64,000 bases of DNA, taken from the human T2T-CHM13v2.0 reference genome, Homo sapiens. The first letter of the stretch is position 1; each line of letters starts with the position of its first letter. Made by a program: the position numbers and the translations under genes. The stretch lies in assembly GCF_009914755.1 (NCBI RefSeq), contig NC_060933.1. One strand, 5' to 3'. Under the pieces are notes generated by a model. The model did no database searches. It worked only from the letters and a program-made list of their open reading frames with translations, and was not told where the DNA came from. Of this stretch, positions 1 to 64,000 are shown one piece after another.

Positions 1-804
1 CCTGTTGCAGGGGTGAGGGGAGGGGGGCGACGACACCACCCTGTCCCCAGCTCCACTCCCTCAGGCACCGTCTCCTCCTCACAGCCCCCACTGGTCTCCT
101 TACTGCGGTGCCCAAGACTGGGCACCATCCTGGACTGGGGTCTGGTGCTGGGAATCTCACACTGGACCCCCAACCTGGCTCCCATGGGCCTGTCCTGCCC
201 AGCCCCAGGCTGCCCCTCAGCAGCTCTCACCCCCTAGACCCCAGACTCCTGTCTCCCCTTCCCCACTCCTCCCAGGCTGGGCTGGGTCCCGCTGTGCCCA
301 TGTCTGCCCGCATATCTGTAGGACCACTCGCTGCCTCACCCCTGCACCCCCACCTGCCGGCCACAGCCACTCCCAGCCTGCACCTGCCAGGGCTTCACAA
401 ATGACCAAGGGGAAATGAAAACACAACTCTTCTGAGTTCAGCTGTCCAAGGCAGAGGCTGGGCAGTGCCCCCTGCCCACCAGCTCCTGGAGCTGAGCCAG
501 GGGCTCTGGGAGTGGGGGAAGGAGTCAAAGACCCCCGAGCAGAGGAGAGACTGGAGAGGGACTGGTTGGGGTGAATCGGCCTCCAGCGTCTTCCAGCAAA
601 GCGTCTCCTCCCACCCACGCTGGCCTGCGACCATTCCCCAGACACCTGGCGCCACCCACCGGGCCAAGTGGAGGCTGCGTGTGGGAGGGCTGTAGCCCTC
701 AATGCCCTGGGGTGCTCAGATGAGGAGGGGGCTGAGAAGGGGAGGGGCCCTAGATGGGGAGGAACAGAGAAGCCCTGTTAGACGCATGCCTTGAAGAAAC
801 TTGG

Positions 805-1635
805 TTTACACACACACACATGCTTCCATGTGCGTGCACACACTGGCAGACACACGTACATACACACGCACACATGCTCACACAGATGCCCATGCTTGCA
901 CACACCCATCCACGCTCACTAATACACATGCACGCATGCTCACAAACTGATGCCCGCATGCTCACACACAAGCACACGTGCTCACACACACATACGCATG
1001 CATGCTCACACACATATACACGTACATGCATGCTCACACGTGCACACATACACATGCACCCATACTCACACACATACATACATGCCTGCACACACACACG
1101 CATGCTCACACAGACTACCGCATGCTCGCACACGCACACATGCACACATGCTCACATACATACACGCATGCATGCTCACACATATACACACGCATGCATG
1201 CTCACACACATGCTCGCACACATACATACACACATGCTTACACACACGCACGCATGCTCACAGACTCCTGCATGCTCACACACGTGCTAACACACGCACG
1301 TGCTCACACATACACATGCACAAATGATCACACACACACCTGCATGCATGATCACACATGCACACATATGCACCCATGCTTGCACACATGCTGACACACA
1401 TACGCACGCAGGCATGGTCACACGCATACACATGCACACATGCTCTCTCACACACACACATACATGCACACACATACATGCTCACACACACGCACACATA
1501 CACACACGCCCATGCTCGCACACACACACGCATGCTCACACACGCACACACGCACCCATGCTCACACACACACCACACACGCATGCTCCCACACATACAC
1601 ACATACATGCTCTCACACACTCTATCACACATACG
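805..1635. repeat. Degenerate (CA)n/(CACATG)n low-complexity tract
   Basis: About 830 bp of alternating purine-pyrimidine units such as cacacatgctcacac. Confidence 0.9.
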
Positions 1636-2140
1636 ACTGTTCCTGGGGCTGTGCTGCCCCCCTGTGGCTGCTGACAACTCCATGTCCAGCCCACTCAGCT
1701 GCTGGATCCCCAGGAGGGCCACCATGGATGTCTGGGGCCGAGGAGGCACACAGCCACCCGGGGCCAGGGAGCACCAAGGCCTGGGTAAGGGCAGAAGCCG
1801 CCAAGCCCCCGGTTTGCTCCACCCCTCAGTCCCCATCACAGTCTGGGCCAGGACTCAGAGCCCTGGGTTCCCCAACGAACCTGCCCCTCCAGGGAACCCA
1901 GGACCCCTTAGGACAGAGCTCCAGACCCCATCAAGGACTAAAGGAAGAAAATTAAGCACAAACAAGGTAGAAGAAATAATGAAAACACGAGTGGACAGAA
2001 ATGAAGTAAAAAGTGGACAAACAACAGAGAAAATCAAGGAAAGCAAGAGTGAGTGATTCGGAAAGATCCACAGAACCCACAGATTTCCAGCTGGACGAAT
2101 CAAAGGAAACAAAAAGAAGAAACCACAAATCAGCACTGTC

Positions 2141-4295
2141 AGAAAGGAGAGGAGGCGCCATCTCACCTCCCACAGACACCGACAGAGTGAGTGTCAGGAA
2201 GGAGAGGAGGTGTTGTCTCACCTCCCACAGACACCGACAGAGTGAACGTGTCAGGAAGGAGAGGAGGCGCCATCTCACCTCCCACAGACAGCAAGAGAGT
2301 GAACGTGTCAGGAAGGAGAGGAGGCGCCATCTCACCTCCCACAGACAGCGAGAGAGTGAACGTGTCAGGAAGGAGAGGAGGCACCATCTCACCTCCCACA
2401 GACACCGACAGAGTGAACGTGTCAGGAAGGAGAGGAGGCGCCGTCTCACCTCCCACAGACACCGAGAGAGTGAACGTTTAGGAACGAGAGAAGGCGCCAT
2501 CTCACCTCCCACAGACAGCGAGAAAGTGAACGTGTCAGGAAGGAGAGGAGGCGTCGTCTCACCTCCCACAGACACCAAGAGAGTGAACGTGTCAGGAAGG
2601 ACAGGAGGCGCCATCTCACCTCCCACAGACAGCGAGAGAGTGAACGTGTCAGGAAGGAGAGGAGGCACCATCTCACCTCCCACAGACACCGACAGAGTGA
2701 ACGTGTCAGGAAGGAGAGGAGGCACCGTCTCACCTCCCACAGACACCGAGAGAGTGAACGTTTAGGAACGAGAGAAGGCGCCATCTCACCTCCCACAGAC
2801 AGCGAGAGAGTGAACGTGTCAGGAAGGAGAGGAGGTGTCGTCTCACCTCCCACAGACGCCGACAGAGTGAAAGTGTCAGGAAGGAGAGGAGGCGCCGTCT
2901 CACCTCCCACAGACGCCGACAGAGTGAAAGTGTCAGGAAGGAGAGGAGGCGCCGTCTCACCTCCCACAGACACCGAGAGAGTGAACGTGTCAGGAAGGAG
3001 AGGAGGCGCCATCTCACCTCCCACAGACACCGAGAGAGTGAACGTGTCAGGAAGGAGAGGAGGTGTCGTCTCACCTCCCACAGACACCGAGAGAGTGAAC
3101 GTTTAGGAACGAGAGAAGGCGCCATCTCACCTCCCACAGACAGCGAGAAAGTGAACGTGTCAGGAAGGAGAGGAGGCGTCGTCTCACCTCCCACAGACAC
3201 CGAGAGAGTGAACGTGTCAGGAAGGACAGGAGGCGCCATCTCACCTCCCACAGACAGCGAGAGAGTGAACGTGTCAGGAAGGAGAGGAGGCACCATCTCA
3301 CCTCCCGCAGACACCGACAGAGTGAACATGTCAGGAAGGAGAGGAGGCGCCGTCTCACCTCCCACAGACACCGAGAGAGTGAACGTTTAGGAACGAGAGA
3401 AGGCGCCATCTCACCTCCCACAGACAGCGAGAGAGTGAACGTGTCAGGAAGGAGAGGAGGTGTCGTCTCACCTCCCACAGACGCCGACAGAGTGAAAGTG
3501 TCAGGAAGGAGAGGAGGCGCCGTCTCACCTCCCACAGACGCCGACAGAGTGAAAGTGTCAGGAAGGAGAGGAGGCGCCGTCTCACCTCCCACAGACACCG
3601 AGAGAGTGAACGTGTCAGGAAGGAGAGGAGGCGCCATCTCACCTCCCACAGACACCGAGAGAGTGAACGTGTCAGGAAGGAGAGGAGGTGTCGTCTCAAC
3701 TCCCACAGACACCGAGAGAGTGAACGTTTAGGAACGAGAGAAGGCGCCATCTCACCTCCCACAGACAGCGAGAAAGTGAACGTGTCAGGAAGGAGAGGAG
3801 GCGTCGTCTCACCTCCCACAGACACCGAGAGAGTGAACGTGTCAGGAAGGACAGGAGGCGCCATCTCACCTCCCACAGACAGCGAGAGAGTGAACGTGTC
3901 AGGAAGGAGAGGAGGCACCATCTCACCTCCCACAGACACCGACAGAGTGAACGTGTCAGGAAGGAGAGGAGGCGCCGTCTCACCTCCCACAGACACCGAG
4001 AGAGTGAACGTTTAGGAACGAGAGAAGGTGCCATCTCACCTCCCACAGACAGCGAGAGAGTGAACGTGTCAGGAAGGAGAGGAGGCGTCGTCTCACCTCC
4101 CACAGACGCCGACAGAGTGAAAGTGTCAGGAAGGAGAGGAGGCGCCATCTCACCTCCCACAGACAGCGAGAGAGTGAACGTGTCAGGAAGGAGAGGAGGC
4201 ATCGTCTCACCTCCCACAGACACCGACAGAGTGAAAGTGTCAGGAAGGAGAGGAGGCGCCATCTCACCTCCCACAGACAGCGAGACAGTGAACGT
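2141..4295. repeat. 57-bp minisatellite, about 38 units, with a 625-bp higher-order period
   Basis: Unit GAGTGAACGTGTCAGGAAGGAGAGGAGGCGCCATCTCACCTCCCACAGACAGCGAGA; a 56-bp variant recurs at spacings 284/341/284/341/284. Confidence 0.95.
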
Positions 4296-4690
4296 CTCAA
4301 GTTTATTAACAGCTTTATGACCACAAATTTCCCAACTTAGATGACATAGAAAAATTCCTTGAAAGACACCAATTGTTGGATCTGGCAGAAGAAGTTTCAT
4401 CACCAAAATGGCCCTAGATCTAGTAAAGAAATTCCATATACAACTAAAACCTTCCCACAAAGACAATTCCTGGCCCAGATGTCTTCCCTGGTGAATGCAA
4501 CCAAACATTTAGGGAACAAATAATATCCATTCTACACAGACTCTTCCCAGAAATACAAGTTTCGAGGCCACCATTACCACAAGCTCAAAACCAGAAGAGA
4601 TATCATGGGAAAAGGAAATTACAGGCCAACTTTCCTCATAGACATGGACACAAAATAGTTTCTAGAACACTTGCCTGAAAAGCAAATAGA

Positions 4691-4997
<307 letters not shown>

Positions 4998-5149
4998 GCA
5001 AATAGAATAATTTTTTTTAAACACATAGACACAAAAGTTGTAATGAAATAAATGCAAAGTAAATCGAATTGTGCAATATATAAAGAGGATAATACATCAA
5101 CACCAAGGGGAGTTTATCCCAGGAAGGCAAGGGATCCAGCTTTCTTTTT

Positions 5150-5760
<611 letters not shown>

Positions 5761-5809
5761 GGATTCAGCTTTCTAAAGTCAATCAGCATAATTTACCATG
5801 TCCAGCTAA

Positions 5810-6554
<745 letters not shown>

Positions 6555-6858
6555 TAAGAAAAAAATCCATGTAATCCCCTCAGGCAAAATCATGACAAAA
6601 TGCGTCATCGTTCGTGGTGCAAACTCTCAGCAAACCAGCAATGGAAGGGAGCCAACTACACCGACAAGACCATCTATCCAAACCCATCGCTGAAGCCATG
6701 GCTGATGGTGAAACACAGAAGGCCCCGGCCGAGGTGGGGAGCAGGGCCGGGGGCTTCTCTCGCCACCTCCCTCTGCGCCGTGCAGGAAGTCCCGGGGCAA
6801 TAGGGCAGGAAAAGGAAAGGAAGACATACATGATCCGACATGTAGAAAATCCTTTTAA

Positions 6859-9337
<2,479 letters not shown>

Positions 9338-9584
9338 TTATGTAAGTCTAAATCTATTCTGAAATTAAAAGTTGATGTAAAAATCTTTAAAACGTAGGCT
9401 GCAGTCACATGGGGGGAAGCCAGAGGAGGGGGAAGATGAGTGAAGCCCAGCTCTGCTCCTGGGAGCTGAAAGCACAGGTGTCAAAACACCAGCCGGGAGT
9501 GCGGCAGTGCAAGGCCTGGCCCTGCCTTCCCCAAGTGCTCAGGACAGAATTTTCCATCTGTTTTATTTTTTAAATTTTTATTGA

Positions 9585-13347
<3,763 letters not shown>

Positions 13348-13904
13348 CACTTAAAATTCTTTTAGCCAACTTAGCTCTTCTAGCCGGCATTACTCCCTAT
13401 TTTGAAATAATATGCTCATCATGCAGGTCCTTGAAGCTTCCTGTTGACTTCCTACCAGAAGATGAGGATCTCACTTTCCCGTCTCTCCTGGCCAGTGCAT
13501 GCCCTTCTCCCCTCCCACCTTCAAACAGACGACGGATCCTGAATTCTTCACACGGATAGTCAGCACTTGCATTAATATAACTCTGTAATTGTTCACTCTT
13601 GAGCCAAGTACTATATGATAAATGCATTTCCTTTTTATAACTTTTTGTTTTTCCTGGAATTCAAAGTTGCTTCCTTTTTCACTTGCTTAGTTAGAATATT
13701 GGTTAAGTTACTGAGGCAAAGAACCAAAACAACAGGAATCTAAACATGATAGAGTTGGTTTCTCCCTCACATGAAAGTCCCGAGGCTGATGGGCTTCCCT
13801 GCCGCTCTCAACACGTGGCTGGCTCAGGACCAAAGGGGCTGCTCCACCTCTCACCATCTCCCTGCCTGCAGGAGGGAGGGAAGGGTCAACAAGAGAGTGA
13901 CCCT

Positions 13905-14200
<296 letters not shown>

Positions 14201-17200
14201 AATAAAAGAAAAAATAAATAAAAACCAACCACCTTCAATCTGATAATTCTGGGCAGAAAACTGAATATAGTTTGGACCAGATCTTCGAGAAAAATTCATA
14301 TACACCAAATTAACTAGTTCTGTTAAAAGGCTGCTATAAAAATACACATCATCATGAGATATACAGAACTTTAGAATCCAGCTAAGAGTGGAGAAATACT
14401 GAATTTCTTAATTTATCTGGAGGGGGCTGTAAATCCAAAGGTAGAAGGGCATTTCAGCGTTCTGGCGTGTTCTGAGATTCTAGGGTATAGTATCTCCCAT
14501 ACACACAGAGGGCATTTTGAAGGTGGCTACGGCCAGGACACCTCGGGTGGGTTCTCCTGGAGAATGACCCTTTCTTTTAATGGGAAGATCCGGAAGTGAC
14601 ACCTCCCACTCCTGCTCTGGTCCCATTGACCAGAACTTGGTCACAGGCTAAGTTAGAGTCTGCAAGGAGGCTGGGAGACGTGGTCTTTAGCTGGACAGCC
14701 TTGAGCCCGGTGAAACCCCTTTTACCGTGAAATGGGAGGGCACAGCTTGGGTGACGATCAGAGGTCGCCGCGGCACGGGTGGTCCTCACCCAAGCTCTCC
14801 CACGGAGCCGCAAGGCTCGTCCCCGTGTTCTCACACGCATCAGGTCATCACTCCTTTCCATTTCTTTTCTTGAAGGCATCTCCTGGCCTCCTGGAGACTT
14901 TGCCCCACCCGTCTCCTCTGGACTGGCCACTCTGGTCACTCTGACAGCCTCCCTTCAGCTGTGACGCTGCCACTTCTTCTTTCAGTCATCACGGGAATGC
15001 CCCCTGTGGGTTTTCCACATTTGAATCCCAGAGATTCGGCAGCCGGCCCCTCCCCAGAAGATCGCGGGGACCTACTGCCCCTGCAGAATCCCTTGGCCTG
15101 CCCCAAAGCCGGCAAGCAAACCCTCACCCCAAAGCGTCTGGCATTCCCTGGTCACCTCAGGACAGCCCAGCCTGCCATCCTCCCCGATATGCAGGCCGTG
15201 CCGCCGTGTGACTCGCAGGATTCAGGAGTCAGGGGGCCAGAGTCGGCAGCCAGGCTTTCCCTGGAGGCTGTGCCCAGAGCTCCCCAGAGTGTGAAATGTG
15301 GTGACAGCGGTGCCCGCTGGCTGCTTGCAGGATCCTGGCAGTGACCCGCGGGCAGGGCCCCCCCGGACGGCCCCCTGCGGAGGGCGCAGCCTTGCAGGTG
15401 GGGTCGGAGCACAGGGTCCCAGGGTCCCAGGCCCCACTTCCCAACCAAGCCAGGTCCTCTCTCCGCCCCTCTCCTCGAATCTTAAGAGCCTTTGGAGAGA
15501 AGCCACGCAGGGCGGGACGCACAGGCTGTCAGGGTGGGAGGGGTGCGTGTCCCACGTGCAGGGAGCCCCGCCCAAGGCTGGCAGCAGCAGGGTAGAGGCC
15601 ACTGGTCCGGGGCAGCTTCCGCGGGGAAACACCGCCGCGCTGTGAGCATTGGGGGAACTGCAGCCGCCGCCCCATCTGCCGGCTGCGGGTCGTTGGGGGG
15701 GCCCCATGCCAACGGCCACGGAGGCCAAGGACCCCCGGAACCCCTCGGCCTTTGTCCCAGGAGAGGCTCCTCACACCCTCGGTGCCAGGGCCCTGGGAGC
15801 CCGTGAGACCAGGGTTCTCCCTGCTCAGACTCTTCCTGTGGCCTGGAGGGGACAGTGGGGGTGACAGGCACTGACCACCAGGCAGGCAGCAGCCAGGCAG
15901 AGCCTGGGGTGTGAGGACACAGAGGTGACCAGGTGCTGAGCCCCTCCCTGATGAGCTCAGCACGGAGGTGGGAGCCCCTGACCCTTTCCCAGGGCTCTGA
16001 GTCAGCCTTGGAGAGTGTGGCGTTGAGCCTGGCCAGAGGTCAGCAGATGGCGGGCGGCTGGCGCTGGGGCCCCGGCTCTGCAGAAGGGTCAGGCCCCAGC
16101 ACACCCGGGCATTTCCTGTGCAGCCCCAGATGGGTGAGGTCAGCTGAGAAGGGGAGAGGCCACAGGGGACTTCCTCTATCCTCTCAAATTAGCGGAGGCA
16201 GGGCCCCGGGCCGGGCCAGGGCCTAGGGCGGACGTGCTCTGGATATGGCAGCCTCTCCTCTCCCACCCCCCAAGGAAGCGCCACTCAGCTACAGCCCCAG
16301 CCCCAGTTGATGGGTGGGAAACTGAGGCACAGCCAGATCCACAGATGACAATGGGCCCGGTCGGCGACTGCAGGTGGCCCTGCGCTCTCTGGCCTGCAGG
16401 TCACAGGCTCCAGCCACGGCCAACAGAAAAAGACTCTCACGGCCTGGCTCACCCACTGTCAGTCAGGGACGCAAAGGTCCCTCTCACAGCAGGGCCACGA
16501 CCTGAATCTAGCCACTGGGCTCAGGATGCCTCCCCGGGAGGCAAGCGAGAGCCCTGTCACCACGGAACAGGTTAGAGGGGCACAAGCCTCTGTGGGCCTC
16601 TCCCACGCCCCCCACCCCCCACCCCCCGTGCTTCTGCAGAAGTGGGGGCCTGCAGGGGCTCTGGTGCCTTCCCACAGCAGGTGTCATCAGGGCAGGAACA
16701 CAGTCCCCACCGCCTACCCATGGGTTTCACGTGCTGGGGGCAGTCATCACCCCAACCTCAAGAAGCCAAGAGGACTGGATGTGGCCCCAGCACCCCACCA
16801 GCAGCCATGTCCTCCCAGGGAGGGAGCATGACTTACGCCTGGGGCAGAATAGGCTGCAGGGCCTGCTGGGAAGCCGTTCCCGGACCCCAGCTCAGTCCTC
16901 CGGCAGATTCACTCAGAGGAAGGTAGCACTGGTGACCTGGCCGGTGCTAGGCCCCCAAGCCCGCCCGCCAGCGTTCTTCAAGTCTGCACGTCCGAGGGCG
17001 GGAGGGAGCATGGACCCTGTCAGCCCCACCCTGACTGGGGTGGCCCCATATCCACCAGAGGGCAGCTGGGCCCAGTCCGGGCCATCCCCTTCGGGAGCCA
17101 GCACAGCAGGAGGGCCCCTTGTCAGCCAGAGCCTGGGTGGACGGCAGAGCCCCCGGGGCCGCCTCTGGACTGAGTTTGTGCCTCACCTAGCTGGGGCCTG

Positions 17201-18565
17201 ACCTCGAGAGGTCACTGTTGCCCTGGGCCTCAGTTTCCCCATCCAACAGGTGGGGAGAGCGTTAGCACCCACATCACGGCGGCCCCACAGATCAGTGCAG
17301 CGTGAAGTACTCAGCTAACCCTCCAGACCCCGGAGGCTGGGCCTCCCACCCCGCTGCCCCTGACCCATCCTGCACATCTGCCCCCACCTGGCTCCGCTCG
17401 CTCCCCTTGCTCCCCTCAGCCTCCCGTCCCGCTGGGTGGGGGCCTCCAGCGCCTCCGCCTCCGCCTCCGGGCTTCCAGGCAGGAAGGCGGCGGAGAGGAG
17501 CGTTTCCGCGCAGGCTGCTGTGCTGGGAGTGCAGCCTGTGATAAGGACACACATGGCCGGCTGCACGTCCGCCTTTTGTCCCTGGCTCCCGCCAGCCCTT
17601 CCTGCTCCGGCCTGCAGGGTGGGGACTATGGGCCCGGCTGCAGCCCTCCCCCGACCCCCACCTCCACTCTGCCCCTGGCTCCACAGCCCCTGGGGTCCTG
17701 GCTGCCCTGGGGGAGTTTGAGGCCCCCAGTAGCAGCTACGGCTGGGGCCCCGGACAAACTGGGGGTGTAGGAGCTCTAGGAAATCAACCCCAGGGAGGCT
17801 GCTACGGCTAAACAGAAGCATCAGCCCCAACCCAGCAGGGCCAGATGTTCTGCTCTCCCTCCCCCAGTTTCGGCTGCCGGGAGGGTCCCCACCGAGAGTC
17901 CCCCCCGACTCCTGCACAGGCCTAGCCACAGGCTCCCTCCCGGGCTGGACCGACCACTCTCCTGCTTGAGGTCCCAGAGAGGCGCTGGCCTGGCCCGGCC
18001 CATGTGCCCCACAAACACCCCTGGCTGCTCCTCCGGCATCTGTCTTAAAGTGCCAGCCCAGCGTGAGCCCCGCATCAGCTACCGAGAGGTATCCATCCTT
18101 ACCCCCGACTGCCCATGGTGCCTACGCGGCAACCTCACAACCGGTCTGCTGAGCTGGGTGGAGGAGAGGTTCCACCCACCCCAGAAGGAATCCACTCCCA
18201 TCCCCTAAACTCCAGGAGCTGCCCTTGGCTGAGGAAGGACTGCAGAGGGCATGGGGCAGGCTGAGCCCAGGGTGGCAGGGGCTGCATGGTGCCCGGGATG
18301 CCTGGCAGGAGAGAGACCCGCAGCCCAGAAGGCTTCCTCTCCAGGACTGGGGGCCCCTCAGTGCTCACACTTCCCACTAACTGCCAGCATCCCCTACAAC
18401 ATGGCCCACGTCTCAAGGGATTGGAAGGAGCCCCCGCAGAGGCCATCGGCACGGACTAGAATGCAACCCAGTGGGGCATCCACCGATGTGGTCAAACGCT
18501 CAGCCAAGATGGTGGGAAGCGTTCAGGTCTGAGGCATTTCTTCTTTTTCTTGAATAACACCTTTA

Positions 18566-19580
<1,015 letters not shown>

Positions 19581-20184
19581 GTACAATTCAGTGGGTTTGA
19601 GTAATAATTACATCATTAATTCTTTAAAATTATCAAATTATACATAACATAATTTGCCATTTTTTCCATTTTTTTCCAGACAGAAGTAACTTCTAAAACA
19701 TTGCTAGGGAAACGCTCTGACATCTTCCGTAGAGGTGAAAAAGCACAGGTCTGACTCAGGTAGCTGCGAGTTCAAGTTCAGCCGCAGGCTCTTCCCCAAG
19801 GTGCTGGTCTTCGCAGGAACCCCTTGCAGGCAGCTGCAAAGAGCAGCACGGCGCGCACACACAGGGTCCGGCTGGCGTCTGGCCAGAGCAAGGGAACAGT
19901 AAGTGTGTCCTGGAGGCGCTCGCCATGCACTCACACGCCATCTGTGGATTCGGAAGTGACCTCCCCCTCGGTTGATGAGGGTTCTCTGCGTCTGGAGAAC
20001 ACAGGACGTCCACAGGAAAGTTCTCCCTCCTGCACTCCCGGCTGGCTCTGAAAATTATGAAGTAAGTTGAATGCTCTGAGGGCTTAATTCCATCTGCCCA
20101 ACTTTTACATAAAACAAGGAAGTTGAGCCCAGTTTAGGGGAAGAATGTACAGAGCACCAGGAGGCAGGGTCTCCTCTGAAGTCT

Positions 20185-24150
<3,966 letters not shown>

Positions 24151-25426
24151 GCCATCGTGCTGGGCACAGGGCACTGGCCACTTGGCTCCCACAACACAAA
24201 TCTCCCAGGAGCAGCAGAGAGCACGTAGGGGCTGCCAAGGGCCAGGCAGAGTGTGAGGGGCTTCGGAGGGGTGGGAAACATCCTATCCATCCTTGGCGGT
24301 GACGATTACACGGGGGTGCTCATTTGCCCAAATGCATTAAACTGTCCACGTAAAGAGGGTGCCTCTCGGACGATTTTAGGGCAGAGACGTCCGTGCCTGA
24401 TACTGTCCTGGCAGCCACGTGCCCTCATACACTTGCCCAGACCCTGAATGTGCTACACGGAGTGACCCCAATTACACCGTGGGCCCCGGGTGACTGCGAC
24501 ATGTGAGTGCAGGTTCACCCACGTCACAGACGAACCGCTCCGGTGCAGGGGGAGCTGCGCACGTGGGGGCGGGGGCTGTGGCGTGGGACCTCTGTACCTT
24601 CTCTCAATTTGGCTGTAAGCCTACAACTGCCCTAAAATAAAGTCTCTTTATTTTTTTTTTTTATTTATTTTTACGCAGCTCTCTTTTCCTTAAAATAAAG
24701 GCTCTAAAATTGTGTGATTCCACCTCCCTGAGGCTAAGCGAAAGAGCCGCGTCTGCCCCTGTCCTTCCCGGGGGCTGGCAGGGAGTGGGTGCCCGGCGGT
24801 GACTCAGCCCTGCAGCCTCCCAGCCCTTCCCCGTATGCAGGCAGGTGATGCGGACACCTCCGACCCTCGTGGGGTTTGTGGAGAGCGTTGATCAGCGCTG
24901 CCGTCAGAACAGGACCTGTGCGAGGCCTCGCAGATGCCGGGAGCCGGGCGGTGCTCTCGGTGCTTCTCATCAAATCCACTGGCTCTTCGAGAGGAAGCAC
25001 ATGTCACAGCCCAGCTCAAACAAGAAGCAAGAAAATCACTCTTCATTTTGGAATTGTAAAATAAAGTAGAAATTATCCTCAGGCTAGAGTGACCTTCCCG
25101 TCCTGCCCCAGCCACCCCCCACCTCCCAGCACCTGCCGGTAACAGCCCTGCACACAGCCCCGAGACCCTCCGCCAAACCCAGCCCACCACCCCCGGGAGG
25201 GCTGTGGAAGAGGCTAGAGAGCGCATCCCCTCTGGCTCCTGGGGTGGAGGCCTGCTGTGGGTTGGCTGGAATCAGCCCCCCTCCCCCGTGTCCTGGGCCC
25301 CTGCAGCCCTGCGAGGCGGACACCTAGCCACCCCTCATCCCAGGGAAGCCAGGGCCAGGGAAGGGCCCAGGAGGGGAGGGTTCGCCCTTCCTGCTGGATG
25401 TCGTTCCTTTAAAAATCCCTGCCGCT

Positions 25427-25727
<301 letters not shown>

Positions 25728-27039
25728 TCCCTGCTGCTGGAGTGGTTGGGGGAGCCGGCTGGGGGTGCAGACTGTGGTGCCACTGTGGCCGCCGCCATCA
25801 TTGTCACCATCATCAGCATCACCATCATCAGCTGCCATCCCTGAACCCTCAGGCTTTGCTGGTGGCTGGGAGGGAGGCCGAGGCTGGCATGGCCTGCTGC
25901 CCTGACCTGCTTCCTGAACGCTCCGGCCACCCAGGCCTGCGTGGAGTAGGGTCCACGGGCAGACAGATGGGCAGGCCCCTTAGGCAGAGCAGCCCTCCCC
26001 ATCCCGGCAGTGTGGGGGTCTGCCGGGCAGCCTGAGAGAGGAGTTTCCAGTCATTGCCCAGGCAGGGGTGGCTCAGGAAGCTGCAGTCCCCCCCAAGAGG
26101 CCTGATGGTGCTGGGCGGGTTTGCAGCATCCCGGCTGAGAGTCCAGTTGGTGTCACCTGGGCCAGGATGGTGGCCAGTGGCAGCAGCAAGGATATAGGCA
26201 TGGGGGTGTCCTGCCTGATGCAGAGTCATGGCCAGGGCCTGGGGAGGGACCTGCCCCGTGTCCCCTCCCTGCCTGGGGAAGGGCCCGGACCACCTTCACA
26301 CAGTCACCCTAGGGCACTAGTGGGGAGTGAAGGAGCCGCCCCCCAGAGCAGGACAGGGAGCTGGTGTGGAGACATGCAGGACAGGGCGCTAGGATGCAGG
26401 GGTGCAGGGTGCTGGTGTGGAGAGATGCAGGACAGGGTGCTGGGGTGGAGACTGCAAGGTGCTAAGGTGGGGACGCACACCTGGCAGGGCTGGAGGGAGC
26501 ACGGGCTGGTGGCAGCCTTGCCTCTCAGGCTGCTCCGGGCCAGGGTGACTTGGGAAAGCCAGGCTCGAGAGGTGAGGCGTTGCCTGGGGTCACACGGCTG
26601 GCAGGAATGGCCAGGGCTGGCTGCAGGGGCCCGCACTGCCCTCCCGCCTCCACCAGAACCCGCTATGTTTATTCAGGGACGTGAGGGGGTGCCCAGGTCC
26701 AGCAGGTGTTAAGCCGAGCAAAGCCTGCAGCCCCAACGAGACAGCCACGGGAGCTCGGCACCCTCAGTCCCCCAGACAGGGCTCTTCCCCTCTTTGGGCC
26801 TCAGTTTACCCATAGGTGAAAGGAGGGCACAGTTAGATGGTCCCTAAGGCCCCAGGGACCCAGGCCAGCCTTGCCCTCCCCCCAGCCCCAGCAGTAGGGC
26901 ATCTGAGCCTTTCATCAGGAAAAGGAGACTAAATTTATGCCTCAGGCCCCCTCTGCGCTTGGCGGGGCAGAGGTCAGGCTTCCGGCAGCCCCCACCCCTT
27001 GACGCAGTTCCCCTTCCCCTCTGGGGGGCTCTGGGGGGG

Positions 27040-27190
27040 CTCTATTGTTCTCGAGGGCTGGTTCCCAATCTCCCCGAACACTCACTTCCTGTTTCCTGGC
27101 TGAGAGGAAACAGAGATTCCTGACCAGGCAGATGCCTTTTTTTCCCTTTCTCTCTTTACATTTTTTAAGGGTATTAAATAATAGTGATAA
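27040..27190. promoter_or_regulatory. Candidate endothelial enhancer (SOX, FOX:ETS, tandem ETS, GATA)
   Basis: ATTGTT 27044; CACTTCCTGTTTCCTGG 27083-27099; GAGGAAAC near 27105; TGATAA 27185. Confidence 0.55.
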
Positions 27191-27268
27191 TATGACGGCA
27201 GCCTTGGTGCTGAGGAGTGTGGACTCGGGGACTGGAGGAAGCCCAGGGCCACCTGCATGGGGCTCTGT

Positions 27269-28697
27269 TGACCCTCCTTCGAGAATCTGCTGGAAGCTAT
27301 GGACCCCTCCTCCCTCCCCACCAGGGAAGGGCCCAGGCATAAACTGTGTGCACTGTGACTGGGAACAGGGAGACCCCGGCACCCTCCCCAGGACTCCCAA
27401 GACCCTCCACGCCCTGATCTGACACGTGGGGAAACTGAGGCAGACAAGCTTTCAGGGCACCTATGGTCCCTGACCCTACCGGAGCTCTATGACAACCCCG
27501 CAAGAGAGACAGGGATGAAGCCTCCAGGGAGGGACCCTCACACCCTTCCCAGAAGCCCACAGACCCCAGACACACGGGCATCCCCAGGGGAGGGGCCCCC
27601 CACCACTGTGCCTTGCGGAGACTGGGGTCCCTGTGGCTCTGGGTTCCAGTCCAGCCCTGCCGGGGAAGGCCCTGGGAGCTTGAGCAGCCACTCCCATGGG
27701 GCCTCAGTTTCCTCATCTGTAGATGGGGTCAGATCATTGCCTCCACTTCGCAGGGCCAGGGCAACGGCCCCAGGAGGAGACACCCGAACGCAGCACCTGC
27801 TCACAGGCGTCCACCGTCTCTCCCGCTATTTTCTCCCCTAAAAGCTTGGAGCGCCTGGTCCCCAGCTCTCCCCACACGGGCAGGCGGGGAGAGGACAGGG
27901 CGGCCCCCAGATCTCCCCAGGCGGGCAGGTGGGGAGAGGACAGGGCGGCTCCAGCTGGGGGCCGGGCTGCTGAACTGCCGCCACCTCAACTGGCTGCCCC
28001 ACAGGCCCTGAGCTCTCGGGAACTTCTCCTTCCGTCGCGGGAGATGAAGTGCTTTTTCCTCTTGACGTTAACGGCTGCCCCATCTGTCGGGCCTGGGCAA
28101 ATCACAGCCCACCGAGTGGGACTTCTGTGCCATGTACTGGCGCCAGGCGTGAGGGCAGCCTCAGGGGGCCGGCAAGTCCCCCTTCCTCAGCCCCATGGGA
28201 ACCTCAGCAGGGGTGGGAAGCAGTCTCCAGGGCCTGCAGGAGCGGGATCCCAGAAGCTGGACACTGGGACCAGCCCCGTTCGTGGCGCTGAGGACCCCGA
28301 AGGGACACGCGAGGCCCTGGCAGCTGCATTGGGTGGGGACTCTGAACTCACTCAAGGGTCACATGACCCTCCTTCAAGAATCTGCTGGAAGCTACGGACC
28401 CCTCCTTCCTCCCTCCTGGGAAGGACCCAGGCACAAACTGTCTGCCCCATGACTGGGAACTGGAGACCCCGGGACCCTCCCCAGGGCTCCGAAGACCCTC
28501 CATGCCCTGGTCTGACACGAGGGGAAACTGAGGCAGAGAAGCCTTCAGGGCACCCATGGTCCCTGACTCTACTGGAGCTCTATGACAACCCCGCAAGAGA
28601 GACAGGGATGAAGCCTCCAGGGAGGGACCCCCACACCCTTCCCAGAAGCCCACAGACCCCAGAAGCACAGGCATCCCCAGGGGAGGGGTGCCCCACA
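27269..28697 (+). repeat. Local direct duplication: copies at about 27269-27603 and 28364-28697
   Basis: Long shared blocks such as ggagctctatgacaaccccgcaagagagacagggatgaagcctccagggagggacc; 1095-bp offset; roughly 90% identity by eye. Confidence 0.9.
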
Positions 28698-30340
28698 CAC
28701 TAGGGGCTCCATCTGGGGCTCACGCTGCTCCACAAGGCTTTCTCAAGTCAGACCACCAGTGCCCACCTCGTGAGCTGCCAGGCAGCACCCAGTGTCCATC
28801 TGGGGACCCCTCTCCCAGGCTCACTCCACAGTGGAGGCCTCTTCTCTCTCCTCCCCTCCAGACTCCCTGGGTGCTGCTGGGGACATCCACGGAGCCTGCA
28901 GCACACAGCCCCCTGAGCCCACACTGCGCTCTCACCCCAGCCAGGTGTCTCCCCTGTGAAGCAAGTCTCTCCCTAGGGACGGATTCTGCTGTTTAAAAAA
29001 TAAGATTTTCTTCACCTTCCTACATGAACAAAAATAACAATACAGCAATACCACTGCAAAATCATCAGAATGGCTAAAATGAAAAAGACAGACAACAGCA
29101 AGTGCTGACAAGGGTGTGGGGCGGCCAAATGCTCCTGCACTGCTGGCAGGGGACCTGAGAACTGCAGGGCATTCCCTGGCTTCCTGCCCCTCCTGGGACT
29201 GGGGACCCCCCAGGGACAGCCTAAGGGAACTGCATTTATCTTCACGTCTGCCAAAAGATAACACGAAGATGTTCAAAGCTAAGCCCCCAGGCTGGTAAGA
29301 GCTCCAAGGCACCAGCAGTGTGTGCAGAACTGGGGGGAGTCTGTTCTCCCAGGGATGCTCCCATCACCTGCTGCCAGCAGTGGGGCATGCCGGTCCCCTG
29401 GGGTGTGGCCAAGGGGCTGTGTCTCCTGCCCGGGCTGCCGGCCCCTCTCAGGTTCACTTTCCCATCTCTAAGCCCACGTCTCGCTGCAGTTCAAGTTTGC
29501 CAGGCCACCAACGGGTGACACGCCCGGCGCAGTGGGGGACTCCGCACTTTCTGCGCACCTGCTCCAAGTCACCTCTTCCAGGTCCGGGTCCCTGCCCTGT
29601 GGAGCGCGCACCCGGGCAGGGGCATGGAGCACCGGCAGGACTGGACTTTGTGCTGAGTGTGGTGGCGCCTTAGGAGGAGGTCACACAACCCGATGTGTCC
29701 CTCCGCGAAACTCCCTGAGCACTGGGTGTGAAGGGCAGCGGCGCCCAGCAAGGCCGAGGAGGGGCGACTGTTATCCAGGCAGGAAGCGGGGTGGACCGGA
29801 CCAGGGTAGGGGCAATGTCAGGAGAAGGGGACACTCAGATGCAAAGCCGGTGGGGACCTGCCAAGAAGCCAGCCCACAAGGCCATGGACTCCTCCACGCC
29901 ATCAGCTGGAGCAGTGGGCAGCCCCAGGAAGGGAGACGGGAGCGGCCAGGGGAAGGGCGAGGGGTCCCCCGGGCGACCCCCGAGGCTCAGGCGCCCGGAC
30001 TCCAGTCCTGGGCCTCCGTTTTCCACCCTTGAACAAGCGGCTTCCACCTGTGAGCCAGCTGCCTCCTCTGAAAATGGAAGCCCCTCAACTCAGAGGGTGT
30101 CGCTCTGGGACGTGGGTCAGGGGCCGGAGCAGGCAGGGAGAGGTGAGAGGAAAGGCTGGGGACCCTCACTTCTCCCTGCCCAAACCCTCGCTCGGGAGCA
30201 GACGGCTCCTCTGCCCGCAGGCACCCCTGCCTGGCAGCTCCCTCCAGCCCCTGTCGGGTCCGGGACGTCCTCTGATGGGAAGGTTCCACCACATCCGTGG
30301 CTGACAGAGCCAGCCCGTCCGAGGCCGGGGGGCGCTCGGG

Positions 30341-30352
30341 GTAAACAGGAAG
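30341..30352 (+). promoter_or_regulatory. FOX:ETS composite motif GTAAACAGGAAG
   Basis: Consensus forkhead GTAAACA overlapping ETS CAGGAAG in a CpG-richer patch; candidate donor CTG|gtgagg at 30524. Confidence 0.5.
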
Positions 30353-31468
30353 CCCCATCCCTCCCGCACTCTGCTTCACTCCCTCCTCCTGCACCTCCTG
30401 CAGCCCGGCTCCCGCGGCCGCGCCTGGTGCCCCTCTGTCTCGCGCCACCTGAGATGCCCAGGCTGGCCTCTGCCAGGGGCTTAGTCTGCCCTCTCCTGGG
30501 GCTTCAGAGGCCAAAAGCACCCTGGTGAGGGGTCCGGGAGGCCCGGGAGGGCCCGGGGGGCTCTGCCAGGCCCCTCCACGCCTCTCTGCCCAGCCAGCAC
30601 GCTCTGGGAAGGTAAGGCAGCCCTTCCCCTTATAACTAACCTCAGAACATTCCCAGGTGGCTGGAAGGCCACTGGACAACATGGCCCTGCTGACAAGAGA
30701 GACAATGGGGAAACTGAGGCCTGTGTGGGGCACAAAGCTGGGACCAGAGCTCCAGCTTCCTGCCCCTGCCGGGCCTCCACCTCTGACACCACCCCAGGCA
30801 GGGTGAAGCCCTGGGCTCCAGACCTTCCAGTGCCCAGATGAGGACAGGCGCAGGCCTTGGGGTGGCCACACTCTCCCACCAGGTCTCCCCCTCTGTGCTG
30901 GGCCCCTGAGGTGAGGGGAGGAGGCCAGGCGTGGGGCCCGGCCTGGCTTCTGTGGGGCTGGAGCCTGGGCAGGAGGCACTGCTGACTCCCAAAATGATTC
31001 CCTGCTGAAGGTCTGTGCCATGATCCCAAACACACACCACCAGAGCGGCCAGGGCAGGGAAGGGGGCACCTCCAAGGACCGGAGGGTGAGGGAGGGGCCC
31101 GCCTGCCCCTTGCTGAGCCCCTGGGCCTTGGGCACAGAGTGTGCTCCACCCATACCAGAACCCGGGGGCAGCCCCAACCCCCTGGACCCCCAGTACCCTC
31201 TGGCGTCCAAGAACCCATGTCTGTCCCCTGCCAACCCCCCGCCCCTCCTGTCCCCGCTGGGCCCCCGACATTAGGGCAAGGCCCCAGCCCACCTCCTGTA
31301 CCTGCCTCTGAGGCTCCAGGAGCCCAAGAGAGTGGAGTGCCCCTCCTGTGGTGGCTCCAGGCTATGGGATAGGGCAAAGCTGGCACTCTGGGCCTGAGCC
31401 CAGGCCTCCTTCCCTTGGGGAGGGTCTAGTCTTGGCCTGGGGAGGGGCTGGGGGCAGGGCAGAGCTTA

Positions 31469-32280
31469 TCAGGAGGGGGTTGCAGTGAAGAACAAGTTGG
31501 CAGCAGGCGGTGCCCAGCCCCCCAGGCTGTCACCCAGGAGTCCAGTGCCAGGAGGACAGCCTGGGGAGGACGCAGACTCTGCCCTCGCCCCTTGCCTGTA
31601 AGCACAGCAGTCAGTTCACCGGGAAGGCCCCCAGCGGGCCAAGCCTTAGCAACTCGTGCACTCGGCTACTTAGCTATTCCTGCCCCGAGCTGTCCCCTGG
31701 CCGGATAGGTCTGATGACAGGGGCTGCTCCAGGTTGGGACATAGGACAAGCTGGGGTGGGGGACATGGGGCTCCCCAAGAAGAGGAAGGAAGGGTGAGGC
31801 AGCCTCCTGTGCCGAGCATCCCAGCCCTGTCCGGCCTCCAGGCTCACCTGGGCCGGTCACTTCTCCCTCTGGGCCTCAGTTTCCCCCTCTGTACACAGAA
31901 AGGGCTGGATCTAGCCCACCCCATGCTTGTGGGTCCTTCCACCAGGAGGCCAGGGCAGATCCAGGGGCATGCAGGTGGGGGAGGAGGGGGCAGGCCGCAG
32001 GGATGCAGGCAGAGGGCAAGAGGGCACCTCCTGGGATGGGGGCACAAGCCTACTGGGCCCCTATACGGTGGAGTAGCTAAGTAGCCGAGTGCACGAGTTG
32101 CTAAGGCTTGGCCCGCTGGGGGCCTTCCCGGTGAACTGACTGCTGTGCTTACAGCCAGGGGCGAGGGCAGAGTCTGGGTCCTCCCCAGGCTGTCCTCCTG
32201 GCACTGGACTCCTGGGTGACAGCCTGGGGGACTGGGCCCGGCCTGCTGCCAACTTGTTCTTCACTGCAACCCCCTCCTGA
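31469..32280. repeat. Long inverted repeat: arms 31469-31680 and 32070-32280, 389-bp spacer
   Basis: Manual reverse-complement alignment: about 6 mismatches and 1 indel in ~212 bp; 81-bp perfect block 31596-31676. Confidence 0.95.
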
Positions 32281-33759
32281 CAGCTGGAGGGACAGGCTGG
32301 CCAGGGCAGGATGAGCCCCTGGGTGGGAGAGCCAGGGGGCCGAGGGAGGCACAGGGCGGCTGAGGGTGCAGCCAGTAGGGTAAGGGCCAGATCCCAGGGT
32401 GGCCTAGTGTGGAGGAGGTGGGGAAATGGGGTTCTGCCTATCTGCTCCAACCTCAGGGCAGGGGCCACCTCTGGAAAGAGGCCCCTCCCGCTCAGACCAG
32501 CGGTGCCTGGGTGCCAGGAGCGCCCCCTTAAACCAGCTCAGTGACCATGAAGCAGGTGCAGAAACAGGCCCGGAGAAGAGTGAGGTCCTGCCTGGCTGAG
32601 GCCCTGAGCCCTGACCACAGCCTGGCGCCCAGAGCAGACCCTTCCCCTGGCCGTGGGTAGAGGGGAGCTGGTTCCTGCTTGAGGGGGAGGCGCATCGCGT
32701 GTGGGTGAGGTTTCCACCTGCCCTCCAAAGTCCCGTGGGGAATTTCCCCAGCTGCCCCAGCCTCCCTTGGCTCAAGTTGCCCAGCTGAGTGGGGCTGGAG
32801 AGGTGGGGGCACACTGACCGCCCAGGGCCAGGGAAATGGGAGTGTCCCAGGCATCAGGCCGACAGGGGCTGACCCCAAAGCAGGGCTCACACCCCACGGA
32901 CAGCGGGGTTGGGAGAGGCCCTGCTCTCCTGGGGTTCCAGGCGTGCCCTCCAAAGCCACCCAGCTCCCTTCGGCACCGTGTCCCCTCCCACCCAGCCCAC
33001 CTTTGCCACAGTGGCTCGCTCGGCCTGAGGCTCCCACTGCCGTGTGAACAGGGAAGCTGAGGGTCAGACCTGGAGGCTGGGACGCCGGGAATCTGACAGA
33101 GCACCCCCTGTGATCACCCACAGTGTCCCGCATCCCTCCCCACACCCCCGGCCGCAGCCTGCTGCCAGCCCAGAGCACCCCTGTGAAGTGGGGCTGAGGG
33201 CATTGGGCCTGCTTGCCCATCTCCAGGGCAGGGGCTCACAGCCTCACTGGCAGCTCTTTTAGGGGAGAGAGCTTGGACTCCATGCTTGTCCCCTCCCGTT
33301 ACCCCCTCACCATGGGCCTCAGGGACCCACGGAACAGGCTGTTCTCGGACCGCTCAGCCTGTCTTGCCACCCCAGTCCCTTCCTGCCGGGCCTCGCCACT
33401 CGCCATCCCTCACTGGTCAAGGCTCCTGTGTGGCTGGTCCCTGCCTTGGCCTGGGGCCCCTCCAAGCTCCCGTGCTGTGTCACACACATCTGGGGGTGTC
33501 CTGGGGGAGGGCCCAGCATCCTTGGCCCAAAGATGCAGCAGCTCCCTTCTGTCCAGCCACACGTGAGCATGGCCTGTGAACCCACTGTCCTGGGAGGGCC
33601 CTGGGCTTGCGTCCTCCACCCCACACTCTCCCCAGGGTCTCCAGCAGGGTCCAGCCCTGGTTTCTGGCTGTTTTGGGGCTAGACTCTGATGGCCCAGGGG
33701 ACGGCTTCCCCACCCCTGGGCAGTTTGTCCAGGCCCCCTCACACGGTGGCCCCCACCCC

Positions 33760-33890
33760 CCTCAGCCTCCTGTTTGTCCGACGACACGTCCCCGTTATCA
33801 GCGGAGAACACACACAGGAAGTCCGGCTGGGAAGGGCCCATCCCAATCCCGATTACCCAGGACGGAGCATAAAAAGCCGCCCTTCCTCGC
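33760..33890 (+). promoter_or_regulatory. Endothelial-type proximal promoter: GATA (TTATCA 33795), ETS (CAGGAAGT 33815; CTTCCT 33882), TATA-like (33868)
   Basis: Motifs read directly from the sequence; EGFL7/miR-126 is known to be ETS/GATA regulated. Confidence 0.65.
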
Positions 33891-33899
33891 CCGGGGGGA

Positions 33900-34089
33900 G
33901 CCTCCCTGCACCAAGCTGGCCCTGCACGGCTGCAAGGGAGGCTCCTGTGGACAGGCCAGGCAGGTGGGCCTCAGGAGGTGCCTCCAGGCGGCCAGTGGGC
34001 CTGAGGCCCCAGCAAGGGCTAGGGTCCATCTCCAGTCCCAGGACACAGCAGCGGCCACCATGGCCACGCCTGGGCTCCAGCAGCATCAG
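33900..34089 (+). other. EGFL7: EGFL7 non-coding first exon of the upstream (TATA/ETS) promoter; TSS approximate
   Basis: Donor CAG|gtatgg at 34089/34090; TATA-like CATAAAAA at 33868; matches my recollection of the EGFL7 5' UTR. Confidence 0.7.
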
Positions 34090-34388
34090 GTATGGCAGGG
34101 GTGGCCTCGGAGGGGCAGGGAGCGGACAGGGCGGGCCCCCCATTCCCCTCACTCCCGCTGACCGTGGCGCCTGCTGGCTGCTCCGCAATCTGCTCCCCAG
34201 CGAGGTCACAGGGGAGGGGTCCCAGTCTCCTCCCCTTCTGCACAGAGGAGGCCACTGAGGCCCCTTGGCCAAACGCCTGCTAGTGGGTGGCCCAGCGTAG
34301 ATCCCAATCCAGTCTGCTGACTCCAACACTTCACCCCCAGTCGCCCTTCCCCTGAACCCCACCCTCTGGCCTTTCTCTCCCTCCGCAG

Positions 34389-34604
34389 AGCAGCCCCTGT
34401 GGTTGGCAGCAAAGTTCAGCTTGGCTGGGCCCGCTGTGAGGGGCTTCGCGCTACGCCCTGCGGTGTCCCGAGGGCTGAGGTCTCCTCATCTTCTCCCTAG
34501 CAGTGGATGAGCAACCCAACGGGGGCCCGGGGAGGGGAACTGGCCCCGAGGGAGAGGAACCCCAAAGCCACATCTGTAGCCAGGATGAGCAGTGTGAATC
34601 CAGG
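34389..34604 (+). other. EGFL7: EGFL7 alternative 5' UTR cassette exon (216 nt)
   Basis: Strong pyrimidine tract ctttctctccctccgcag at the acceptor; donor CAGG|gtgcgg. Confidence 0.6.
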
Positions 34605-35672
34605 GTGCGGGACGTGGGGCTCGGGCTTAGGGATGACTTGCTGGGTGCGGTGGGCAAATGGGTGACTCTGTGGGCCCCCCTTGGACCCTGGAGACGCCCT
34701 TGTTCTCCCTCTCCCCAGCCTCATGCAGAGTGGCTGAAGCCCCATCCCAAAGCCTCCAAAACCACAGTGGGTCCTAGAAGGCCCCACTTTTTGTCTCATA
34801 CGTCCACACCAAGAAGCCTGTCTGAGAACCCCCACTTTCCAAATGGTGCCTAGCCAGGATGGGGGCAGCGAGGGCTGAGTCGGGGCAGCCCTGGAGCTGC
34901 CCTTTCTGCTCCATCGCCTCTTCCAGACTCAGGCAGGAGAGGTGGGGAGGCAGGTCAAAGGGTTAAGTGACCGCAGATCCAGAGATGAGGCCAGGGGCAG
35001 GGGACAGGGAGGGTGGCGGTGGCTCTCCCACCCAGAGGCCCCCTAGGCCCCACTCTGAACACTTCACTGCTGGGGGCTAGGTAAGAGCTGCCCTGCGTGG
35101 GCTCAGGGCGCCAGGAGGCCTAGGACTCCCCAGTCAGATGAGGAACGCCCCCTGACAGCAGCTGCTCTGGTCGTCCCTTGGACCACGTGCCAGGGGCTTC
35201 CAGGGCCCCTGGTCCAGAGCAGTGGCCACTGGATTGCAGGGTGGGGCGGCCTCATTTTGGGGACTCCTCTCCAGGGACCTGGGCCCCTCCCTTCCTCCAG
35301 CTCCCATGCACCAAGGTAGGACCAAGCTGGTGGCCCTCTCGGACCCATCTGCAGGCCCCTTGCCCAGCACCCTGGGTTACATGGAGAGACCTCCAGCTCC
35401 ACTCACAGCAGCCTCCCATCCCCATGCCAGGGAGTCCAGGGCTGGAGGCAATAACCCCATTTTACTGAGGCCAGGGGCTGCGGATCCGAGAGGACAATCA
35501 GCTCAGGACAGGATGGGGTCGGGGTAGGTGCAGGACAGGGGCCTGTAGGCCTAGTGCAGGCGGAGGTCCCACAGCAGCACCGAAAGCTGGTCCCGGGCCC
35601 CTTCCCAGCCCCCAGACATCAGGGTGACCAGGACTGTGCATAGGCACTAACCCACGACTCCTCTCCAACCAG

Positions 35673-35766
35673 CAGCCCCCAGGACCGGGGAGGCACAGGT
35701 GGCCCCCACCACCCGGAGGAGCAGCTCCTGCCCCTGTCCGGGGGATGACTGATTCTCCTCCGCCAG
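35673..35766 (+). other. EGFL7: EGFL7 5' UTR exon (94 nt; NAGNAG acceptor cag|cag)
   Basis: Branch-like cactaac, ctcctctccaaccag acceptor, donor CCAG|gtgagt. Confidence 0.75.
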
Positions 35767-36329
35767 GTGAGTCCCAGCAAACCCCTTGCTCCGAGGGAAC
35801 ACTTCTCACACCGGCGCCCACGCGGGTTATGACACAGGGCGCTGGCTCCGGCTGGGGTCTGAGGGGCTGCTGAATTGGGCTGGCCCGAGCCCCACGTGCC
35901 GCGCCCGCAGTAACAGCTGTAACAATTGTTGTGTGGCCACGACCTCACCGTCACTAGATCCCAGGGCTGTTTAGCCCCATCTTATAAATTTGGAAATGGA
36001 GGCCTGGAGAAGAGAGGTGACCAGCCCAGGGACCTCTGGTGTGAGGAGACTCTCTGGGGGCCTGTGGATTCGCTGGGAGGAGTGTTCTGCGATGGCCCTG
36101 ACTGTGCTGAACTCAGCAGTGACCCAGTGACCCCGGTGAGGGTGCCTGATGCCTGAGAGAGGGCCAGGTGGGGGCCGGCGCAGGGGCCCCCAACCTAACA
36201 CGCTAAGGCTAGGAGGCAGGCCTGGGCTCTGCCATGTGGTCTCAGAGGAGATCTGGGTCTCTGGGCCTGCGGTGGGGACGGTCATGATGCCCACTGCCTG
36301 CGAGGCTGCAGGACCCAGCTCAGTGCTAA

Positions 36330-37520
36330 CCTGCGCCGGGCGCCTACCGCGCGGCCCCCCAGCGGCTGAGATGGGCGTCCCGGGGTGGTTTTCAGCCTGG
36401 GGGGCTTGAAAGCTAGCAAAGGGCCCGCAGCCCCGTCAGTGTGGGCGCCCTGGGCGGCCTCTCCTGGCTCCTGGCGGCCGGGCTTGGTCGTGCGTCCCCA
36501 GCGACCGCGCAGCGAGCGCCCTGCCGCGGGGACTCGGGCCCCAGGATTCCCGGAGGGGGTGCTGGCGGGCCGCGGCTCAGAGGCGCGTTTGCGTCAGCCC
36601 CGGGTTCCAGCAGAGTCACTGCCCGCCCGGGGGCAGCTCGTCCGCCGCGGGGCCTCAGTTTCCCCGTCCGCGCAATGGGGGCGGGGCGGGGCCGCCAGGT
36701 GGGGCGGGGCCGGGGGCGGGGCGGGGCGGGGCTCGGGGCCCCCACGGCGCGGGCTCGGGCGGCAGTGGCGGCGGCGCGTGCGCGCCCCGGATCCGGCGGT
36801 GAGTGCGGAGCGAGCGGGGCGCGCCGGGGTCGGGGTCCGGTCGCCGCCCGGGCTGGGTCGAGGGCGGGACCCGCGGAGCCCCCGGGGGCGGGGAACCTGG
36901 CCGCGCGCGGAGCTGGGGGCGGCTCCGGGACGAGGCAGCGCGACCGCTGGGGCCGGGGGCGGAGCGGGCCGGGGCGCCCGCGGCTGGGTCGGGCCGGGCC
37001 GGGAGAATGGGCCCAGCGGCCCCGGGAACCGGCTCCCCCTGCCGGCGGCGGGCGGGCGGGCGGCGCGGCGGGGAGGGCCGGGGTCGCCGCGGCCCCTCGT
37101 CCGACCCGGCGCGACTCAGCGCCTCGGGGCCCAGCCTGTGCCGCCTGCTCCGCCCCCCGCGAACCCCGGAGCCAGCAGCGCGGCTGGGAGGGGGCGGCGG
37201 GCAGGTCCGTCTCGCTCCGCCTCTGCGCCCTCCCTCGTGGGCCCCGCGGTCCCCAGCCCTGCTCCCGCCGCGAGGGGTCCGCCAGTGCCTGCGGCGCAGC
37301 CAGGCCCCTCCCTCTGCGGACCCGGCCTCTCGCGGGTGGGGGCTGCGGGGCTGCTGCCGGGCGGGTGGGGAGGGAGCCCGTGGGCGCTGGGGGCACGGGG
37401 ACCGGACTGCTGGTCCACCTGGCGCCGCCGCCCCCTCCCCGCCCGGCACCCCTGGGTCGAGGCCGTGGCCCCCCCCGGGGAAATGGGGCTTGCAGCACCG
37501 GCTCGGAGAGCACCACGGGC
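36330..37520. promoter_or_regulatory. CpG island and GC-box (Sp/KLF) promoter of EGFL7/miR-126
   Basis: Very high GC and CpG density; tandem GGGGCGGGG boxes at 36677-36731. Confidence 0.85.
36740..36798 (+). other. EGFL7: EGFL7 alternative first exon in the CpG island; TSS approximate
   Basis: Directly downstream of a GC-box array; donor GGCG|gtgagt at 36798/36799. Confidence 0.65.
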
Positions 37521-39263
37521 TTCCTCTGGCCTCGGGAAAACATGACTTTCAAAAATTGAGTCTCCACTTAGCACCGCTTCCTGTCCAGGCGACTCTCAGG
37601 AATTGTGGGGGGGAGCTGTGCCAATATGTGTGGGGGGCAATGAGGTCTGGGAGATTCGCCTACCCCCAGGCCCGCCCTGGCATCCCCCTGCCCACATCAA
37701 GCCGCCGGGCCGCTGCCCTACCTCTTCCTTCCCGGGTCCCACTCCCCAATGTCCCCCGACTTCGAGTCTTGCCTTGAGGTCGCACCAGACCCAGCCCCTA
37801 ACAGTGTCCTTCATCCAGGGCCCATCCCCAGAGTTAATCTCCAGCCAGCTCTGCCCCCTCGACAAACTCCTGCCCAAAAACTGCTGTGATGCCCCCCCTG
37901 CCCCCAAGCTAAGTCCCCACCCCTCAGCTGCCCAGGGCAGCCTCTGCCTAGTTGGCAGCCTCTGCCCTGCCCTCCTCTCTCCAGCGCACAGAGGACTGGA
38001 GGCCCAGGAAGGACCCCCAGCCACCCTCCCCGCTGGGACCGGGTGATGCCTTGGCAGTGCCCGTGGGAAGCAGGTGTGGGATCGTGCTCCACACCCAGTG
38101 GGGCTGGCCAGCAGCGACTGAGGACAGTGTGACTATTTATAGGACTGGCTGTCAGAGCTGAGGAGGGGCCTCAGAGACCCTATTCTAGTGTGTGAGGAAA
38201 CTGAATCCCAGAGAAGGGACAGCCTTACCCCAGCCTCTGCCCCCACCCGAAGCCTGGCCTTTCCCTGCGGAGGGCCCTGCAGTGCCTCGGAAGGAACCCA
38301 CCCAGCCTTTGGGAAGCACCCGTGAGAGGCCCTGGGTGGGACCCTGCAGCATGGCAGGGGCTCGCCAGGTCTCCAGACCCCTGGCTGCGCATAGGACAGA
38401 ATCCCCATCCCCGGCATTGCCACAGACCATTAATTCTGGGCTCTCATGCTCTCAGGAAGCCTCACCCGGGCCCCTGGCTCCTGCTGCACAGCCAGGAGGG
38501 GGTTGGATTCCGGTTCCGGTGACACTGTCGGGGGCTGCTCCTCACCCCCAGGTGTGCACCTGGCACAGCCACTGTCCCAGGATCCCTGGAGGCTGATTGC
38601 ACACATATCCCAGCCTGGGAAGGACCCCCTCTAAAATGAAGGCCGCCCCTCTGGTGGTCTTAGAATGTGTGCACCCCCCGCACGGTTCCTGCTGGCTTGC
38701 AGCTGCTGGCCCACCTGCTGGGGCCGGTTCCACACTCAGATGAGAAATCAAATTCCAGAAGGGCTGAGGCCGGCAGGTCCCTGGTGGGGCTGGATCCCAG
38801 CTCTGCCCACGAACACCCCGTTTGCATAGACTGGGGTGCAAACTCACCCCTGCCCTGCTGTGAGGAGGGCCCTGGAACCAGGCAGGACAGGAGAAACGGC
38901 CACCCGTAGCTGGAGCCATCCTTCCCGGAGCCTCGGGCAGATGCCCAGCAGGATCCACTCGATTCCTGCACCAAGAGCTCTGGACAGCGTCACCCCCCCT
39001 GTGCCCCCAGGCTGTGGCCCCAGCTGTTTGTGCCTGGCGAGGGTCTGGCTAGCTGGAAGAGGGGGCCAGCGGAGGAGAGAGTGGGCGCCACCGTGGGGCT
39101 GTCCCACCGGTGGAGGCTCCAGCGGAGATGAGCTGGGCAGGCCTCGCGGAGCAAGTGCAAACTGCACCCGCGTCCTGGGGGCATCTGCGGGGAGACTTAG
39201 GGGTCATGCTTTGTGCCCCAGGCCACCCAGAGGAGAAGGCCACCCCGCCTGGAGGCACAGGCC

Positions 39264-39343
39264 ATGAGGGGCTCTCAGGAGGTGCTGCTGATGTGGCTTC
39301 TGGTGTTGGCAGTGGGCGGCACAGAGCACGCCTACCGGCCCGG
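39264..39343 (+). CDS. EGFL7: EGFL7 coding exon 1 (signal peptide); whole exon starts at 39222
   Basis: gccATGAGGGGCTCT...CCCGG|gtgag; acceptor ccag at 39221. Confidence 0.96.
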
Positions 39344-42300
39344 GTGAGCCAAGCCCTAGCCTGGGAGTGCTGGGGTGGGGGGACCGGGAGCCCTCAGCAC
39401 CTCCTAGAGGCGGCCCTCAGCACCTGTCGGGGACTCCCTGGGGGCTCCTGCTGAGGGTCCTGCCCCGGCCACATGTTCCCATCATTCTTGGGTCCTGCTC
39501 TGGGACTCCTGGGCTGACCCCCTCTCCACCCCCGCAGCCGTAGGGTGTGTGCTGTCCGGGCTCACGGGGACCCTGTCTCCGAGTCGTTCGTGCAGCGTGT
39601 GTACCAGCCCTTCCTCACCACCTGCGACGGGCACCGGGCCTGCAGCACCTACCGGTGAGTGCCCCACCACACCGAGCTCACCCAGCCCCAGCCTCCCAAG
39701 TCGGCCACACATCAGCATGTCAGGGGCGAGGCGGGGGTGAATCCTGGGACCCAAGATGGGAAACTGAGGCCAGAGCCATGAGAGGGCTGCCTGAGATGGG
39801 CGACCCAGGGCGGCCGGAGCCAAGGGGTTCCACGATCACCTCCAGTGTCCTAATCCTTGCTCTTGCCCCGACACGTCTCAAAGGACCGCACCTCTAAGAG
39901 CATCCCCATGTTTAGAGGGGTCACCCATCCTGTCTGCACCCCTCCACTTCCGGGGGACTAACCCCTCCCTACCCTGGCATCCCTGGCTGCAAGTTCCCAT
40001 ATACACAGAATGGTGCCTGACTCCCCTGGTCCCACTCCACTGGGCACCCCCCTCCACATGACGGCCCCCAGTGGGCACAGATGAGACCCTGAAATGTCCT
40101 GTATGCCCACACAAGGGGCACACACCCCTAAGTCTCAGAGTCCTCCTTCCTGGGTGTGGGAGCTCCACCCCCTGCTGGGGGAGGGGCCTGGGAATTCAGA
40201 CTTCTGGAGGTTTAAGAAGGGCTCCGATGCCCAGGGCCCACACTCTGCCGTGACTCGCCGTAGGCCGGGCACACCCTCTCCTCTGGGCCTGGATGCCCCC
40301 ACAGTAGGAGACCAGATAGGTGGGGGCACACACAGGCCTGGCCACTGCCTCTGCTCCATGCGGAGTGTGGCTGGGCCTTCCTGCTGTGGCTTGAGTCCCG
40401 GCCAGCACCGGAAGGCCCAGGCAGGGAAACGGCTGTGCAGTGACCCCTCAGTGCCATCCCTTGAGGAGAAGACCCTTGGGGGCATGCTGGGGTGACCCTG
40501 TGCACTCTGAGAGGGGACTCTAGATGCCCAGCAGGTGACTAAGGGGGAGTAGGATGCCCCTCTGAGCTGTCCCACCCACCCCACAGAACCATCTATAGGA
40601 CCGCCTACCGCCGCAGCCCTGGGCTGGCCCCTGCCAGGCCTCGCTACGCGTGCTGCCCCGGCTGGAAGAGGACCAGCGGGCTTCCTGGGGCCTGTGGAGC
40701 AGGTGAGGGCTATGTCCCTCGGCGCCCGGTGTTAGGAGGGCGACTGTTCCCCAATCTTCCAGCAACGCTCCTGCTGCTTTTCTTGAACCCCGAGCAAAGC
40801 ACCACCTTGCCGCAGAGCACCCACTCCCTAGCAGCTGCCCCCACAGGGTGCTGGGGACCCAACTGAGCTGGTGACCAGCCTCCCCCGCCCACAGCAATAT
40901 GCCAGCCGCCATGCCGGAACGGAGGGAGCTGTGTCCAGCCTGGCCGCTGCCGCTGCCCTGCAGGATGGCGGGGTGACACTTGCCAGTCAGGTGAGGCTGG
41001 CTGTACCCTGGGGGGCCCTGGAAGGGTCCTGGGCACCTCCTTGCATGTCCTGGGGTTACTGCTGGCCCATGAGTGGGTGGTTGTGAAGGGAGCTGTGTGG
41101 GCAGGACCCCTCCCGCAGGCATGGCCGCCTGACACCCCGTTTCCTGCAGATGTGGATGAATGCAGTGCTAGGAGGGGCGGCTGTCCCCAGCGCTGCGTCA
41201 ACACCGCCGGCAGTTACTGGTGCCAGTGTTGGGAGGGGCACAGCCTGTCTGCAGACGGTACACTCTGTGTGCCCAAGGGAGGGCCCCCCAGGGTGGCCCC
41301 CAACCCGACAGGTAAACAGCCCTGGCTGTGCCTGGCCTGGGGAGGCGGGCAGGCAGTGGACATTGCCGTGTGGCTGTTAGGCATGGTGGGGGGCACTGGA
41401 ATCTGGGCGGAAGGCGGTGGGGACTCCCTCTCCAGGGAGGGAGGATGGGGAGGGAGGATAGGTGGGTTCCCGAGAACTGGGGGCAGGTTGCCCGGAGCCT
41501 CATATCAGCCAAGAAGGCAGAAGTGCCCCGTCCCGGGGTCCTGTCTGCATCCAGCGCAGCATTCTGGAAGACGCCACGCCTCCGCTGGCGACGGGACATT
41601 ATTACTTTTGGTACGCGCTGTGACACTTCAAACTCGTACCGTGAGTAATAATGCGCCGTCCACGGCACCGCATCGAAAGCGCCGCTGAGACCTCAGCCTT
41701 GACCTCCCTCAGCGTGGCCGGGACCCTGAGCCTCTGCGCAGAGCCACCCGCCCCGACGTACTTAGGCGGCATAGCCCTGAGACCTCTGGCCAGCGCCAGG
41801 CAGGCAGCGGGGGCGGCAGAGGCCTGGGCCTGAGTCTTCTGGCTCTGCCTCTCCCTGGGGACAGGAGGGAGCCTGGGGGTGTGGGTGGGGAGCCGGCCGG
41901 CCGTGACCCAGCGCCTGGCTCTGCCCGCAGGAGTGGACAGTGCAATGAAGGAAGAAGTGCAGAGGCTGCAGTCCAGGGTGGACCTGCTGGAGGAGGTGAG
42001 GCATTGGTGGGGGGGCGGGGGGCAGGCAGTCCAGGGTGGACCTGCTGGAGGAGGTGAGGTGTGGAGGGGCAGGCAGTCCAGGGTGAACCTGCTGGAGGAG
42101 GTGAGGCATCGGGGGGGTAGGCAGGCAGTCCAGGGTGGACCTGCTGGAGGAGGTGAGGCGTCGGGGGGGCAGGCAGTCCAGGGTGGACCTGCTGGAGGAG
42201 GTGAGGCGTCGGGGGGGCAGGCAGTCCAGGGTGGACCTGCTGGAGGAGATGAGGCGTCGGGGGGGGAGGCAGGCAGTCCAGGGTGGACCTGCTGGAGGAG

Positions 42301-43266
42301 GTGAGGCGTCGGCAGGGGGCAGGTCTTCACAACAGCAGAGGCCCAGGCCCGGGTACAGGCTCCGTAGTCTCCTGGGACATGGTCCCGACCCACGGATGGC
42401 TGGGGGTGGTCTGAAAAGGTCCTGGCCCTGGGGAGGTGGCTTCCTCGCTGCTGACTGCCGAGGGGGCCCTGGCCTGGATCCATGCTGGGCAGAAGCAGCT
42501 GGACACTGACCAGGACCCCCCAGGGCCGGAGGAACCAAGCTTGACAGCCCCCCAGACAATACACAGAGCCTGGACCCAGACGAGACCTCCCCACCCCCCC
42601 ATCTTTGTCCCCACCAGGACAAAGAGCTCTTGCCAGTCTTCCCACTGGCCAGTGGTCCAGCTGTCCCCCTAGTTCTCCTGCCAGGGACCCCAAGGCTGGG
42701 ACCACCCCGCCAGCCTGATGCCCCAGGCACCCACTCTGCGGCAAGCTTTTCTGCCACGGCAGCCCCCTCTAGTGGACACTTGGAGCCCTGCCGCGGAGGC
42801 GGGGGCTGGAGGCTTGTGGAGCCCTTCCCAGGGGTCCTCCCTAGACCCCGGTGGAGCAGAGAGGGCGGGGGCCGGCCCAGGGTCACTGCCCTTCTGCACC
42901 CACAGAAGCTGCAGCTGGTGCTGGCCCCACTGCACAGCCTGGCCTCGCAGGCACTGGAGCATGGGCTCCCGGACCCCGGCAGCCTCCTGGTGCACTCCTT
43001 CCAGCAGCTCGGCCGCATCGACTCCCTGAGCGAGCAGATTTCCTTCCTGGAGGAGCAGCTGGGGTCCTGTGAGTGCCCCCACCCTCCAGAGCCCTCCTCC
43101 CGGGTCTGGGCCCAGTGGGCCTAGAGGGGCTACCCAGGCTTGGGGGTCGGGGGCGACCAAAGGCCAAGGGGCCAGTCAGATCTAGCTGGGCGGGGAGGCT
43201 GTGGGGAGCAGTGATCTCTGACCTTCGCCTCATCCAACCCTAGGCTCCTGCAAGAAAGACTCGTGA
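39264..43266 (+). CDS. EGFL7: EGF-like domain multiple 7 (VE-statin), spliced CDS join(39264..39343,39538..39654,40587..40702,40895..40990,41150..41311,41931..41995,42906..43068,43244..43266), 822 nt = 273 aa
   Basis: Exons join at GT-AG sites into one frame MRGSQEVLLMWLLVLAVGGTEHAYRPG...CSCKKDS*: signal peptide, EMI domain, EGF, Ca-binding EGF and C-terminal coiled coil. Exon lengths 80+117+116+96+162+65+163+23 = 822. Confidence 0.98.
39538..39654 (+). CDS. EGFL7: EGFL7 coding exon 2 (EMI domain, N-terminal part)
   Basis: cgcag|CCGTAGG...TACCG|gtgagt; RRVCAVRAHGDPVSESFVQRVYQPFLTTCDGHRACSTY. Confidence 0.96.
40587..40702 (+). CDS. EGFL7: EGFL7 coding exon 3 (EMI domain, C-terminal part)
   Basis: cacag|AACC...GGAGCAG|gtgag; TIYRTAYRRSPGLAPARPRYACCPGWKRTSGLPGACGA. 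Confidence 0.96.
40895..40990 (+). CDS. EGFL7: EGFL7 coding exon 4 (EGF-like domain 1, contains RGD)
   Basis: acag|CAATATGC...CAGTCAG|gtgag; ICQPPCRNGGSCVQPGRCRCPAGWRGDTCQS. Confidence 0.96.
41150..41311 (+). CDS. EGFL7: EGFL7 coding exon 5 (calcium-binding EGF domain)
   Basis: ctgcag|ATGTGGATGAATGC...CCGACAG|gtaaac; DVDECSARRGGCPQRCVNTAGSYWCQC. Confidence 0.96.
41583..41667 (+). ncRNA. MIR126: pre-miR-126 hairpin (5p 41597-41617 CATTATTACTTTTGGTACGCG; 3p 41634-41655 TCGTACCGTGAGTAATAATGCG), intronic in EGFL7
   Basis: Exact recognised mature sequences; the arms are complementary; apical UGUG at 41619 and CNNC (CATC) 16 nt after the 3p end. Confidence 0.98.
41931..41995 (+). CDS. EGFL7: EGFL7 coding exon 6 (start of coiled coil)
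   Basis: cgcag|GAGTGGAC...GAGGAG|gtgag; VDSAMKEEVQRLQSRVDLLEE. Confidence 0.95.
41968..42310 (+). repeat. 47-58-bp G-rich tandem repeat built from the EGFL7 exon 3' end plus splice donor (original plus 6 copies)
   Basis: Unit core GCAGTCCAGGGTGGACCTGCTGGAGGAG|GTGAGG; exon-like ends at 41995, 42053, 42100, 42152, 42200, 42248 (GT>AT), 42300. Confidence 0.95.
42906..43068 (+). CDS. EGFL7: EGFL7 coding exon 7
   Basis: cacag|AAGCTGCAG...GGGTCCT|gtgagt; KLQLVLAPLHSLASQALEHGLPDPGSLLVHSFQQLGRIDSLSEQISFLEEQLGS. Confidence 0.96.
43244..43266 (+). CDS. EGFL7: EGFL7 last coding exon; 3' UTR continues to about 43660
   Basis: cctag|GCTCCTGCAAGAAAGACTCGTGA; (C)SCKKDS*. Confidence 0.95.
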
Positions 43267-43640
43267 CTGCCCAGCGCCCCAGGCTGGACTGAGCCCCTCA
43301 CGCCGCCCTGCAGCCCCCATGCCCCTGCCCAACATGCTGGGGGTCCAGAAGCCACCTCGGGGTGACTGAGCGGAAGGCCAGGCAGGGCCTTCCTCCTCTT
43401 CCTCCTCCCCTTCCTCGGGAGGCTCCCCAGACCCTGGCATGGGATGGGCTGGGATCTTCTCTGTGAATCCACCCCTGGCTACCCCCACCCTGGCTACCCC
43501 AACGGCATCCCAAGGCCAGGTGGGCCCTCAGCTGAGGGAAGGTACGAGCTCCCTGCTGGAGCCTGGGACCCATGGCACAGGCCAGGCAGCCCGGAGGCTG
43601 GGTGGGGCCTCAGTGGGGGCTGCTGCCTGACCCCCAGCAC

Positions 43641-43646
43641 AATAAA
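43641..43646 (+). terminator. EGFL7: EGFL7 polyadenylation signal AATAAA
   Basis: cagcacAATAAAaatg, followed by a GT-rich element (gctgtgtcagtgg). Confidence 0.85.
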
Positions 43647-44140
43647 AATGAAACGTGAGCTGCTGTGTCAGTGGATGGACTGGGGGCCTGGGAGGAGGGC
43701 GCTCACCTCCTGGCCACCCCTCCCAGACCCACTGCTGGGTGCCAGCTGGCAAAGGGGGCCTGGTGGAGCGGGCAGTCGTGGGGTGGGGAGGGGGTCCAAG
43801 GCAGAGGGGGTGGGCAGGTGGTTTCTGTGAGGCCACAGAGAGCTTTGTCCTGGGGACATGTTGGCCCCAACCAGAGGCCAAAGAGCAAATCTCTGGCCTC
43901 CTTCCCAGTAGCCTGAGGATCCCGGCACACTTGCCCGTTAGGCGACACCCCCACCCATCGATGGAAGTAGTATAGGGTGATGTGGGTCCACTCCTGGATA
44001 GGGAACACGGGTGGGTGGCGGTGCCTGCACCCTGGGCCTCTAGGCAGGGCAGCTGGGAAGACACAGCGTCGCCTCCACCGCCCTGGTCACCTGCCCGCCC
44101 TGTGAGTGACCACAGCTCCCCAGCCACTTCCAAGAGTGTG

Positions 44141-44146
44141 TTTATA
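44141..44146 (-). terminator. AGPAT2: Candidate non-canonical AGPAT2 polyadenylation signal (TATAAA)
   Basis: Minus strand reads gtttttttTATAAAcac; I found no AATAAA in this UTR; GT-rich sequence follows on the minus strand. Confidence 0.55.
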
Positions 44147-44731
44147 AAAAAACAGCAACGGAGTACAGTGCTGACCCCACAGAGTCTTCCAGGCCAGCAG
44201 GAGCAGCAGGCCCCGATTCCCGGCTCCCTGTGGCCCAGGGTGCGTGAGTCTGGGACTCCTGGCCCTCCAGGCCCCTCCTCTCCCAGAGACCCTGATGCAG
44301 CTTGTGGGCTGGACCCTGGAGCCCAGCTGCACCCTGGTGGGTCCCAGGCGGCTGAGCAGAGGGCTCGGACAGTGTGCGTCTGGCCTCGGGGTCCTCCCAT
44401 CTGCTCCTGGGCCATCGGGGGCCTTGTGGCTCAGCCCACCAGCGGGCCACAGCCGCAAGCCTCATCTTTATCATCCCAGCTCCCAGAGGTGCCGTGGGCG
44501 CGAGTCCCTGCCCTCGAGCCCGGGGAGGGTCCAGCTGAGCCCCCTGCAGGGGACACCAGGGGCCTGTGTCTGAGACCAGTGACAGAAGGGGCTTCCTGCT
44601 TCCCGGGCTGAGTGAGAGCTGGGGGAGCCGGACAGAGTGGTATTTGGAAGCCGGGAGGAGTCCCCTCTGCCCATCCTCCAGCCATCGGCTTCCACCTGCC
44701 CTCCCCAGGTCATGCCCTGCCGTGGTCTGGG

Positions 44732-59350
<14,619 letters not shown>

Positions 59351-60884
59351 GCAGGGCAAGGTGCAGCTGGGACAAGGGCAGCAGTCACCTGGCCCGGCCC
59401 CCACCCGGCGTCCCACCTCAGGGAGCAGATGGAGATTGAAAAGCAGTTTCCTGGGGTCCCTCCTCATAGGGACTCTTGGGTTTGCTGCAGTTGCGGGAGT
59501 GCTGGCCGCCCTGCGCTCTAACGGGTCAGCAGGGGAGCACGGCCCCTCTTTTTTCAGATGCAGAGTTGAGCTGTTAAAACATTTCCCTGAACATTGTAAC
59601 CACCCCCCAAACTGTACTGAGAGAATGACAAATACAGAAACTGCTCTTCAAATGAATGGGGAACTGCGGTCCTGAAGGACGTGGGGTCTCGCTGCCTGGG
59701 CTCAGCAGCCCCTGCCCAGGCGGTCCCAGCTTTTCTTGAAAGTGGAGACACATCCTTTTGCCTTAGGCCTGTAGGCATCTTACAGCGAAACCCAGGAGAG
59801 CATTTTCCAGCCCAGTCTCCTTCCAGATCCATATGGGCTTCATCTGGAATCAGCTTGGAGGGCCTGGCTTGACCTCTTTCCACGCTTAGAGCCGGAACTG
59901 CACACCCCGCAGCCGGGAGGTCTGAGAGCTGCACTGCTGGGCCTCTGAGAGGCTGAGAGGTGGCTGCTGATGGCTGCGGGGTTTTCATCTTCCAGGGCAG
60001 ATGAGGTGGGTGCACCCTGCAGACAGGAGTGCCGCTGCCGGGAGCTGGGGGATGCGGGGGTGTGGGCTGGGGTCCCAGGTGGACTTCCTGGAGGAGTGGG
60101 GCTTCACAGCACCTTCAGCTGGAGGCTCTGTGCACCCAGGTCCCGAGCAGGTTGTACCCTGGCTGTGGAATCCAGTCCTCACAACCATCAGGCCTGTCCA
60201 GGGGCTTTACGTGCCAGCCCCCTTCTTGTCCTTTACCTCCCAGCCCACCGACCTTTCCAGGGTGGCCACCATCTTCCTGCACCCCTAGGTGACTGTGTGT
60301 GTGTTGGACACCTCTCCCTCCTCTCCTCCCCCCGGAATGGAGCCCGTGGGGCCTCATCTGTTTTGTGCACCATGTGCGACCAGCACTCAGGCCAATGTCT
60401 GGCACATAGCAGGTGCTCAGCACACACTTTCCATAGTAGCAAAGGCATCCCCATTTTACAGAGGGAAAACTGAGGCTCTCAAGGGTGAACACCAGACAGC
60501 CGGGACGTGACAGAGGAAAAGAGGCTGACTCTGAGCCGGAAGACTCCTGCCAGGGCTGGCAGGAACAGTGCCAGGGCAGCACACGGTGACCCTGTTGCCT
60601 CCCCAGACAAGGTGGGGTTTTGCCCACTGCTCTCCTGAAGAGGGTGAGACCTAATTTCACCTCCTCCCTCTTCTCTGCACCTTGCAGAAGTGTTGAGAGA
60701 AACGTCCACTTTTCCTCCGACAAGATCCAAGAGGAGGCGGGCCAGGGACTTGGGGAGTGATGAGGAAGTACTGTGTATTTTAATATAATGCCACATTTGG
60801 GAAGCTAACACATTATTTGTTTCTAGAAGTAAAGCTCCAGAGAATCTTATGGGCTGGCAGAGATGCCAAGAAAAGAGATTTTCT

Positions 60885-61184
60885 TCTTCTTTTTTTTTTT
60901 TTGAGACGGAGTCTCGCTCTGTCACCCAGGCTGGAGTGCAGTGGCGTGATCTCGGCTCACTGCAAGCTCTGCCCCCTGGGTTCAAGAGATTCTCCTACCT
61001 CAACCTCTTGAGTAGCTGGGATTACAGGCGCCCGACACCACACCCGGCTAATTTTTGTATTTTTAATAGAGACAGGGTTTTGTCATGTTGGCCAGGCTGG
61101 TCTCAAACTCTTGACCTCAAGTGATCTGCCCGCTTCGGCCTCCCGAAGTGCTGGGATTACAGATGTGAGCCACCGCGCCCAGCC
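60885..61184 (-). mobile_element. Alu with TSD AAAAGAGATTTTCT
   Basis: Antisense Alu; TSD flanks both ends. Confidence 0.9.
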
Positions 61185-64000
61185 TAGAAAAGAGATTTTC
61201 TCTAAAATGAGTGCTTCTCACCCAGGGAGGGCTGGCATGGGCTCTGCTGGGTTTATCCCAAGAGTGTGGTGAGGGACTGGGAGCCTGGTTCTGTTGTGTA
61301 GGGATGGCCAGCGCCCTGTCTGACCCTTGAGATGCCCTCAGCTACCAGGGGCAGGGAGTGCTGGGCCGGTGGTGGCCGTGCGGCTGTACCCACCCAAGGA
61401 CAGCTGAGAGTCCTCCTGGGCATTTGCTGGGACCCGGCCAGACAGCGCATGACACCAGGTGACAGTGAGAGCTGAGTTGGCACCGGCTGCTGAGGCCCGG
61501 GGAGCCCACACAGCTCAGGGAGCGAGTGAGGACGGAAGGACCAGCCAAGCCTCTCCAATTCCAGGAAGCAGAGATGAAGCCAGTGCTGTGTGGCCCAGGA
61601 AGGACTGGCAGGGGCAGGGCAGCCGGGCTTTGAAGACCAGTCCATCTGGCTTTAAACCTAAACCCTGAGTTAGCCAAGGCACCAGAGCCTCGGTTTCCTC
61701 ATCTGTAAAGTGGAGACGCGACGCTCGCCGTGCCCAGTGTGTGACAGGAGGCAGCTGCCGGGCTGGCGGGGCACATGGGCCTGACTAGGCCTCTCCCCAA
61801 AGACCTGCCCCGGAGAGACACCAGGACAAGAGCCAGGGAAGGGGAGAGCTTCTCGGCAGCTGGAGACACGGGGACGTGTGGCCAGGGGGCAGCCACGGCA
61901 CAGCTGGGCCTCGGGCTGGACCCTTCAGGGGCTCCTTCCTTCCAGGGAGGACATCAAAGCCTGGCTTGGGGGCTGGACGGGGAGGCCAGGCTATGCCGGG
62001 ACCTCAGCCTGCACAGAGTGGCTAAGGTCCAAGCCGGGCATGCCTGGGGCTCTCGGGCAGAGCGTACCCTGGCCGACGGGTTGTCCGGCCTTCTGGTGGG
62101 TGTGCTGGGCGCAATGCCATTCCCACCACCTGTAAATAAAGCAGCCTGTGAATCTTTCATGGGTTTGTGCTTAAAAATAGATGAGGTGAGCCCTCTGGGC
62201 TGGCTGCCCAGACCTCTGCAGCAGGCGGGGCGGTCCACACTCTCCCTAGGGAGTCAGGGAGGGCGGGTGAGGGCTCCAAGGGGCGCTGGCCAGGGCACGT
62301 GGGACCTTGGGACATATGGCCCCAGATGTAGGAGCCAACAGGAGGTCACGCCTTTGGATGTCCCATCCGGAGCTCTTAGGTCACAGGCTGGGGTGGGAGT
62401 GAGGGGCAGAGCACACCCCACAGGGTCCTTCTCCTGCCAGGATGATGTCTGGGCTGGGAGACAGAGGACACAGGTGGATGGAGAGGACAGGGGCGGGGAG
62501 GCATCAGGAGACAGAAGGGAGGAGACGGCCCAGGGAGGAGGGGCCCACACTGCAGTAGCCCTTCCCTGCCCAGAGCAGCTGTGCCCTATGCACGGCCTCT
62601 CGCACCCAGCACACCTGTGTCTAAGTGGAGCCTCTGAGGAGCAGGGAGCCCGGGCAAGTCGGGCTCCGTGGCAGGAAGTACCAGAGCAGACGCAGAGCTC
62701 CGGCCTCTGACGCAGCCATGGCTGGAGCTCACACAGGACCACGGAGGCCCAGAGGGTGCCTGGGTCCCAGTCCGAGAGGGGTGTGGTGTGGGGCTGAAGA
62801 GCCCAGGGTCAGGGTCAGGCAGCCCGACCCAGCGAGGAGACCCTGGGTGACCTTGGATCAGCCCTGCCTCTCTAGGCCTCAGTTTCCCTTTCGTGCAGGG
62901 TGCGTGTGATGATTCAGTGGGACCGAGGCTTGGGACGGCCCAGGCCAGCCCAAGCAAGGCAGGGATGAAGGCCCAGCCCCCAGCCTCGGCCTCACCCCAT
63001 GGCTTTTTACTCACTGCTGAGGGCGGCGTCCAATCAGGCCTAGGGCCTCCAAGCCCCCTCCTCTGGTATCTCGCCTAGGGCACAGGAGGGAGGCAAGTGC
63101 CCCAGAGAATGGGCGGTTCAGGAGCCCCCTCCACTACCAAGGCTGCCCCACCCACCACAGCGGGCTCTGCTCCCTGAGCCCCTCCAAGGGCCTCCCGACT
63201 GTGGCGGGGCTTGGAGCAGCTGATCCCACTGGGGCAGAGGAGCCGAGGTCCCAACCCCAGCAAGCGGGGGCAGGGGGGCCTGGGCTGCAGTCGGCTCCTC
63301 CTTCACCCTTCCCCCAAATACCTCCAGAGCACCTATTTCCCCAGTTTCCCCACCGGCAGTGGTGTCCAGGGGCTTGGCTCTTGCAGGGTGGCCCTGGCTC
63401 TGGCCCTGCGCCCTGCCCATGATGTGGTCGGAAGGGCCTTTGGCAGCACCGGTCCAAGCCTTAGCAAACCCAACTGGGGGCTCAGAGCCGCCCCCCAATT
63501 TCGGGAGCGACTTCACCTTTCCACAGGATCATCCTCTTGGCAAGATGAGGCTGAGGCCGGGGGTTCGGGGCTCAGCATCGAAAGCCGGGGCCTGGGTGCC
63601 ACAGGCCGTGACCTCTTCCACCAAATGAGAGAAACGGCAAGACCTCCAGGAAGGGCCGTCGGAGCCCAGACGAGGCTGCAGCTTCCTTTGGTGAAGCGTC
63701 CGAGGGCCGGCTCTGGCGCCTACAGGGGCTTCCGACGCTGGGTCCTTCTCAGGCTGAGCGCCGCACTCCCACGGCCACCCGGGTGGTGCACACAGTTTCC
63801 AGGGTGTCCAGGCAGCCCCCAGTGGACCTGGTGTCCACGTCCTCCTCTGAACCATGCCAGGCCTGGGCCGTGGGCATCCGTGCTGCCGTGTGGGGCAGGG
63901 GCCTGTGTCCTGGGGCCGTGTCAGGCCTGGGCTCCTGTGGGCAGAGGCAGGCGGGCTTCCCTCCCCACCCGACCGCCCACCCGTGGGTTTGCTTCCAACA

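What the first reader, a model, noticed from the sequence alone, without database searches (positions are those of the whole stretch)
41968..42310. Intronic tandem array made of copies of an EGFL7 exon end plus its 5' splice site: five spare donors, all predicted to escape NMD
Seen: the last ~28 nt of coding exon 6 and its donor (GAGGAG|GTGAGG) are repeated six times into the intron, separated by G-runs. Intact donors end at 42053 (+58), 42100 (+105), 42152 (+157), 42200 (+205) and 42300 (+305); the copy at 42248 is inactivated (GT>AT). The coding frame stays open through the array to 42304. Computed by hand: the +105 donor inserts 35 aa in frame (VRHWWGGGGQAVQGGPAGGGEVWRGRQSRVNLLEE) into the coiled coil. 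The +58/+157/+205 donors shift into a frame that is open across exon 7 and stops in the last exon (TGA 43290-43292). The +305 donor stops at 43027-43029, 39 nt before the last junction. Established: stops in the last exon or within ~50 nt of the last junction usually escape NMD, and G-runs downstream of donors bind hnRNP F/H. Inference: a splice-donor 'dial' in which repeat number and G-run slippage set which C-terminal EGFL7 isoforms can exist. It sits 300 bp from pre-miR-126, so it might also affect Microprocessor/splicing kinetics.
Basis: partly seen in the sequence, partly recalled or inferred. Interest (0 to 1): 0.85.

Follow-up and report, generated by a model that had tools for sequence, protein, structure and literature searches.

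The report
Repeated splice donors after an EGFL7 exon
A short stretch covering the end of one EGFL7 exon and its splice signal has been copied six more times into the following intron; this is a real but already known kind of repeat, in which the cell normally uses only the first signal.

Summary
A 48-bp minisatellite (TRF 42017-42323, 6.2 copies, score 482) starts inside EGFL7 coding exon 6. It reiterates the last 28 exon bases plus GTGAGG six times: five intact copies and one GT>AT copy.

The interpretation as a splice-donor "dial" is not supported.
- 15 of 15 RefSeq EGFL7 transcripts use only the first donor.
- 0 of 17 named primate EGFL7 protein clusters carry array-encoded peptide.
- The NMD-escape pattern is unremarkable: 22% of composition-matched shuffles of exon 7 show it.

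The structure belongs to a described class, minisatellites whose first monomer spans an exon-intron boundary: F7 IVS7, CBS IVS13, IFI6, LMNB2, PDGF (PMC1557585). In F7, identical downstream pseudo-sites are functional but silent because the most upstream site wins.

A capuchin read-through isoform shows a single donor followed directly by the human post-array flank. This suggests the array arose after the split from New World monkeys.

I found no paper describing the EGFL7 array. Verdict: a new member of a known kind, most likely silent, and a latent reserve of cryptic donors. Usage and length polymorphism could not be tested here.

The parts
41931..41995 (+). EGFL7 coding exon 6 (65 nt), whose last 28 nt and donor seed the array
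   Evidence: RefSeq rows: all 15 EGFL7 transcripts carry this exon joined to 42906. It is the sixth coding exon of the NM_016215.5 CDS, which translates to 273 aa.
41947..41957 (+). Purine-rich run GAAGGAAGAAG inside the exon, upstream of the duplicated part. It is a possible exonic enhancer that only the authentic donor has immediately upstream.
   Evidence: Read from the sequence. The enhancer role is inference from recalled knowledge of GAR-type enhancers and was not tested.
41968..42025 (+). Unit 0 (58 nt): 28 exon nt, the authentic donor GAG|GTGAGG (exon end 41995), then the largest G cluster (G7 at 42009-42015, G6 at 42017-42022)
42026..42072 (+). Unit 1 (47 nt), intact pseudo-donor with exon-side end at 42053 (+58). 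Use gives a frameshift, a 301-aa product and a stop at 43290-43292.
42073..42124 (+). Unit 2 (52 nt), intact pseudo-donor at 42100 (+105, in frame, 35-aa insert, 308 aa). It carries one G>A change in the exon-derived part (GGTGAACC).
42125..42172 (+). Unit 3 (48 nt), intact pseudo-donor at 42152 (+157). It is 100% identical to unit 4.
42173..42220 (+). Unit 4 (48 nt), intact pseudo-donor at 42200 (+205)
42221..42272 (+). Unit 5 (52 nt), dead copy with GAGGAG|ATGAGG at 42248 (+253)
42273..42323 (+). Unit 6, the last copy, with an intact pseudo-donor at 42300 (+305). It runs into the unique intron flank (..GGGGGCAG|GTCTTCAC..). The read-through frame stops at 42302-42304.
42906..43068 (+). Coding exon 7, the single acceptor all donors would join. 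Its second off-frame is open across the exon, and its first off-frame stops at 43027-43029.
43244..43292 (+). Start of the last exon, with the normal stop at 43264-43266 and the frameshift stop at 43290-43292
41583..41667 (+). Pre-miR-126, in the preceding intron (41312-41930), 301 nt upstream of the array start
   Evidence: RefSeq rows

Best explanation
This is a GC-rich, G-skewed minisatellite whose first monomer straddles the exon-intron boundary.

Origin (inferred): a segment of about 48 bp (28 nt of exon, the donor GTGAGG, and a G-rich spacer) was duplicated in tandem. The likely route is slippage between a GCAG at the exon side (GCAGTCC) and a GCAG in the intron (GCAGGTC). The duplicate then expanded by unequal exchange.

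Result (shown): six identical 12-mer donors, GAGGAG|GTGAGG, face one acceptor at 42906.

How it most likely behaves (inferred by analogy): like the F7 IVS7 minisatellite. The splicing machinery defines the 65-nt exon from its 3' splice site and takes the first donor it meets, at 41995. The five intact downstream copies are functional in principle but silent. The whole array is removed as part of the 910-nt intron.

Role of the G-runs (inferred from recalled hnRNP H/F literature): they would act as intronic enhancers for the donor upstream of them. They would act as silencers if included in an extended exon. Both effects favour the first site.

Net effect: neutral in normal cells. The array is a latent reserve. 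If the authentic donor were lost, the next copy (+58) would be expected to take over and give a frameshifted, NMD-immune protein, possibly with some exon skipping.
For: Array anatomy and significance.

Usage:
- All 15 of 15 RefSeq EGFL7 transcripts use 41995 joined to 42906.
- Of 17 named primate EGFL7 protein clusters, 15 have the canonical LLEE|KLQ junction, 2 are intron read-through and 0 are array-spliced.

What does not distinguish the first donor:
- The donor 12-mers are identical.
- Predicted accessibility does not favour it. Mean P(unpaired) is 0.35 at 41995 against 0.45-0.55 at the other copies. Position is therefore the only distinguishing feature.

Precedent, PMC1557585 (abstract, introduction, first results section and discussion read):
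- In F7 only the most upstream of five to nine identical sites is used.
- Sequential inactivation activates the next one downstream, with increasing exon skipping.
- The result does not depend on cell type.
- LMNB2 and PDGF arrays also use only the authentic site.

Same assembly, same architecture: F7 has 37 bp x 6.1 copies with six exact 9-mers at 37-nt spacing. IFI6 has 12 bp x 24.8 copies. CBS has 31 bp x 17.8 copies.

No sign of selection on the repeats:
- Spacer differences are CpG transitions and G-run length changes.
- The exon-plus-donor part has 2 substitutions in 204 nt.
- Units 3 and 4 are identical, as expected of a young, drifting minisatellite.

Context: the window holds at least four other minisatellites and lies 1.71 Mb from the chromosome end.
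Against: - No RNA reads could be examined, so silence of the pseudo-sites is inferred from annotation and analogy, not measured.
- Annotation pipelines drop minor isoforms and handle repeat-derived junctions poorly.
- In 2 of the 5 published precedents (IFI6, CBS) the first two pseudo-sites are used constitutively (PMC1557585 introduction).
- The protein database is clustered at 90% identity and I saw only named sources. 12 candidates and 7581 candidates were left out unseen.
- The scanning model itself is one group's interpretation. Other work that I recall but did not read here (Eperon, Krainer, Roca) reports a preference for the intron-proximal site among strong duplicated donors.
- The G-run contribution is inferred only.
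Confidence: 0.72

Rival explanations
1. The reiterated donors are used at appreciable, possibly tissue-specific levels. Copy number and G-run length, if polymorphic, would decide which NMD-immune C-terminal EGFL7 isoforms a person can make.
For: - The five intact copies have the same 12-mer as the authentic site and are predicted to be no less accessible.
- All products are predicted to escape NMD.
- IFI6 and CBS use two pseudo-sites besides the authentic one (PMC1557585 introduction).
- The +105 product recreates the ..LLEE|KLQ.. junction in frame.
Against: - 0 of 15 RefSeq transcripts use these donors.
- 0 of 17 primate protein clusters contain array-encoded sequence, and there is no shorter fragment with array peptide.
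- NMD immunity means such mRNAs would not be hidden, yet none is annotated.
- In the cases where pseudo-sites are used the spacing is 12 or 31 nt. In F7 (37), PDGF (81) and LMNB2 (100) they are silent. In EGFL7 the first pseudo-site is 58 nt away.
- NMD escape of both off-frames occurs in 22% of shuffles.
- Polymorphism is unknown, because only one haplotype was seen.
Confidence: 0.12
2. The array acts at the level of transcription or RNA processing rather than through isoforms. A cluster of U1-binding sites and G-runs 300 nt downstream of pre-miR-126 would alter pausing, R-loop or G-quadruplex formation, splicing kinetics of the flanking introns, or Microprocessor access. That would tune miR-126 or EGFL7 output.
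For: - The sense strand of the array is 54% G and 17% C, with 10 CpGs.
- Many two-tetrad G-quadruplex-type motifs are present.
- The array is close to pre-miR-126.
- There is a precedent for a VNTR next to a pre-miRNA whose length correlates with splice variants that drop the miRNA: MIR137 (PMC6692358, abstract read).
Against: - There is no direct evidence of any kind.
- The array lies in the next intron, separated from the miRNA intron by an exon.
- No three-tetrad G-quadruplex motif with loops of 1-7 nt was found.
- A capuchin gene model apparently lacks the array, while miR-126 is, as I recall, conserved across vertebrates. The array is therefore not needed for miR-126 production.
Confidence: 0.08
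3. Assembly artefact or chance similarity.
For: None found.
Against: - TRF score is 482.
- There are 7 matches against 0.00 expected.
- The copies differ by specific substitutions and indels, including a GT>AT change. That is not what a simple assembly stutter gives.
Confidence: 0.01

Closest known systems
F7 (coagulation factor VII) IVS7 37-bp minisatellite (Borensztajn et al. 2006, PMC1557585)
   Same: The first monomer spans the exon-intron boundary and the authentic donor is followed by several sequence-identical pseudo-donors facing one acceptor. In this assembly F7 has 6.1 copies at 96% match, with six exact 9-mers. It lies near a chromosome end in GC-rich sequence. Only the most upstream site appears in annotated products.
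   Different: - The F7 monomer takes only 4 exon nt; the EGFL7 monomer takes 28.
- F7 units are uniform at 37 bp. EGFL7 units vary from 47 to 58 bp because of G-run slippage, so the frame changes from copy to copy.
- One EGFL7 copy carries a natural GT>AT knock-out.
- The F7 donor is TGG|GTGGGT and the EGFL7 donor is GAG|GTGAGG.
- F7 usage and polymorphism (5-9 copies) are shown experimentally. For EGFL7 neither was testable here.
IFI6 (6-16) intron 2 12-bp array and CBS IVS13 31-bp array (as summarised in the PMC1557585 introduction)
   Same: They are boundary-spanning minisatellites with reiterated donors. Both arrays are present in this assembly: 12 bp x 24.8 copies and 31 bp x 17.8 copies.
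   Different: In these two genes the first two pseudo-sites are used constitutively. Their spacing is shorter (12 and 31 nt, against 58 nt to the first EGFL7 pseudo-site).
LMNB2 100-bp and PDGF intron 4 81-bp boundary minisatellites (PMC1557585 introduction)
   Same: Donors are reiterated and only the authentic one is used.
   Different: They have longer units and more copies (10-18). I did not fetch or check these two loci.
MIR137 proximal VNTR (PMC6692358, abstract read)
   Same: It is a VNTR within a few hundred bases of a pre-miRNA in the same transcription unit. Human-lineage expansion is reported.
   Different: There the VNTR length correlates with splice variants that delete the miRNA. 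In EGFL7 the array is in the neighbouring intron, and no such variants are annotated.
ABCA7 intron 18 25-bp VNTR (PMC5954066, search listing and start of abstract only)
   Same: It is an intronic VNTR tied to altered splicing of the host gene.
   Different: As far as the listing shows, it is not described as reiterating the authentic donor. The effect reported there is length-dependent mis-splicing.

Membership tests
Boundary-spanning minisatellite with reiterated 5' splice sites (F7 IVS7 type) | Head-to-tail array of units of tens of bases | tested here: met
   TRF reports period 48, 6.2 copies, 89% matches and score 482.
Boundary-spanning minisatellite with reiterated 5' splice sites (F7 IVS7 type) | The first monomer contains the annotated exon-intron junction | tested here: met
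   Unit 0 spans 41968-42025 and the annotated exon end 41995 lies inside it.
Boundary-spanning minisatellite with reiterated 5' splice sites (F7 IVS7 type) | The donor sequence is repeated identically in downstream monomers | tested here: met
   There are 5 exact recurrences of the -6..+6 12-mer within 600 nt, and the sixth copy is GT>AT. Of the 23 annotated donors in the window, only this 1 recurs.
Boundary-spanning minisatellite with reiterated 5' splice sites (F7 IVS7 type) | Only the most upstream site is used physiologically | tested here: inconclusive
   15 of 15 RefSeq transcripts and 15 of 17 primate protein clusters use the first site, and none uses an array site. No RNA reads were available.
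Boundary-spanning minisatellite with reiterated 5' splice sites (F7 IVS7 type) | Pseudo-sites become active when upstream sites are inactivated | not testable with these tools
   This needs a minigene or a natural donor mutation.
VNTR (variable number) | Copy number differs among individuals | not testable with these tools
   One haplotype only. Reads and other assemblies are off, and supplements of VNTR catalogues are closed.
   None is present in RefSeq or in named protein sources. There was no direct RNA evidence either way.
NMD-escaping premature stops (50-55 nt rule, recalled) | The stop lies in the last exon, or no more than about 50-55 nt upstream of the last junction | tested here: met
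   The stops are at 43290-43292 (last exon) and 43027-43029 (39 nt before the junction), and +105 is in frame. However, 22% of shuffled exons do the same.
G-run intronic splicing enhancers bound by hnRNP H/F (recalled) | Runs of 3 or more G within some tens of nt downstream of a donor | tested here: met
   G4 to G8 runs lie 9-20 nt after every donor. The authentic donor has G7 plus G6. Protein binding and effect were not testable.
miRNA-proximal VNTR affecting miRNA output (MIR137 type) | VNTR length correlates with splice variants or the level of the miRNA | not testable with these tools
   Only the distance (about 300 nt, in a different intron) could be established.

The most novel reading that the evidence does not exclude
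The EGFL7 array arose after the split from New World monkeys and is length-variable. Its spare donors are used at low but real levels in endothelial cells. Because every product escapes NMD, people with different array alleles would then secrete different sets of C-terminally altered EGFL7. One would have a 35-aa glycine-rich insert in the heptad-repeat helix. The others would replace the last 60 residues with an Ala/Gly/Pro-rich tail of about 70 residues. This would be a natural, directly readable model of choice among identical 5' splice sites, with a built-in GT>AT control copy.
Probability: 0.1. Interest if true: 0.6.

Novelty: new member of a known kind. Interest (0 to 1): 0.3.

Why it matters
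EGFL7 is an endothelial matrix protein, has been a drug target, and hosts miR-126. An undescribed reserve of five cryptic donors directly after a coding exon has three practical consequences.

- Variant interpretation. By analogy with F7, a mutation of the authentic donor would probably shift splicing to +58 rather than abolish it. The result would be a stable frameshifted protein.
- RNA-seq and variant calling. Reads in this exon end are repeat-derived and prone to mis-mapping.
- Splicing research. This is a second natural test bed for choice among identical 5' splice sites. Usage is not masked by NMD, spacers vary, and one copy is naturally dead.

If the array is silent, as I expect, it is an ordinary subtelomeric minisatellite that happens to sit on a splice junction.

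Tried and rejected
RNA structure masking of the pseudo-sites was rejected. In a 541-nt fold the authentic 9-mer is, if anything, less accessible (0.35) than the copies (0.45-0.55).

Canonical G-quadruplexes: there is no three-tetrad motif with loops of 1-7 nt, only two-tetrad candidates.

Design for NMD escape was rejected as a signal. 48% of shuffles of exon 7 are NMD-immune in one given off-frame and 22% in both (20,000 shuffles).

Other genomic copies: none. All 4 matches are in the array.

Paralogue origin: EGFL8 has no comparable array. Its TRF rows are A-rich or Alu-like only.

A heptad count instead shows one register with 9 of 10 a/d positions V/L/I/M across the exon 6/7 junction.

Protein searches for array-encoded peptide:
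- One search gave 2 hits among 419 scored candidates, both matching only the exon part. 7581 candidates were left out unseen.
- One search gave 17 hits among 19 candidates. 12 were left out unseen.

Literature. All searches were of the held library only, and supplements are closed, so VNTR and sQTL catalogues may list this array without my seeing it.
- EGFL7+VNTR: 3 papers, none relevant by listing.
- EGFL7+tandem repeat: 50 papers, 25 listed, none relevant by title or abstract.
- EGFL7+minisatellite: 1 paper, an unrelated mouse study by listing.
- EGFL7+sQTL: 1 paper, unrelated.
- EGFL7+A5SS: 3 papers. Passages read in three papers concern expression level, exon skipping or an A3SS event.
- EGFL7 splicing terms. 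PMC6831462 concerns alternate promoters.
- EGFL7+intron retention: 17 papers. Passages in three of them do not concern the array.
- Hamanaka 2023 (PMC10078293) main text has 0 mentions of EGFL7.

Correction: my checkpoint note says 16 RefSeq transcripts. The recount is 15.

Full report
**What is there.** The sequence from 41968 to about 42323 is a tandem array that begins inside EGFL7 coding exon 6 (41931-41995).
- Tandem Repeats Finder gives period 48, 6.2 copies, 89% matches, 7% indels and score 482 for 42017-42323.
- Cutting the region at each GCAGTCCAGGGTG gives seven units of 58, 47, 52, 48 and 48 nt, then 52 nt, then a last unit that runs into unique intron.
- Each unit holds 28 nt identical to the exon end, the hexamer GTGAGG, and a spacer of 13-24 nt ending in a G-run and CAG.
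- The exon-side ends of the seven GAGGAG|GTGAGG copies are 41995 (the annotated donor), 42053, 42100, 42152, 42200, 42248 and 42300. The 42248 copy reads AT instead of GT.
- A 21-nt probe from the junction matches 7 times at up to 1 mismatch, against 0.00 expected and 0 of 100 shuffles with any match.
- The unit occurs nowhere else in the assembly as far as the genome search shows: 4 matches, all inside the array.
- Among the 23 annotated donors of the window, this is the only one whose 12-mer recurs in the next 600 nt.

I rebuilt the coding sequence from the RefSeq exons in a script and swapped in each alternative donor.
- The normal product is 273 aa.
- The +58, +157 and +205 donors shift to a frame that is open across exon 7 and stops at 43290-43292 in the last exon, giving 301, 334 and 350 aa.
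- The +305 donor stops at 43027-43029, with 39 nt left before the last junction.
- Unspliced read-through stops at 42302-42304.

Every number in the finding is right. The annotated pre-miR-126 (41583-41667) lies in the preceding intron, 301 nt upstream of the array.

**Is the NMD pattern special?** No. Exon 7 is 67% G+C. In 20,000 mononucleotide shuffles of it, one given off-frame was stop-free or stopped within 55 nt of the exon end in 48% of cases. Both off-frames did so in 22%. The array's own frame stays open only because the cumulative length offset does not reach 2 (mod 3) until the last copy. That is the one offset which puts the TGA of GGTGAGG in frame.

**Evidence on usage.**
- All 15 of 15 RefSeq EGFL7 transcripts (curated and model) end this exon at 41995 and join 42906.
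- A protein search used the read-through frame translated from window 41834-42301, scoring residues 34-156, with candidate lengths 86-273 aa. It found 2 proteins among 419 scored candidates, and both matched only the exon-encoded 19% of the query. 7581 candidates of unnamed source were not shown.
- A second search used the capuchin isoform P0001, residues 191-240, with candidate lengths 132-420 aa. It returned 17 primate EGFL7 clusters among 19 candidates, with 12 left out.
- Of those 17, 15 have the canonical ..LLEE|KLQ.. junction, 2 read through the intron, and none contains array-encoded sequence.
- Because the alternative products would not be degraded by NMD, their absence from annotation argues against substantial use.
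- This is still indirect. I could not look at RNA reads, and annotation pipelines under-report minor, repeat-derived junctions.

**Age.** The two read-through models are both from Sapajus apella (P0001, P0002).
- After ..VDLLEE they continue with 28 residues that begin with the donor (VR..).
- About 12 nt later they encode the sequence that in human follows the last array unit. The matches are collinear, in shifting frames, to window positions from about 42301 to 42385 (plus my own reading of the three frames).
- The capuchin model therefore has one donor and no array, which suggests expansion after the split from New World monkeys.
- Caveat: a short-read assembly can collapse a minisatellite.

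Within the human array:
- Units 3 and 4 are identical and the edge units are the most diverged, at 81-94%.
- Spacer differences are CpG transitions (CGTCG, CATCG, CATTG, TGTGG) and G-run length changes.
- The 34-nt exon-plus-donor part has 2 substitutions in 204 nt.
- This is what a young, methylated, slippage-prone minisatellite would show, and it needs no selection.
- The unit boundaries share GCAG (exon GCAGTCC, intron flank GCAGGTC). That is a plausible microhomology for the founding duplication; this step is inference.

**It is a known kind.** Borensztajn et al. 2006 (PMC1557585) is the key paper. I read the abstract, introduction, first results section and discussion.
- It lists F7 IVS7 (37 bp, 5-9 copies), IFI6/6-16 intron 2, CBS IVS13, LMNB2 and PDGF intron 4.
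- In F7, LMNB2 and PDGF only the authentic site is used. In IFI6 and CBS the first two pseudo-sites are used as well.
- With 50 minigene constructs the authors showed that the F7 pseudo-sites are functional.
- They showed that the most upstream functional site always wins.
- Inactivating sites one after another moves splicing to the next copy, with growing exon skipping.
- Pseudo-sites strengthened to a consensus value of 91 still do not compete.
- The outcome does not depend on cell type.

I confirmed the same architecture in this assembly (TRF; exact 9-mer counts):

| Gene | Unit | Copies | Match | Exact donor 9-mers |
|---|---|---|---|---|
| F7 | 37 bp | 6.1 | 96% | 6, evenly spaced at 37 nt |
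| IFI6 | 12 bp | 24.8 | 85% | 14 |
| CBS | 31 bp | 17.8 | 92% | 5 (the donor motif was my own reading of the repeat unit, not taken from the paper) |

In this assembly F7, CBS, PDGFA and LMNB2 lie within about 0.6-3.7 Mb of a chromosome end (PDGFA and LMNB2 by their start coordinates; IFI6, at chr1:27.5 Mb, does not), and EGFL7 lies 1.71 Mb from the end of chromosome 9. The window also holds other minisatellites: 57 bp x 38, 41 bp x 12, 31 bp x 5 and 41 bp x 3.

**How it most likely works.**
- Shown: six identical donors, one acceptor, and one annotated product.
- Shown: predicted accessibility does not favour the first site (0.35 against 0.45-0.55).
- Inferred: the first donor is chosen by position, through 5'-to-3' scanning or exon definition from the 3' splice site at 41930. 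A purine-rich stretch (41947-41957) that only the authentic exon has directly upstream may help.
- Inferred: the G-runs may also help. By recalled hnRNP H/F literature they enhance an upstream donor when intronic and silence when exonic.
- Read from the sequence: the authentic donor has the largest G cluster, G7 plus G6, 14-27 nt downstream.

The array would then be spliced out and be neutral, but it is a reserve of cryptic sites. I put this reading at 0.72.

**Rivals.**
It is kept alive by IFI6 and CBS.
- An effect on transcription, splicing kinetics or miR-126 processing: 0.08. The only precedent is the MIR137 VNTR (abstract read). The array is in a different intron and is apparently absent from a capuchin model.
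- Artefact: 0.01.

**Side points on the protein.** One heptad register places V/L/I/M at 9 of 10 a/d positions across the exon 6/7 junction. The +105 insert is glycine- and proline-rich and ends by repeating ..QSRVNLLEE. It would interrupt the helix and then restart the junction.

**Novelty.** I found no paper that mentions this array. The searches were made, with passages checked. Supplementary tables of VNTR and sQTL catalogues are closed and may list it. The class, the silence of pseudo-sites and the mechanism are in print. This is a new member of a known kind, of modest interest unless RNA data show use of the spare donors.

**Limits.**
- There were no RNA reads, no second human haplotype and no primate DNA.
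- Protein evidence comes from named sources only, clustered at 90% identity.
- The following are recalled and come from no call: the G-run and hnRNP H/F roles, the GAR enhancer role, the 50-55 nt NMD rule, and the conservation of miR-126 across vertebrates.

Noticed in passing
window 2137-4299; 12165-12323; 21080-21206; 46298-46790: There are other minisatellites in the window: 57 bp x 38 copies (score 3507), 31 bp x 5, 41 bp x 3, and a 41-bp x 12 array (97% match). The last lies inside the AGPAT2 intron between exons 45715-45787 and 47770-47865. The region is minisatellite-rich, as expected 1.7 Mb from a chromosome end.
   Followed up: partly
P0001, P0002 (Sapajus apella EGFL7 isoforms X3, X1): These gene models read through the array-bearing intron and terminate 28 residues after the donor. 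They give an indirect view of the capuchin intron: a single donor and no array.
   Followed up: yes
P0011 (Mandrillus leucophaeus EGFL7 isoform X3): This model reads through the donor of the last intron (..EEQLGSC then intron-encoded residues) instead of splicing to the final exon.
   Followed up: no
window 58361 (AGPAT2 first exon, minus strand): The donor of the first AGPAT2 intron is GC rather than GT (CATGAG|GCAAGG), which makes it a GC-AG intron.
   Followed up: no
G000 chr13:112.36 Mb (F7), chr7:0.6 Mb (PDGFA), chr19:2.4 Mb (LMNB2), chr21:41.4 Mb (CBS): Four of the five published genes with boundary-spanning minisatellites lie within about 0.6-3.7 Mb of a chromosome end in this assembly (PDGFA and LMNB2 by their start coordinates), as does EGFL7. 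IFI6, at chr1:27.5 Mb, is the exception. This suggests the class is a by-product of subtelomeric minisatellite density.
   Followed up: partly
window 41968-42323: The array is not listed among the masked_repeat rows of the chromosome annotation file, and the window file carries no soft-masking. Repeat-aware handling of this exon end may therefore be missing in standard pipelines.
   Followed up: no
EGFL7, exon not named: A WTAP-complex knock-down study reports a validated exon-skipping/inclusion change in EGFL7, in the context of GC-rich, G-quadruplex-prone splice sites (PMC8605363; abstract and one passage read). The main text does not say which exon is involved.
   Followed up: partly
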